DNA of 64,000 nucleotides from contig CAWFQB010000005.1 of the NCBI GenBank assembly GCA_963817895.1, positions 608,001-672,000 of the forward strand. The letters are read 5' to 3'. Source of the DNA: an uncultured Chthonomonadaceae bacterium (lineage in GTDB: Bacteria > Armatimonadota > Chthonomonadetes > Chthonomonadales > Chthonomonadaceae). The notes under the pieces were generated by a model. It was not told where the DNA came from. It saw nothing but the letters and a program-made list of their open reading frames with translations, and made no database searches. How positions within the stretch are numbered: position 1 is the first letter of the stretch; each line of letters starts with the position of its first letter. Shown here piece by piece: positions 1 to 64,000 of this stretch. A program made the translations under genes and the position numbers.

Positions 1-578
1 GCGAGGAGGGACAACGCCCCTGGTGGCAAACATTCCGCTGTCAGCAGATACGCGCCCGCGAAGACAAAACCATCGCCACGCTCACCCTCACCGGCGCGAT
101 TGGAAACGCCTGCCGCGCGGAAATCACGCTCGAATCCCGTCCCGATACCGGCGTTATCAACGGCAGGGCGCGGCTCACGGCTCTCCGCAGCCTGCGCCTG
201 TCGGGAATACAACTGCCCGCCCTGCTCACGGCTTCCGACGACAAGACCCTGCCTGTTCCCCGCGCCGATGGTTCGCCGTCCCTCCTGCCCGATCCGCCCC
301 CCGCCCTGATACCCGACGAGGCGCGAATTGCCGCCGCCCACAACGGCGCGGCCACCTTCGGGATCGCTTGGCCCGCCGCTCCGCCCTTCCCCGGCTGGAA
401 ATGGAACCGCCTGCCGCTTGCCGATGGACTGGTCACGTCCGTTCTCGGTGTTCAGGCGACGGGCGAGGTTGGGGGCGATACGCTTTCCGCCGGTTCCGGT
501 ATCGAAATACCCTTTCGCTGGTTCGCCTTCGCGCCAAGCGATACCGTCCGCGACGCCGAGCGATTTCAAATGCCATAG
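1..578 (+). CDS. Hypothetical protein, 3' part only (runs off window start, one apparent frameshift near 305)
   Basis: Frame 3 reads EEGQRPWWQTFRC...LLPDPP and continues after a shift as LIPDEARIAAAH...AERFQMP-TAG(578); same strand as downstream ispE. Confidence 0.5.
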   Translation, partial: EEGQRPWWQTFRCQQIRAREDKTIATLTLTGAIGNACRAEITLESRPDTGVINGRARLTALRSLRLSGIQLPALLTASDDKTLPVPRADGSPSLLPDPPPALIPDEARIAAAHNGAATFGIAWPAAPPFPGWKWNRLPLADGLVTSVLGVQATGEVGGDTLSAGSGIEIPFRWFAFAPSDTVRDAERFQMP

Positions 579-678
579 AAAACATTAGCCGCGAATGAAC
601 GCGAATGAACGCGAATTATTAAGGATGAAGCCTTGCGCGCGGATTTCCGCGCAGGGTGCAATGAACTCCCACTCCGTT

Positions 679-1617
679 ATGACGAACGCAACTTTAATTC
701 TTAACGCCTACGCGAAAATCAATCTCACGCTGGATGTGTTCAGCAAGCGGGCGGACGGCTACCATGACATTGCCAGCGTGATGCAGACCATTTCGCTGCA
801 TGACACGCTGCATTTCACCCGCCGCGCTGAACCTGGCATCATATTCACCTGTGACGCGCCCGATGCGCCCGATGTGCCGACCGACGCCACCAATCTCGTC
901 GTCCGCGCCGCCCAACTCGTCATCAACGCGGCGCAGGCAAACGGCCATGCAATTGAGGGCGGCATGGAAATCCATCTGGAAAAGCGCATTCCCTCGCAGG
1001 CCGGATTGGGCGGGGGAAGCAGCGACGCCGCCACAACCCTGCGCGGCGTCCCAACGGTTCTCGGCCTTGCCGATGCCGATTTGCCGCCCGATACTTTGCA
1101 TACATTGGCCGCGCAATTGGGTTCCGACGTGCCGTTTTTCCTGATGGGCGGCACGGCGGCGGCACGGGGCAGGGGCGAAAAACTGAGCGCGTTACCCGAC
1201 GGCCCTCCGCTGCCCCTTGTCATTGTCAAGCCTGACGAAAGCGTTTCCACAGGATGGGCGTACAACGCGCTCGATGATGCTCCCGACCGCAAATCGCACC
1301 GCGCCACCAAACGCATGGAAGAAGCCCTGCGCGGCAATGACCATGACCGCGTCGTGGCCTTCCAGAGCAACGATTTTGAACTGCCCATTTTCCAGCAGTA
1401 TCCCAAACTCGCGTGGCTGCACGACGACCTGATGATGGCCGGCTGTCAGATCGCCCGTTTATGCGGCAGCGGTTCCGCCCTGTACGGCGTTGCCGCCAAT
1501 ACGAAAGAGGCCGAGCGCATCGCCACCCTGCTGCGCAAAAAGTACCCGCGCGCCCACGCCGCCCATGCCATCCCGCGCGCCCGCGCCATTTCTCAACCTG
1601 CGGAGGTTACAGTATGA
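679..1617 (+). CDS. ispE: 4-diphosphocytidyl-2-C-methyl-D-erythritol kinase
   Basis: AYAKINLTLDV...RADGYHDIASVMQTISLHD, KRIPSQAGLGGGSSDAA and LGSDVPFF GHMP-kinase motifs; ATG at 679 preferred over 595. Confidence 0.95.
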   Translation: MTNATLILNAYAKINLTLDVFSKRADGYHDIASVMQTISLHDTLHFTRRAEPGIIFTCDAPDAPDVPTDATNLVVRAAQLVINAAQANGHAIEGGMEIHLEKRIPSQAGLGGGSSDAATTLRGVPTVLGLADADLPPDTLHTLAAQLGSDVPFFLMGGTAAARGRGEKLSALPDGPPLPLVIVKPDESVSTGWAYNALDDAPDRKSHRATKRMEEALRGNDHDRVVAFQSNDFELPIFQQYPKLAWLHDDLMMAGCQIARLCGSGSALYGVAANTKEAERIATLLRKKYPRAHAAHAIPRARAISQPAEVTV

Positions 1618-2462
1618 TAGACAAGGAGCAGATACGAGATACGAGATACGAGATACGAGAAGGAGAGGCTTCATCCCTCATCCTTCATCCTTCATCCTTG
1701 CCTTCCATCATTCTCGCCGGGGGCAAGGCCAAGCCGGACATGCAGGCGCTCACGGGGCAGAGCAACCGCGCGCTTGTCACCATCAACGGCAAGACCATGC
1801 TGCGGCATATCGTGGACGCGCTGCTTACGGCGGGCGCAGATGGACAGCCGCTCGGCCCGCTTGCCGTTGTCGGCGATGTGCCTTCGGACGAGAGTTATAT
1901 CGGCGTGCCGGACGCGGGCAATTTTGTCGCCAACGTGTTCGCCGGATTGTCGCAATTTGCCGACGCGCCCTACGTGCTGATCGCCACTTCGGATTTGCCG
2001 TTTTTGACGGGCCGGGTCGCCGGGAATTTCGCGCGGGACGGATTGGCTCACGCGCAGGCGCATGACAGCGACATCGTATGGCCGATTGTACCCGTCCACG
2101 CCTGCTATGAACGCTTCCCCGGCGTAAAGCGCACCGCCCTCAAACTGCGCGAAGGGGAATTTACCGGCGGCAATCTCGCCATTGTGCGCCCCGGTTTTCT
2201 GTTCACGCATGAGCGCCGCATCGCCGCCGCGTTTGCCGCCCGCAAAAGCCCCCTGAAACTCGCCGGTATGCTCGGCTTCGGCACTGTCGGGCGACTCGTC
2301 CTATCACAGAAACTGCATCCCAACCTGCTCACGATTCCGCTTCTGGAAGCCCGCGTCGGACGGCTGCTCGGCGGCAAAGCCAGCGCGTACATCTCGCAGG
2401 ACCCGGAACTCGCCACCGATTTAGATCGCCCCTCCGACTTCAAGGCCGTGGCGATTGGGTAG
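1614..2462 (+). CDS. MobA-like NTP transferase family protein
   Basis: IILAGG...NRALVTINGKTMLRHIVDAL, SDLPFL and DLDRPSD motifs; ATGA overlap with ispE stop; N-terminus carries heptamer repeats. Confidence 0.8.
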   Translation: MIDKEQIRDTRYEIREGEASSLILHPSSLPSIILAGGKAKPDMQALTGQSNRALVTINGKTMLRHIVDALLTAGADGQPLGPLAVVGDVPSDESYIGVPDAGNFVANVFAGLSQFADAPYVLIATSDLPFLTGRVAGNFARDGLAHAQAHDSDIVWPIVPVHACYERFPGVKRTALKLREGEFTGGNLAIVRPGFLFTHERRIAAAFAARKSPLKLAGMLGFGTVGRLVLSQKLHPNLLTIPLLEARVGRLLGGKASAYISQDPELATDLDRPSDFKAVAIG

Positions 2463-2576
2463 TGATTGGTGATTGATGACTGGTGACTGGTGGCTGGTTT
2501 CCTCATAGCCTCCTTCCATAAGTCTACTGGTTTCACCTGACTTATGAAAGGGGTCCAATGAAGCGGGGGTGGAGTT

Positions 2577-4235
2577 ATGCCGGGTTCGTCTCGCGAATAT
2601 ACGCTTGTCGCGTTGCAGCGGTTTTTGACAACGCCGCTGGAACCGCTGCTTGCGCGGTATGCGCCGCTCAATGTCAAACACAACTATCTGTTCGACAGCG
2701 ACCTTCCGCGCTTCGCCGCCGAACGCGCCGTCGGGCTGTTTCATCTGGTGGCAGAACATGTTCCGGCCTATCGCGCTTTTCTCCACGAGCAGAACATTTC
2801 GCCGTCTGACATCAAAACACTTGCCGATTTCGAGCAGTTGCCACCGCTTGCCAAAGACAACTACCTGCGCAAATATCCTCTGCCTGATTTGTGCCGCAAG
2901 GGACAACTGGAAGCCTGCGACATGATTGCCGTATCGTCGGGTTCCACAGGAACGCCCTGCTTCTGGCCCCGATTCGTCACCGATGAACTGCAAATCGCGT
3001 GGCGGTTCGAGCAGATTTTCCATGACAGTTTTCGCGCCGATGAGCGCAAAACCCTCGCGGTTATCTGCTTTGCATTGGGAACATGGGTGGGCGGCATGTA
3101 TACCGCGTCCTGTTGCCGCCATCTGGCCGCCAAAGGCTACCCCATTACCACAATCACCCCCGGCAACAACAAAGACGAGATTTTGCGCGTGGTGCAGGAG
3201 TTGGGCGGGTTTTACGAACAGGTTGTCTTGTGCGGCTACCCTCCGTTCCTCAAAGATGTGGTGGATACCGGAGTGGCGCGGGGCGTGGATTGGCCGCGCT
3301 ATCAGCTCAAGATGGTCATGGCGGGCGAAGTGTTCAGCGAGGAGTGGCGCGATCTCGTTGGCAGCCGCGTCGGTTCCGCCAACCCCTGCTACGACTCAGC
3401 TTCGCTTTACGGCACGGCGGACGCGGGCGTGTTGGGCAACGAAACCCCGCTTTCCATCTGCATCCGCCGCTTCCTGTCCGCCCATCCTCCCATCGCCCGC
3501 GCCCTGTTCGGCGAATCGCGCCTCCCCACCCTCGTGCAATACGATCCTTGCAGCCGCTATTTTGAAGTGTCACCATCATCTTATATTCCTGCTGTTGCTG
3601 AAGCTGCCCAACCTGATGCCTCCCCTTCTCCCAGGCTTTTTTGGGAGAAGGGGTTGGGGGATGAGGGCTACCCTCCTATCTTGCGTGGTCAACTTCTGTT
3701 TTCCGGCGACAACGGCATTCCGCTAATTCGTTACAACATTCTGGATCAGGGCGGCATTGTATCCTATGCGGACATGCTGGCGTTTTTGCGCGGGCATGGC
3801 TTCGATCCCCTCACCGCCCTTGCGGATCAAGAGCGGGGCGCGCGTCCCCTGCCGTTCGTGTTCGTGTTCGGGCGCAGCGACTTTACCGTTTCCTACTTCG
3901 GCGCGAACATCTACCCCGAAAACATTACGGTTGGATTGGAACAGCCCGAAATTGCTTCTCAGGTGACGGGCAAATTCGTGCTGCAAGTGGTGGAAGACGC
4001 GGACCGCAATCGCCGCCTGTCCGTCGTCGTGGAACTGGCTCCCGATATGGAAGACAAAGACATGTTGCGCGATTTGATTGCCGCTTCCCTGCGTTCTCAC
4101 CTGCTGCGCTTGAACAGCGAATTCGCCAACTATGTTCCCGTCTCTTACCAAACGCCCGACATTGCCCTGATGCCGCATGGCGACCCCGCGTACTTTCCCC
4201 TCGGCGTCAAGCACCGTTACACGCGCCAAAACTAG
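2577..4235 (+). CDS. Phenylacetate-CoA ligase (PaaK-like) family adenylate-forming enzyme
   Basis: SSGSTGTP P-loop, YGTADAG, PLIRYNILD and FGRSD motifs; intact 552-aa ORF. Confidence 0.85.
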   Translation: MPGSSREYTLVALQRFLTTPLEPLLARYAPLNVKHNYLFDSDLPRFAAERAVGLFHLVAEHVPAYRAFLHEQNISPSDIKTLADFEQLPPLAKDNYLRKYPLPDLCRKGQLEACDMIAVSSGSTGTPCFWPRFVTDELQIAWRFEQIFHDSFRADERKTLAVICFALGTWVGGMYTASCCRHLAAKGYPITTITPGNNKDEILRVVQELGGFYEQVVLCGYPPFLKDVVDTGVARGVDWPRYQLKMVMAGEVFSEEWRDLVGSRVGSANPCYDSASLYGTADAGVLGNETPLSICIRRFLSAHPPIARALFGESRLPTLVQYDPCSRYFEVSPSSYIPAVAEAAQPDASPSPRLFWEKGLGDEGYPPILRGQLLFSGDNGIPLIRYNILDQGGIVSYADMLAFLRGHGFDPLTALADQERGARPLPFVFVFGRSDFTVSYFGANIYPENITVGLEQPEIASQVTGKFVLQVVEDADRNRRLSVVVELAPDMEDKDMLRDLIAASLRSHLLRLNSEFANYVPVSYQTPDIALMPHGDPAYFPLGVKHRYTRQN

Positions 4236-4257
4236 GCCCTCTAGCTCAATCTCAATC

Positions 4258-4345
4258 AACTTTACGTACAACATGCTTGCGCCTGAAAATTTGTATGACA
4301 AATTTCCTCGAACCTATTGACTATTCTCACAGCCTGTGTTAAAAT
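4258..4345 (+). promoter_or_regulatory. Sigma70-type promoter with upstream palindromic GntR-type operator(s)
   Basis: TTGACT(4317-4322)-17 bp-TAAAAT(4340-4345) with extended TG; palindrome AAATTTGT-ATG-ACAAATTT at 4287-4305; related half-site TTTACGTACAA at 4261-4271. Confidence 0.65.
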
Positions 4346-4475
4346 TCATCCATAAGTTGCGTTTCTGATGCGATACCATGCGCAAAGGCAGCAACATCTA
4401 ACATTTTTGCCGCTTATTCTGGCGAACTCGAAAAGTGTAATTTACTTTTGCCCTGATTTTCCGTGAGGTCATCCT

Positions 4476-5650
4476 TTGGGTTCCACTCCTGCCTACATAC
4501 GCATCGCGGAACAGATCAAGACGGAGTGCCTGCAAAGCCGCGAGGTTGGCGCAGGCCAAAAACTGCCCACACAGGAGGAGTTGACTGCGCGTTTCGGCGT
4601 CAGTCGTTCCACCATTATTCGCGCGCTTTCCAAACTGATGGCGGAGGGGTATATCCACTCGCAGCAGGGCAGCGGCGTGTACGCAGCCGATTTGCCCCCG
4701 CGCGAAAGTGAAACGCGGCGTATCGGAATCATCGTTCCCAATCTTCACGCTACGGTTATCATGGCGGCCTGTCGGGGCGTGGAGCGGCGGGCGCGGCAAC
4801 AGGGCTATCAGGTGCTATTGGGGAGTTCGGAATTCGGGATCGCGCATGAGCAGGAACTGGTGGAGCAGCAGGCGCGGGCCGGGGTGGCGGGCATCGTCCT
4901 GTATCCCGTCACGCGGACGCGGGAGCAACTGGAACACGACTACCTGAAACAGTGGCCCCCATCCACGCCGCTTGTCGCGCTGGACATTGGCTGCGAAGAG
5001 TGGGCCTGTTCGCGGGTTCAGTTCGATAACTACCATCTGGGCTATGACATGACGCAGCATCTCATCCGGCACAAGCATCGTCAAATCGCGTTCATGCACA
5101 TACAGCCCGACTACCTCCATACTTCCATTCTGGATCGTGAAAAAGGCTGGCTGGCAGCCATGCGCGAAGCGGATTTGGAAATACCGGAAAGCTACCATGA
5201 CGCAGCCTGTTCCCAAAACGCGCGGTTTTGTCCTGCCCACGCCCAAATTCGCGCCCACCCATGCCGATTACGCTTCCTTTGTCGCGGATTTGTTGCAAAT
5301 GCGCCCGCGCCCGGACGCGCTGATCGCGTGGAATGATGTCGTGGCCGCGCACATCACGCAGGCGCTGAACAACAGCGGCGTTAAAGTGCCGGATGATTTG
5401 CGCGTCACCGGCTTTGACAACGACCCGCATCGTGACGCGCCTGTTCCGGCCTTTATTCCCTACTTCAAAGCCGGATTTCGCGCGGTTAGGGGAGTTGGCC
5501 GTAGACACGCTTATTGATCTTGCCGCGCAACGCTGGTCCGGCCCGCGCATCTACTATCACTCGGTTCCCGCCCTATGGCGCGAACCACACGCGAGTCTAT
5601 CGTCTGAAGCCCTTGCGCCCGCGTGGGATGAACTCGACAGCGCAATTTAG
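4476..5650 (+). CDS. GntR HTH + LacI-type sugar-binding transcriptional regulator (AraR-like), frameshifted
   Basis: KLPTQEELTARFGVSRSTIIRAL...QGSGVY, then periplasmic-binding fold VPDDLRVTGFDN; continues over frames 4476, 5137 and 5393 to TAG 5650. Confidence 0.85.
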
Positions 5651-5749
5651 GAGATACGAGATACGAGATACAAGAAATTTATGGCGCAGAATACGCCATC
5701 TTTATTCGTTTAACACAAACTCGTATCTCGTATCTCGTATCTCGTATCT
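5651..5749. repeat. Heptamer tandem-repeat palindrome (GAGATAC)n...(GTATCTC)n
   Basis: Left arm about 5651-5672, right arm about 5720-5749, immediately after the regulator stop codon. Confidence 0.9.
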
Positions 5750-5866
5750 TCCTCATAGGAGGTGATGTTCGTTTCGTCGGTCTCTGAATTGCCTGTTTGC
5801 TCAATGCAGAGTGTCCATGCGTGAAAGGATGTTCCCCGGAACGCTCTTCACAACAAGGAGGTCATT

Positions 5867-6682
5867 ATGAATCGTAAAGGTTTTACCCTGATTGAATTGC
5901 TCGTCGTCATCGCCATTATCGCTATCCTCGCGGCTATTTTGTTCCCCGTCTTTGCGCAGGCGCGCGAAAAAGCGCGGGGCATCAGTTGCCTGTCCAACAC
6001 CAAGCAGATCGGGTTGGGAATTTTGATGTACGGGCAGGACTATGACGAACGCTTTCCCAGCGGCGTTCTACCCACCTCCGGCCCCGGCTTCAACGGCATC
6101 GGCTGGGCCGGGCAGACCTACGCCTACATCAAGAACGCCCAACTTTTCAAGTGTCCCAACGACCCCAATGACCCCACAACCGTCAATAATGTGGTCGTAG
6201 TTCCGGTCTCCTACGCCATCAGCTATCGTCCGCTCTTCTATCCCATCGCCTCGCTGCAAACGCCGGCAGACACCATTCTCGCGACAGAGGTATGGGGCGC
6301 GCTTACGGATGTTACCGACCCGCTGGAAACCAATTCCGTTCGCCGCTCCGCCTGTGACCTGAGCGACAACATCGTCTGGACTTCGCCGCCACAACGCACA
6401 TTCCAGTGCTGCACGTTTCCCACCAATCAGGTCTACTACGCGACGGGAGCCTTGCCCGCCGATCAGCCCTGGCCGTATGGCGGCACGCACTACGGTTCTT
6501 CCACGCTCAAGCCCGCCCACTCCGGCACAGGCTCAAACTACACGCTTGCGGACGGTCACTCGAAATTTGTTCAACCAACGCGCGTCGCCAACCGCTTCAT
6601 CAACCACAACGGCACCAACATCATTGACGGCAAGAAGTACCCTCAGTACCAAATCTACTATAACCCGGATACGGACGGCTAA
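5867..6682 (+). CDS. Prepilin-type N-terminal cleavage/methylation domain protein (DUF1559, H-X9-DG type)
   Basis: [34 protein letters not shown]...CLSN.KQIGL; C-terminal [24 protein letters not shown]. Confidence 0.95.
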
Positions 6683-6695
6683 AGGAGACACAGAC

Positions 6696-6935
6696 ATGCC
6701 AAAATACACGATTCTGCTGTGCCTCGCCGCGCTGTCGCTCGGACTCGCCGGATGCGGTAAAAGTTCGGAAACAAAAGACATTGGGGACACGAAAACACGA
6801 GAAGCCGAAAGCAAAACCAAATTGATGGACGCTTTCAACAACGATCCCAACTATAAAGCGCGGAGCGGCACCTCGAATGCTGGCCCTTCTCCCCACATGA
6901 CTCCTCCCGGTTATTCAACGGGCGGCGCTCACTGA
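6696..6935 (+). CDS. Small lipoprotein
   Basis: AAGGAG RBS; MPKYTILLCLAALSLGLAGC lipobox; 79 aa, directly after the DUF1559 gene. Confidence 0.75.
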   Translation: MPKYTILLCLAALSLGLAGCGKSSETKDIGDTKTREAESKTKLMDAFNNDPNYKARSGTSNAGPSPHMTPPGYSTGGAH

Positions 6936-7231
6936 CAGGCCCATCGTTCTCTTGCAGGTGTGGATGACACTCCGCATCAGAAAACAAGCGTACTGCAAAC
7001 GTGGTATTGCGCAAAGTTGAAGCCCTTCGTTCGTTAATCTGCAAATCAGGCCGTACCCCTCAAAGTTTACTACTGGCGGCGCGGCCTGATGTGGCTGTTC
7101 TGTGTACTTGTTGTACAGCCTGTCCTTCTCAACTCCCTAAAACCAAAACCATTCCCATATCGTCAAAGAAGATGCTTGCAACACAAACGACGAGACAATG
7201 AAGCGCAACAGGGCAGGACAGGAAAAAACGG

Positions 7232-9193
7232 ATGCCGGAACCCGCAGACAATCGAATGCCGACGCGCTTTGAATCGGCAGTGTTTCAGGCCAAAGCGTTC
7301 GGCTTGCAGATGCGGCGCGGCTTGCAGGACCAGAGTGAGGGCGTCGCGTCTTTTCCGCGCCTGCCCACAGCAGATATTGTTTCCAATTACCCGGTTGTGT
7401 TTGCCGAATCACGGACGCCTTTGTACACGGAAGCCCATCCTGCCGAACAAAGACTTCAATTGGGCAAGGTACAGAATCTGCGATGCGCTGTTCGCAGGCT
7501 TAACGGCATGGCGTTGCCGGCAGGGGAAACGTTCAGTTTCTGGAAGCAGATTGGGCGCGCGACACGCGGGCGCGGCTATGTGGCGGGGCGTCAACTGCGC
7601 GAAGGCTGTCTGTTTCCGGCTATCGGCGGCGGCTTGTGCCAGCTTTCCAATGCGCTATATGACCTTGCGTTGAAAGCGAACGGCACAATAGTAGAGCGTC
7701 ATCCACACACGCGCATTGTGCCGGGGTCTGCGGCAGAACAGGGACGCGATGCCGCTGTCGCGTGGAACTACATTGATCTGCGTTTTCAATTTGATACACC
7801 TGTCTGTCTCGAAGCGATCTTAACCCGTGACGAATTGGTGCTGCGGTTGCGGGCTGTTGAGGATGGGGACAGAAAAGGAGAAGAGGAGAAAAGGAGAAAA
7901 GGAGAAAAAACCGTTTCTGCTTTCTCCGCCTACGCACCCGATCCCACAACAGCGAATTTTGTTCCTCTCTCGACTTTAACAACGGTTCGCCCGCGTCTTA
8001 CGGTAGAGGAGCATAGCTGCCTGACGTGTGGCGCGTCCGGGTGTTTTCGGCACAATTCCGATGAGGTAAAAGCCCTGCGCAATGCTGCCCACGTTGGCGC
8101 ATCGGCAGGGGCGCATCGCCTACCTCGCGCATGAAACGATGCCGGAACTGGCCGCGTATGTTGAGGAACAGCGTACCGCAAACGACGTGCTGATGCTGCC
8201 GCTGGACGGCGAACGCTGGAACAAGCCGCGCTACGCATGGAATACAAACAGGCTATGCGTCCATCGTCACCGCAACCGTTCCCACCCTGCTGCGGGCGTA
8301 TCGTTCCCGTTCGCTCGGCACGGATGGCCCTGCTCGACGACAGGCGCAATTGGCCGGGGCCGCGCAGTTGGCCGCGTATTATGCCAAGCGTATTCCGTGG
8401 GACGTGTCGCATATCGTGGTCGCGCAATCCCTGCTGCCGCTATTTATGGCGTGACGGGCATCTTGGCGGGCGGACGTTCGATGTGCTGATGCGCGGTTTA
8501 CCCATGCAAACATTGCAGGCGCGATTAGATGCCGCGTTTGCCGCCCACCCGGAACGAACGCTGCTGCGCGATTTTCGCGCCAATGAGTTGTTAGTGCAGC
8601 AGGAATGGGAAGCGTTGCAGGCGGCACGGCATATCGTTACGCCCCATGCCGACATTGCCGCGCTGTTTCCCGATCAGGCAACCCGGCTTCAGTGGCAGAT
8701 ACCGGTAATAACGGCAAACTCATCTGTGGCTGCAAACACGACTGTTGCCGTTCGAGGCGCGATTGCGTTTCCCGGCCCGACCCATGCCCGCAAGGGCGCG
8801 TATGAACTGCGCAATGTCGCCCGCGCCCTGAATCTGGAAGTGGTTTTACTGGTCAGTGAACTGGAGGGCGCGGATTTCTGGCAGGGCGTGACAACAAGGC
8901 GCGTGGATGCCCGTTCGGGAACCGATTGGCTGGAAGGCGTTTCGGTTGTCGCGCAACCCGCCCTTGTGGAAGAGACACCGCGCCGACTGCTGGAAGCGAT
9001 TGGGACGCGGCGTTCCCGTTATTGCCACGTCTGCCTGCGGTTTAGGAATTTGACCGGCGTGACAACCATTCCAGCCGGCAATGAGGACGCCCTTCGCGAC
9101 GCCATCATTCAAATTTGTTCCTACTCGCAGCCTGTACAAAAGTTGAGAGAACCACTTGTCCCTGTCCGTGACAATCTCCACGTACCAACATAG
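7232..9193 (+). CDS. VanW family protein with C-terminal glycosyltransferase-like region, frameshifted
   Basis: GETFSFWKQIG...GGGLCQLSNALY...ERHPH...DAAVAWNYIDLRF (VanW); continues through frames at 8082 and 8237 with HARKGAYEL and ALVEETPRRLLEA. Confidence 0.7.
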
Positions 9194-10120
9194 CGACTTT
9201 ATGCCGCTCATCGGCCTGCTGATGGAAGCCCTGCCGCATGAGGCCATGTCGCCGGAACTGTTCGCCCGCAAAGTTCTGCTCGACCCAAATTTCGACCCAA
9301 ACGGCGCGTTTGTAGCGCGTGGCCCCAACGGACTGGTCGGTTTTCTGCTGGCAATCACGCGCAAACGGCCTCTGGAAGACGGGCCAATCGGATACGGAAC
9401 GCGGCTGGATTACCCTGTTGGCGGTTACGCCCGCCGCGCAGAAACACGGAATCGGAACCGCGCTTCTCCATGCGGCGGAAACATGGCTGCGGCAACAGGG
9501 GCGAACCGAAGTCTGGGTTTCGCCCTACGCCCCGAACTACTGGACTCCCGGCGTGGATGAAAACGCTTGCCCACACGCCCTAGCTTTCCTCCAAAAACGC
9601 GGCTACGCGACCGCCTACCGCCCGCTGAGTATGGACGTGTCCCTTGCCGTCTGGCAGCCGCCCGCGTGGATCAATCAGCGCATGGCCGAAATGAGCCGCC
9701 AGAGATCTCGCCCTGAGTTACTTCTTCCCCGCCCACGCCGCGCAGGTGACGGACTTTCTACGCGCGGAATTTCCCGGTGACTGGCAGCGCTACGTCCGCG
9801 AAACAATGCTCGACATCACCACCGGCAAACGCCCTAAAGAGGAACTGCGCCTGCTGTTTGCCGGAGGACGCGCTGCCGGGAACGTGATCGGTTTCGCGCA
9901 ATCCGAAGGCGAACGTTTCGGCCCGTTCGGAGTTGCCCGCGACTGGCGCGGCAAAGGCCTAGGCGCGGCTCTGCTCTACGAAACGCTGGATGGGATGCGG
10001 CGGCGCGGCCTGCACAACGCCTGGTTCCTCTGGACGGACGACCGCACCGCCGAACGCCTGTACAAACCCGCCGGCTTCCGCGAAACCCGCCGCTATTCCG
10101 TGTTGAGAAAAACGTTGTAA
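9156..10120 (+). CDS. Tandem GNAT acetyltransferase, frameshifted
   Basis: Two acetyl-CoA motifs, LAVTPAAQKHGIGTALL and FGVARDWRGKGLGAALL...LYKPAGF, spread over three frames. Confidence 0.8.
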
Positions 10121-10295
10121 ACCGCGAAGGAACGAAGGGAGCAAAGAGAGGAATAAAAAGCATTCACCACGGATGAAACAGATAAACGCGGATCAAGCCA
10201 GAAACAGCCTCTTTATCCGTGTCAATCCGCATAATCCGTTACCTCCGTGGTAGGTTGTTGCCTCTTTTCTTTGCTGCCTTTGCGTCTTTGCGGTT
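10120..10295. repeat. Nested 9-mer repeat palindromes (AACCGC...GCGGTT enclosing CACCACGG...CCGTGGT)
   Basis: Outer arms 10120-10147 and 10268-10295; inner arms 10165-10193 and 10215-10251. Confidence 0.8.
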
Positions 10296-10327
10296 CAATT
10301 TCCGAATTGGTTCATCAGGAGAAATCT

Positions 10328-12566
10328 ATGCGTTCCATTGCCTTTGCTTTTATCGGCGGTTTAGGATTATTGGCAGCGGCTCATGCCCGCGTGTCGCCCG
10401 CCGAGGCTCCCGTGCGCCCGAATAAAGAGGAGCGCACCAGTTTTCAAACCCATGCGAAATGGGACCCGACCATTCAGATCGGTTCCGACGCGGCGATGTG
10501 TTACGGCATAGACGCCAGCATTGGGGAGCGAGTTGCGCAATGGAAGGCGCAGGGCTATATTCCGCAGGTGATGACGGGCGTGGCGTGGGGCGAGTATCAG
10601 GACTTTCTGTACGGGCGCTTTGACGGCGTAAACCATGTGGATGAGGCGCAAACGCAAAGCAACGGTGAAGTCATTGGACATGGCGGCGACGTGTACTACA
10701 TGTGTCCGAGCGAAAACTACGGCAAGTTTCTGTCCGTTGGCGTGAAGCGGGCCATTGATGCGGGAGCCGAGGCCGTTTATCTGGAAGAGCCGGAATTCTG
10801 GGTGCGGGCGGGGTATTCTGCCGGTTTCAAGCGCGAGTGGAAGGCGTACTATCACGAGGATTGGCAGCCGCCCCATGCCAGCCCGGACGCGCAGTTTCGC
10901 GCTTCGGAGTTGAAATATTATCTGTACCGCCGCGCCCTGAAGCAAATTTTCGATTTTGTTCACGATTACAACCGGCAAACGGGCAAGCATGTGCGCTGCT
11001 ACGTGCCGACTCACAGCCTGATAAACTACGCGCAGTGGAACATCGTCAGCCCCGAAAGCAGCCTGCTGCAAGTGGGCGCGGACGGTTTTATCGCGCAAGT
11101 CTGGACGGGAACCGCCCGAACGCCCAACATGTATCAGGGCAACCTGCGTTCGCGGACGTTTGAAACCGCGTTTCTGGAATACGGCGCGATGATGAACGTG
11201 GTGCGGGCAACGAAGGGGCGCATGTGGTTCCTCAACGACCCCATTGAAGACAATCCCGACCACAGCTGGACGGACTATCGAACGAATTGGGAGAGTACGC
11301 TCACGGCTTCCCTGCTCTGGCCGCAGGTGTCCGATTACGAAGTGATGCCCTGGCCGGAACGTATTTTCGGAGGCAAATACCCGACCGTCGAGCGTTCGCA
11401 GCGCAAGCCGGGGGAACCCGAAGTCCGCGTCGGCCTTCCTCCCGCGTATGGCACGGAGTTGATGGCGGTTCTCAACGCGCTCAACGACATGGATCAGAAA
11501 AAGGTTTCGTGGGATAGCGGCACGCGCGGCATCGGCGTCATCGTTTCCGATACCATGATGTTTCAGCGGGGCGGGCCGATCTCACTCCGATGAACACCTG
11601 AGTTCGTTTTATGGCCTCGTCCTGCCCCTCGTCAAGCACGGTATGCCCGTGGAACCCGTGCAATTGGAAAACGCCACCCTCCCCAACGCCCTTGCGCCCT
11701 ACAAAATCCTGCTTCTGACGTATGAGGGCATGAAGCCCATGACGCCGGATGTGCATACCGCAATCGCGAAATGGGTACGGGCGGGCGGCGTCCTGATTGT
11801 CGCGGATGATGAGCGCGACCCCTACAACAGTGTCCGTTCGTGGTGGAACACGGCCCCGATGCAGTACAAAACGCCCCTGCGCCATCTTTACGAAACGCTC
11901 GGCAAGCCGGACAAAACCACGACAAAACCATTAACCACGGGGAACACGGGGGACACGGGGAGTCAACGGGGGCAATCAGAGGAGGGGCGTTATGGGAAGG
12001 GGACGGTGTTTACGTATGCTGTCAGTCCTGCTACTCTTGCCGGTATGAATAACGGGGGAGATATTGTGCGGGCATGGGCGAAGCAAGCCTGTCAAACAGC
12101 GAAGCTGGCGTATCGCGAAACCAACTACCTTGTGCTGCGGCGCGGCCCCTACATCGTTGCGGCAGGTCTGGATAAATCGCTGGCGGACGCGCCCCACGAA
12201 CTGCGCGGGCGTTTCCTCGACCTGTTCGACGCCGATCTGCCCATCCGCAACAGCATTACCCTGACTCCCGGCAGCCGTCATCTGCTGGTTGACCTCGATG
12301 CCCTTCCCGGCAAAGGTTCGCAGGTACTCGCGGGAGCCTGCCGCATCACGGACGTTCGCGCAACGCAAACCAGCCTGCGCTTCCACGCCGTCGCCCCCGA
12401 CAAAATCAACGCGGCTGTCCGCGTCCGCCTGCCTCAACCCGCCAAAACCGTTACGATTGACAGTCAGCCGCTTCCCGCCGACGCGCAGCAATGGGACGCG
12501 AATACGCAAACCCTCCTCCTCCGCTTCCCCAACGCCGCGCAGGGCCACGACATTCAAATCCAATGA
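10328..12566 (+). CDS. Secreted glycoside-hydrolase-like protein, frameshift near 11580
   Basis: Signal peptide MRSIAFAFIGGLGLLAAAHA; TIM-barrel-like region YLEEPEFW; trimerisation-like region PYKILLLTYE; two long abutting ORFs. Confidence 0.6.
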
Positions 12567-12570
12567 CCGC

Positions 12571-12593
12571 TGTGTTATAATGAGAACAGGAGG
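12571..12593 (+). promoter_or_regulatory. Extended -10 promoter and RBS for the TA-like cluster
   Basis: TGT-TATAAT at 12573-12581; AGGAGG at 12588-12593. Confidence 0.55.
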
Positions 12594-12637
12594 CAAACGG
12601 CATGAACCTGATGGCAGACGAAGGTAAGGCAAAAGCG

Positions 12638-12886
12638 ATGGCAACAGCAACATGGAAACCGGAGTATACGACTCGCGCCCAACAAATATGGGAGAATTAT
12701 CAGCGGCAACATGACCTTTCCGACCGGCAGGGCAAAGTGGTCGCTATTGACCCGCAGAGTGAACGTGTCTGGATTGGCAATTCCGGGGTGGATGTCGCCC
12801 AACAGATGCAAGCCGAAGGAGTAGACGCGCCGGTATACCTGATTCGCGTGGGTTCGGACCAATTTTTACAGAAAGGACGCCGGTGA
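12638..12886 (+). CDS. Small DUF5678-like protein
   Basis: GKVVAIDPQSERVWIG...YLIRVG pattern typical of small proteins upstream of clan AA proteases; GTGA overlap with next gene; alternative start 12602. Confidence 0.6.
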   Translation: MATATWKPEYTTRAQQIWENYQRQHDLSDRQGKVVAIDPQSERVWIGNSGVDVAQQMQAEGVDAPVYLIRVGSDQFLQKGRR

Positions 12887-13237
12887 TTGACGGTATTGTA
12901 GATGAAAAAAGGGCTTCCTGTTGTCACCCTGTTAATTGCAGGGCAAGAGTGGAAAGCAACCATTGATACAGGCTTTAATGGTGATCTGGAGTTGCCGTAT
13001 GCGCTTGGCCCGCATGTGAATGCGCGGTTCTTTGGCCGGGGGCTGTCACATCTGGCAGGAGGGCAAAGCCTTGAGGAAGAACACTATCTCGTGGACTTTC
13101 CATTCGATGGCAGGGTCATTCGCGCCCTCGCTACATTTGTCACCGGTGGCGAAATTCTGATAGGAACGCATCTTCTGGCTGACTACCGCCTTCTAATTGA
13201 CTTCCCGGCTGCGGAAGTAAAGCTGGAGCGGGACTAA
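12883..13237 (+). CDS. Clan AA (retropepsin-like) aspartyl protease
   Basis: ATIDTGFNGDLELP catalytic motif and ILIGTHLL; likely GTG start (VIDGIVDEK) with a +1 error in the A-run at about 12905-12910. Confidence 0.85.
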
Positions 13238-13276
13238 CAATATACTCCTTGTGTTAAACGGAATGACGAGACAAAT

Positions 13277-13513
13277 ATGGATACCTCACTCATCCAATCG
13301 CATCCACAAATCATGATGGGGAAGCCCGTCATTGCGGGTACGCGCGTCACGGTTGAATCTATTTTGGAGAGATTAGGCGCGAACGAAACCCCTGAACAAA
13401 TCGTTGCCGCCAATCCGCGTCTCGCAATTGAGGCGGTTTTGGCTTCGGTCACATTCACCGCTCAAGCATTACGCGCCGATGTCATTTATCCTCTGGTTGA
13501 GCAAGCGGCATGA
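13277..13513 (+). CDS. DUF433 family antitoxin
   Basis: IQSHPQIMMGKPVIAGTRVTVESILERL is the DUF433 signature. Confidence 0.9.
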   Translation: MDTSLIQSHPQIMMGKPVIAGTRVTVESILERLGANETPEQIVAANPRLAIEAVLASVTFTAQALRADVIYPLVEQAA

Positions 13514-13584
13514 ACCTACTGGCAGATGAACAAAATCCGGCTACTGGCAAACATGAGGGGAGTTATGAAACAACCCGAGGATAA
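13510..13584 (+). pseudogene. Truncated DUF5615-type PIN toxin (first ~7 codons only)
   Basis: ATGA overlap with the DUF433 stop; reads MNLLADE, the usual start of DUF433-partner PIN toxins, then diverges and stops at codon 25. Confidence 0.6.
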
Positions 13585-14089
13585 TCCTTCATCCGTCATT
13601 AAGGCCATAAAGCGTCAACTCGCTACACAGGACGCGCATTTGCTTCCGCCGTTGCCAGAAGAAGAGGTGGAAGCCTTTGAGACACAGTTTCAAATTCGCC
13701 TGCCCGAATCGTACCGACGTTTTCTCTTAGAGATCGGGGACGCAGGCGATGGGCCACCCGACTACGGCCTTTTGCCTCTCGCTCGAACAGTACAGACCTA
13801 TGATGGTAAAATATTACATCCACAGAAACCATTTCCGTTGGCTGCCTACTGGGTATGGGAGGATGACGAGGAGGTAGACGAGCAGTTACTCGGTTCCGTT
13901 TTCGCGGATGGGCATCTTTATCTTGGCACGGACGGATGCGGGCAGGATTGGGTTCTAATTGTGAGTGGCGAGGAGCGTGGCAATATCTGGCAAATAGCAG
14001 GTGTTGGAGCGCAGCCATGCGTACCCCGCCGCGATTTTCTGAGTTGGTATCAGTATTGGTTACTTGGCGGGAAAATTGTTTTAATGTAG
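13565..14089 (+). CDS. SMI1/KNR4 (SUKH) family immunity protein
   Basis: PPLPEEEVEAFETQFQIRLPESYRRFLLEIGDAG.GP.YGL...GCGQDWVLIVSGEERGNIW. Confidence 0.9.
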   Translation: MKQPEDNPSSVIKAIKRQLATQDAHLLPPLPEEEVEAFETQFQIRLPESYRRFLLEIGDAGDGPPDYGLLPLARTVQTYDGKILHPQKPFPLAAYWVWEDDEEVDEQLLGSVFADGHLYLGTDGCGQDWVLIVSGEERGNIWQIAGVGAQPCVPRRDFLSWYQYWLLGGKIVLM

Positions 14090-14181
14090 GTGAAAACGGA
14101 GCGTAAAGCGGCTGCCTCTCCCTTCCGTATTTTGATGAAGTAAACGGTTTCGTGATATACTGTATGCGGAGGCAAGCAACA

Positions 14182-14370
14182 ATGAGTGAACTGACCCTTT
14201 CTCAATCCCTTTCCGAAACCGACGAGAACTATGAACAGGCAATAGAGGAGTGCTGGACGGAACTCCAAACCCTCCGTAAACAGATTGATGCCGACCAGGT
14301 TGAAATAGAGCGTCTTCAAGCCGAAACCAGCGTGATGCTCAAAGAGTTGAAAGCGATGGTAGGTGTCTGA
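14182..14370 (+). CDS. Small coiled-coil hypothetical protein
   Basis: GGAGG RBS; preceded by a TTGATG-18-TATACT promoter; stop overlaps the next start. Confidence 0.6.
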   Translation: MSELTLSQSLSETDENYEQAIEECWTELQTLRKQIDADQVEIERLQAETSVMLKELKAMVGV

Positions 14371-14708
14371 TGCCATCCGCTTTTGATTTTGCGAAACAAA
14401 CCGTATTTTTGGCGCGAGACGTTCAGCAGTGTAAGACAGACATCAAGACTCTGCAACAAGAAATACGAGACTTGACGGCAGTGGTTCAACATCTGGCCCA
14501 CACTGTTGAACGCAACGCGGACAAGGAGGGACATGAGCGTGAGAAGTTACTGCTTCGTCTGGAACTCCTGCTGCGTTCGGAACGAAGCCTTCTTCCTGCG
14601 CCTGCACCCGCAGAAAACGAGAAGGATGCTCAAATAGAAGCCTTACTGCGTGAAAATGAGGCGCTGAAAAAGCGTGTAGCAGAGTTCGAGCAACAGAACC
14701 AGAAGTAG
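14370..14708 (+). CDS. Coiled-coil hypothetical protein
   Basis: 112-aa heptad-rich ORF translationally coupled to the upstream gene. Confidence 0.65.
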   Translation: MPSAFDFAKQTVFLARDVQQCKTDIKTLQQEIRDLTAVVQHLAHTVERNADKEGHEREKLLLRLELLLRSERSLLPAPAPAENEKDAQIEALLRENEALKKRVAEFEQQNQK

Positions 14709-14800
14709 CAACGCTTTCGTGTGCCTTGCGCCGCTTTCAGCGATTTACAACGGCTATGGCGTAATGAAGAGAGGCTTCGTAATGGCGGGTTGGAGGTGGT

Positions 14801-15367
14801 ATGTGGCTGGTGGACATTACAGGCAGGAACGCTGAAGGCGCGGGACTGTGGCACTACGCTGCGCAGGAGGACGACGCTTTACTGGCCTGCGACATCCGCA
14901 ACCCGCGCTGGCACTTTCGATGGGACGGGCAGGAATGGCAGGAAGCGACTACCAGCGTACCCGGCATTGCCGTCAGGAAGTGGCACGACAGCGAGGCATT
15001 GCGGGAACTGAGCCGTTTGCCGCAACATCGTCGTTGCGTTCGCTGCTGGCGTACCATCGAAAAGGAAATCGCCCGCCGGGAACATGAGGCGTTGGTATCT
15101 TCCATGCTGGCGGCAGGCAAACCCGAAGTGACAGCGGACTGTCTTGTAACAATCCGCAATGTAGCCGACGGCGAGGAGATAGCCTGCTGCTTTCAGCCGT
15201 CTGCGGATTTGCCTGAAGAGGTCTGTGTGTGCAGTCCAACATCACCGTTGAGCGGAGCGCTGTTAGGGCGGTTCGTGGGCGAAGAGGTAGCCGTAATTTT
15301 GCCGCAAGGCCGAACGCTGTACGCCATCGTTCAAGCCGAACCGCTAAGAACATCGCGCATAGAATGA
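14801..15367 (+). CDS. Protein with C-terminal GreA/GreB-like domain
   Basis: SPTSPLSGALLGRFVGEEVAVILPQG matches the GreA/GreB C-terminal domain; GGAGG RBS; N-terminus is not Gre-like. Confidence 0.65.
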   Translation: MWLVDITGRNAEGAGLWHYAAQEDDALLACDIRNPRWHFRWDGQEWQEATTSVPGIAVRKWHDSEALRELSRLPQHRRCVRCWRTIEKEIARREHEALVSSMLAAGKPEVTADCLVTIRNVADGEEIACCFQPSADLPEEVCVCSPTSPLSGALLGRFVGEEVAVILPQGRTLYAIVQAEPLRTSRIE

Positions 15368-15596
15368 ACCGCGAAACACGCGAAACAAACGAAAAAAGGA
15401 AAAGACAAACCACGGATCAGAACAACAGAGGGGCAAGTCTTTCCCTTGTATAATCTTGTTCAATCCTGAAATTCCTGTTAATCCTGTCTATTTCCTCTTG
15501 TTCTCCTTTTGTCCTTTTTCGTTTATTTCGTGTGTTTCGCGGTTCCCCTTCCTCTTTTCTCTTGTCTTTCTTGGTGTTCTTGGCGTCTTGGTGGTT
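15367..15596. repeat. Composite of several 9-mer repeat elements between convergent genes
   Basis: AACCGCGAAACACGCGAAAC...TTTCGTGTGTTTCGCGGTT pair plus single arms AATCCTG.. and CTTGGTGTTCTTGGCGTCTTGGTGGTT. Confidence 0.8.
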
Positions 15597-15605
15597 CAAA
15601 CTCCC

Positions 15606-18600
15606 CTACGCCGTTTTCGTTTCCACTCGCGCCGTACCCGTCCGCTCGAATTTGTTCCAGCCGACCGCGCTTCCCCGCAACGCCGACCACAACGCTCGCA
15701 GGACGACGTAGTACATCAACTGCCGGTACACGAACCGCTGCCAGAACAGCCAGTACAGCAGGCGCAGGTTGCCCCGTTCCATGCGCAGGGCGATCAGCGC
15801 ACCCGTGAACTCCAGCGCGAACATGGCAAGGTAGAACTGCCCGAACTGCACCCAACTTCCCGTGAACAGCGACCAGACCATGGCGATGTCCATGAACGGC
15901 GAAATGGCCGGGAACAGAATTTGATATATCCACAGGGAGGGCAGGGCCAGCCAGCCGAACGCGCCGTGCTGTCCCAGCGCGGCCCGGTGCTTCCACAGGC
16001 ATTGCAGGGTTCCGAACGCCCACCGGAACCGCTGCTTCGCCAGATTCTTCAGCGATTCGGGCGCTTCCGTGTACGCCATCGCCGTGTTGTCGTTGACAAT
16101 GCGCCAGCCGGAACGCCGCAGTTTCCATGTCAGGTCGGTATCTTCGGCAAGCGTGTCGTGCGTGTAGCCGCCAACCGCGAGCACCGCGTTGCGCCGCATG
16201 GCCCCCACCGCGCCGGGTACAACCGTGATGCAGTTGAGCAGGTCGTAGCCTCGCCGGTCGAAGTTCTGGCTTGTGGTGTATTCAATCGCCTGCCAGCGCG
16301 TCCAGATGTTGGTGGTATTGCCCACGCGCACGTTGCCCGATACCGCGCCCACTTTCGGGTCGGCAAAATGCCGCGCCAATCGCCCGATGGTGTCCGCCGT
16401 GAACAGCGTGTCCGCGTCCAGCGACACCATGATGTCGCCCGTCGCGACCGTCAGCCCCTGATTTAAGCGCGGACGCTTTGCCGCCGTTGGGCTTGCGAAT
16501 CAGTTTCACCAGCGGATTATCGGCGAACAGGGTTTCCACCACTTCACTGGTGTTGTCCTTGCTGCCGTCGTCCACCACGATGATTTCCAGATTCGGGTAG
16601 CCGCTGTCCGAGCAGCGCCTGTATCGTGCGGGCAATCACCTTTCCCTCGTTATACGCCGCGATAATCACCGATACGGACGGCGTAAATCCGACCGGAAAC
16701 ACGCGCCTCTTTTCCCGCTGTCGCTGTATCAGGGCCAGCACCACAAACAGCAGCACGCGCGACATTCCCAAGACAATAGACAGCACGAACAGGGTAGTCA
16801 GCGTCGCTGAAACAGGTACGCCGCCTCAAATGTCACGCGGTCGCTGCCGGCAAGGTAAATGTCTTTGCCCGTGATCGTCGGCATCAGCTTTGCGCGGCGG
16901 AATGCCGCTTAATTGCGACACAGAAATGAACTTATAGCCTTCGCGCCCGCAACTTCTCAATAATTTGCGGCAAAGCGCGGCAACGGTATGGCTGCGGTCG
17001 CCGCCCGCGTCGTGCAGCAGAACGATGCTGCCCTGATCTTTTTCCGCCAGAACGCCGTTGACAATATCCTGCGGGGTTTTGGGCTGCAGTTAGTCCGGCG
17101 CTTCCGTACCCGGCTTGAACCAGTCAGCGCCCAATCCTGCGGGTCAATCTTCTGCCCGACCGTGATGTAGTTCATCTGCGCGGCCAGGTCGAGCGGGCGC
17201 ACTTCCTTGCCCGTCGTCGGCTCCACGTCGTTGCCATACGGCGGGCGCAACAGCGTCGTGGAATGTCCCGTCAATGCCTGAATCACGCGCTCGGTTGCCG
17301 TCAGTTCGTACCGCTGATGCGTAGGCGACAGTTCGGCCATGTCCCGGTGATCCCACGTATGGTTGCCGATCTCATGCCCCTCATCGTACATGCGGCGCAC
17401 CAGGTTCGGGTTCGCTTCCGCCTGCTTGCCGACGATGAAAGAACACGGCGGGCACGTGGTACCGCTTCAGAATGTCGAGAATCTGCGGCGTGTAGGTCGG
17501 GTCGGGGCCATCGTCGAACGTCAGCACGATCTGCTTGTTCGGGTTGCCCGTCTTGCCGCCGTACCGCCGCACGATATAGGAGGAGGGGATCAGCGGGCGG
17601 CTTGGTTGTCGGGTCAATCTTGTACGTTTCCGCCGTAATCAAGCCCGTTTTCGGGATCATGGGTCAGAGTCCGCTGGCCGCTCGTCGGCTCGCGCGACGG
17701 GTTGCAGCAGTTCGCCCTCGGCGGTAAAATCAATTTCGCCCGTTCCGCCATACGAGATGGTGTCCAGCGCGTTGCCCGCGACGATTTTCGCCCAGTCCGC
17801 CTTCCACGCATTCTTGTCGTAGTAGTTCCAGATGGTCGGGTCTTCCGCGCCCAGCATCCACAGCGCCGCGCCCCGAATGTCATGCGGGCGGGCAATCTGC
17901 AACTGATTGTAAACGCTCACCGCGTCCTGCATCCAGACAGTATGTTCCTGCATATGCGATTGGCCGTTCTGTGTCAAGCGTATCCTCGGAATAGGTAAAG
18001 GTCGGATTCAGACTGGCCGGGTCAAGCCGAATCAGGCCGTCCTGCCCCTTGCCGTCATACGATTCTTTTGCCGTGACTACTGCCGTCTGATAGCGCAGCG
18101 ACTCGGCTCCCGCCACGCCCTTTGTCCAGTCGTAGCCCTGCTGCCCCACCGCCATGACGATTTTTTGCGGGTCTACCTGTTTGAGCAGGTGATTCAGATG
18201 CGTCCGCGTCCAATCCACGCCCGCCACCGGCGCCCGGCCCGCTGCTGGCCTCATGCTCATCGTAGAACATGGGAACGAGCCAGTCGTTCCACTTTGCCAG
18301 TTGGGGAAGATCGAAGGCCTCGCTTTCCAACTGCACGTCCTGCGTGACCAGCAGGCCGGCGGGATGCAGCGCGGCGTACAATTCGCGCATGAACAGCGTC
18401 AGATTGTCCTGGTCCGCTTCGGCCACTTCCTCGAAATCAATGTTGACACCCTGCAGTTTGTTGGCAAGCAGCCAGTCGCGCAGGCTGCCGGCGAAATTGC
18501 GGCGGGCAGTCGGGTTCGGCCACAAGGGCGTGAACCGCGTCCGTGTCCCATTTGCCCTCGCCCTCCTCCTGATTTTTGGGCCGCGTGTAGTTGTTCAGCA

Positions 18601-19344
18601 GAACCACGATCGGCACGCCGTTGCTGTGCGCCAGATTGACGACATCGGTTTTGTCCTTCTCGTCCCGCGTATCCAGAAACGGCAGGTTCTTCGGGTCCGC
18701 GCTGACCGCATCCGCCCCGCCCTGCTTCAAGATGCAGCCATTCCGGGATGAAATGCGTCAGATGCGCCATATTGCGCTGCGCCGACGCCCACGACGTCTC
18801 TTCCCAATTCACATAAAACGCGGCGACGACAGGGTCAGAGGTATGAGCATGGATGATGGTGGATGGAGAAATTCTCGCCTCTTGTTCTCCTTCTTTTCCT
18901 TCTCTTTCTTTCCTTCCCGATTGCCAACGGTTTCTCCCTATCTGTCATGCCTGCGGCACTGAATACGGCCATTGCATGCAGGAACGCCTGGGCGCGGCGG
19001 GCGTTTTCTGCGGCTTTGCTGCTGTTCGCGGCGCGTGTAGGCTTCCAGTTTCTGGCGGTCACGGACAAATTTCTGCCCCAACTGCCGCCGCTGTAAGCGC
19101 GTCAGGGGAGGATTCGTCTGTATCAGTTTCGGGACGCATTTCAAAGTGTGACAGAATAGGGTCTTGATTGCCCAGATCGCGCACGGCGGTGGCGCGGGGC
19201 AGCGGATTGCGCGGCAACAGGGCAGGCGCAACAATGCTGACGACCAGAGTCACCGCCGCCATAATGCCACCAGCAGACTGACAACCAGCAAACCGCTTCA
19301 GCCGGGGCCAGCGCACGTTGCTGCTCATCGTAGAAAACAGGCAA
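15606..19344 (-). CDS. GH18-like + polysaccharide deacetylase + GT2 glycosyltransferase fusion, multiply frameshifted
   Basis: GVNIDFEE (GH18-like); LTFDDGP and HEIGNHTWDH (NodB); IIAAYNE, VVDDGSKD, DADT, TLAEDTDLT and QRFRW (GT2), consecutive on the minus strand. Confidence 0.85.
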
Positions 19345-19352
19345 AGTGGGAA

Positions 19353-19469
19353 GGGATGAAGGATGAAGGATGAAGGATGAATCTCACTTATCTCTTCACC
19401 TGCATTTTCTATCCTCCTTCTATTCCTGTTCTCTAAATTCATCCTTCATCCTTCATCCCTCATCCTTCA
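19353..19469. repeat. Heptamer tandem-repeat palindrome (GGATGAA)n...(TTCATCC)n
   Basis: Four units per arm; right arm overlaps the stop codon at 19467. Confidence 0.9.
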
Positions 19470-20389
19470 CTTACACGTCGCTTCCAAATGCTGTACCATT
19501 TCGCAGACGGTGACGAATTTGTATCCCTGCTGCCGCAGTTGCGCGACCAGGTCGGGTAACATCTGAAATGTTTGCTCCACGCCGTCGTGCAGCAAAATCG
19601 TGGCGCCGGGCCGAACATGCCTGAGCAATTTTTGCTCAATCACGTCCGCGCCCGGATTGGCGTAGTCGGCGGGATCGTCCGTCCATAAAATCGTACTCAT
19701 GCCCAATCGGTGCGCGATTTCCACCACTTCGCCGTTGCGCTGTCCGCCCGGCGGGCGGAAAAACAGCGGCTCCTTGCCCGCAGGCGCGGCGAATGGCGTC
19801 GTTGTCCAGTCGGATTTCGTTTTCCACCAGTCCGTAGGGCAGGGTTTTCAGGTTTACATGATGATACGTATGATTGGCGACCTCATGTTTCTCCGCCACC
19901 ATGCGCGCCAGAATTTCCGGCGCGGCATCCACTTTGCGCCCGACCACGAAAAACGTGGCCTGCACGTTCAATTGCTTGAGCAAGTCCAGCAGGCGTTCCG
20001 TAAACGGCGGATGCGGCCCATCGTCGAACGTCAGCGCGACTTCTTTGCGAGTTTTCGTCGCCGCGCACCAACTGCACGACGGAAAGCCCATGCTGTTTGT
20101 CGCCCGCAACGACATTGACCATCGCGAAGCCGCCCAATGCGTCCGGCTTGTCCCCCGGCGCGTGTTGTTCCCATGGAAACGGATGCTGCGCGTCGTTCGC
20201 GGGATACTCATGCGGCGTTTCCGCTTGCTTTCGGCAGCGCCTGTACCCGGATTATCGGCACATGCGTCTTGGAAGATTTTGCCGCGAATTTGTTCTGCGC
20301 GGCGACATGCGGAACGCCGCGCAAACCGCCAACAATATTGCCAGAGGAATCGCCTTTGTGGCAGCGTATTTCAGATGTGTTGTGTTCAC
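19467..20389 (-). CDS. Polysaccharide deacetylase (NodB family), frameshifted
   Basis: VALTFDDGPHP, HEVANHTYHH and ILLHDG motifs; hydrophobic N-terminus. Confidence 0.85.
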
Positions 20390-20687
20390 TTTTCTCCGTG
20401 AGTATCGCGCATGGCTCTTTACTTTGGGCGTAATTTCCGCTATACGCAATTTGCATAGGACGTTTCGCCCGAACCAATGGTATCATTATACTGCACGAAC
20501 GCGCTGGCGCGGCTGTGACAGTCAACCAAAATCAGACGAATTACCGGAATTATTGCAATACAAATTTAGTATCAGCGCATGAAGACTGTAAGCCTTAGAA
20601 GCAGGAATTCAGCGGCATGCGCTAGTCCAGGCTTTTTTGGAGAAGTTGAGGATAGCAGCACAATTTTCAGGAAGTATATACGCGGTC

Positions 20688-21517
20688 ATGTGGGGCCGAA
20701 GCGAATTACATACGCCTGCAGCGGCAATGCTCGCGAATTGCCGGCGCTGCTTTGCGCTGGCCGCTGCTCCGGCCGTACGGCGATGTTCCGGCAGAATCCG
20801 CCGCGATAGCTGTCGGGTCGACATTCACGATGCCGCCGCGCTTGCCGACCTGACAACCAAACTCACGGATTTACAGGCGACAATGCGCGATCCAAAAGAG
20901 CGACACGAAGGAACTGGAAAAGATCGGCGGCGACTTTTCCGCGCTCCTACCAGTTTCAGGGCATGCTGCGCACCGTCACGCTGGAATACAAGCAGCCGGA
21001 CAAACTGCCGACTTTCCGGCAAAAGGACTGCTCGGCAAAGCCTCCATCATGATGAACGGCCCCTGCGCCTTTCGCGCGTTCCGCTGCATGCCAAAAAAGG
21101 TGGAGGATTTGACGGACATCGCCCGGCAAACGGCAATCCCTTCTGGAATACGGCGGCCTGCTCGCGCCGGAAACGCTGACCTTCATGCAGGGCAAATTCG
21201 TGCGGCGAAGAGACGGTTGACGAGCAGCCGACTTCGGTTTTCGACCTGACGTACAAGGGCGCGACAGGCGGCTCGCATTACCGCGTCTGGTTCGACCCCA
21301 AAACGCGCCTGACTATGAAACGGGAATGGTACGGCATGGAAGGCAAGCTGAAAGCCACGTTCTATTACCAGAATCCGAAAGAGGTTGCCAGCGGCATCTG
21401 GCTGCCCACCAGGTGGAAGTGAAAAACGCGGAAGGCGTCAGCGCGGCCATCACCACCCTGGACGACGTGAAAGTCAATCAGGGGCTTTCCGACGACCTGT
21501 TCGCCATTCCACGCTGA
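20688..21517 (+). CDS. LolA-like outer-membrane lipoprotein-sorting protein, frameshifted
   Basis: Fragments YKQPDKLR, YRVWFDPKTRL, EVASGIWLP and VKVNQGLSDDLF; start approximate. Confidence 0.6.
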
Positions 21518-21574
21518 AAGCAAAGGATGAAGGATGAAGGATGAAGGGCAAAGATATGATATACGATCGAGCTC

Positions 21575-23377
21575 ATGAAGCAGAGCGATTCATCCTTCAT
21601 CCTGCATCCTTACATCCTTATTCGAACCGCCGTCTGGGAACGCGCCACCCTGCTGTTCCTGATTGTCACGTCCCTTCTGCGCCTGACGCAGTTATGGCGC
21701 GTGGAACTTGCGCCGGACGAGGCGTACTATTGGGACTGGTCACGGCAACTGGCGTGGGGCTATTACGATCAGGGGCCGATGATCGGCTATGTGATTCGCC
21801 TGACAACCCTGCTGTTCGGAACCAATGAGTTCGGGGTACGCATTGGCGTCTGGGCCGCCTCGCTGGGCGCATTGATTTGCGCGTATGTGCTGGCGAGGCG
21901 CGTTTTCTCGCCGTTCGCCGGATTTCTCACCGTTGTTCTGCTCGGCGCGACGCCCCTGATGGCAGTCGGCAGCCTGATTGCCACCTACGATCCGCCGCTC
22001 GTGTTCTTCTGGGCGCTTGGCGCTGGTGTTTCTGGAACGCGCCCTGTTTCGGCACCTCTGAAGCCGGAGCAGAAACGCGCCTGGCTTTGGGCGGGGCTGG
22101 CAGTCGGGCTGGGATTTCTCAGCAAGCATACCATGCTGCTGATTGTGCCCTGCCTGCTGCTGTTTCTTGTCGTTTCGCCCCCGCATCGCAAATGGCTGCG
22201 CCGTCCCGAACCTTATGTCGCCTTTGCCCTCACTCTGCTGCTGTACACCGGCGTCTTCTGGTGGAACGCGCAGCACCACTGGTGGACATTCGGGCATCTG
22301 GGCTATCTGGCCTACAAAACCAAACACACCCCGCTCTCCCGACTGGGCGAATTCATCGGCTCTCAGGCGCTGCTGCTCGGCCCCGGCTTATTTCTGGCCT
22401 GCGTTGCTGTCGGTGTTCAGGTATTCAGGTGTTCAGGTATTCGGGTAGTTCGGATACGCACAGTCTATCCCCAACGCAACTGCAACAAGCGATTTTCCGA
22501 CACAACAAATTCTTGAACACCTGAATACCCGAACACCTGAATACCTGAACACCGCCTCCCCTCAACTCCTTTTCCTCTTCTGTCACGGCTTCCCCGTCCT
22601 GCTTTTCTTCTGCCTGATGGCCTTGCGGTCACAGGTACAGGCGAATTGGGCGCCCTGCGCGTGGATTACGCCGACAATTTTATGGGCAGGCTGGGCAGCG
22701 GGAAACTAGAAGAGAAGAAAAGGAGAAGAGGAGAAGAGGAGACGAGGGAAACAGCGACCTCCCCCACCCTGCGCCCATTTCGCCCACGCGCCCGCTGCTA
22801 ATCTTGCGGGCGCAATTGAAAATCGAAAATCGAAAGTCGAAATCGCGTTCGCTATCAACTATCAGCTATTCTCGTCACAAGCGCTTTGCTGACACTGCTG
22901 ATGTTGTCGCCGGAATTGCGGGAAGCGGTGGGATTGCGATTACAGCCGAAAGACGATGTGACCGTTCAGATGTACGGGTGGCGCAGTCTGGCCGCGCATG
23001 TGCAGGAATTGCGGCAGGAGATGGGGCGGAGGGGCAGCCGGTATTTGTCGCGGGCAACGGCTATCAATACTGCGCTCTGATGGGCTTTTACCTGCCCGAC
23101 CATCCTCTTGCCTGCGATATGTTCCTGCACTGGCGGCTTACCATGTACGCCGCGCATGTGGAACGCCTGAAACCGCATCTTGGCGACAACGCCATTTTCA
23201 TCAACGACGGCGAATCGGATGCCAGCGATCTGCGCCAGAGTTTTGAGCGCGTGGAATGGGACCCGCCCTTTCCCATCCGTCGCGCGGGCAATCCCGAACC
23301 TATCCGGTTCGTTCACGTTGTTCGCTGCTACGGCTATCGGACGCTATAACGGGTTAGAGTGGTCGGTAGGAGGGTAA
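21575..23377 (+). CDS. Glycosyltransferase family 39 (ArnT/PMT-like) membrane protein, frameshifted, with repeat insertions
   Basis: LAPDEAYYWDWSRQLAWGYYDQGP, GLGFLSKHT and QANWAP motifs; many TM segments. Confidence 0.85.
22413..22553. repeat. Octamer repeat palindrome (GTGTTCAG/GTATTCAG)n...(CTGAACAC/CTGAATAC)n inside the GT39 gene
   Basis: Left arm about 22413-22453, right arm about 22514-22553. Confidence 0.85.
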
Positions 23378-23385
23378 TAAATCAT

Positions 23386-23494
23386 GTAGGGGCGCTGCTT
23401 GCCGCGCCCTCGTTTAAGAGGGGTTCCACTTATTGAGGAGGGTTCAGCAAGCAGAACCCCTACAAGAGGAGGGTTCTGCAAGCAGAACCCCTAC
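23386..23494. repeat. GTAG-type REP cluster
   Basis: GTAGGGGCGCTGCTTGCCGCGCCCT followed by two inverted copies AGGGTTCWGCAAGCAGAACCCCTAC between convergent genes. Confidence 0.8.
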
Positions 23495-24103
23495 AACGCG
23501 CTCTACTTGATAACCACCTGCGTTGTCGTGGAGGGACGTTCGCCTAAAAGCCGCCAGCGTTGCCGTGAGCGTGTAGGTTCCGGCTTTGAGGGATCCGCCC
23601 TCGATGCCGTCGGTTTGGCGGGTAAGGTTTCGGTAAACGTCAGGGATTTGCCGGGTTCCAGCTTTCGTGCTGACATCATCTGCGCGAACATGTGGCCTTT
23701 CGCCCATTGCCAGACGATTTTGCCGTCCGGTTTGACGCCTTCGCGCAGCATAAAATCGTACTGTTGCCCGCTGCTGAAATTCAGAGTCATGGTTTGGGCC
23801 GTGATGTTCTTCGCGGTCAAGCGTGAATTTAATTGCCGTCCCTACCACATATGTCTTCTTATCCGTTGTGACGGACAATGCCAGAGGTTTGAGTCGGTTT
23901 GGCTTCGGAGCCTGCCATTATGCCGCGAAGAGCCGCCTCCTTTGTGCTGATTTTGGGTTCATTTTGCCGGAAGATTGCTGCCCCGATTGGTTTTTATCTT
24001 CCGAAGTCTGCGCCAGCACAATGCTTTGCGCCATGACCATTCCCATTGCCGCCATAGCCAGCCGGTTTACGCCCCGTTTGTTGCCAAATTGCATCCCGCT
24101 CAT
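23444..24103 (-). CDS. Secreted BsuPI (intracellular proteinase inhibitor-like) domain protein, frameshifted
   Basis: TLNFSSGQQYDF...VWQWAKGHMFAQMM...LEPG; signal peptide RLAMAAMGMVMAQSIVLA; ends approximate. Confidence 0.7.
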
Positions 24104-24172
24104 CGTAGTCCTCCGCCTTTACTTTCCATCCCAACACCGAACACTGAACACCGAACACCGAACACCGAGAAT

Positions 24173-24639
24173 TTATTTCCCCGGAACCGGCATCCCCATG
24201 CTTTTGTAGATGGTTTCGATCTGCTGCTTTTCCGCCAGGCTTGGCGCGTGTTTGGGGTCTACTGCCAGCACTTTGCGGTACATGGCGAGGGCGGCGCGAT
24301 AACGCACGGTGGGAGGCAGTTTGTCGCCGTATTCCGCCGCGTGTCCGAATTTGTACGCCGCGTCCACAAAGGCTTTTTTCGCGGCAGGGTCTTTGGGCGT
24401 TTTTTTCAGTTTGGCTTCCGCCGCGTCCGAGGCTTTGGCAAGCGGAACCAGACTTTTATCCTGTTGCGGAGCCATTTTCGCGGCTTCGTCCAGCGTCATG
24501 GACTTATGCCCCGCGCCGCCTGCAAACGGCGGAGCCATGCCGCCCCCGCCCTGCGGCCCGCCCTGCGCCCCCGCCATCGAGGGGCGCGGCCAATGCCAAG
24601 TCGCCAGCCAGCGCCATATCTCCAATATGAAGTTCGCAT
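24173..24639 (-). CDS. Secreted hypothetical protein with TPR-like helix pair
   Basis: KLPPTVRYRAALAMYRKVLAVDPKH...IETIYKSMGMPVP; ATG at 24639 after a GGAAAGGA RBS, frameshift in the signal region. Confidence 0.65.
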
Positions 24640-24871
24640 AATTGTAATGTCCTTTCCCGAATCGCGCCAACCTGCCGCGCAATGTCCGGCAAGATGATTT
24701 TGTTTATTGTTGGCTTGTATTCATCCTACGCGGCGTGGCAGCAAGCGTGACCACAATACCGCGCAAGTTCTCTATGTAAGGATACATCAAAATCGGCGCT
24801 TCGGCACAAGCGGCAAGCCGGACATAATGCGCCCTTTCCGCCTGCGGTATACTTACTGCGGAGAGTAACTT

Positions 24872-24983
24872 TTCACCACCAAGACACAAAGAACACCAAG
24901 GGGAAAGAAGAAAAACTTCTCAGTCAATCCTATATTGTGTTTAGCCTTGCATTTCATGGTGTACTTGGCGTCTTGGTGGTGAA
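24872..24983. repeat. 9-mer repeat palindrome TTCACCACCAAG...CTTGGTGGTGAA
   Basis: Same family as 57644-57771 and the single arm near 15570-15596. Confidence 0.85.
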
Positions 24984-25019
24984 GATACGTTCAATTCGAT
25001 TTGCCTGAAGGAGTTCGCA

Positions 25020-26613
25020 ATGCCCTTAATTCGCTTGAAATACGCGACAATGTTTTAAAACGGTTCTCAGAAACGCTGTTTCCGCTTGCCGCGCTTTCCT
25101 TCCTGTTTCCCGGTTCTGTTTTGGCCGAAAAGCCTGCCGCGCCGCCTGCCGTTCCTAAAGAGGTTCACCTGACGATACTGCATACCAATGATACGCACGG
25201 GCATCTGCTGCCTTACAGTTACCCGGACACTTTTGACGCCGCCAATCCCGATTTCCCTGCTGAAAACGCGCCGCAATATCGGCGGCGCGGCGCGACGCGC
25301 TACGCTTGTCAATGCCGTTCGGCGCGAAAAGGATCATGCCACGCTGCTGATTGACGCGGGCGACATTTGTGACGGCACGCCGTTTTCCACCGAATATCAT
25401 GGCGACGCGGACATACAGGCCATGAACGGCGCTGGGCTACGATCTCGCCTGCCCCGGCAACCACGAGTACAGCAACACGCTGGCGCAGGTACAGAAACTC
25501 ATCGGCGAAGCGAAGTTCCCCCTCCTTTCCGCCAACTCCATTGTGAAAGCGACCGGCAAACTGCTGTATCAGCCGTATGTGATTCGCGAAATCAACGGCG
25601 TCAAAATCGCGTTTTTCGGCCTGCTGACGTATGATGCCCGTACCTACCCGCCGCCCGAACCGAATTGGAAATGACCGAGCCTATTGCCGCCGCGCTGAAA
25701 CTGGTTCCCGAACTGCGCAAACAGGCCGATCTGGTTGTCGCCGTCACGCACATCGGCGTGGACGAAGATATTAAAATGGCCGCAACCGTGCCGGGTATTG
25801 ACTTGATCGTGGGCGGACATTCGCATACCCTGCTGCCGGAACCCCTGCTGATTCCCCATCCTTCGGAAACCATGCCCAACTCCGTGCATGGAACCATGAT
25901 TGTGCAGGATTTTCAGTGGGCGGGAACTCTGGGACGCCTTGACCTCACCCTGCATCGAGAACGACGATAAGACCTGGCACATCGCGAAATACAAGGGAAA
26001 ACTGCTGCCCGTCACGTCCGCCACGCCCGAAGACGCGCAGGTGCGGGGTATCGTAGACGGGTTCTGGAACCCGATCAAAGCAAAATACGGCGCGATTGTC
26101 GGGGAAGCGACAGGGGATTTCGCGCATAAGGGGCCGGATTACGCCGAATACAATCTGGTTGCGGACGCTATTCGCGAGCAGTTGGGGCTGGAGTTCGACA
26201 TTGAGAACATGGGCGGCGTTCGCGCTCCCCTCGCGAAAGGGGCGATTGCCTATGGGGATATGGTCAGCATGGACCCGTTCGGCAACACCATCGTCACGTT
26301 CCGGGCGACAGGACGGCAACTCAAAGACATACTGGCAAAAAACCGTCCCGCCGTATCCGGCATCCGCTACAAATACGCGAACGGGCAACTGACCGAAGCT
26401 ACCATTGGCGGCAAGCCGATTGAGGACGAGCGCGTGTATTCCGGCGCAACCAACAACTACTACGCCCGCTTCATCCTGACCGACATCGCCAACAAAACCG
26501 AAACCACAACCCCGCGTCTGGAAACTGTCCTCGCCTACGTCCGCGCCCACAAATCTATTCAGCCCCTCTACGATGGCAGGCGCGTCCTCGTCGGCATCAG
26601 CGATTACGATTAA
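25020..26613 (+). CDS. Bifunctional metallophosphatase / 5'-nucleotidase, frameshifted
   Basis: LHTNDTHG, DAGD, GNHE, GGHSH, NMGGVR and PFGN motifs. Confidence 0.9.
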
Positions 26614-26619
26614 CGCTGC

Positions 26620-26756
26620 TAAGAGCGTATAGAAAAAGTCCATATTTGCATCAACAAGGCCGTTCGCAATCTGAAATTCAGCCTGCGACGATAGTTCAAA
26701 AGATGCCGCTAAGCGGTAAAAGTGGTTCGGTTCGAGACTTTTTTTAAACCCTCTAA
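26620..26756. mobile_element. MITE-like remnant with IS5-like terminal inverted repeats
   Basis: AGAGCGTATAGAAAAAGTC (26622-26640) vs GACTTTTTTTAAACCCTCT (26736-26754), 16/19 complementary; TAA on both flanks; no ORF. Confidence 0.5.
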
Positions 26757-26775
26757 GAGCCTATTCCAATAGGTT

Positions 26776-26822
26776 CCCCTTCTCCCAAGCTTTTTTGGGA
26801 GAAGGGGTTAGGGGTTGAGGGC
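26776..26822. repeat. CCCCTTCTCCC...GGGAGAAGGGG REP-like hairpin
   Basis: Near-identical to 3621-3668; related to 50209-50268 and 61788-61832. Confidence 0.8.
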
Positions 26823-26903
26823 CACTTGCACTCTTATTTGAACGGTTGTGTTCGCCACCAATAGCACTCGTTGTGGTATCCCACCCGAAAGGGGATAGAG
26901 ACA

Positions 26904-27839
26904 TCAACTCCGGCGCGCGATGGCCTTCGCCTTTGCCAGCGCCGTCTTCGCCACCGTCAGCGCATCCTGCTTCCAGTACTCCTTATTGAACAGTTCCACG
27001 GAGAGCGATCCCTCATAACCCATCTCACGCAGCAGCTTGAACAACTCCGTCAACGGCGCGATGCCGTCGCCGGGATAGACCCGATCCGCATCCGTGATGG
27101 TCGCCTGAGGCAGTGCGGGATAGTCGTTCAAATGGAAATGGTTCACAGCGGTTTTGGTCAGCAGCTTCAATCCGGCCAGCGGCGAGCCGCCCTTATAAAG
27201 ATGATACACGTCCGGCAGCACACAGGCTTTCGGATGCCCGCTCTGGATGGCGACCTGGGCCGCCTCCCCCAGGCGTGTCAGGGACTTGGAGAATCCCCAC
27301 ACCTCGACCATCGGGATCACTCCCAGCGAATCGCCGATCTCACACAGCGCATGATACCGCTCCGCCGCCGCCGTCAGGTTTAAATCGCTCTGTTCGGTCG
27401 CCCCCGCAGGAGGCGCAGCAAGCCGCTTTCCGCCGATTTGCCGCAGCAGGTCCATGTCCCGCCTGGCAGCCTCCAGCCCCTTTTTGCGCCGCTGCGGATC
27501 GTCCACGATCCACTCCGCAAAGCCAATCCCGCTCGCCACCTCCAGCCCATGATCCGCGATCCGCTTATGCAAATCCTTTAAGGAGCCGCCCCCTTCCACA
27601 TACTTCTCGATCTCGTTGATCCATGGCTCAATCGCCACATACCCGGCTTTCGCCGCGATTTCGATCTCCTCCACCATCCCGAGCTTCTGCCCCATGAGCG
27701 TGCTGGTATTCAGACAGAACCGGAATCCGCCTGACTTCGGCGCTCCCGCCACACCTGTCGTCACGCCTATCTCCGTAGCCACCCCCAGTGCGACGACGCC
27801 CACCCCCAGCATCTCACGCCGGGTCAACGGCTGTTTCAT
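26904..27839 (-). CDS. Sugar phosphate isomerase/epimerase (xylose isomerase-like TIM barrel) with Tat-like leader
   Basis: LTRREMLG leader; EVWGF, DVYHLY, HLND, RVYPGDG and SVELFN motifs. Confidence 0.9.
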   Translation of the reverse strand: MKQPLTRREMLGVGVVALGVATEIGVTTGVAGAPKSGGFRFCLNTSTLMGQKLGMVEEIEIAAKAGYVAIEPWINEIEKYVEGGGSLKDLHKRIADHGLEVASGIGFAEWIVDDPQRRKKGLEAARRDMDLLRQIGGKRLAAPPAGATEQSDLNLTAAAERYHALCEIGDSLGVIPMVEVWGFSKSLTRLGEAAQVAIQSGHPKACVLPDVYHLYKGGSPLAGLKLLTKTAVNHFHLNDYPALPQATITDADRVYPGDGIAPLTELFKLLREMGYEGSLSVELFNKEYWKQDALTVAKTALAKAKAIARRS

Positions 27840-27884
27840 AAGTACAAATTCTGGAGACCCCGGCTTTACCGGAACTCATTCCAG

Positions 27885-28229
27885 TTAGCATGGGGAGGAA
27901 TGGATTTCCTGTTCAGACTTCGGCTGTAGTCCTTCCCTGCGGGTGGACGCCCGGCCGTATATCGTCTCAACCTCCGGTTCTCCTTTCGTTAGTTTTGTGC
28001 GTGTATTGCTTGTGGACTCGTACCAACGGCCTTCTGCCGTCTGGTAGAAGGCCGTTATCTGCTTCCGGTGTCTGCTTCGGCTTCTCTGCTGCACGGCCTG
28101 TTGGCTTGCTTGCCGTTCCTGTTGTGCGTTGTGCGTGGCGTCTCCTACTGCCCCGGCCTTGCTTGCGGCCTGCCGTGTTCCCGACCTGAACGCCGCAAGC
28201 CCCTCCGACGGGGAAGAGGCTTGTGACAT
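27885..28229 (-). pseudogene. Decayed small HTH/excisionase-like gene fragment(s)
   Basis: EVETIYGR..RRE and QTAEGRWY segments resemble excisionase-type wing motifs; GC-rich spacer at the island edge. Confidence 0.3.
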
Positions 28230-28271
28230 TTGTGCCTGCGTTAGAGGAATGGGTTGAACGCAACCATATTT

Positions 28272-29615
28272 CTAATTAGACTTATCTCTTAGAACTTGCT
28301 GTATGCGTCGCGGTAGAGTTGGTGCTAACAAAGCACGCAGTTGTATAATGGTCAAACGTGCTGTCGAGCTATTTACAATCTCCATTACACTAGTTTCTCG
28401 GTCATCTGGCAATATTCCACTTTTAAATATCTTCTCTATTAGAGAACGAACCGCCCACCGGTCGCTCTCATAGGCTAAACGCCAGAGTTCTCTCAAACAA
28501 TTTATACGTAAGTCTGAGGACGAAACAGTCCGATAAACACGGTCAAGTACACGTCCGAAATCGTTGGCCCCCTCGAAAGGCCATCGTGTTGTGCCTAAGC
28601 ATTCCTCCACACGCTCAATGTAAACTTTCACAAATGCTCCAATAGAATTTCCAACAACCGAATAGTACGCTTGTACGTTCTCATCGTTGTTTAGTATACG
28701 TGCTATCGGCTCCAAATAATCATGGTATACGTGAAATGTGTACTCTCCTGCTATCGCAAACCGATGAAAGTCGTGCCAATCTATCGGGGTTGAGCCATCA
28801 GCATAAGCGCTTACACGTTCGCCCACAGTCAGTTCATCACTTCTACTAAGCATTTCTTTGAGAGAGTTGTAAGCATCAGTAAATGCTTCTATATCTGCGT
28901 ACCGATCCTCTGGCAGATTTTCCGTTGCCTTGATGATTACTGGGCCAAAGTCACAAATTTGGTATGTACGTGGACTGCGCCCCGTGCAAATATAGTTAAG
29001 TACCTTTCCAAGCGAGAATATTTCACTTCGTACAGTTGCTTGCGTTAGGCTCTCCATCTGCTCTGGCGCGGTAAAAGAGAGTTGACCGTAGTTGCCCTGT
29101 GCCGTCTTAGTATGAGCAGACAGGGACTCCCAATTCTTACCCAAACCAAAGTCCGCGACTTTCACTTGGAATGAGCTATCGGCGAGCAAAAACAAGAGTA
29201 TGTTTTTAGGCCCAAGGTCGCGGTGCAAGACAGAATTCTGATGAGCATGGGTGATAGCAGCGAGAACAGCATCAAATAAAGCTATTCGGCTCTGAAGAGA
29301 AATCTTGGAGTTGTTCCGTTGAAGGTAATCTTCAAGGTTGGAGGATGCATAAGGCATTACATACCAATTGCAGCCATCGTCCAAGCCCTTATCTAAGACA
29401 GTCACGATATTCTGATGCGGAGCTAGTCTTTCTAGCAATTCAACTTCTCGGCGGAACCGGAGGACGTAATTCGCGTTATTTTCATGCTCTATTTTAAGTT
29501 GCTTGAAAGCAACTATTTCTCCAGTAATGCTATCCTCACATCCGGTCACATCAGCAAAATAGCCCGAGCGAGGAGAATATTTTTGTTTATATCGCTTGTT
29601 GGCTTGCATTACCAC
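28272..29615 (-). CDS. Serine/threonine protein kinase with helical C-terminal domain
   Basis: VAFKQL, RFRREVELL, HRDLGPKNIL, VADFGLGK, TAPEQ and SEIFSLG; intact, AT-richer. Confidence 0.9.
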   Translation of the reverse strand: MVMQANKRYKQKYSPRSGYFADVTGCEDSITGEIVAFKQLKIEHENNANYVLRFRREVELLERLAPHQNIVTVLDKGLDDGCNWYVMPYASSNLEDYLQRNNSKISLQSRIALFDAVLAAITHAHQNSVLHRDLGPKNILLFLLADSSFQVKVADFGLGKNWESLSAHTKTAQGNYGQLSFTAPEQMESLTQATVRSEIFSLGKVLNYICTGRSPRTYQICDFGPVIIKATENLPEDRYADIEAFTDAYNSLKEMLSRSDELTVGERVSAYADGSTPIDWHDFHRFAIAGEYTFHVYHDYLEPIARILNNDENVQAYYSVVGNSIGAFVKVYIERVEECLGTTRWPFEGANDFGRVLDRVYRTVSSSDLRINCLRELWRLAYESDRWAVRSLIEKIFKSGILPDDRETSVMEIVNSSTARLTIIQLRALLAPTLPRRIQQVLRDKSN

Positions 29616-29805
29616 TGGAACCTTGTCCTTTCATTATCCCTGAGAACGTGTGTACTCATCACTGGCTTCCGGTTCGCACTCCCCTTCGGCCTGCCTCTGT
29701 TGACGCAGGAGGTACGCGGAACAATTATTCTTATTGTTCAAACTCTGTCCAGATTGAAGGCCATTCTTGTTGTAACTTCTTGCACCTGCCGGAGTTATAA
29801 AAACG

Positions 29806-30690
29806 CTATTCGTTTGCAAATGGGTCGGACTCGTCTAGGTCATCATCAACTGGCGGCGGAGCGGGTTTACGTCCGCCTGTACTTGGCTTAGACCATTTCA
29901 AACTAGGCGAATCCAATTCATATATAATATCTCGCGGCTGGTTGAAATCAATAACTACCCCGACTTTCCCGGACTGTGTAGCTTCAAACCTAACTACCTT
30001 GCCCTCACCGTAACGTTGTGTGAGAACGGTGTTACCTACGAAGAAACGGCCAAAGTCTACTTCGCTTTCAGGAGTACGAACCGATGCAGGGTTGCGCACC
30101 AATATCAAACGACTAATTTCCAACACTTCTTCAATCATCTCTCGTTCAGAACGTATTGTGTTCCTTGGTACTACTGCATGAGATTGAATTGTTTGAGAGA
30201 CACGCACCTCTAAATCCGGCCACCACTTTTCAAAAGTGGTATCCAGAACGTTTTTTGACAGTCCTCGCTCTCCTAGTTCCCGGTTGAGCATGGAGACAAG
30301 TTTGTACATCTCATCGTGGTTGAAGGGGGCTGCTTGGAATTGTTGCAAAGGGCCGGTCAGGTCAGTTGTTGCAATTCCAAATAACAGTGGTACAACCTTT
30401 GAGGTGTCTATCTTCTTTGAAATTGCACCACCTTCAAAAAGCAACCAAGGGGATTGCAGGTTGTTGGATGTCAAGAACATCAACCCGTTCTCGGATTCTT
30501 CTAAATTTTTAGCGATGTCCGTAGACCATCGTGAGCCTTTTTCGACATCATCAGGAGAAAAAAACGGTTTAACCGCTTGAAGAACACTCGGCAGCCAATC
30601 ACTAAATATTTGAGCAATGCTTTTGCTTGGCTCACCTGACCAGCTAAGAAAGACGTGCATATCAAGATTACTCCGGTAGAGAAACGACAT
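29806..30690 (-). CDS. TIR domain protein with C-terminal Tudor-like domain and acidic PF tail
   Basis: VFLSWSG...KGSRW...PWLLFEGGA (TIR_2 with catalytic Glu); FFVGNTVLTQRYGEGKVV; terminus DDDLDESDPFANE; start 30690 or 30660. Confidence 0.9.
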   Translation of the reverse strand: MSFLYRSNLDMHVFLSWSGEPSKSIAQIFSDWLPSVLQAVKPFFSPDDVEKGSRWSTDIAKNLEESENGLMFLTSNNLQSPWLLFEGGAISKKIDTSKVVPLLFGIATTDLTGPLQQFQAAPFNHDEMYKLVSMLNRELGERGLSKNVLDTTFEKWWPDLEVRVSQTIQSHAVVPRNTIRSEREMIEEVLEISRLILVRNPASVRTPESEVDFGRFFVGNTVLTQRYGEGKVVRFEATQSGKVGVVIDFNQPRDIIYELDSPSLKWSKPSTGGRKPAPPPVDDDLDESDPFANE

Positions 30691-30888
30691 TCCTGTCGCC
30701 TCGGATATACTGCTAGACTACTGACGCAGGTACAGGGAGCAGTGGCGAGTGGCAAGTGGCGAGGACTTGCGTCTGTTCTCTTGCTCCTGCGCTCTGTTCG
30801 CCCTGTTGCCGTCCGCCTACGCTCCCGGCTTCATGTCCTGCCTCAATTCGGGCGGTTGAGGACTATTGTGGCTTCGAAACAGCAGCTT

Positions 30889-32127
30889 TCAACCACTTAT
30901 AGCATCCGATATAATAAATGGGGAGTGAATTAATTTTAGATTGTGTACCACCCAAGCGATTAATTTTATTTTGTAGCCTAATTCCTCGGAAGTTACTCTA
31001 CTTGAAGGGTCGTGAATTAAGATATTTCTTAGTTTGTTCAATTCCGAAATTTTTTCTGCGAGGCTTCTAGGAATACTTCCATCTATCACTAACATATCTA
31101 CCAATGTCCTCACAGTCATAGCATGAGGTTCTTTGCTTAAAGACAGACCTTTTTTGCTTGCTAATAGTAACAACTCTGTGTGCAATTCCTTCCAATTATC
31201 TACGAACCTTCCTAATAAGAAACTGGAATTGGCTGCTGCATCTTCTGCTACCAAGTCACGCTCATCCTCTGCTACGCTTACCTGTGGCAGTTTACTTAGA
31301 GCTTCTTCCAATTTCGGCTTAACTTCACCAATTAGTAGATCACACTGTTCAAGGTCGGATTTTGTGAAGCCAGAGTTATGGGCAATCATGCACCGATAAT
31401 CGTATAATTTATTCCATCGTGTGTTCAGCCAACCATCCTCACAGGCGACTAGACGCGAAAAATAGCGTTCCCAATTAGATTGAGGAACAATTGCCTTAAT
31501 TTCTTCAAGTTCCTCAATTGTATTCGCTTTCTTTAGTTTTGCATATATATCCTGATCTGTACTCTTAGAGTAGGGTCTGAGAAGAAAACGAGTAAGATCA
31601 ATGAAATCAATGGAGTACAAAATGGAGGCGCGTTCCTGACGTTGTTTGTTAGCCGCTTCTTTCACCTCTTGTGGAGTTGCTTCTGTAGCCCATTCTTTTC
31701 CTACAGTGATAAGCAGGAAGTTGGCGATAAGTTTCCGCATGAGATTTTCAATCTCATATATTTTTGTATATGCCTGTTTAGAGTAGTATAAAGCAATATC
31801 ATCCCACAACACTTCCAACTGCCCCTTTGCCATCCCCATAACAAGACCGCGAACTGCTTTCAACAGCAAGGTAAGTGCCTCAACCGCTTCTGAGACCACA
31901 CTTTCATCTGGATTTATTTTAAACTTTAATTGAAAGTAGCGTTGGTCTTTGCCACTGATCTCACCAGTGCCAATATGATAGCCGCACTGGAAATTGTTGT
32001 GATGAATATGGTTCCCCTTGACATGTATTGATGAGTCAACTTCTAAGAAGCGATTGAAGCCTGCAACGCTGTCACAGACCGAACTACTTTTAGGGAGTAT
32101 GACGGCGTATTCCACAACAATTTCCAT
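30889..32127 (-). CDS. HEPN-domain protein (Swt1-like HEPN plus second C-terminal HEPN-like motif)
   Basis: IYEIENLMRKLI...LYDYRCMIAHN (RxxxxH) and LNKLRNILIHD (RNxxxH); GGAGG RBS. Confidence 0.8.
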   Translation of the reverse strand: MEIVVEYAVILPKSSSVCDSVAGFNRFLEVDSSIHVKGNHIHHNNFQCGYHIGTGEISGKDQRYFQLKFKINPDESVVSEAVEALTLLLKAVRGLVMGMAKGQLEVLWDDIALYYSKQAYTKIYEIENLMRKLIANFLLITVGKEWATEATPQEVKEAANKQRQERASILYSIDFIDLTRFLLRPYSKSTDQDIYAKLKKANTIEELEEIKAIVPQSNWERYFSRLVACEDGWLNTRWNKLYDYRCMIAHNSGFTKSDLEQCDLLIGEVKPKLEEALSKLPQVSVAEDERDLVAEDAAANSSFLLGRFVDNWKELHTELLLLASKKGLSLSKEPHAMTVRTLVDMLVIDGSIPRSLAEKISELNKLRNILIHDPSSRVTSEELGYKIKLIAWVVHNLKLIHSPFIISDAISG

Positions 32128-32158
32128 TACGAACCCTCCAAGATTTCACACGGCGAAA

Positions 32159-32330
32159 TTACGCCTCTTGCTCACCCGTTGCCTGCTTCTCCCCGTTCCT
32201 CGGATACTTCCTCAGTTTGTACGCCTCTACCGACTGCCGGAACACGAGTCGCTTCCTTCTTCCGGTTCGCTCTGCCCTTCGGCTTTTCGCCACGAACGCG
32301 GGTGCGGGCTTTGTCTCTGTGCCTCTAGCC
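32159..32330 (-). pseudogene. 3' remnant of small HTH/AT-hook gene
   Basis: RKRLVFRQSVEAYKLRKYPRNGEKQ; 53/66 nt identical to 32684-32749. Confidence 0.5.
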
Positions 32331-32540
32331 GCGAACAATGTCATGCACGATGTAGTTCTTCATGGTGTCTTTTGACGCTGTCGCGCCCATATTTTCGCGT
32401 AGTAATATTGTAGGGTCGCCGCCTAACTGAGTAGCCCTCGCAACATCTGCTGGAAGGACAAGAATGACACCTACATGTGGCACTTCATACGCCTTCGGCG
32501 CGGTTATATTGTCTCCCAAATCACTCCATTTGCACTGCAT
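32325..32540 (-). CDS. Short AT-richer hypothetical ORF (possibly a gene fragment)
   Basis: 71-aa ORF with island-like composition; no recognisable motif. Confidence 0.35.
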   Translation of the reverse strand: MQCKWSDLGDNITAPKAYEVPHVGVILVLPADVARATQLGGDPTILLRENMGATASKDTMKNYIVHDIVRG

Positions 32541-32666
32541 AAATGCTTCATCCCTGCTTGGTTGCTGAAATACTGCTGTTAAAATGACGTGGCAGAGGCG
32601 CGGAAAGTGTCACACGTATAATAATTTTTTTCACAAAAACCCTGTAAGAACGATTCTGCATCTGAT

Positions 32667-32780
32667 TTACCTGCCGCCTGCTTCCTGCTTCTCCCCTTCC
32701 CTCGGATATTCCCTCGATTTGTACGCTTCTGCCGATTGCTTGGATACGATGTACCTGCCGCCTGATTTGCCACCACGACT
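32667..32780 (-). pseudogene. 3' remnant of small excisionase-like HTH gene
   Basis: Unlisted frame reads GGKSGGRYIVSKQSAEAYKSREYPREGEKQEAGGR-stop; homologous to 32182-32247. Confidence 0.5.
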
Positions 32781-32839
32781 TTAATAGAGTGGTTGTGTCC
32801 TCTTCCAGTAGAGGAGCGCAGATACAATCGCGCCAATGC

Positions 32840-32859
32840 GGACACAACATGTTGTGTCC
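32840..32859. repeat. Perfect 20-bp palindrome, GTAG-REP-like
   Basis: GGACACAACATGTTGTGTCC followed by CTGC (approximating CTAC). Confidence 0.65.
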
Positions 32860-32947
32860 CTGCAAACATTTATTTGAACGGTATTGCTGCTAAGAACCTA
32901 CGCCAATAGGCATGGTATTCGCGTCTGCAAGACGCTTGCACTTTCCT

Positions 32948-32970
32948 GCCGGGTATTTTCAATACCCGGC
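32948..32970. terminator. Hairpin downstream of the STAND gene
   Basis: GCCGGGTATT-TTC-AATACCCGGC, about 30 bp past the stop at 33002. Confidence 0.45.
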
Positions 32971-33001
32971 CAATTGGGATAAATTCTAAACAGCGCCGGT
33001 T

Positions 33002-36000
33002 TCATTCGGCGGAAAGGGCGTAAGCGACGGCCTGTTCCAGAGTCAGCGCGGTTCCCACTGCCTGTTCCCGCGCAAACGCTTTTACGCCTAACCGGTCGCG
33101 CAATTCGGACGTGATGGCTCCCTGTTCCGCCTGTTCGGTTTCGGAATGAGTTACACCCATCGTCTCACACACAGCGGCGTGAGCGGCATACAGGCGAACA
33201 GCGCGTTTCGCGTCTCCCTGCGCATGGGCAATCGCCGCCAGCGCGTGTAAACTCCCCGCCATGCCGTGCTTATCGCCAATGGCCTGTTGAATTTGCAGGC
33301 TCTGGCGGCATGTGGCGCTTGCCCTGGTCAGGTCGCCCTGCAGTCGCGCAAGGTTCGCCATGTTGTGCAGCGTCATGGCGATGCCCTGCCGGTCGCCGAG
33401 TTCTGTTTTGATTGCCAGACTGCGGGCATAAAGGTCACGCGCTTCCGCAACGTGGCCGCTCGCTTCTGCCACCATGCCCAGATTGTTCAGCGAACCGGCA
33501 ATGCCCTGCCTGTCCCCAAGCCGCTCCCGCAGCGCCAGACTCTCCTCATGGTACGCCTGCGATGCCGCGTAATCTCCCTGCGCGTGGGCAATATTCCCTA
33601 AATTGTTGAGCGTACTCGCAACCCCGCGCCATTGCTTCAATTCGCGCTTGATGTCCAGACTCCGCTCGTACCAATCGCGGGCGGCGGCATAGTCGCGCCG
33701 CATCTGCGTGAGAATGCCCAGATTGTTGTAGGACGCGGCCAGTCCTGCCCGGTCATTGCAGCGTTGGCGTATCTCCATGCCCTGCGTATACAGGCGCTCC
33801 GCGTCTTCAAAATCGCCCTGAAGCTCCGCGACCAGTCCCAGATTGTTCAGCGCGTTGGCAATCCCCTGCTCATGTGCCAGTGTTGTCCAGATTTCCAGAC
33901 TTTCGGCATAGAGAGCGCGCGCCTGCGCGTAATCTCCCTGTATTTGCGCCAACGCCCCGGCTTCGTTGAGGGCGTGAGCGCGGGGGCGCGTCCGGGCTCC
34001 GCTTCCCGTGTCAAGCGCGGCCTGCAAATACCTGCGCCCCTCCTGCACATAACCCCGTATCTGAAAAAATGGGCCGAGCGCCCCTGCCAGCCGCAGCGCC
34101 GCTTCCGCCTCCACGCTCATTTTCTCCCCGCCCGGTTCCCCTGCTGTTTCCCCGTTCGTTTCCTCCACTTCGTGCAGACTCCACGCCAGCGCCGCGCGCA
34201 GGTTCGCGTATTCCGCTTCCAGACGCGCCAGCCAGCGCGCCTGTTCCGGGCCGTGCAGATGCGGCGCGGCGCTTTCGACCAATCGGAGGAAGCAGGCCAG
34301 ATGGCGATTGCGGAGTGCGTTTCGCGCCTGCCGGCTCAGTTTCGCCTCGCCGTATTCCCGCAGGGTTTCCAGCGCGTAAAAGCGCGTCTCAGAGAGTTCA
34401 GTCTGCTCCTGCGCCCCCACAAACGAATGTCCTCGCAATTCCTGAAGCCAATCCCAGACGAAGGATGAAGGAGGAAGGAGGAAGGAGGAATTCTCCTGTT
34501 TTCCCCTCTTCGTCTCCTTTTCTGCTGCTGCCTCTTCGCACACTTCCCGCGCCGCCTGCGCTGTCCAGCCGTTGCGGAATACGGACAGTTGGGTAAAGAA
34601 CTGCTGTAATTCGGGACGCAGCCGCGCATAGCTCCAGTCAATCACGGCCCGCAGCGCCTGATGGCGTGGAGCGACGTTTCGGCGGCGCGTGGTCAGAAAG
34701 TCAAAGCGCTGCTGCAGCGCCTCCAGCATTTCGGCAGGCGTCATCACCTGCGCCCGCGCCGTCGCCAGTTCAATGGCAAGCGGAATTCCTTCCAGCGCGA
34801 TGCAGCATTGAGCAATGGCGGCAGCATTGCCCGGCGTAATCTGAAAATCCGGCTTTACCGCCTGCGCCCGGTTGACGAACATCTGCACGGAAGGATAAGA
34901 AAGCAAGGATGAGGGCATTGCCGATTGCCGATCTTCGATTGCCGATTGCATTTCTTCTGTTCCCTGTCTCCTGTTCCCTGTTCTCTGAAACTCCCCTTCC
35001 TCCTTCCTCCTTCCACCTTCCTCCTTGCCCGGAACGGGCAGCGGCGGCACAGGCTGTTCCTGTTCACCGGGCAGTTCTAAAGCCTGCCGGGAGGTCAGCA
35101 GGCAGGCGAGATTGGGAACATGCGCCAGCAGGCGCTGAACCCATTCGGCTCCCTCCTCGACAAGCGCCTCGAAGTTGTCCAGGATAAGCAGCGCGGGACT
35201 CTCCTGAGCGCGAAAGAAATCGCAAATCTGCTCGAAGGGATCGGTGGAAGCGCGCAGAGGGATATTCAGCGTTCGGCAGAGCGTGGGCGTGAGCAGACCA
35301 ACCTCTTCCACGCCTGCCAGCGACACAAACCAGACCAGCCCGGGAAACGTTGCCTGTACGCGATGCCCGATTTCGATGGCGAGCCGCGTCTTGCCCGCTC
35401 CGCCCATCCCTGTAAGCGTTACCAGCCTCGCGTCTGAGTCGCGCAGCCATTCTGCCACGCGCGCCAGTTCCGCTTCGCGTCCGAAAAAGCGATTTAGAGG
35501 TACGGGCAGGGTGTCCGTTTGCACACGACGCGCATGGAGGGGAGGAAAACTGTGATCTCGCTGTTCCCCCGCTTCGATTTGGAATAGCCTTTCCGGGCTT
35601 GCGCCCTCTTCAAGACGATATTCGCCCAGGTCTTTCCCTCTAAAATCTTTCTCTCCCATACCGGCAGAGAGCGCGTTGCCGAACAGGGCTGCGAAAGGCT
35701 TTGTGCCAAGCGTCTGCCCGCCATGTCCCACTTCCAGCAATCGCAGTGTCAGCGTTCGCGCCGCGCCGCAGTTAGCGTCTTCCTCCGTTTCCACTTCGCC
35801 GGTATGCAATGCCATACACAGCCCGGACGGAGCGCCTTCCGGGGAGTCCGGCTGCGCTTCAAGCGCAACCCGGCAAGCCAGCGCGCAATCCAGCGCATCC
35901 GCCGCGCTTGCAAACAGCCCGACAAAAGCCTCGCCCTGCCGCGCGATTTCAAACCCGCCAAAACGTCGGCACTGATTTTGCAAAATGGCGCGTTGTGTCG

Positions 36001-36679
36001 GGGTGACTGCGAGGCTGGTTTGTTCCGCTGCAAACGCGCTGATAGCCGCGCCCGGATTGCCTGCCGCCAAAATCGTGACCGTTCCCAGTGGGAGTGAAGC
36101 GGGCAGAGGCTTTTTCTGCCCGGTCGGACTGTAATTTGTTGCTGCAAGCGCGCTTTCCTGCGTTGCCGTCAGCAAGGCGTCTAATTGCTCACGCGCCTGT
36201 CGGTAGTTTTCCTCCCATCGCAAACGCTCAGGAGTAATCCAGTCCGCCTCATAATCGGACAGCAGCGGGCCGGTATAGCGTTTCAGCGCGGCTTCCAGCA
36301 GGCGCGCTTTTTCGTAATGGGTGGCTTCTGCCGCCACGCGCAGGGCGTTTTCAAATTCGGTTACGTCGGTGACAATCGCCTCCGGGCGCAGTTGCACAGC
36401 GTGGCGGTCCGTCAACAGGATCGCGCCGGACGCCATGCCCGGCGGCTCCATCTGCCGCCGCAGGGAGGAGAGCGCGGTGCTGAGATTGTTGCGCCCCGCG
36501 TCTGCGTCCAATTCCGGCCAGATACGATCAATCAGCGTATCGCGGAGCGTAGACTTGGTAGCATAATACGCCAGATACGCCAGCAGCAGCGCGGTTTTCC
36601 GGGTGCGAAACCGCGTAATCGTGGTTTCCGCCCCTTCCACTTGCAATTTGTCCAGTAGTTGGATTCGATATGCCGGCAT
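33002..36679 (-). CDS. SARP/BTAD + cyclase-like + NB-ARC (STAND) ATPase + TPR regulator
   Basis: FRTRKTALLLAYLA (SARP); LPLGTVT..ALHTGE (cyclase-like); LVTLTGMGGAGKTRLA, LILDNFE and LEGIPLAIELA; about 8 A.xLNNLG TPRs; intact 1225 aa. Confidence 0.92.
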   Translation of the reverse strand: MPAYRIQLLDKLQVEGAETTITRFRTRKTALLLAYLAYYATKSTLRDTLIDRIWPELDADAGRNNLSTALSSLRRQMEPPGMASGAILLTDRHAVQLRPEAIVTDVTEFENALRVAAEATHYEKARLLEAALKRYTGPLLSDYEADWITPERLRWEENYRQAREQLDALLTATQESALAATNYSPTGQKKPLPASLPLGTVTILAAGNPGAAISAFAAEQTSLAVTPTQRAILQNQCRRFGGFEIARQGEAFVGLFASAADALDCALACRVALEAQPDSPEGAPSGLCMALHTGEVETEEDANCGAARTLTLRLLEVGHGGQTLGTKPFAALFGNALSAGMGEKDFRGKDLGEYRLEEGASPERLFQIEAGEQRDHSFPPLHARRVQTDTLPVPLNRFFGREAELARVAEWLRDSDARLVTLTGMGGAGKTRLAIEIGHRVQATFPGLVWFVSLAGVEEVGLLTPTLCRTLNIPLRASTDPFEQICDFFRAQESPALLILDNFEALVEEGAEWVQRLLAHVPNLACLLTSRQALELPGEQEQPVPPLPVPGKEEGGRRKEEGEFQRTGNRRQGTEEMQSAIEDRQSAMPSSLLSYPSVQMFVNRAQAVKPDFQITPGNAAAIAQCCIALEGIPLAIELATARAQVMTPAEMLEALQQRFDFLTTRRRNVAPRHQALRAVIDWSYARLRPELQQFFTQLSVFRNGWTAQAAREVCEEAAAEKETKRGKQENSSFLLPPSSFVWDWLQELRGHSFVGAQEQTELSETRFYALETLREYGEAKLSRQARNALRNRHLACFLRLVESAAPHLHGPEQARWLARLEAEYANLRAALAWSLHEVEETNGETAGEPGGEKMSVEAEAALRLAGALGPFFQIRGYVQEGRRYLQAALDTGSGARTRPRAHALNEAGALAQIQGDYAQARALYAESLEIWTTLAHEQGIANALNNLGLVAELQGDFEDAERLYTQGMEIRQRCNDRAGLAASYNNLGILTQMRRDYAAARDWYERSLDIKRELKQWRGVASTLNNLGNIAHAQGDYAASQAYHEESLALRERLGDRQGIAGSLNNLGMVAEASGHVAEARDLYARSLAIKTELGDRQGIAMTLHNMANLARLQGDLTRASATCRQSLQIQQAIGDKHGMAGSLHALAAIAHAQGDAKRAVRLYAAHAAVCETMGVTHSETEQAEQGAITSELRDRLGVKAFAREQAVGTALTLEQAVAYALSAE

Positions 36680-36918
36680 GATGGCAATCCTTGCTTGGCT
36701 GTTGCGCTTGTAGGAGTTTTGTAGGAGTCGCGCAGTTATAATGTGGAAACAACAATCTTTCCCTCGACATCCACGCGGGGCGGCGGGTTCTGCTAATAGA
36801 CCCGGCGCACTGCGTCAATACGCTTGTCACCTTTTCTGTGCTGAATTTCGCATTCGACGAGGAATCTCCTGCCTGACTCGCGCGTATCTGTCCTCTGCTT
36901 CAAATACACCGGCAAAAT

Positions 36919-36957
36919 TTCAGCACAGCCGCCGATTTACTCGGTGGCTGTGCTGAA
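36919..36957 (-). terminator. Probable intrinsic terminator of the Mn-catalase gene
   Basis: 17-bp stem TTCAGCACAGCCGCCGA / TCGGTGGCTGTGCTGAA followed by ATTTT on the minus strand. Confidence 0.6.
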
Positions 36958-37014
36958 GTATGTCAAACAGCAGCGCTTTGCGTTCCTGCGCGGCGATTAA
37001 CCAATGATATTCGG

Positions 37015-37914
37015 TTAAATCGGAAACTTGCCGAACATCTTTTTGGCAATGTCGGCGAACATTTCCGGGTCGCCGTAGGGCGCGGCCAATTGCGGTTCGG
37101 CAGGCAGGTCGGGATAGGGGACTCCTTCGGGGAAACCGTCTACCACGCGCAGTTCCTGACCATCTTCCGGGTGCGGGCCGTTCCAAATTTCGCCCAATCG
37201 GTTGTAGTCGTGCAGGCTGTAGCGGTACATGATGGTGTGCAGCCCCTGCTCTTCCAGCTTCCGCGCCTCATCGTATTTCTTGTTGCTCAGGTCGGGGATC
37301 GGCAGCAGTTTGCCAACCTCAACCCCGGTCAGCTTTTCCAGCGCTTTGGCGTAAGCGACAATGTGGATTCCGCCCCTGACCAGCAGATAGCCGGTCAGCG
37401 CGCGTCCGGTCGGATCGTCGCACATCTCATATGCGCGCATTTTATTAGCGCGCGCCCCGCACTCCAGAAAGAAGTTGTGCAGCAGGTCCATTTTCAGGTT
37501 GCCTGTTGCCGTCACATACGCGCCCGTCCACGGGTTGCCCATGCTGTCATACGGCAGCGCGGCCTGTCCGCTGGCAAGAAAATGGTAGGCATACCGCTCA
37601 TCCGCCGCGCTTTTCAGGGGCGTGGCGTCGGGATTGGTTCCGCGCGTTGTCGCGCCATTGAGCAGCATGTTAATGGCGTACGACACCAGTTCGATATGCC
37701 CGTACTCTTCCGCCGCGATGTTGGCAATCAATTCGTAGAAGGGGCGAATTTCCGCTCGTCCGCGAAAGTTGAACGACTGAAACGTGTAGTTCATCAGCGT
37801 AGACATTTCGCCGAACTTGCCGCCCAGCAGTTCCTGAATGGCGGCGGCAGATTTGGGCGAAGGGTGCTTCGCTTCCGGCAAATCAATCAGCAGCTTTTCC
37901 ATACGTAAAATCAT
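37015..37914 (-). CDS. Manganese catalase family protein
   Basis: QELLGGKFGEMSTLMNYTFQSFNFRG, IAAEEYGHIELV and RGGIHIVAYAKALE. Confidence 0.93.
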   Translation of the reverse strand: MILRMEKLLIDLPEAKHPSPKSAAAIQELLGGKFGEMSTLMNYTFQSFNFRGRAEIRPFYELIANIAAEEYGHIELVSYAINMLLNGATTRGTNPDATPLKSAADERYAYHFLASGQAALPYDSMGNPWTGAYVTATGNLKMDLLHNFFLECGARANKMRAYEMCDDPTGRALTGYLLVRGGIHIVAYAKALEKLTGVEVGKLLPIPDLSNKKYDEARKLEEQGLHTIMYRYSLHDYNRLGEIWNGPHPEDGQELRVVDGFPEGVPYPDLPAEPQLAAPYGDPEMFADIAKKMFGKFPI

Positions 37915-38168
37915 GGTGACACTTCTTTCTGTTCAAAGGCAGGCTCAAATACATCCGCGTACAGGCAAGCGGCGGGCAATGCCGCTTGTTTTGCATACAG
38001 CAGAACACCGGCCTTCCCGCGCGCAGATGTTTTCATTGCCAGATGCGCACGGCTAAGGGCGGGTTTCTTCTCCAATTTACTTGCGCTGTTCGCGAATGTT
38101 GTCCTACTAAAGAAGTGTCTATGATTACCTATTTTCGCAGGGAAATGCAGGTCACTTTTGATGTATTT

Positions 38169-39296
38169 TCAGCGGGCGATATGATGGTTACTCAACAGGG
38201 GAGCCGTGGACGCGGCGATGGGAGCGGCAGTAACCGGCGCGTGATAGGTAAGCGGCAGCAGGGGAAACACGAGTTCGGCAAACCGGTACGCCTCTTCCAG
38301 ATGCGGGTAGCCGGACAGGATAAACGTGTCAATTCCTAATGCGGCGTACTCCCGCATCCGCTCGGCGATGATTTCGGGATTGCCGACGAGGGCCGTGCCT
38401 ACGCCCGGACGCGCGAGTCCCAATCCTGCCCAAAGATTGGGGCTGACGTGTAAATTCTCTCTGCTGCCGCCGTGCAATTGCATCATGCGGCGCTGTCCCT
38501 CGCTGTCACGCCGGATCATCAGGGCCTGCGCCTGCGCGATTTTGGCGTCATCCAGATATTGGATTAAGTCGTCCGCCGCCTGCCACGCCTCGGCCTCGGT
38601 TTCGCGGACAATCACGTTCAGGCGGATGCCGAAACGCAGGGTTCGGCCCTCCCGGTCTGCCGCTTCCCGTACCCGGTCCAGCTTTTCTTTCACCATCGCG
38701 GGCGGTTCGCCCCACGTCAGGTACACGTCTACATGCTTCGCCCCAACCTGTATGCCCTCTTCCGAAGAGCCGCCGAACCACAGGGGCGGATACGGCTTTT
38801 GAATCGGTTCATGCGCGTTGACGCCGCCCTCGATTCTCAAAAACTCGCCCGCAAAGTCCGCGCGCCCATCACGCAGCAAACTCCGCCAAATGGTCAGAAA
38901 CTCATCGGTGACGGCGTAGCGTTTATCGTAGGGAACGAACACCCCGTCCCCGGCCATATCCTCGCGCCCGCTGCCCGTGACCACATTGATAAGCAGCCGC
39001 CCGTTCGACATGCGATCCAGCGTTGCCGCCATCCGCGCCGCCTGTGAGGGCTGCATAATGGAGGGGCGTATGGCAATCAGAAATCGCAACTGCCGCGTGA
39101 CCGCCATCAACGCGCTCGCCACAACCCACGCATCCTCGCACCCCGCGCCTGTCGGCAGCAGCGCGCCATAATAGCCCAACTGATCCAATGCCTGCGCGAT
39201 CTGCCGCAAGTAGTCGAACGTCGCCGCCCGCCTGCCAATTGGCGATCCGAGATACCGCTCGTCGCCCGATGTGGGGAAAAACCAGAGAACATCCAT
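38169..39296 (-). CDS. ssuD: FMNH2-dependent alkanesulfonate monooxygenase
   Basis: WFFPTSGDERYLG, CEDAWVVASAL, RLLINVVTG, YLTWGEPP and FILSGYPHLEEAYRFAELVFP. Confidence 0.92.
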   Translation of the reverse strand: MDVLWFFPTSGDERYLGSPIGRRAATFDYLRQIAQALDQLGYYGALLPTGAGCEDAWVVASALMAVTRQLRFLIAIRPSIMQPSQAARMAATLDRMSNGRLLINVVTGSGREDMAGDGVFVPYDKRYAVTDEFLTIWRSLLRDGRADFAGEFLRIEGGVNAHEPIQKPYPPLWFGGSSEEGIQVGAKHVDVYLTWGEPPAMVKEKLDRVREAADREGRTLRFGIRLNVIVRETEAEAWQAADDLIQYLDDAKIAQAQALMIRRDSEGQRRMMQLHGGSRENLHVSPNLWAGLGLARPGVGTALVGNPEIIAERMREYAALGIDTFILSGYPHLEEAYRFAELVFPLLPLTYHAPVTAAPIAASTAPLLSNHHIAR

Positions 39297-39796
39297 TACA
39301 AAAAGTCCTTCAGATTGAAGTTTGTTCTGCCGCCGCTATCACAGGGAGTATCTCGCCACAGCGTCATCCGCTACGCGCTATCACCAGCGGAATAGCGTTT
39401 CTGCGCCACAAATCTGCAATTTTGGTGTCACATTGAGAAAACCCGAACTGAATTCTTCCTGAACGCGCCGATTAATATGAATTATGCAATATACTATCAA
39501 TATGCGCTGATTTGCGCATAGCTGTATGTTGTCATCAGGCAACCCGCCGTGAACCTGTTGAATTGCAAACATTGGAAACTTTGGTTCTGTTCAGTCAGCC
39601 TGAATGATTGTACCACCCAATTCAGCAGAGCTTACCTTTTCAAATACGGGCTGCGCATTGACCTGATCAAACCATCTTCTGCCATTTCAACAGCAGACGG
39701 TTTGCTAACGCGCCTGTGACAACAAGCCACGCGGCAGGCGCGTTCCCCTCATCATGTACCACTTGCAAGACTTCCTGTTCTTAATCGGAGAAGATT

Positions 39797-40545
39797 ATGA
39801 CCCCATCTATGAGCAAGCGGGCAATCGCGGAATTCATCGGCACGTTCTGGCTAGTTTTCGGCGGCTGCGGCAGCGCGGTGCTGGCCGCCGCCTTTCCCAA
39901 AGAGGGTGTCGGCAATCTGGGCATCGGCTTTGTGGGCGTTTCGCTGGCCTTCGGGCTGACCGTGCTGACAATGGCGTATGCCATCGGCCACATTTCCGGC
40001 TGCCATCTGAATCCCGCCGTTTCCATCGGGCTGTATACGGGCAAACGCTTTCCCGCTTCCGACCTGCTGCCCTATATTGTCGCGCAGGTGCTGGGCGGCA
40101 TAATGGGCGCGGGCGTTCTGTATTTAATTGCCAGCGGCAAAGCGGGATTTCAGTCTGAGCGGGCGGGTTCGCGTCCAACGGCTACGCCGACCACTCTCCC
40201 GGCGGCTATTCCCTTGTTTCCGCGTTTGTCACTGAAGTGACGCTCACGTTCTTCTTCCTGCTCATCATTCTCGGCTCCACGGATGGCCGCGCCCCCAAAG
40301 GCTTCGCGCCCATCGCCATCGGCTTCGGCCTGACGCTGATCCATCTTATCGGCATCCCCGTCACCAACCTGTCGGTCAATCCGGCGCGGAGTACCGGTCC
40401 GGCGGTTTTTGTCGGCGGGTGGGCGTTGGGGCAATTGTGGCTGTTCTGGGTCGCGCCCATCATCGGCGCGGCGTTGGGAGGGATCGCCTATCATGCCCTC
40501 GCCGGTGATGGCAAGGCGGAGGAGCAGATTGTCGGTGACGCCTGA
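39797..40545 (+). CDS. aqpZ: Aquaporin Z, frameshift near 40165
   Basis: [30 protein letters not shown] and [15 protein letters not shown] (two NPA motifs). Confidence 0.93.
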
Positions 40546-40612
40546 GCCGTGAACTGTTCGACCGGGAACTGTCTGAAATCGTTTGCGGTATCAACTAGCA
40601 GGAGGCGATATT

Positions 40613-41044
40613 ATGGCGAACGATATATCTACGGACAACGCGGTGAACGCAAGCGATAAAGTGGAGAAGACAGATGCGGAGTGGCGGGCGGAACTGACGC
40701 CGGAGCAGTACCATGTTCTGCGGCAGGCAGGCACGGAGCGGGCATTTACGGGCAAATACTGGAAAACCAAAGACGATGGCACGTATCTGTGCGCCGCGTG
40801 CGGGCAGGAGTTGTTCACGTCCGCAACCAAGTTCGATTCCGGCTGCGGTTGGCCGAGCTTCTATGACGCGATGGACAGCGGCAAAGTGACCGCCCGCGAA
40901 GATAACACGCACGGCATGAGGCGCATCGAAGTGCTGTGCAGCCGTTGCGGCGGACACCTCGGACACGTCTTCAACGACGGCCCCAACCCGACCGGCCTGC
41001 GCTACTGCATCAACTCCGAAAGCCTGAACTTCAGCAAGGAATAA
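40613..41044 (+). CDS. msrB: Peptide-methionine (R)-S-oxide reductase
   Basis: [29 protein letters not shown] and RYCINS; AGGAGG RBS. Confidence 0.96.
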
Positions 41045-41059
41045 GACGCAAACGAATGT

Positions 41060-41162
41060 AGCCGCGAATGAACGCGAATAAACGCGAATGGTTAGAGACA
41101 TCTTTGCAGTTTTTTGCCTCTTTGCGGTTTATATTCGCGTTCATTCGCGTTCATTCGCGGCT
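41060..41162. repeat. 10-mer repeat palindrome (GCGAATGAAC)n...(GTTCATTCGC)n
   Basis: 30-bp arms at 41060-41089 and 41133-41162; a solo left arm occurs at 587-616. Confidence 0.9.
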
Positions 41163-41171
41163 GTTTATCTT

Positions 41172-42846
41172 TTAGGGTGATTTGCGGTTGCCGGTGTTGC
41201 TGCCGACGACGGCGGATTGCGGCGTACCGGACGACTGAACCGCGTTTTGCAGGAATTGCGACACGTCGGATTTCAGTTTGGCAAGGGAAGCCGTGTCAAT
41301 GTACATCATGTGTCCTGCCGTATATTGGGCGGTGGTGATGTTGGCGCGCAGGGTGGGGTCGAGTCCGAGATGCGCGACGGTGTACTGCGCGGCGAAGTAG
41401 GGCGTTGCCAGATCGTAAAACCCTTCCGCCACGAACAGCTTCATGTACGGGTTTTTGGCGAACGCGCTGCGCAGGGATTCGCTGACGTTGGCAAACCCCT
41501 GTCCGCGTGTCCCCCAATCCCACGGCGCTTTGATGCCCCCGCCCAGCACGTAATACTCCTCATCCGAATCGAATTTCAACTCTTCGCTGGCGTACATATT
41601 CATCATCGCGGTGTACGGCGGGCGAATGGCGGACTGGCTCGGGTCGAAATCCGGCGTCTGCGATACGTTGGACGAGTTCAAGCCCCACAAAGCGGCTGTC
41701 CAATCGGCCTACGGAATGTTTGCGGTCACGCAGCAACTCCTTGCAGAAGCTCTCGATGTCCACGCGCAGGTCGCTGTTGTCCAGATAGGTTTTCGACAAC
41801 CCCGTATACCGCGCCATTTTGTCAATCGCGGCCTGCCGTTGCGATGAGGTCAATCTATCGCCCTGCGCCAGCGCGTTCGCGTAGTCCGTTTGCGCCCACG
41901 TTTCCGCCTCTTTCAGCGTGGAAGTCAAGTCTTTTTGCAAAGCGTCGGGCAGTTTGTGATGATAAAAGGCGGTGGCGGTATAGGTCGGCAGGAACAGCAT
42001 ATAGGGCAGGTCGTTGCCCGGCCGGAACTCCAGCGTCTGGAAGTTCAGCACGGAACTGAGCAGGGCAATGCCGTTGAGCGCGATGCCGTGTTCCACAAGG
42101 TAGTTGGACAGCCCCGCCGCCCGCGTCGTGCCGTAGCTTTCGCCCGCCAGAAACAGGGGCGAACCCCAGCGCTTGTAGCGGGTCAGGTACAGGCGTATAA
42201 AATCACCCGCAGCCGCAATGTCGCCCTGCAAGCCCCAGAATTTCGCCCCGTATTCCGGTTTGGTCGGGCGGCTGTATCCGGTTCCAACGGGGTCGAGGAA
42301 CACAAGGTCGGATTGGTCCAGCCATGTCTGCTCGTTGTCTACAAGATGGTAGGGCGGCGGCGGCAGTCCGCCATCGGGCAGCATCTGCACCCGTTTCGGC
42401 CCGATTGCGCCCAAATGCAGCCACACGGACGCCGATCCCGGCCCGCCATTGAACGCGAACACAAGCGGACGGCGCGGATCAGGGTTTGCGCCTGCGCCGT
42501 CCGTCCGATGGTACGCGACAAAGAAGATGTTCGCTTCGGTTTCGCCCGTCGCGCCCCTCATCGGCATCATGCCCGTTGTGGCTGTATAGGTAAGCGGCGT
42601 CCCGTGAACCATAATCTCATGCCGCGTGACAACCGGCGGCGCGGCGTCTCGAACCGGCGCGACATTCGGCGCAGGCGTTGCGGCTACAGTCGCAGCCGAA
42701 TTCGCGCCGGGAGCGGAACCGGGCGTACCGGCGGGATTACGGTTCCGCTGCGCATTTGCGCCAACAGAAATCGTTGCCGGCATCAGCAGCAAACACAGCC
42801 GTAGACAGAAGGCGCAGCCCGGGCCTCGCAATGAGCGATACGTCAA
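41172..42846 (-). CDS. Serine carboxypeptidase S10 family, frameshift near 41670
   Basis: FNGGPGSAS, DPVGTGYS, GESYGTTR, GFYDLATP and AGHMMY. Confidence 0.92.
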
Positions 42847-43060
42847 TTTGTTTTCTCCATTCGGTTGACTGGCAGGTTCAATGATGGCTGGAACAAAGGC
42901 GAAAGTTTGTACCCTCAATCCCGGCCCTTCTCCCTGTGCTTCGTGGAAGTAACAGTGGAAATGACAAGCCGGGGCGCCTGTCTATACCAGATGCGATACG
43001 GACAAACGCCCCGACTTCACTTCTATGTTCATCAGCGGCGACAAAGCGACGGCGACACGC

Positions 43061-43276
43061 TCACGCTGATTTCTTTTGCAAGGTTTGGGAAGACGCCAGA
43101 ATAGGCCGCTCCAGGTTGATGGGAAAATGTCCGGTCATGTCGGTTTCTTCAATCCCCGGCGTCCTATACTCCATAAAATCCAGCAGTTCTTCGGGCGTCA
43201 TGCTGGCGAGGAACTCGCGCGCGCGAACAAAATCTTCATGAGTTATCCGATGGGGCTGTTTGTTGTCTGTTTCCAT
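43061..43276 (-). CDS. Small hypothetical protein (possible antitoxin)
   Basis: GAGGTGA RBS; 71 aa with an acidic helical core; directly downstream of the ART-like gene. Confidence 0.6.
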   Translation of the reverse strand: METDNKQPHRITHEDFVRAREFLASMTPEELLDFMEYRTPGIEETDMTGHFPINLERPILASSQTLQKKSA

Positions 43277-43332
43277 GCTTCACCTCTTTATCAGCAATGC
43301 GACAATTCTGTTTGCAGGCAAATGCAGCGCTA

Positions 43333-43912
43333 TCAGAAGTGTACCAAAAAGATGTCCAAAAAGCAAGCCGCGTCACGCGCTGCAATTTGCGTATGCGCGC
43401 GGCTGAGTATCTTTGAGCCGGGATAGATCGGGTCGCCTTCAGGGAAACTGCCACGCACTGTTTGTACAGCAGGCAGCAAGTTGGTTTCCAGAGCGCGGCA
43501 ACAGGTGTCAATTACTTGCCGATCAAGGTAGTGCGCTCCCCGTTGCGTATTTCGCGGCAGGTTCCCGCTCCCCACTTCTGCAACAACTTGCTGATACGTT
43601 TGCGCCAGTTCCTGCATGTATTGGGTATCCAGCAAGTTCAGGCAATTTCCTAACCGAATGGTTGCGCCCACAACGGCGGGTTCTTCTCCTGACGCGGCAC
43701 ACCTCAGCATAGCCCAATCCAGAGCGCGATACGGCGCGTACTCCCAAAAGTAGATGCCCTCGCCAAGCCAATCGTAGGCTTTGGTGGAAGGCGTGAATTG
43801 TTGCTGCGCGAGAATCATTTCGGCGGTTGCGCGAACAGCCGTGATAGCCGACCACGAACTCAGGCGCGACAATCAAGGGTGGGACGGAGTTGGGTTCTAA
43901 CGGCGATGACAC
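43333..43912 (-). CDS. Putative ADP-ribosyltransferase-fold toxin, frameshift near 43830
   Basis: VVGYHGC (frame 43912) joined to DWLGEGIYFWE...LGNCLNLLD...FPEGDPIYPGS...HTQIAARD. Confidence 0.65.
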
Positions 43913-44065
43913 TTCTTCTGCTCCTGCGCGTATTCTGCTATTGGCATAATTATAGCATTATCGGCGTCAGTATCGGAAGGGTATCTACGCGCTGATGGGG
44001 AACAGGCGGGTGAGAGTGGTCGAGGAACGCGGTTCGCGCTTGTCCGCTTACTCTGAGAGGAGCGT

Positions 44066-44233
44066 ATGAAAATCGGTTACATCGCTTTGTGTCTGATCGT
44101 GCCGTTGCTATGGGGGTTGGCGTCCGCGCGCCTGTTCGACTGGTGGCAGGCGCGTTCCAAACGAACGGATTCTCCGCCCGACAGCAATGACGATACTGAC
44201 TCGCCTATGTCCGGGGATATGTACCATATTTAG
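44066..44233 (+). CDS. 55-aa single-TM small protein (below ORF-track cutoff)
   Basis: GAGAGGAG RBS; MKIGYIALCLIVPLLWGLASARLFDWWQAR...GDMYHI-TAG. Confidence 0.7.
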   Translation: MKIGYIALCLIVPLLWGLASARLFDWWQARSKRTDSPPDSNDDTDSPMSGDMYHI

Positions 44234-44328
44234 GTTGTTAGTTGTTAGGTTGTTAGGTTGTTAGGAATACTGCATTATCCAAGAGGTCTTTGACTTATGA
44301 ACTTAACAACTAACAACCTAACAACCTA
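44231..44328. repeat. 7/8-mer repeat palindrome (TAGGTTGT)n...(ACAACCTA)n
   Basis: Starts at the TAG of the small ORF; same family as 54484-54606. Confidence 0.9.
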
Positions 44329-44343
44329 CTCTCGGTAACTCAC

Positions 44344-45240
44344 ATGATTGCAGCACATACGCCGTTTTGGTGGATAGGTTTGGTGTTGCTTGGCTTTGCG
44401 GTTGGCATCATCGCGGGCATGTTCGGGGTGGGCGGCGGGTTTCTGCTGACGCCGATGCTTGCTGTACTGTTTCGCGTACCGCTGGATGTGGCGGTGGGAA
44501 CGGGCATGTGCCAGATGATCGGCGTGGGTGTCGCCGCGCTGTCGCGCCATCTCAAATTGAAACAGGGCGAACTCGTCATAGACGGCCTGATGCTGCCGGG
44601 CAGTCTGCTGGGCGTGGGATTGGGGGCGCAGACGGTCGCCATTCTGAGTGGCATAGGCGCGCTGCGCATTGCCGGACATACGATTGCCGCTTCACATTTC
44701 GGGCTGTCTGTCGCGTACATCCTGACGCTCGCGTTTATCGCCTTCTGGATGGGACGCGATTCCCGCCGCCCCATGCGCCCCGCCGGGGAACCCGTGCCGC
44801 CGGGTCCCCTTGCCCGCCTGCCCCTGCCGCCCTACGTATGGCTTCCCCGTTCGGAACAGCGCGTTTCCACTCTCGTCATCGCCTATCTCGGACTGGCAAC
44901 CGGCTTTCTGTCCGGGCTGCTCGGCATGGGCGGCGGCGCGATTCTGACGCCCATTCTGATCTACGGCATCGGGATGCGGACGCGAACGGCGGCGGGAACG
45001 GGTATTCTGGTTCTTGTCGCCACGTCCTTAGTCGGAACCGCTGTTCATGCGTGGAACGGACATGTTCATCTCGGCATGGCAATCACGCTGCTTACCGGTT
45101 CCACAATCGGTGCGCAATTGGGGGCAATGCTGACCTCCAGAACGGACGGCCAGAAACTGCGCCGCGTTTTTGTGTGGCTCGTGCTGTTCACGATGGCTGC
45201 CGTTGTCTGGGATTTACTCCGTGTTCTGCTTGCCTCATAG
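44344..45240 (+). CDS. Sulfite exporter TauE/SafE family protein
   Basis: GMFGVGGGFLLTPML and GLLGMGGGAILTPIL repeated TM motifs. Confidence 0.92.
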   Translation: MIAAHTPFWWIGLVLLGFAVGIIAGMFGVGGGFLLTPMLAVLFRVPLDVAVGTGMCQMIGVGVAALSRHLKLKQGELVIDGLMLPGSLLGVGLGAQTVAILSGIGALRIAGHTIAASHFGLSVAYILTLAFIAFWMGRDSRRPMRPAGEPVPPGPLARLPLPPYVWLPRSEQRVSTLVIAYLGLATGFLSGLLGMGGGAILTPILIYGIGMRTRTAAGTGILVLVATSLVGTAVHAWNGHVHLGMAITLLTGSTIGAQLGAMLTSRTDGQKLRRVFVWLVLFTMAAVVWDLLRVLLAS

Positions 45241-45375
45241 TTCCTGTATGTTGATACTGCCCGAAAAAGGGCAGGACTTCGCCTGCGTTACAGAGAAACT
45301 TATCTTCAGAATGTTTCCGCAGACTGTCCGCCTGTATTTTCGCAGGCGTCACTTTCAAGATTTCAGGAGGTTGCC

Positions 45376-46059
45376 ATGCTGCTTCGCCGTTTGCCGCGCC
45401 CGGTCGTCGCGTCCGCTGTATGCCTGACCTTGTCGCTTCCGACAGTTGCGCATGAGCATTTTCTGCCCTGTTTCGTTTCGGAAGCCCCGGTTCCCATCGC
45501 GTATCATCCGCGTTATGAGAACCTCTTTCAGGGCTACGAGCAGTGGGTTCGCCTGAGTTTTCAGCCCTCCCGCTGGCGGACGCTGGCGTACATCGAAGAC
45601 TGCGGCCTGCGCAAAATCGCGGCTCGCCTTCATCTGCATCCGGCTCCTGAGAGCGCGACTTCACCCTGTTCGTCGGGCGGCAGTAACGAAATACCGCGCG
45701 ACAGTTGGGTGTATCCCGCGCTGAAAAGCCTGCAACAGGAACATCTGGTGGAGATTTCCGGTTCCAGTTGCTACTTCCGCAATAAACTCCCGCCGCTTTT
45801 CACGCGCTATGAGGTGGCTGTTGCTTTGCAACGCGCCCTGTCGCATTTTACGCGAACGCGCTCAGACGATGCGGGCGTAGTATGGGAATCTTGCGTCGTC
45901 AACCGGGACCTGCGGCGGCAGACGGCCCGTGACCTGATAGATCTGTGTTACCAGTTCAGAGGGGAATTGCAGGCGATAGGCATGGATGCGCAACATACCG
46001 AACGGCTTACCCACACGCTGGAAGCGTATCTGCGCTCTCGTCCCACATCTGCGCAATAA
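45376..46059 (+). CDS. Hypothetical secreted protein with SLH-like domain
   Basis: EIPRDSWVYPALKSL...FTRYEVAVALQRAL; AGGAGG RBS. Confidence 0.6.
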   Translation: MLLRRLPRPVVASAVCLTLSLPTVAHEHFLPCFVSEAPVPIAYHPRYENLFQGYEQWVRLSFQPSRWRTLAYIEDCGLRKIAARLHLHPAPESATSPCSSGGSNEIPRDSWVYPALKSLQQEHLVEISGSSCYFRNKLPPLFTRYEVAVALQRALSHFTRTRSDDAGVVWESCVVNRDLRRQTARDLIDLCYQFRGELQAIGMDAQHTERLTHTLEAYLRSRPTSAQ

Positions 46060-46167
46060 CATCCGTCTGCCACAGTATCTGAAACCGATGAACGCGGTTG
46101 TAACGGCGTTTCCATTCAGCATCCCGCTATCTAATCGTAACACAATCCAAAACAGGAGAAATCAAAC

Positions 46168-47225
46168 GTGACGCAGGCAAACGTGGCGCAGGAACTACAA
46201 TTGAAATGGGGCATTTTAGGCACGGGCAATATCGCTAAAACCCTTGCCCTTGCCATCAACGCCTCCAAAACCGGGCATCTGCTTGCGGTGGGCAGCCGCT
46301 CACAGGAAGCGGCGGACAAGTTCGGCGCGGAACACAGCATCGAACGCCGTTACGACACTTACGACAAAGTTCTTGAGCGACCCGGACGTGCAGGCCGTCT
46401 ACATTTCGCTCCCGAACCATCTGCATAAGGAATGGGCCATCAAGTGCGCTCAGGCGGGCAAGCATGTCCTGTGCGAAAAGCCGTTTACGGTGAATCTGGC
46501 GGAAGCGGAAGAAGCCATAGATGCAGTACGCGCAACCGGCGTGTTTCTGATGGAAGCGTTTCAATACCGCTGCCATCCGATTATGCGGAAGACCTGCGAG
46601 TTGATTCAGTCCGGCGCGATTGGAACCGTGAAAATCATACAGGCCAGTTTTCAGTACAATCTCGGCCCGAAGTATGAGAACATCCGGCTGTCGAACCCCG
46701 CTGCGGGCGGCGGCATTATGGACGTGGGCTGCTACACCCTCGCGTTTGTTCGGCTGATTGCGGGCGCGGCAATCGGGAAACCGTTTTCGGAACCGGAGGA
46801 GTTGAGGGGCGTAGGCTACATTGGCCCGACTAGCCGCGTGGATGAGCAGGCGACGGCGGCGATAAAGTTTCCCGGCGACATTGTGGCGTATCTCGCCTGT
46901 GGGACGCAGATGTACGGCGACCGGGCGGCGGTTATCTTCGGCACGGAGGGCAAAATCGTCATTCCCAACCCCTGGATACCGGCGGAAAAGGACAACAAAA
47001 TCCTGCTGTATAAACCGGGCGAAAACACGCCGCAGGAGTTTGTCGTGGACGCGGACGGCAGAGGACCGTACACCGTTGAGGCCGACCTGCTGGCGCAGTG
47101 CATTCGCGGCAGGCAAAACGGAACCCGATACGCCCGCCCTTACATGGCAGGACAGCCTGGGCAACATGCGCGCTCTGGACATGTGGCGCAAAGAAATCGG
47201 CCTTGTTTTCGATGTAGAAAAATAA
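46168..47225 (+). CDS. Gfo/Idh/MocA oxidoreductase, frameshifted
   Basis: WGILGTGNIA, YISLPNHLH, GKHVLCEKP and GGGIMDVGCY. Confidence 0.92.
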
Positions 47226-47262
47226 GACCGGTCAAACAGACAGAACAGAGGAGTTATTAACC

Positions 47263-48683
47263 ATGACGGACATTCCATTGACGGCGAGTACGAACAATAT
47301 GCCGCTGATACAACACAGGAAGAACACTGCTGCGGCGGGCCGGGATACGCTTCACCCGAAGAGGCGATGAAGGCGGAACCGGAAAAACTGCTGTATACCA
47401 TTGCGCTGTATACGGGAACGGGCATTGAAGAGCCGGATTATCTGGCTACCGTAGATGTTGACCCCGCTTCGCCCACTTATAGCAAAGTGATTTCCCGCGC
47501 GCCCGTGCCGAATATCGGGGACGAACTGCACCATTTTGGCTGGAACGCTTGCAGCAGTTGCCACAATGACGGCAGCAAATCGCGGCGGTTTCTGGTCGTG
47601 CCGGGGCAGAGTTCGAGCCGTATTCATATCTTCGACACGAAGGAACCGCGCTATCCCGTCTTGCATAAAGTGATCGAACCCGAAGAGATCAAACGCGAAA
47701 ACCAATCTTATCCGCGCCGCATACCGTGCATTGCCTTGCGGACGGGCATGTGATGATCTCCATGCTTGGTGACGCGGAGGGCAACGGGCCGGGCGGGTTT
47801 CTGCTGCTGGACAGCAATTTCGACATTGCGGGCCGGTGGGAACACGACATGACCGGCATGAACTTCAATTATGACTTTTGGTATCAGCCCCGGCACAACG
47901 TCATGGTCAGCAGCGAGTGGGGCGCGCCCAAAACCTATCAGCCCGGTTTCGATCTCGACGACGTGAAAAACGGCAAATACGGCCACTCGCTGCACTTCTG
48001 GGACTGGCAAAAGCATGACATCATCAAGAGCGTGGATTTGGGCGAAGAGGGCATGATTCCTCTCGAACTGCGCTTTCACCACAACCCGGACAGCACGCAC
48101 GGCTATGTGGCCGCCGCGCTTTCCAGCAACGTGTTCCACTTTACCAAAAACGGCGACGCCCCGACGGATTGGGCGGTCAACAAAGTGATGGATGTGGAGC
48201 CGTTTGAACTGGATAGCTGGCCGTTCCCCGTGCCGTCGCTAATTACCGACATTCTGCTGTCGCTGGATGATAAGTACATGTACTTTTCTAACTGGCTGCA
48301 CGGCGACATTCGCCAGTACGACATTTCCGAGCCCGGCGAACCCGAAGCTGTCCGGGCAAGTGTGGTGCGGCGGATTGTTGGGCCGGAGTTCCAAAGTGCA
48401 GGGACACACGCTGCATGGCGGGCCGCAGATGATCCAACTCAGTCTGGACGGCAAGCGTTTGTACGTCACCAACAGCCTGTTCAGTTCGTGGGACAACCAG
48501 TTTTATCCCGACATGAAGCAGTCCGGCTCGTACATGCTGCAAATTGACTGCGATGGGGAAAACGGCGGCATGAAGATCAACGAAGATTTCTACGTGGACT
48601 TCTCCAAAGAACCCAACGGCCCCTCCCGCGCCCACGAAATGCGCTACCCCGGCGGCGATGTCACTTCCGACATCTGGATATAG
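47263..48683 (+). CDS. Selenium-binding protein SBP56 / methanethiol oxidase-like, frameshifted
   Basis: [47 protein letters not shown] and [17 protein letters not shown]. Confidence 0.92.
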
Positions 48684-48960
48684 GAGAAGAAAAGGAGAAA
48701 AGGAGAAGAGGAGAGGGAACCGCTAAACACTCGAAATAAACGAAAAAAGACAAAAAGAAGAACAAAAGAAAAATAGACAGGATTAAATGGATTTTTCAGG
48801 ATGGACAGGATTATACATTAAAACCAGATGGATTGTAATTCCTATATGTGTGTATCCGTGTCCTCCATGGTTTGTATTTTTGTTTTCCTCATTTTTCGTG
48901 TGTTTCGCGTATTTCGGCGATTCCCCTCTCCTCTTCTCCTTTTCTCCTTTTCTCCTCTTC
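48684..48960. repeat. Nested composite repeat palindrome filling a whole convergent intergenic gap
   Basis: Outer (GGAGAAAA)n/(TTTTCTCC)n arms, inner AACCGC..CGAAA/TTTCG.. arms, and central solo arms of two other families. Confidence 0.85.
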
Positions 48961-50187
48961 TTACTCTGTATTGCCGGGGCGGAGGAGTTGTTCGGCGGGC
49001 GTGGTTTCCACGTACAGGCCGGGGCGCAGCAGTTGATTGGCGGGGGAAGCGTTGTGGGACGGGCGCAGCAGGATGGCGGGGGCCTGTTCCTCGCGCAGCC
49101 GCGTTTGTAAAACAGGTAGGACGCGGGCAGCCTCCTCGCGCACGGCAGGGGTTGCGCCGTGTTCGGCAAGACGCGCCACTTTGTCGGCCACGCTTCCCGT
49201 TCCCACCCATTCCAGCGCCTGCAAAATCGCCACGTCTAGATCGGGATCGTGTCCCCGGCCCAGGGCGTCCATCAGCTTGCTGCGCGCGCCGAAGGGTAAC
49301 TTCTCCATGTCTTCGCTGTCCACATGGGGCAGCAGATAGCGCAAGGCAAGTCGGGCGGGACCCGGCGACATGCGGTTGTAGCCGAATGCGCCCTCGATTA
49401 CGGCGGGTAGAAACGCTTTGTCGCCTGCCGCGCGCAGCCCTTGCGCCGCAAGCATGGCGATGGCGTTGCGCTCCGAGGCTTCGCGCAGGGCGCGGTACGG
49501 CAGAATACCAAACAGCGCGGCCACAAACCAGAAAAACACGCCCAACATTGTCAGCACGAACAGAGCCGACATTCCCATAACCGGACTGTCCGTAACCATC
49601 ATCCATGTCAGTGTGCCGCCTACAACCATTGTGACCGCAAGGCGAATGGAGTACAAGAGGGGGCGATCCCAGCGCGGGGGCGGCGTGGGCAAACCCGCCA
49701 GCGTGACGGCTACCAGTGTTCCGGCAGCCAGCGGGGTTTGCAGACTGCTGATGGTATCCACGAGCCGTTTCATGCCGCTCAGGGGCCAGTCACCCCCCTG
49801 ATTCAAAACCGCGTTCAGAGCAGGCAGGGCGTCCGGGCCATACGACGCGAGAATATCCGCAGCGGCCTGCTGTACATTAGGGTCTGGATCGAGGATGGCG
49901 AGGGCAAGGGGGGCGAGCGCGCGTTCGGCTCCGATTTGCCCCAGCGCGTCCACAGCCGCCAGCCGCGCTCCCGCCCATCGTTTGCGTTTTATGCTGAGTA
50001 CGCTGCCGAGGAGAGGGACTAAAGCAATGTCGCGCGTTTCTCCCGCCCGTCCGGCAAGCGCCTGACACTCCCCCGGATTGACGCTCACGAGGGCCGCGCG
50101 CAGGCTTTGCGCCAGATCGCTTTCTTCCGCCATGTCGCGGATGCTGGAACGCGGCAGTTCGGTCAGGTTGACATGTTCGCTGTTCAT
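48961..50187 (-). CDS. HEAT-repeat membrane protein
   Basis: RLAAVDALGQIG..ALAPL...DPDPNVQQAAA; two TM segments; terminal LLRP repeats. Confidence 0.75.
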   Translation of the reverse strand: MNSEHVNLTELPRSSIRDMAEESDLAQSLRAALVSVNPGECQALAGRAGETRDIALVPLLGSVLSIKRKRWAGARLAAVDALGQIGAERALAPLALAILDPDPNVQQAAADILASYGPDALPALNAVLNQGGDWPLSGMKRLVDTISSLQTPLAAGTLVAVTLAGLPTPPPRWDRPLLYSIRLAVTMVVGGTLTWMMVTDSPVMGMSALFVLTMLGVFFWFVAALFGILPYRALREASERNAIAMLAAQGLRAAGDKAFLPAVIEGAFGYNRMSPGPARLALRYLLPHVDSEDMEKLPFGARSKLMDALGRGHDPDLDVAILQALEWVGTGSVADKVARLAEHGATPAVREEAARVLPVLQTRLREEQAPAILLRPSHNASPANQLLRPGLYVETTPAEQLLRPGNTE

Positions 50188-50285
50188 ACTCTCCCCATAT
50201 TTTAAGTGGCCCTCAACCCGGGCGTCCACTTGTGGACATGCCCCTTCTCCCAACTTTGGGAGAAGGGGAACCTGTTGGGACAAGT

Positions 50286-51053
50286 TCAATCCGCGTCGCT
50301 GATGGTTCCATCCGGGTTGAGAACCGCGCAGTAGCGGAACATCTTCTTTGTCGTAGCGTCGAACTGCTCAAAGGTGGCGCGGGGAATTTTCATGCGGTAG
50401 GGTTGGCCCTCGAAGCGAAACCAGCCGCGCGAGTAGACAAGCGCGACATTGGGACGGGAACGTTCGCCCCGGTTCGGCGTTCCCCGATGCCACATGCGCG
50501 CGTCCCGCAGCAGCAAATCACCCGCTTTGAGCAGGGGTTTAATGGAGGGCATGTGCGCGGCCATGCGCTCCATGTCGCGGGGCTGCCCGATGAGATGGGT
50601 TCCACCCGGCCACATTTCCAGCGGGCCGTTTTCTACCGTATAATCCACAAGCGGCAGGTTCAGCACACAACTGTAAACCGGAACGCCATACGCGGTTTCG
50701 GGGAACGGCAGGCGCGTATCCAGATGCACAGCCTGATAATCTGAACCGGGAAACGGCGTATCCGACGCGAAGTAGGTGCAGATCATGTCTTTGCCGAACA
50801 GGTTTTCCAGAATGGCAAGGATGGTCGGGTTGGCGTAAAGGTCGGGATCGGCATACGGCAACTCAAACGGCAGGTGCATCTGGAAACGGTTCGCGCCCCG
50901 GTTGGTAGGTTCTGCGGCGCGCTTGGCTTCCAGTCGCACATCGAATTTTTCCAGCATCGCCGCCGTTTTGCCGCGCGAGTACGCCTGCTCCAGCACGACA
51001 TAGCCGTTCATGCGGATTTCATCCGCCAACGATTGTATCTGTTCAGCATCCAA
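50286..51053 (-). CDS. Phytanoyl-CoA dioxygenase (PhyH) family Fe(II)/2OG dioxygenase
   Basis: QAVHLD, ENGPLEMWPGGTH and WHRGTPN...RP. Confidence 0.9.
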   Translation of the reverse strand: MDAEQIQSLADEIRMNGYVVLEQAYSRGKTAAMLEKFDVRLEAKRAAEPTNRGANRFQMHLPFELPYADPDLYANPTILAILENLFGKDMICTYFASDTPFPGSDYQAVHLDTRLPFPETAYGVPVYSCVLNLPLVDYTVENGPLEMWPGGTHLIGQPRDMERMAAHMPSIKPLLKAGDLLLRDARMWHRGTPNRGERSRPNVALVYSRGWFRFEGQPYRMKIPRATFEQFDATTKKMFRYCAVLNPDGTISDAD

Positions 51054-51066
51054 AGCAAATCATCCT

Positions 51067-51185
51067 TTCACCACAGAGACACAGAGACACAGAGGTTTCA
51101 CAGAGATGAGATAAAATGAAGAGGAGAGGAGGTTATTTCTGTTCTCCTCTGTGACTCCTCTGTGTCTCTGTGCCTCGGTGGTTAA
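51067..51185. repeat. Repeat palindrome TTCACCACAGAGACACAGAG...CTCTGTGTCTCTGTG..GTGGTTAA
   Basis: Arms about 51067-51105 and 51146-51185; abuts the stop at 51186. Confidence 0.85.
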
Positions 51186-52505
51186 TTATTTCACCGTTAC
51201 TTCAGGCGGGTCGGCGTAGCCCTGATATTGCTCGGCGATTTGGGCGGTTGTGGTGTCGCCCTCGTGGAACACGACGCGGTAGCGCAGGGTGAGGGTTTTA
51301 TCAGGAGAAAGGGTGTAGTCGCCCGCGCCCTTTGCGCCCAATCCGAAATCGTGAAGGCCGAAGGGGTTGACGGTGAACAGGCCGTAATCGCGGGCATGCC
51401 ACGTTTGCGGATGGCGCAGGTTTTGCGGATGGTCGAAAATGGCGACGCCATACGTTTTGCCGTCAATCGGGCCGTAGTTGTCTACCCACTCGTTGGGCTT
51501 GCCCCACACCTTGCTGTCTTTCAGGCCGGACGCGGATTCGATATGCCCGGTGGGAGGGTCAATATGCGTGTCCTTGCCGGGAGTTGGCGCGAACGAATCG
51601 GGAACGCGCAGGCCGAACATGCCCTCTTTGGTATCGCCGAAAATCAGGGATTCGCCATTGGGCTTGATAGCAATATCGAAATCCATGATGCGGGTTTGCC
51701 CCACGCGATAGATACGAATGGAACGTACATCGGTCGCCATCAGGTTTTTGTCGGGGCCGCGCCATACGGTGCGTGTTTGAAACGCGCCGAACAGCGGGCC
51801 ACCGGTCACGTTCTCATAGCCTCCAGCAATGGTTGTACCCAGTTTGGTTTTCGGGCCGGGAACTTCCGTCCAGAAATCAACGCCGTTGATGTCGCCATGC
51901 GTGAACCACAGGCCGCGATGGTGCGGGTGATCGTGGCTCTCGTTCGTAGTCTCTTCCAGCGGCCAGCGGCGGGTGAATGGCTTGCCATCTGAGGTGAGAA
52001 TGGGATAAAAGAAGGGCTTATTCGGGCCGCTATGTGTTGTATAGCGCGTGAATAAAGCCTTATCGTCCGCCCCCATCAGTACATCCATATCGTCGCCATG
52101 CGCCTGAACTCTCACGCCCGAACCGGGCTTGCTGACAACATTTTTCGCGGAATTGAGATGATACGTCCGCGTTGCCCCCTGCGGCAAATCTTCCACCAGA
52201 AACGTCAGCAGGATTTGTCCGTCCTGTTCGCTAACCTGCGCCGTTTCCTGCCGCTTGTCCTCGTCCTGTATCGTAACGGCGGACGCGGAAGCAAGCGCGG
52301 TCTGGTCCCCTGTCGGCAAGGCAACCGTGATGAGCGCGTTGTGATAAGCGTGGTTTTTCGCGTGAACTGTAATCATGGGCAGTTTCTCCGCAGCGCCGGT
52401 CACGTCCGCTATGCCCGCCACCAAAAGGAGTGTCAGGGGCATGAGCAGCGGGCGTGGCAAAGCCTTTCCTGAACGTTTTTCGGAACCAACGAACAAAGAG
52501 CGCAT
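51186..52505 (-). CDS. PmoA-family (DUF6807-like) secreted protein
   Basis: KPFFYPI, DHPHHRGLWFTHG, FGDTKEG and WHARDYGLF. Confidence 0.8.
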   Translation of the reverse strand: MRSLFVGSEKRSGKALPRPLLMPLTLLLVAGIADVTGAAEKLPMITVHAKNHAYHNALITVALPTGDQTALASASAVTIQDEDKRQETAQVSEQDGQILLTFLVEDLPQGATRTYHLNSAKNVVSKPGSGVRVQAHGDDMDVLMGADDKALFTRYTTHSGPNKPFFYPILTSDGKPFTRRWPLEETTNESHDHPHHRGLWFTHGDINGVDFWTEVPGPKTKLGTTIAGGYENVTGGPLFGAFQTRTVWRGPDKNLMATDVRSIRIYRVGQTRIMDFDIAIKPNGESLIFGDTKEGMFGLRVPDSFAPTPGKDTHIDPPTGHIESASGLKDSKVWGKPNEWVDNYGPIDGKTYGVAIFDHPQNLRHPQTWHARDYGLFTVNPFGLHDFGLGAKGAGDYTLSPDKTLTLRYRVVFHEGDTTTAQIAEQYQGYADPPEVTVK

Positions 52506-52586
52506 GGCATTTTTCTCCGGCTGTCGTTTGTCTGTCGTTGATGCGCCGCGTATTCACCGTGAAGCCGGTGGCTATATCCTGAAACG

Positions 52587-53309
52587 CTACTTGCGCGTAA
52601 TGATGGTTTCCGCTTCCAGATGAACCGAGGTCTGACTGTTGCCGACGCGAATGGACTGCTTCATGTCGGAACTGACCAGCGTACCGTCGCTAACCGCCAC
52701 ATAGATCGTGCCATGATTGACGTACTGTAAATCGCCCTGCCCTGTAATGGAGGCTTCCAGTTCCGCTACCTGCTGTCCGGCCACCGTTTTCAAGCCCCGG
52801 AAATAGTAGGTGCTGATGACGTCCATGGAACGCCCGTTGCGCAGCAACTTTTGCGCGACTGTGTAGCGATCTCCCACCATCATCGGGTCTGTGGAAAATA
52901 GTGGCATGCTGATGTCCAGTCGCGTGGCGTTTTTCATAAATTCCAGCAGCTTGTTTTCCGTATCCACCTGAACGGTTTCCGTCTGCTCGTCGGCGACACT
53001 TTTGCCTTTGGCGGACATAGGGCCGATAGTGATTTTCAGAGTGGCGTTGCCCTCTTTCATGCTCTGCACAACGACGGACAGAGGGCCGGACAAGACATTG
53101 TTGGCTCCCGGCCCGATCATAACCGCTCCCCCGGTAGGCTTCAGAGTGGTTCTGGTCGTATAAGCGTATTTCGCGCCCGCCGCGTATTTCGCGCGAAATT
53201 GATAAGCTTCACCCACCTTCGTTACCTGCGCGTTCGCGCGGCACATCGTTATGCCCACGCCAACCGCTAACACGGACAACAATCGCGCCCCGTTCCAGAT
53301 TCCAGACAT
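52587..53309 (-). CDS. Secreted hypothetical protein
   Basis: AAGGAG RBS, signal peptide, beta-rich 240-aa ORF. Confidence 0.65.
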   Translation of the reverse strand: MSGIWNGARLLSVLAVGVGITMCRANAQVTKVGEAYQFRAKYAAGAKYAYTTRTTLKPTGGAVMIGPGANNVLSGPLSVVVQSMKEGNATLKITIGPMSAKGKSVADEQTETVQVDTENKLLEFMKNATRLDISMPLFSTDPMMVGDRYTVAQKLLRNGRSMDVISTYYFRGLKTVAGQQVAELEASITGQGDLQYVNHGTIYVAVSDGTLVSSDMKQSIRVGNSQTSVHLEAETIITRK

Positions 53310-53677
53310 GTATAGCTCCTTTGCTCTACAGTTTGCCACGCCCGAATAGCCTCCCTCATGTTGATAGCGGCAGCAATGCTGCTGTCAATGCGAGGGGCGC
53401 GGTTCCATATCCTGATTATCAGTCCGTTTTCGCGCATCAACAGCCCTCTTCAGCGAGAGCCGCAGGGTACAGAACGGTGTTGTGTTCGGCCTGTTGAGGA
53501 ACATTTCCTGCTCATATCCATAAATCCCGCAATTTAATTGGTTTATTTGGCGGTCAGGCAGAACCTCCCCGCGCAGTTTACGTAATCAAAAAGAGAGTCA
53601 GAAACGTAATGCCCGCGCGCCGCAAGCCTTAAATGGTTCTCGCGCAAACCATAACACGAGCAAACAAGGAGAGGGAT

Positions 53678-53998
53678 ATGCCCCAGGTCACAGTGGAAGG
53701 CGAAAAAACGTTTGAAGTGGAGGCCGGCACAAAACTGGTTCTCGCGCTGGAAGATAATGGCATTGACGTGCTGCACCGCTGCGGCGGCAACGCCCGTTGC
53801 ACGACATGCCGCGTCGAAATCGTATCGGGCGATCTGCCCCCGCAAAGCGAAGAAGAGATCGAAGCCCTTGAAGAGCCGGAACTAATCGCCCAATTCCGCC
53901 TGTCGTGCCAGGTCTACGTGGAAAGCGACCTGACCGTCCGCGTCGCCAAACGCGCCCATACGGAAGGCATCACCCCCGGCCCGCGCCCCGACCCGTAA
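53678..53998 (+). CDS. 2Fe-2S ferredoxin
   Basis: CGGNARCTTC...RLSCQ. Confidence 0.93.
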   Translation: MPQVTVEGEKTFEVEAGTKLVLALEDNGIDVLHRCGGNARCTTCRVEIVSGDLPPQSEEEIEALEEPELIAQFRLSCQVYVESDLTVRVAKRAHTEGITPGPRPDP

Positions 53999-54064
53999 AT
54001 CCGTAGTTCACCACCCGCTGCGCTAGAGACACAGAGGCACAGGCGGGTGGTGAACTACGGATTT
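53997..54064. terminator. Perfect 22-bp inverted repeat between convergent genes
   Basis: AAATCCGTAGTTCACCACCCGC / GCGGGTGGTGAACTACGGATTT. Confidence 0.75.
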
Positions 54065-54465
54065 GTCACTTGATCCGCGCCGATGTTGGACAGGGCATCG
54101 GCGCGTTTGTTGAGTTCGCGGCGGACGTGGGTGACGCTGACCGTCGCGAATTGACTCAACAGCAGGCGGGCGCGCTGATAGAGCGGCAGCAGATGCTCGG
54201 CTTTTACCTTGTACTTGCCGTTGATTTGATGCGCCATCAGTTCGCTGTCGGTAAATACGGCGAGATCGTCGCAGCCGAGAGCGCGGGCCTCTTCCAATGC
54301 GCGAATCAGAGCCGTGTATTCCGCCACATTGTTCGTTGTTCGCCCCAACGGTTCCGCAACCTCTTTGACGACATTGCCCTCGCCATCCTCAATACTCACG
54401 CCGATGCCCGCCGGACCGGGATTGCCCCGCGCCGCGCCATCCACATGCGCCTTCCACTTGCTCAC
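54055..54465 (-). CDS. rnhA: Ribonuclease HI family protein
   Basis: DGAARGNPGPAG, TNNVAEY, DSEL and HVRRELNKRADALSN. Confidence 0.92.
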   Translation of the reverse strand: MSKWKAHVDGAARGNPGPAGIGVSIEDGEGNVVKEVAEPLGRTTNNVAEYTALIRALEEARALGCDDLAVFTDSELMAHQINGKYKVKAEHLLPLYQRARLLLSQFATVSVTHVRRELNKRADALSNIGADQVTNP

Positions 54466-54483
54466 GCAAAACCTCCTTCGGAG

Positions 54484-54606
54484 TAGGTTGTCAGGTTGTT
54501 AGTTGTTAGTTGTTAGGTTGAACATGTTTAGCCGTAACTGTTGAGAAACGTCGAATCCTATCTGTCTAACAACTAACAACCTAACAACTAACAACCTGAC
54601 AACCTA
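54484..54606. repeat. 7/8-mer repeat palindrome (GTTGTTA)n...(TAACAAC)n
   Basis: Right arm ends in the stop codon at 54604-54606. Confidence 0.9.
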
Positions 54607-55314
54607 CCTCTTATCCGCCAGCATCCGTTCGCAGTTTTCGCAGATGACGATTACTTTGCCTTCGCGGACGCGCAGCATGGTGTCGCGGGACAGGCCCATT
54701 TTGCAGCCGCCGCAGGCGTTGCCGTCCTGTAGCGAGACAATGGCGATGCCGTTTTTGGCGGTTCGCAGTTTCTCGTAGCGCTTGAGCAGGTCGGGAGCAA
54801 TCTCTTTTGCCTGCGCATTGCGCTGCGCCGTCAGGGTTTCCGCCTGCCCTTTGAACGTGGCGGACTGCGCCTGTGACGCGCTGGCTTTCACGTTGTACGC
54901 TTTGATCGCCTCGGAGAGCGTTTTCTTTGCGGCCTTTTCGCGGGCGCGGCAGGCTTCCACGTCCGTCAGCAGGGTTGTCAGTTTTTCGTCGAGCCGCTCC
55001 CGGTTGCGGGCCAGCATCTCGACCTCTTCCTGCATGAACTGAAGGTCTTTGGGGTTGCTGACCTTGCCGCTATACAGTTTGGTTTCCACCTCTTTGTGTT
55101 TGGTAATCACGCCGTCATGTTCCAGTTGCGTGTCTTTGTGATTGGTTTCCGCTGCCTGTAACGCGGCAAGGGCTTCATCATGCGCGGCTTTGGCCGTATC
55201 GTAGTGGGCGCGTTCTTCCTGTCCCCGGTCCTGCGCGGCGTACTGGCGCTTGATGGCATCCAGAGCGCTGTCAATCTGCTGTAAATCGTACAAAGCCAGT
55301 AGCTTTTCTTTCAT
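54604..55314 (-). CDS. Coiled-coil + C4-type zinc ribbon protein (DUF164/CT398-like)
   Basis: LYDLQQIDS, long coiled coil, CGGC...CENCERML; upstream of RNase HI. Confidence 0.9.
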   Translation of the reverse strand: MKEKLLALYDLQQIDSALDAIKRQYAAQDRGQEERAHYDTAKAAHDEALAALQAAETNHKDTQLEHDGVITKHKEVETKLYSGKVSNPKDLQFMQEEVEMLARNRERLDEKLTTLLTDVEACRAREKAAKKTLSEAIKAYNVKASASQAQSATFKGQAETLTAQRNAQAKEIAPDLLKRYEKLRTAKNGIAIVSLQDGNACGGCKMGLSRDTMLRVREGKVIVICENCERMLADKR

Positions 55315-55529
55315 TGTTTTCCTGTATCCTCAGCGCGACACGCGGCGTCCAGCATTGCGCTGTCGGGCGTGTGTGGCTCTATGGCGAGAGTTATAGGAAT
55401 ACAATTCGACATGAAAAGCGCAATCCCCTGCTTTGGCGTGAACAACAGAGCAAACAAAAAAGCAGGAACATCCAAAAGATGCTCCTGCTTTCTCATTGCA
55501 ATTGCCCTGTGGCATGGGAACAGATACGC

Positions 55530-55880
55530 TTATCGGTTCTGATCGTCATGCTTCTGGCGGTGAATGGCCTGACTTGTGTGGTTCAGCTGATGCTCCAGTC
55601 GGCGATGTTCAGCCGCGCTGATGTGTCCGCCGGTCACGCGGTCACGCGACTGATGGTAGCGGACGCGAGAATCGCGCAGGCGCATACGATTGGCTTCACG
55701 CCGGGTCAGGGAACCGCTTTTCACGCCCTGCCGAATACGCGCGTTCTGTTCTTTCAGACGCGAATTGACGCTGTGCGGATGCGGGGGCGTGGTTTGCGCG
55801 ATGGCGGGAAGCGCCATGACAGCCATGAGCGCGACGGGCGCAAGGCAGGATATACAACGGGTTACGTTTAAGGTTTTCAT
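55530..55880 (-). CDS. Small secreted Arg/His-rich protein
   Basis: Signal peptide; QNARIRQGVKSGSLTRREA...IHRQKHD. Confidence 0.7.
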   Translation of the reverse strand: MKTLNVTRCISCLAPVALMAVMALPAIAQTTPPHPHSVNSRLKEQNARIRQGVKSGSLTRREANRMRLRDSRVRYHQSRDRVTGGHISAAEHRRLEHQLNHTSQAIHRQKHDDQNR

Positions 55881-56019
55881 GTTTGGTTTCCAATCCTATC
55901 GGAAGCGGCAATGCTCCGATTTTTGATTATTCGGTTTTCAGTTTTGTTTGAACCGCTCCATTTGTGCGCGGTAGAATTAGAGACGCGACGCCCATTGGAA
56001 AGTTCAACTTTTATTTTGG

Positions 56020-57615
56020 CTACTCATCCGGTTCCGGTTTCTCCGTCTCTTTTTTGTGCTTCAGGTACGCGCTCCACAAGTCCAGACTCGGCCACACTTC
56101 GACAAACGTGTCGCTGCGGAGGTTGAACAGTTTGTTCATCAGGTGGGTTTTATCCAGTTTTTGGGTTAGTTGCTCGTCGAACTCCTGTGAGGCGAGGATA
56201 ATGGGCGCTACCGCGTCCGGGGGAACCTGATTGTAGTAGCCGATGTTGGGAAAGCGGCGCAGATACCAGGGCATGGGCCAGTAGTAGTTGTTTATCCAGA
56301 TGATTTGAATGACCGTTTGATCGCCCTGCGGATAGGGTCGGGTAATCTTTTCAATGTATTCGCCAAGCTTTGCCACATCGGGCGCGGGCTGCGCATAGCA
56401 GTAGGGATTGCGCGGGTTGTCCTGCTCCACATAACTGGTACGGTACGACTGAAAGCCGAGTTGAACAGTGGCAAGCAGCAGCAGGAACGCCAGTACCGCC
56501 TTGCCGATTCTACCCGGCACAAGTCTGAGCAGGGTTATTGCGCCGATGCCCGCCAGCAAAATCATGCCGTTGAGGAAACTCAGGACGCACCAGGGCGTTT
56601 TGTAGGGGATGAGGCTGTAAATCAGAGTTAAAATCAGCGTGTAAAAGGCGGCGAAGCGGGCGAAAACCGGACTGCCCTCCAGAAAATTGTTGCGGGCAGG
56701 AAGCAGGGCGGCAATCAGGCCGACAAGGGCAAGGCCGACAATCAGCCCTTCGCTCCAGACGGGGCCATCCGGTTGATGCGTCCATACGAGCAGATGCAAA
56801 TAGTAGAAGAAACCGTGTTTGTGCAGGCTTGTGCCACCGGCGCGATTGAGCCAGGGCGTATAGGCGCGAAGGTAATCAAAGGGGCCGCGAAGGTTGGTTC
56901 CCCACCCGGACAGGAACAGGCAGGCCACAATCAGACAGGCGGCAAGGGCGAACACAATCGGTTTGGGCTGCCACAGGGCGCGTAGATCAAGACTGCGCTT
57001 ATCCACCCGCTTTGTCCACCATACCATCAGACCACAAGCGGCGGCGGCAGAAGCAAACGCGAGAACAGCGGTTTCTTTGGACGCGATCATCAATCCGGCG
57101 CACACGCCCGCTCCCACAAGCCAGCCGGTTTTACGATTACGGGTATAGCGCCAGCCACACGCGATCATGCCGAGCGTGAAAAAGGCGAGCGGGATTTCCT
57201 GAATGAAGTAGCGGCTGTAAAACACGAAAGCGGGGGAAATGGCGGTTAGAACGCCCACGAGTAAAGCGGCCTTTTTGCCCAAACCATCGGCAAGGGGCAA
57301 GAGCCAGAGCAACATCGCCGCCCCAAACACGATAATGGGCAGGCGATAGTCGGCTTCCCGCGTTTCGGCAAACGTATGCCGATGATGCAGCCATACAGAG
57401 GGCAGAGCGGCGTAATACAGCGTCGGCCCGTGATACTCGTTGGGGTCGTACTTGTACTCGCCCTTTTGCCACAGGTCGAGAAACTTGAAAGCGTGGACAG
57501 CCTCATCGCCGTGAAATGCGCGGTTTCCCGGCTCATACAGCCGAAAGCACAATGCGCCCAGCGCAAGCAAGCAAAGCGTCAAAAGGAAGGGTTGGAACGG
57601 GGCGCGGTTCCGCAT
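56020..57615 (-). CDS. TIGR03663 / Agl23-like GT-C membrane glycosyltransferase
   Basis: FHGDEAVHA, YDPNEYHGPTLYY, YSRYFIQE, IPYKTPW and YWPMPWYLR. Confidence 0.85.
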   Translation of the reverse strand: MRNRAPFQPFLLTLCLLALGALCFRLYEPGNRAFHGDEAVHAFKFLDLWQKGEYKYDPNEYHGPTLYYAALPSVWLHHRHTFAETREADYRLPIIVFGAAMLLWLLPLADGLGKKAALLVGVLTAISPAFVFYSRYFIQEIPLAFFTLGMIACGWRYTRNRKTGWLVGAGVCAGLMIASKETAVLAFASAAAACGLMVWWTKRVDKRSLDLRALWQPKPIVFALAACLIVACLFLSGWGTNLRGPFDYLRAYTPWLNRAGGTSLHKHGFFYYLHLLVWTHQPDGPVWSEGLIVGLALVGLIAALLPARNNFLEGSPVFARFAAFYTLILTLIYSLIPYKTPWCVLSFLNGMILLAGIGAITLLRLVPGRIGKAVLAFLLLLATVQLGFQSYRTSYVEQDNPRNPYCYAQPAPDVAKLGEYIEKITRPYPQGDQTVIQIIWINNYYWPMPWYLRRFPNIGYYNQVPPDAVAPIILASQEFDEQLTQKLDKTHLMNKLFNLRSDTFVEVWPSLDLWSAYLKHKKETEKPEPDE

Positions 57616-57643
57616 AAGCGTTACAATCCATAACCAGTGTTAT

Positions 57644-57771
57644 TATTCACCACCAAGACGCCAGGAACACCAGGAGAGAAAAAGAAAAGAATAAAAAGAC
57701 GTTTCGCGACCAGTCTTAATTTGAAATTCTCTTTGTATTTCCTGATGTTCCTGGTATCTTGGTGGTGAATA
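57644..57771. repeat. 9-mer repeat palindrome TATTCACCACCAAG...CTTGGTGGTGAATA
   Basis: 14-bp perfect termini, then degenerate 9-mers. Confidence 0.85.
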
Positions 57772-57781
57772 GTCCTAACGT

Positions 57782-58501
57782 TTACTGCGCGGGGACGCCG
57801 TACACTTCCACTTCGGTGTAGCGGTTCAGTTGGTCGCGGAAGGTGCTGCCCTTGCTGTACAGGCGGACGTAACGCCCCTTTGCGCCTTTGGCGTCAATCA
57901 GTTTGCCCTCATTGGACTCGACGTATTCGCGATCCTTGCCGATGCCCTGCCCGACAAGGTTTTCCTGATCGTTGTTGAACACGGTGGTCACGCCGTCCAC
58001 GAATTTTGGATCATCGGACACCTGCACGACAACGCTGTGGTAGACAATGGGTTCCAGATGGGTGTGCCACACGGCGACATAGGAGAGCGGGGCCGACGCG
58101 CCCAGATCAATCTGTATCCACTGGGGGCGGGGCTTGAGTTCTACAGCGGCGTCTTCCCGCGCTTCCTTGTCGCCATCCGTAACCAGTTCCAGTTCGCCGC
58201 TGAAAGGCGCGGTGCTACTCGTCACTTTTTTGTGCAGAGCGAGGTTGACCGTGCCTTTGGGAACCATAGGAACGGCGCGGGGCGTTTTGGACAGCGGCTC
58301 CACTTTGGGATCAATGCCCTTGTTGCTGGCTGTACCCGCGAAAACCGCTTTCGGCAGTTTGATCGGCAGGGGAATTCTGTCGCCCGCTTGCGCGAGGGCG
58401 GGGCGCAATCCAACAAATCCGGCCACAAGCGCAAGGCCACACGCGAACGTTCCAATCGTTAATTTTACCGCGCGTCGCGCGTTCCGAGACGTAGCTTTCA
58501 T
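57782..58501 (-). CDS. Secreted discoidin (F5/8 type C) domain protein
   Basis: NLALHKKVTSS, QWIQIDLG, GRYVRLYS and YTEVEVYG. Confidence 0.85.
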   Translation of the reverse strand: MKATSRNARRAVKLTIGTFACGLALVAGFVGLRPALAQAGDRIPLPIKLPKAVFAGTASNKGIDPKVEPLSKTPRAVPMVPKGTVNLALHKKVTSSTAPFSGELELVTDGDKEAREDAAVELKPRPQWIQIDLGASAPLSYVAVWHTHLEPIVYHSVVVQVSDDPKFVDGVTTVFNNDQENLVGQGIGKDREYVESNEGKLIDAKGAKGRYVRLYSKGSTFRDQLNRYTEVEVYGVPAQ

Positions 58502-58912
58502 CAACCCGTTCTCCTTTGAATACAATGTTATCCAGTCCGCTCGATTTTGATGAAATCAACTGAAATCAACAGCAAGCGGTTCTGGAAGTTGGACACAAAT
58601 CATTGCCTGTAAAAAGGCGTATTTCAATAGTACGATAGGTAGGCGGCATTGTGACCACTACACTGTGGAGTAGTTCCTGTGAACAGCGGTCAAACCGTTG
58701 GACGCGGCTTCGGACAGGATGTTTCAGCGGAAGGCCACGCGCATCGTCCTAATTTACAAACCCTACTATTTTATACCGCATACCTGCGCGTTTTGCAGAA
58801 ATTTTCCGTTATTGAAACTATTCAGGCCCTCACCCCTGACCCCTCACACAAAACGTATTTCAAAGCGCAGCAGAAATACGCAGGTGGGGGAGGGAAATTG
58901 TAAGGAGAGATC

Positions 58913-59521
58913 ATGGGCAAAAATCGGCTGGAAGCGTTCAGCGACGGCGTTCTGGCGATCATTATTACCATCATGGTGCTGGAACTGAAGATTCCACAGG
59001 GCGCGGACTTCACCGCGCTGCGCCCCCTGCTGCCGGTTTTTCTGAGTTACGCGCTGAGTTTCGTGTACGCGGGCATCTACTGGAATAATCATCACCACAT
59101 GCTTCATCTGGTACAGCGGGTAAACGGCGCGATTTTGTGGGCTAATCTGCATCTGTTGTTCTGGCTGTCGCTGACGCCTTTTGTAACCGGCTGGATGGGC
59201 GCAAACCATTTCGCGCCCACCCCTGTGGCTTTGTATGGCGTGCTGCTGCTGATGAGCGGACTGGCTTATTTCATACTGCAAAGAACCATTGTGGTCAGTC
59301 AGGGACACGCCTCGCTGCTGGCAAAGGCGATTGGACGGGACGCGAAAGGCAAGTTGTCGCTTGTGTTTTACGCCCTTGCGATTCCTCTCGCCTATGTTCA
59401 GCAGTGGATTGCGGGCGGGTTGTACGTTCTGGTCGCCCTGATGTGGCTTATCCCCGACCTCCGCATTGAACACGCCGTTGCCTCTTTCGAGAAGACCGAC
59501 GCCGCCGACAAAGACGATTGA
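58913..59521 (+). CDS. TMEM175 (DUF1211) potassium channel family
   Basis: RLEAFSDGVLAIIITIMVLE and YWNNHHH. Confidence 0.93.
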   Translation: MGKNRLEAFSDGVLAIIITIMVLELKIPQGADFTALRPLLPVFLSYALSFVYAGIYWNNHHHMLHLVQRVNGAILWANLHLLFWLSLTPFVTGWMGANHFAPTPVALYGVLLLMSGLAYFILQRTIVVSQGHASLLAKAIGRDAKGKLSLVFYALAIPLAYVQQWIAGGLYVLVALMWLIPDLRIEHAVASFEKTDAADKDD

Positions 59522-59550
59522 GCCGTGAGAAAAGAACAACGCTGTGAACC

Positions 59551-60351
59551 TTAGCCCGCCAGTCGCTCTTTCAGGAAGGCTACGCTGCGGGGCAGAACGT
59601 CGTCGGCTTTGCCGGATAATCCGCACTCGAAAGCCATGTAGCCACCGAAGTTGACCGCTTTCAGGGCGACGAAGATGGCGCGGAAATCTATGTCGCCCGT
59701 TCCCGGTTCAAGGCGCGTGTTGTCGGCTAAATGCACATGTCCAATCGCGTCCCCCACTTCGCGCAGGGCGGCGGGGCTATCGGTTTCCTCGATGTGCATG
59801 TGGAACGTGTCCGACATCAGGCGAACGCCGGGGCTGTTCAGGGTTCGCACCACGCTTGCGCCGTCTTTTTGTCTGGGCAGGCTGTTGGACTCGTAGCGGT
59901 TGAGGGGTTCCAGCAGGATCGCCGCGCCCGCTGTTTCCGCATACGACGCAAGCGTTTGCAGCATGGCGACCAGCATTTCCCGTTCCAGTTCACCCCGCGT
60001 TTTCCACGGCGACATGTCGGGCAGGCGGTCATTGCTATTAAAAATGGGAACCGTGATGTAGCCGACGCAGCCCAACTCCGCCGCGTAATCCAACTGCTTT
60101 TTCAGCGCGTCCGCGCACACCTGTCGCTTCGCCGGGTCGCGATGTACCAGTTCCGCCGGCGCGCCCCCGCAGATGGAGGAGGCGCGTACCGGGCTGTCTT
60201 TCAGCGCGGCCTTGCGCTCGGCAAAACCCGCCGGGTCGGTCAATTTACTGCCGTTCAACTCCACGCCCTCAAACCCGTAGCGTTCCAGATTGCGCAGTTT
60301 CTCCACAAACGTATCGCCGGGTATTAGCCCTTCCTGACAGGACAATTTCAT
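59551..60351 (-). CDS. Sugar phosphate isomerase/epimerase
   Basis: EPLNRYE, DTFHMHIEE, HVHLADNTRLEPGTG and AFEC. Confidence 0.9.
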   Translation of the reverse strand: MKLSCQEGLIPGDTFVEKLRNLERYGFEGVELNGSKLTDPAGFAERKAALKDSPVRASSICGGAPAELVHRDPAKRQVCADALKKQLDYAAELGCVGYITVPIFNSNDRLPDMSPWKTRGELEREMLVAMLQTLASYAETAGAAILLEPLNRYESNSLPRQKDGASVVRTLNSPGVRLMSDTFHMHIEETDSPAALREVGDAIGHVHLADNTRLEPGTGDIDFRAIFVALKAVNFGGYMAFECGLSGKADDVLPRSVAFLKERLAG

Positions 60352-60366
60352 GGTAGGTCTCCTTAT

Positions 60367-60499
60367 TAGGGTTTTAGGGTTTTAGGGTTCTATGGGTTTT
60401 AGGTATGTTGCGTTCTCATAGCAAATCTTCTCTTTGCGAAACAGAGCGAATACTGCCTGAACACCTAAAACCCTAAAACCATAGAACCCTAAAACCCTA
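60367..60499. repeat. Octamer repeat palindrome (TTTTAGGG)n...(CCCTAAAA)n
   Basis: Both arms share the internal variant GGTTCTATGG/CCATAGAACC; right arm ends in the stop at 60497-60499. Confidence 0.9.
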
Positions 60500-61960
60500 T
60501 GCGAGTATATCTTTGATTACATTGCCGTACACATCGGTCAGACGGTAATCGCGGCCCGCGTAGTGGTACGTCAGGCGTGTGTGGTCCAGTCCGAGCAGGT
60601 GCAGAATGGTGGCCTGTAAATCGTGGACATGGACGGGATTTTCCACGACGTTGAAGCCCATATCATCGGTTGCGCCATACGTCAGGCCGGGTTTGATGCC
60701 GCCGCCCGCCAGCCACATCGTATACGCGGACGGGTGATGGTCGCGCCCCTGACTGCGGCCTAGCGCGGCGTTGGATTCCACCATGGGCGTCCGCCCGAAC
60801 TCGCCGCCCCATATTACCAGCGTATCGTCCAGTAATCCGCGCTGCTTCAAATCCCTGATGAGGGCCGCGCTCGCTTTGTCGGTCGCGCCGCAGTTGCCTT
60901 TGAGGTTGCCGACAACATCGGAGTGCGCGTCCCAGCCCTCGTGATAGATGTTGACGAAGCGGACGCCGCGCTCAATCAGGCGGCGGGCGAGGAGGCAGGC
61001 GCGGGCAAACGAGGGCTTGTCCGGGTCGGCTCCATACATTTCCAGCGTGGCTTTCGATTCGGAGCGTAAATCCATCAGTTCGGGCGCGGAGGTTTGCAGT
61101 TTATACGACATTTCATACGCGGCAATGCGGGCGGCGATTTCCGGGTCGTGTTGGGTTTCCAGTTGTTTGCGGTTCATTTCGCCGACAAGATCAAGCGTGT
61201 CGCGCTGCAAGCGGTCGTCCATCCCCTGCGGGCGGCTCACATTCAGAATCGGATCGCCCTGACTGCGCAGCCGCGTACCCGAATACACGGAGGGCAAAAA
61301 TCCGCTCGACCAGTTCGCCGCGCCCCCACTGATTCCCGCGCCCGTGGACATCACGACAAACGAGGGCAAATCTCTGGTTTCCGCGCCAAGCCCATACGTT
61401 ACCCACGATCCTATGCTTGGGCGTCCCGGCTGTCCGAAACCCGTGTTGAACAGAATCTGCGCGGGCGCGTGGTTGAACTGATCCGTTTTCACGGATTTAA
61501 TCAGGCAAATGTCGTCCGCAACCGTTGCCAGATGTGGCAGCATTTCGGACAATTCCATGCCGCACTGCCCATGTTTGCTGAACTTAAATTGCGGCCCCAA
61601 CACCGCCGCGTCCGGGCGAATGAACGCATACCGCTGCCCGTTAATCACAGAAGGCGGAATCGGCTTGCCCTCCATCTTCGCCAGTTCCGGTTTGTAATCG
61701 AACAAATCCAACTGCGACGGCGCACCCGCCATAAACAGATGAATCACGCGCTTCGCTTTCGGGGCGAAATGTGGATGATGAGAAACGCCCTCACCCCCGC
61801 CCCCTCTCCCAAAAGTGCCTGGGAGCGGGGAGTTCTGGGCCTGTGCGCGGGATGCAGTGAAAGCATCCGTCAGCAGGGAAGCCAGCGCCATTTTGCCTAA
61901 TCCGACGCCACACTCCCGAAAGAAGTGCCGCCGCGCTATTTGTAGTTTCTTGTTTTCCAT
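60497..61960 (-). CDS. DUF1501 domain protein (Tat-type leader)
   Basis: [38 protein letters not shown] and [10 protein letters not shown]. Confidence 0.95.
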
Positions 61961-62097
61961 ATGTTTCTCTTGTTGCTTTGCCTGTCGTCTGGCGCAAAGC
62001 AGATAAAATTGACCAAATCTCTTCGTTACCCATAATCTTGTATGACGGACGAATTCCTTCCGTCGCCACCACACCGGAACTTATGGAGGTAGCGTGT

Positions 62098-63114
62098 TTA
62101 CTCTGTCGTATCGAACTGATGGAGTAAATTTGCCACAGAGGTACAACCATATTTTTCGGCACAACGGAGCGCAGTCAGCAAATCTTTGCTAAGATTGCTG
62201 TAGTCCGCGCCGTGATCCAGAAGATAGCGCACTGTGCGTAATTGACAGGTGGATGCCGCAACCATCAAGGCCGTATAACCCATAGCTTCTGTAGAATTTA
62301 CATCTGCCCCGGATGCCACAAGCTCCTCTACGCAGTCATCATTCCCGAAGATAACCGCGACTATTAACGCGGTTAATCCACTTCTTGTGGTCGCATTTGG
62401 TGCGGCTCCATGCGATAGAAGCAATTTCACTGCCTCAGTGTTTCCATACATGCACGCTACCATTAGACAAGTCCAGTTTTCATTTGCGGCACTATTCGAA
62501 TTAGTGCCCTGCTCCAGCAATCGTACGGCATCTATGTTCTTTCGTCGGCGTATATATCTCATTAGACGTTGCGGCAATGGCTGCGACTTTTGATAAAATA
62601 GAAATTTGTATACGCCAAAAAAACCACTGCACAACAGATAAGCCAGATGTAAGCCATGATCTAATAAGCTGCAAAACCACGTCTTTGCTGTTCCTGACGA
62701 CGTAGTAGAATGACCACGCGCTGATTCGCGTAATATATAGTATTTTGGAAACCACAATGCATCAGGAAGACAATCCAAGATGACATTCTCGTTATCCAAA
62801 AATTTGCAGATCAACTTCAAATAAGAAGCATATACATCAGTGTATACATAAACTCTTTGCCGTGTAACAGCGTGATATATCTCATAGGGCAAAGTATAGT
62901 AATACTGATAGGGTTCTAATCGAACCGGCAGATTGTCAAAATTCTCTATGTCGTCTCCGTCATATGTGTATCCAACTTTTCGACCCCGAACCAGCACGTA
63001 CCAAAATTTGTGGTCAGCAGTGTCGGGATGAACCCATTTTTCGGGGCACGCGTCATGGAAAGATTGCCATAGAACACACGAAATAGTAATCCGCCATTTG
63101 TTTTCTTCATCCAT
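62098..63114 (-). CDS. Ankyrin-repeat protein with unknown N-terminal domain and TM segment (AT-rich)
   Basis: WTCLMVAC.YGNTEAVKLLLSHGA, LTALIVAV and YTALMVAA: four ankyrin repeats. Confidence 0.85.
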   Translation of the reverse strand: MDEENKWRITISCVLWQSFHDACPEKWVHPDTADHKFWYVLVRGRKVGYTYDGDDIENFDNLPVRLEPYQYYYTLPYEIYHAVTRQRVYVYTDVYASYLKLICKFLDNENVILDCLPDALWFPKYYILRESARGHSTTSSGTAKTWFCSLLDHGLHLAYLLCSGFFGVYKFLFYQKSQPLPQRLMRYIRRRKNIDAVRLLEQGTNSNSAANENWTCLMVACMYGNTEAVKLLLSHGAAPNATTRSGLTALIVAVIFGNDDCVEELVASGADVNSTEAMGYTALMVAASTCQLRTVRYLLDHGADYSNLSKDLLTALRCAEKYGCTSVANLLHQFDTTE

Positions 63115-63241
63115 TTTACACAACTTCCGCCAACGGCACGTCCTCCTAAGAACCCGCTGCAAACGTCATCAGCAACGCTGCCGACACTACCAGAGAACAA
63201 ATAACGTCATGCAGCATGAACATGAAGGCTATCCTTTAAAG

Positions 63242-64000
63242 CTACTGCTTTGTAATCGCCTCATCCAGATTGAGGAGGGAACGCGCCAACAGTGTCCACG
63301 CGGCGCGGGAATTTACATCGCCGTCACCCTGTCCGGCAATCATCACGGCGTTCAGTTCTTTCTTTGCAAGCCGTTCCTTTTGCTGATTGTAGAACTTGAG
63401 CAGCAGATTGGTCTCTTCCGTTGTGGGCGGGCGCGTCAGGCAGTAGCGGAAGAGAAGGGTGACGCGCTCCGTTTCGGTTCCCGATTGCGCGGCCATCTGG
63501 CTGCCCAACGCCTGCGCCGCTTCCACAAACACCTGATCGTTGAGCAGCGTCAGGGCTTGCAGGGGCGTATTGGACACTTCGCGCCGCGCTACGCAGGCTT
63601 CCCCACTCGGCGCATCAAACGTCGTGAACATGGCATAGGGCGCAGTGCGCTTGCTAAACGTATATAAGCCACGCCGATACCGATCATCTCCCATGCTGAC
63701 GTTCCACGTCAGTGGCCCATACGTTCCTTCCGACGTGACACCCGGCGGCTGCGGCGGAAACACGCTCGGTCCGCCGATCTTAGGCGACAGCAGCCCGCTT
63801 GCCGCAAGGGCGCAATCCCGCACCAGTTCCGCATCCAGTCGAACCCGCGAACTCCGCGCCAGCAGTTTATTTTCCGGGTCGGTCTGCATTAATGCGGGCG
63901 TCGCCTGCGAACTTTGCCGATACGCCGCGCTCGTCACGAGAAGACGGTGCAGTTTCTTCAGGGACCAACCGCAGGCAATGGATGAAGGATGAGGGATGAA
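63242..64000 (-). CDS. DUF1553 (PSD1 / planctomycete cytochrome c) domain protein, 3' part
   Basis: TSAAYRQSS, RLDAELVRD, RRGLYTF, SNTPLQALTLLN and LLNLDEAITK. Confidence 0.93.
   Translation of the reverse strand, partial: FIPHPSSIACGWSLKKLHRLLVTSAAYRQSSQATPALMQTDPENKLLARSSRVRLDAELVRDCALAASGLLSPKIGGPSVFPPQPPGVTSEGTYGPLTWNVSMGDDRYRRGLYTFSKRTAPYAMFTTFDAPSGEACVARREVSNTPLQALTLLNDQVFVEAAQALGSQMAAQSGTETERVTLLFRYCLTRPPTTEETNLLLKFYNQQKERLAKKELNAVMIAGQGDGDVNSRAAWTLLARSLLNLDEAITKQ

Follow-up and report, generated by a model that had tools for sequence, protein, structure and literature searches.

How most single-gene anti-phage effectors sense infection is the question raised by the locus described here, where a 23-residue host peptide, likely captured, at the end of a TIR protein gives a direct and cheap handle on it. 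The gene lies in a window of 64,000 nucleotides (the whole stretch of DNA that was analysed), and a first-pass annotation had proposed that its product carries mimics of two host proteins, a PcrA/UvrD-like Tudor domain and an SSB-like acidic tail. One of these two claims, that of the PcrA Tudor domain, fails. The other holds: a probable immune enzyme, from a family that swaps host hub domains, has likely acquired a host peptide, and the case is genuine and unusually clear. The locus owes this clarity to the atypical tail of the lineage and to a copy of sufficient length to be traced to the host gene.

A TIR protein in a low-GC island

The TIR gene sits in a low-GC stretch (0.44-0.47, against 0.55-0.60 around it) and forms a three-gene island with the genes for a HEPN-like protein and an Stk2-like kinase (Table 1). 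M11 (position 30660) is an alternative start that agrees with the start in most homologues. Pfam TIR_2 matches residues 13-125 (E 5.8e-8, 33.7 bits against a cut-off of 28), and the PADLOC model TIR-TM (PDLC03016), which we take to be the TIR of the P2-like phage AC1 hotspot system, covers residues 11-206 with its positions 1-203 of 293 (E 3.5e-70). The best fold matches of the predicted structure in Foldseek were the SPARTA TIR, SpbK and plant TIRs. The profile of alignment A1 gave no PDB sequence match. The WLLFEGGA motif (residues 82-89) contains E86, which is invariant in 42 of 42 aligned homologues and falls in model helix 81-91, the expected helix C site of the conserved catalytic Glu. 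From established TIR biochemistry we presume E86 to be the catalytic residue, so that the first-pass reading of a TIR domain with its catalytic Glu in this motif stands, with catalysis predicted from sequence.

Past the TIR domain, the predicted structure has two stalk helices (146-172 and 182-199) bearing residues invariant among the aligned homologues (W156, W157, P158, R180, E188, L190 and R194), and the variable C-terminal module begins beyond them. Confidence in the structure (pLDDT) is low from residue 250 onward, and the C-terminal part of the homologue-based model was set aside as biased by helical homologues. The annotation had described a beta-rich stretch, a Pro-rich linker and an acidic tail correctly. 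Taken together with its family, the protein is likely a mobile, stand-alone NAD-cleaving anti-phage effector.

No transmembrane segment was detected in the TIR protein or its two neighbours (19-residue hydropathy maximum 1.44), and promoter and terminator counts at the locus were no different from those of shuffled sequence. The neighbouring genes are likely independent defence genes that share the island rather than conserved partners: no conserved partner gene appeared in 80 loci of the family, where the largest neighbour clusters among 483 ORFs were ABC ATPases (7 loci) and integrases (5). In the 77 frames recovered from 80 GTDB loci, the GC content of the TIR gene was below that of its surroundings in 74. 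The gene with this tail is known from one genome assembly (81% complete), that of the host, which is a Chthonomonadaceae bacterium to judge by the organisms in which its SSB homologues occur; searches of 60 relatives, 400 phylum genomes and a metagenome scan found no close orthologue of the protein, and distant members occur in six other phylum genomes.

Short degenerate repeats flank the island genes (window 29666-29690, 32259-32283, 30805-30860, 32175-32247 and 32677-32749), and repeats of this type also adjoin other low-GC genes of the genome (C2:338621-340659, C4:48129-49628 and C1:790454-792273). They are perhaps relics of a cassette insertion process; integron attC ends were not seen in them by eye. 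The intergenic window 32540-33001 holds REP-like palindromic elements with many copies across the genome, and a separate region (L180, G000:C4:45000-53000) contains about 12 short same-strand genes of lower GC with repeated paralogues, resembling a cassette array.

Table 1. Coordinates of the features discussed. Unprefixed positions are those of the window; prefixed ones refer to other loci, or to genome and contig.
Feature	Position	Strand	Basis or remark
TIR protein gene	29806..30690	(-)	ORF, 294 aa; GC 0.46 against 0.57 for the genome
TIR domain, residues ~11-140	30271..30660	(-)	Pfam TIR_2, PADLOC TIR-TM and model matches
WLLFEGGA motif, presumed catalytic Glu86	30424..30447	(-)	E86 invariance; catalytic role from TIR biochemistry
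Conserved helical stalk, residues 146-199	30094..30255	(-)	Model helices and invariant residues
Predicted orphan beta-rich domain, residues ~213-268	29887..30054	(-)	Five strands in single-sequence model
23-codon copy of host ssb 3' end (Pro-rich linker, acidic DPFA[D/N]E tip, TAG stop)	29806..29877	(-)	Identity to ssb
Upstream neighbour, HEPN-like protein	30889..32127	(-)	412 aa; two RxxxxH motifs; GC 0.40
Downstream neighbour, Stk2-like Ser/Thr kinase	28272..29615	(-)	447 aa; GC 0.45; Stk2 E 2.7e-47
Host ssb	G000:C3:656185-656757		Only PF00436 match in the genome
TIR with DnaX tau-CTD, L250	G103:C1:1302039-1303148
TIR with DnaX tau-CTD, L252	G138:C3:3447757-3448767		One internal stop
PDC-M02B match with SSB-like tail	L179:7672-9042 (G000:C5:305668-307041)		Between helicase and Eco57I-type methylase genes
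DUF4062 NADase with SSB tail	L203:3032-4006		Low-GC/defence-type; host sub-lineage tail
NDT/TIR-like protein with SSB tail	L196:87-941		As above
HEPN-like protein with SSB tail	L187:2682-3866		As above
Winged-helix-like protein with SSB tail	L201:2179-2667		As above
Orphan low-GC gene with SSB tail	L183:7454-7897		As above
Pseudomonas low-GC kinases and TIGR02391 protein	L232:1783-2904, L235:1226-2362, L236:1758-2885		End in DDIPF
RecT-like phage/prophage protein	L267:1418-2521		DPFADE tail
Phage/prophage protein, function unassigned	L189:2567-3601		DPFADE tail
DUF669-type SSB-like phage/prophage protein	L268:2501-3043		DPFADE tail

The tail copies the end of the host ssb gene

Set against the C-terminus of the host SSB, the tail proved a near-exact match, stronger than the annotation had claimed. 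The last 23 residues of the TIR protein are identical to it at 22 positions, the sole mismatch being a D to N change at the second-last. Across the 69 bases the two sequences agree at 54 (blastn E 2e-9; protein search E 1.1e-7), a resemblance far above chance, with 9 of the 23 codons identical, 13 synonymous and 1 non-synonymous. By the Nei-Gojobori method this amounts to 14 synonymous and 1 non-synonymous differences (pS 0.85, pN 0.019, pN/pS about 0.02; binomial P 2e-8). Both genes share a TAG stop, and the flanks on both sides of the matching stretch are unrelated. When the congener G002 served as outgroup, the TIR copy had 13 base changes of its own, the host ssb 1 and G002 7, and third-position GC in the tail (0.43) equals that of the remainder of the TIR gene, against 0.70 in ssb.

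The match is also specific to this host. At the DNA level, no other phylum tail in the comparison comes as close as that of the host SSB, and of 120 SSB homologues just 3, including the one from the host, reach 22/23 identity to the TIR tail. The suggestion in the annotation that SSBs of this lineage end in DPFAxE is borne out by 117 of the 120 homologues, which end in DPFADE. The host ssb lies in an intact rpsF-ssb-rpsR operon (rpsF and rpsR assigned by eye) on a separate contig from the TIR gene, and the TIR protein itself has no OB-fold PF00436 domain. An acidic PF tail ends only 2 of the 9,197 host frames of at least 200 aa, those of the TIR protein and of one further defence-type protein.

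A near-identical peptide, an excess of synonymous change and homology that ends at the stop together point to a tail captured from an ssb of this lineage, whose third positions have drifted while the peptide was probably kept by purifying selection. Capture from ssb is therefore likely. A mobile low-GC ssb, borne by a phage or plasmid, may have been an intermediate donor, in which case part of the synonymous change would be older than the fusion.

It is most improbable that the tail is a functionless by-product, whether left as a scar of integration or arisen by chance fusion or misassembly. The gene comes from a single genome and integration sites that duplicate gene ends are known, but the 15 base differences mean that the tail is no misassembly of ssb reads, the ssb operon is intact on another contig, which speaks against an att-site scar, and the low pN/pS adds to a body of evidence by which such a reading is largely refuted.

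No support for a PcrA/UvrD Tudor domain

The second proposed mimic fared differently. Residues 213-268 show a loose F.VG..V....G.G.V pattern, as at the start of the PcrA/UvrD Tudor domain (PF21196), and are predicted to form an all-beta domain of similar size, likenesses on which the claim had drawn. However, the PF21196 profile matched UvrD alone in the host genome, and the segment had no Pfam, NCBIfam, PHROG, PDB-sequence or ESM-Atlas match. Against an HMM of UvrD C-termini from its own order it scored an insignificant 5.2 bits; at least 25 unrelated host frames scored higher, and at least 10 of 5,000 shuffles equalled or beat it. In global alignment to the host UvrD C-terminal domain, 151 of 2,000 shuffles did as well or better. 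RNAP binding by the PcrA Tudor domain needs H681, W684, K712 and L714 (PMC5397179). In a by-eye register against the host UvrD, uncertain past F249, the equivalents are T224, Y227, I255 and Y257, so that the His and Lys, two of the four binding residues, appear to be absent. PcrA-Tudor identity was accordingly rejected: no family, structure or homologue match speaks for it.

A small five-stranded fold is plausible from the single-sequence model (pLDDT 49.6). A fold search on this poor model gave a best Z of 2.5, which speaks neither for nor against a Tudor fold. The domain is at most loosely Tudor/SH3-like, and PcrA mimicry is unsupported. None of 42 candidates was a longer protein sharing the domain, which is weak evidence, and no donor was found in the host genome or the fetched loci. 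The domain would likely act as a second sensor or as a spacer.

Swapped C-terminal modules in the TIR family

We identified 1,259 homologues among 2,332 candidates, and most of the best 120 align over their first 60-70% only. The annotation had suggested that a survey of homologue C-termini would reveal swapped decoys, and alpha-CTD, tau-CTD and PF tails were indeed seen. An acidic PF tail closes 30 of the best 120 homologues, the TIR protein under study included. The tree built from the N-terminal part (170 rows, duplicates and rows without the cut motifs left out) carried 44 PF, 6 alpha-CTD, 2 tau and 118 other labels, the last without a recognised host-like module; helical domains are another alternative C-terminus in the family. 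PF labels require 14 changes (at least 4 forced by strong branches) and alpha-CTD labels 5 (at least 2 forced), on a tree with many weak branches.

An alpha-CTD was present in eight of the proteins scanned, confirmed by Pfam in P0015, P0061, P0113, L052, L060, L069 and L103 and weak, below the cut-off, in L115; the host's own RpoA was the best of four for only two of the four copies tested. A tau-CTD was found in P0056, L250 and L252. The family is present in 7 of 401 phylum genomes, and the members in two of these, L250 and L252, carry a DnaX tau-CTD. The L252 gene has an internal DSDPFSEN stretch ahead of its tau copy. In genome G138, which holds L252, the copy is identical to the host's own DnaX at 67 of 87 positions, against 49/83 to 55/89 for three related hosts, while the G103 copy matches its own DnaX at 56/84 and that of G115 at 57/90. 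Synonymous change is saturated in both (pN/pS of 0.16/1.06 for G138 and 0.24/0.95 for G103). By these comparisons both tau copies tested are under purifying selection and resemble the DnaX of their own host, the G103 copy being about as close to that of G115.

Host matching of the PF tails outside the host phylum is harder to judge. Of the hosts of 20 PF-like GTDB members chosen by eye, 18 had a complete SSB end (16 D[DE]IPF, 1 DDLPF and 1 EQMPF), and in one host the SSB ends in EQMPF and the TIR in DSIPF. Judged by sequence, these tails fit a common DDIPF-type consensus, which falls short of proof of host matching. Most PF-tailed members bear a short, generic tail behind a helical domain, and it may thus be accessory.

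Two further arrangements were noted beside the family. A Blastocatellia TIR (L093:6001-6921) combines a tau-CTD-like domain, similar to L101 and P0056, with a DEDIPF tail. Genome G115 holds free-standing copies of the DnaX tau C-terminal domain of about 95 aa in what are apparently separate small genes (L261, G115:C4:5332-5592; L263, G115:C41:804-1073), and these are possible stand-alone decoys.

The same tail on other proteins and in phages

The pattern DPFA[DN]E-stop had matches in 108 of 401 phylum genomes (at least 3 in a reversed control, among the matches listed). More than one match occurred in 12 of the 401, giving 13 extra tails in total; genomes with a single match were checked in part. 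Of the extras, two belong to second SSBs and one to a frame of 16 codons; the other ten lie in frame at the ends of long non-SSB ORFs, a distribution that argues further against a functionless by-product. These ten are the TIR protein, a PDC-M02B protein of the same genome (E 7e-126, ending SSB-like in EDIDEADPFADE), a DUF4062 protein (E 4e-17), an NDT/TIR-like protein (weak match), two proteins next to an McrC-like gene that by eye are HEPN-like and winged-helix-like, an orphan that follows an endo/exonuclease gene, a protein resembling YbjN by eye and two prophage-like proteins. Several are, to judge from their sequences, of defence type. Sub-lineage forms of the tail are kept in several, such as DEYDPFADE in G401 and DDDFDDSDPFADE in G149, and the host's own SSB was top or tied-top among 43 distinct tails for six of the ten, with numerous ties.

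In Pseudomonas, DDIPF-stop was found in 151 of 151 genomes (a tally that includes the unpublished G529), with two matches in seven. The second matches were three SSB-type proteins, two low-GC kinases and one TIGR02391 protein, with G334, which holds the TIR L062, as the seventh. Given ten cases in the phylum and a few in Pseudomonas, SSB-type tails on non-SSB proteins are uncommon yet recurrent.

Kinases and a TIGR02391 protein are enzymes that could need positioning, and the tail follows an intact middle domain in almost all cases. Both facts agree with a tether, by which the tail, tau-CTD and alpha-CTD would do no more than dock the TIR on replication, repair and transcription machines, as the tau-CTD does on host Pol III alpha, and leave sensing to the beta or helical domain. 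The benefit would be a raised TIR concentration at phage replication sites. NAD+ diffuses freely, however, so a TIR should gain little by localisation alone. A five-residue tip would moreover be enough for most pockets, but all 23 residues are conserved here, variable linker included. We consider a tether alone rather unlikely.

Proteins ending in DPFADE-stop also occur on 16 viral contigs, among them three canonical SSBs, two copies of a DUF669-type SSB-like protein and one RecT-like protein. RecT itself had no match in the 81%-complete host genome, and a clear tail was seen in only 1 of 69 distinct viral homologues of the TIR family. The viral tails would suit a guard that works by displacement, where the tail is bound by a host SSB-interacting enzyme and the TIR stays inactive until phage SSBs or tail mimics compete for the pocket and release it. 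A parallel exists in DRT10, whose activation needs a phage SSB-like protein with the host tip and is dampened by host SbcB (10.64898/2026.04.29.721553). Yet abundant host SSB should itself dislodge the TIR, and TIR NADases require assembly beyond mere release (PMC12847820), which makes this reading unlikely. The same tip on the phage SSBs of this lineage could also displace a tail folded into a pocket of the TIR protein itself. Such autoinhibition in cis is very improbable: host SSB, with the same tail, would displace it too, and matching each host's sequence would be superfluous.

A proposed bait for oligomeric phage proteins

Among host enzymes, readers of the SSB tail mostly form oligomers of low order. 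We hypothesize, as our leading though still tentative explanation, that the tail serves as bait for oligomeric phage readers of SSB tails, which would cluster the TIR. Without infection, the TIR would remain dispersed, since host readers are of low order and the far more abundant SSB would outcompete it for them. Upon infection, phage proteins that form rings or filaments and must dock on the host SSB tail would engage many tails together; RecT, Red-beta or Sak-type annealing proteins are the prime candidate triggers. Because such readers are oligomeric and the TIR carries a host-matched tail, the phage ring would become an activating platform, and the clustered TIR domains would bring about NAD+ loss or signalling.

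The phage partner and activation by clustering are both proposed in the light of known systems. Red-beta docks on the final seven residues of host SSB (PMC13490951), Sak rings depend on the tail of their own phage SSB (PMC11846896), SpbK is activated by clustering on the portal YonE (PMC12847820) and Swarozyc is switched on by assembly on the phage portal ring (10.64898/2026.05.01.722283). Many defence systems are escaped through phage SSB or annealing proteins (PMC11846896). Several points stand against the bait, among them the 118 of 170 tree rows without a recognised host-like module, the mostly short and generic PF tails, and the single genome assembly from which this TIR is known. Phage proteins, including the RecT-like one, carry the tail themselves, which fits displacement or a tether equally well, and host matching is incomplete, with the host's own SSB best or tied in only six of ten cases, RpoA in two of four and the G103 tau copy near that of G115.

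Phages target both the tau-CTD and the alpha-CTD. Relatives carry these other host hub domains in the position of the tail, so the add-ons are likely bait, and their presence at this site suggests that host hubs are used in this way more generally. More broadly, and with greater reserve, we envisage bacterial integrated-decoy receptors in which a TIR chassis captures pieces of host hubs, keeps them host-matched and fires upon phage docking, the SSB tail being a portable bait for unrelated effectors. The fused host-derived domain by which integrated decoys are recognised is found here in the ssb tail, and in relatives in the tau-CTD and alpha-CTD. If this is true, defence genes and their triggers could be sought by a rule at the sequence level, and captured domains would mark the host hubs that phages attack.

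Comparison with known systems

The AC1 hotspot TIR, which with its associated transmembrane proteins protects against lambda, LF82_P8 and P2 (Rousset et al. 2022, PMC9122126), shares its N-terminal TIR and stalk with our protein (residues 11-206, E 3.5e-70). The last third of the AC1-type TIR-TM model is unmatched, the beta domain and SSB tail standing there instead, and the AC1 system has two transmembrane proteins, whereas no TM-like segments occur in the neighbours here, a HEPN-like protein and a kinase. Since the transmembrane partners are absent, we do not class the protein as a member of an AC1-type system.

SpbK (PMC12847820), which is among the top fold matches, and the DUF4062 protein Swarozyc (10.64898/2026.05.01.722283) are likewise TIR or TIR-like NADases encoded by a single gene. 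Each has its sensor in a separate domain and becomes active when it assembles on an oligomeric protein of the phage. Their sensors, N-terminal in SpbK, are dedicated portal-binding domains, not copies of host proteins, and the available text of both reports makes no mention of an SSB tail for either.

Phage mimics of the SSB tip such as Bas52_0087 (10.64898/2026.04.29.721553; 10.64898/2026.10.27.754916) share the disordered linker and acidic PF tip at a free C-terminus. They sit on phage SSB-like proteins that trigger defence, whereas the copy here sits on the presumed effector and can be traced to a host gene at the DNA level. Two DRT4 preprints, in their available text, treat the SSB tip on phage proteins only. 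The terms 'SSB' and 'decoy' were not found in the available text of one TIR survey (10.64898/2025.12.03.692087), and in that of another (PMC11350192) SSB appears only as a TIR-retron trigger. Our search, mainly of openly available main texts, found no published description of SSB tails or captured host domains on defence effectors.

The use of a pathogen-targeted host part as a sensor is shared with plant NLR integrated domains, PrrC, PARIS and Panoptes (PMC12409349). The bacterial guard and decoy cases covered in the available text of that source guard a separate complex or make decoy nucleotides, with no host protein piece fused to the effector. In plants such domains are built into an NLR core, which the TIR protein here does not have. 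If our interpretation is true, it would be a bacterial counterpart of the integrated decoys of plants.
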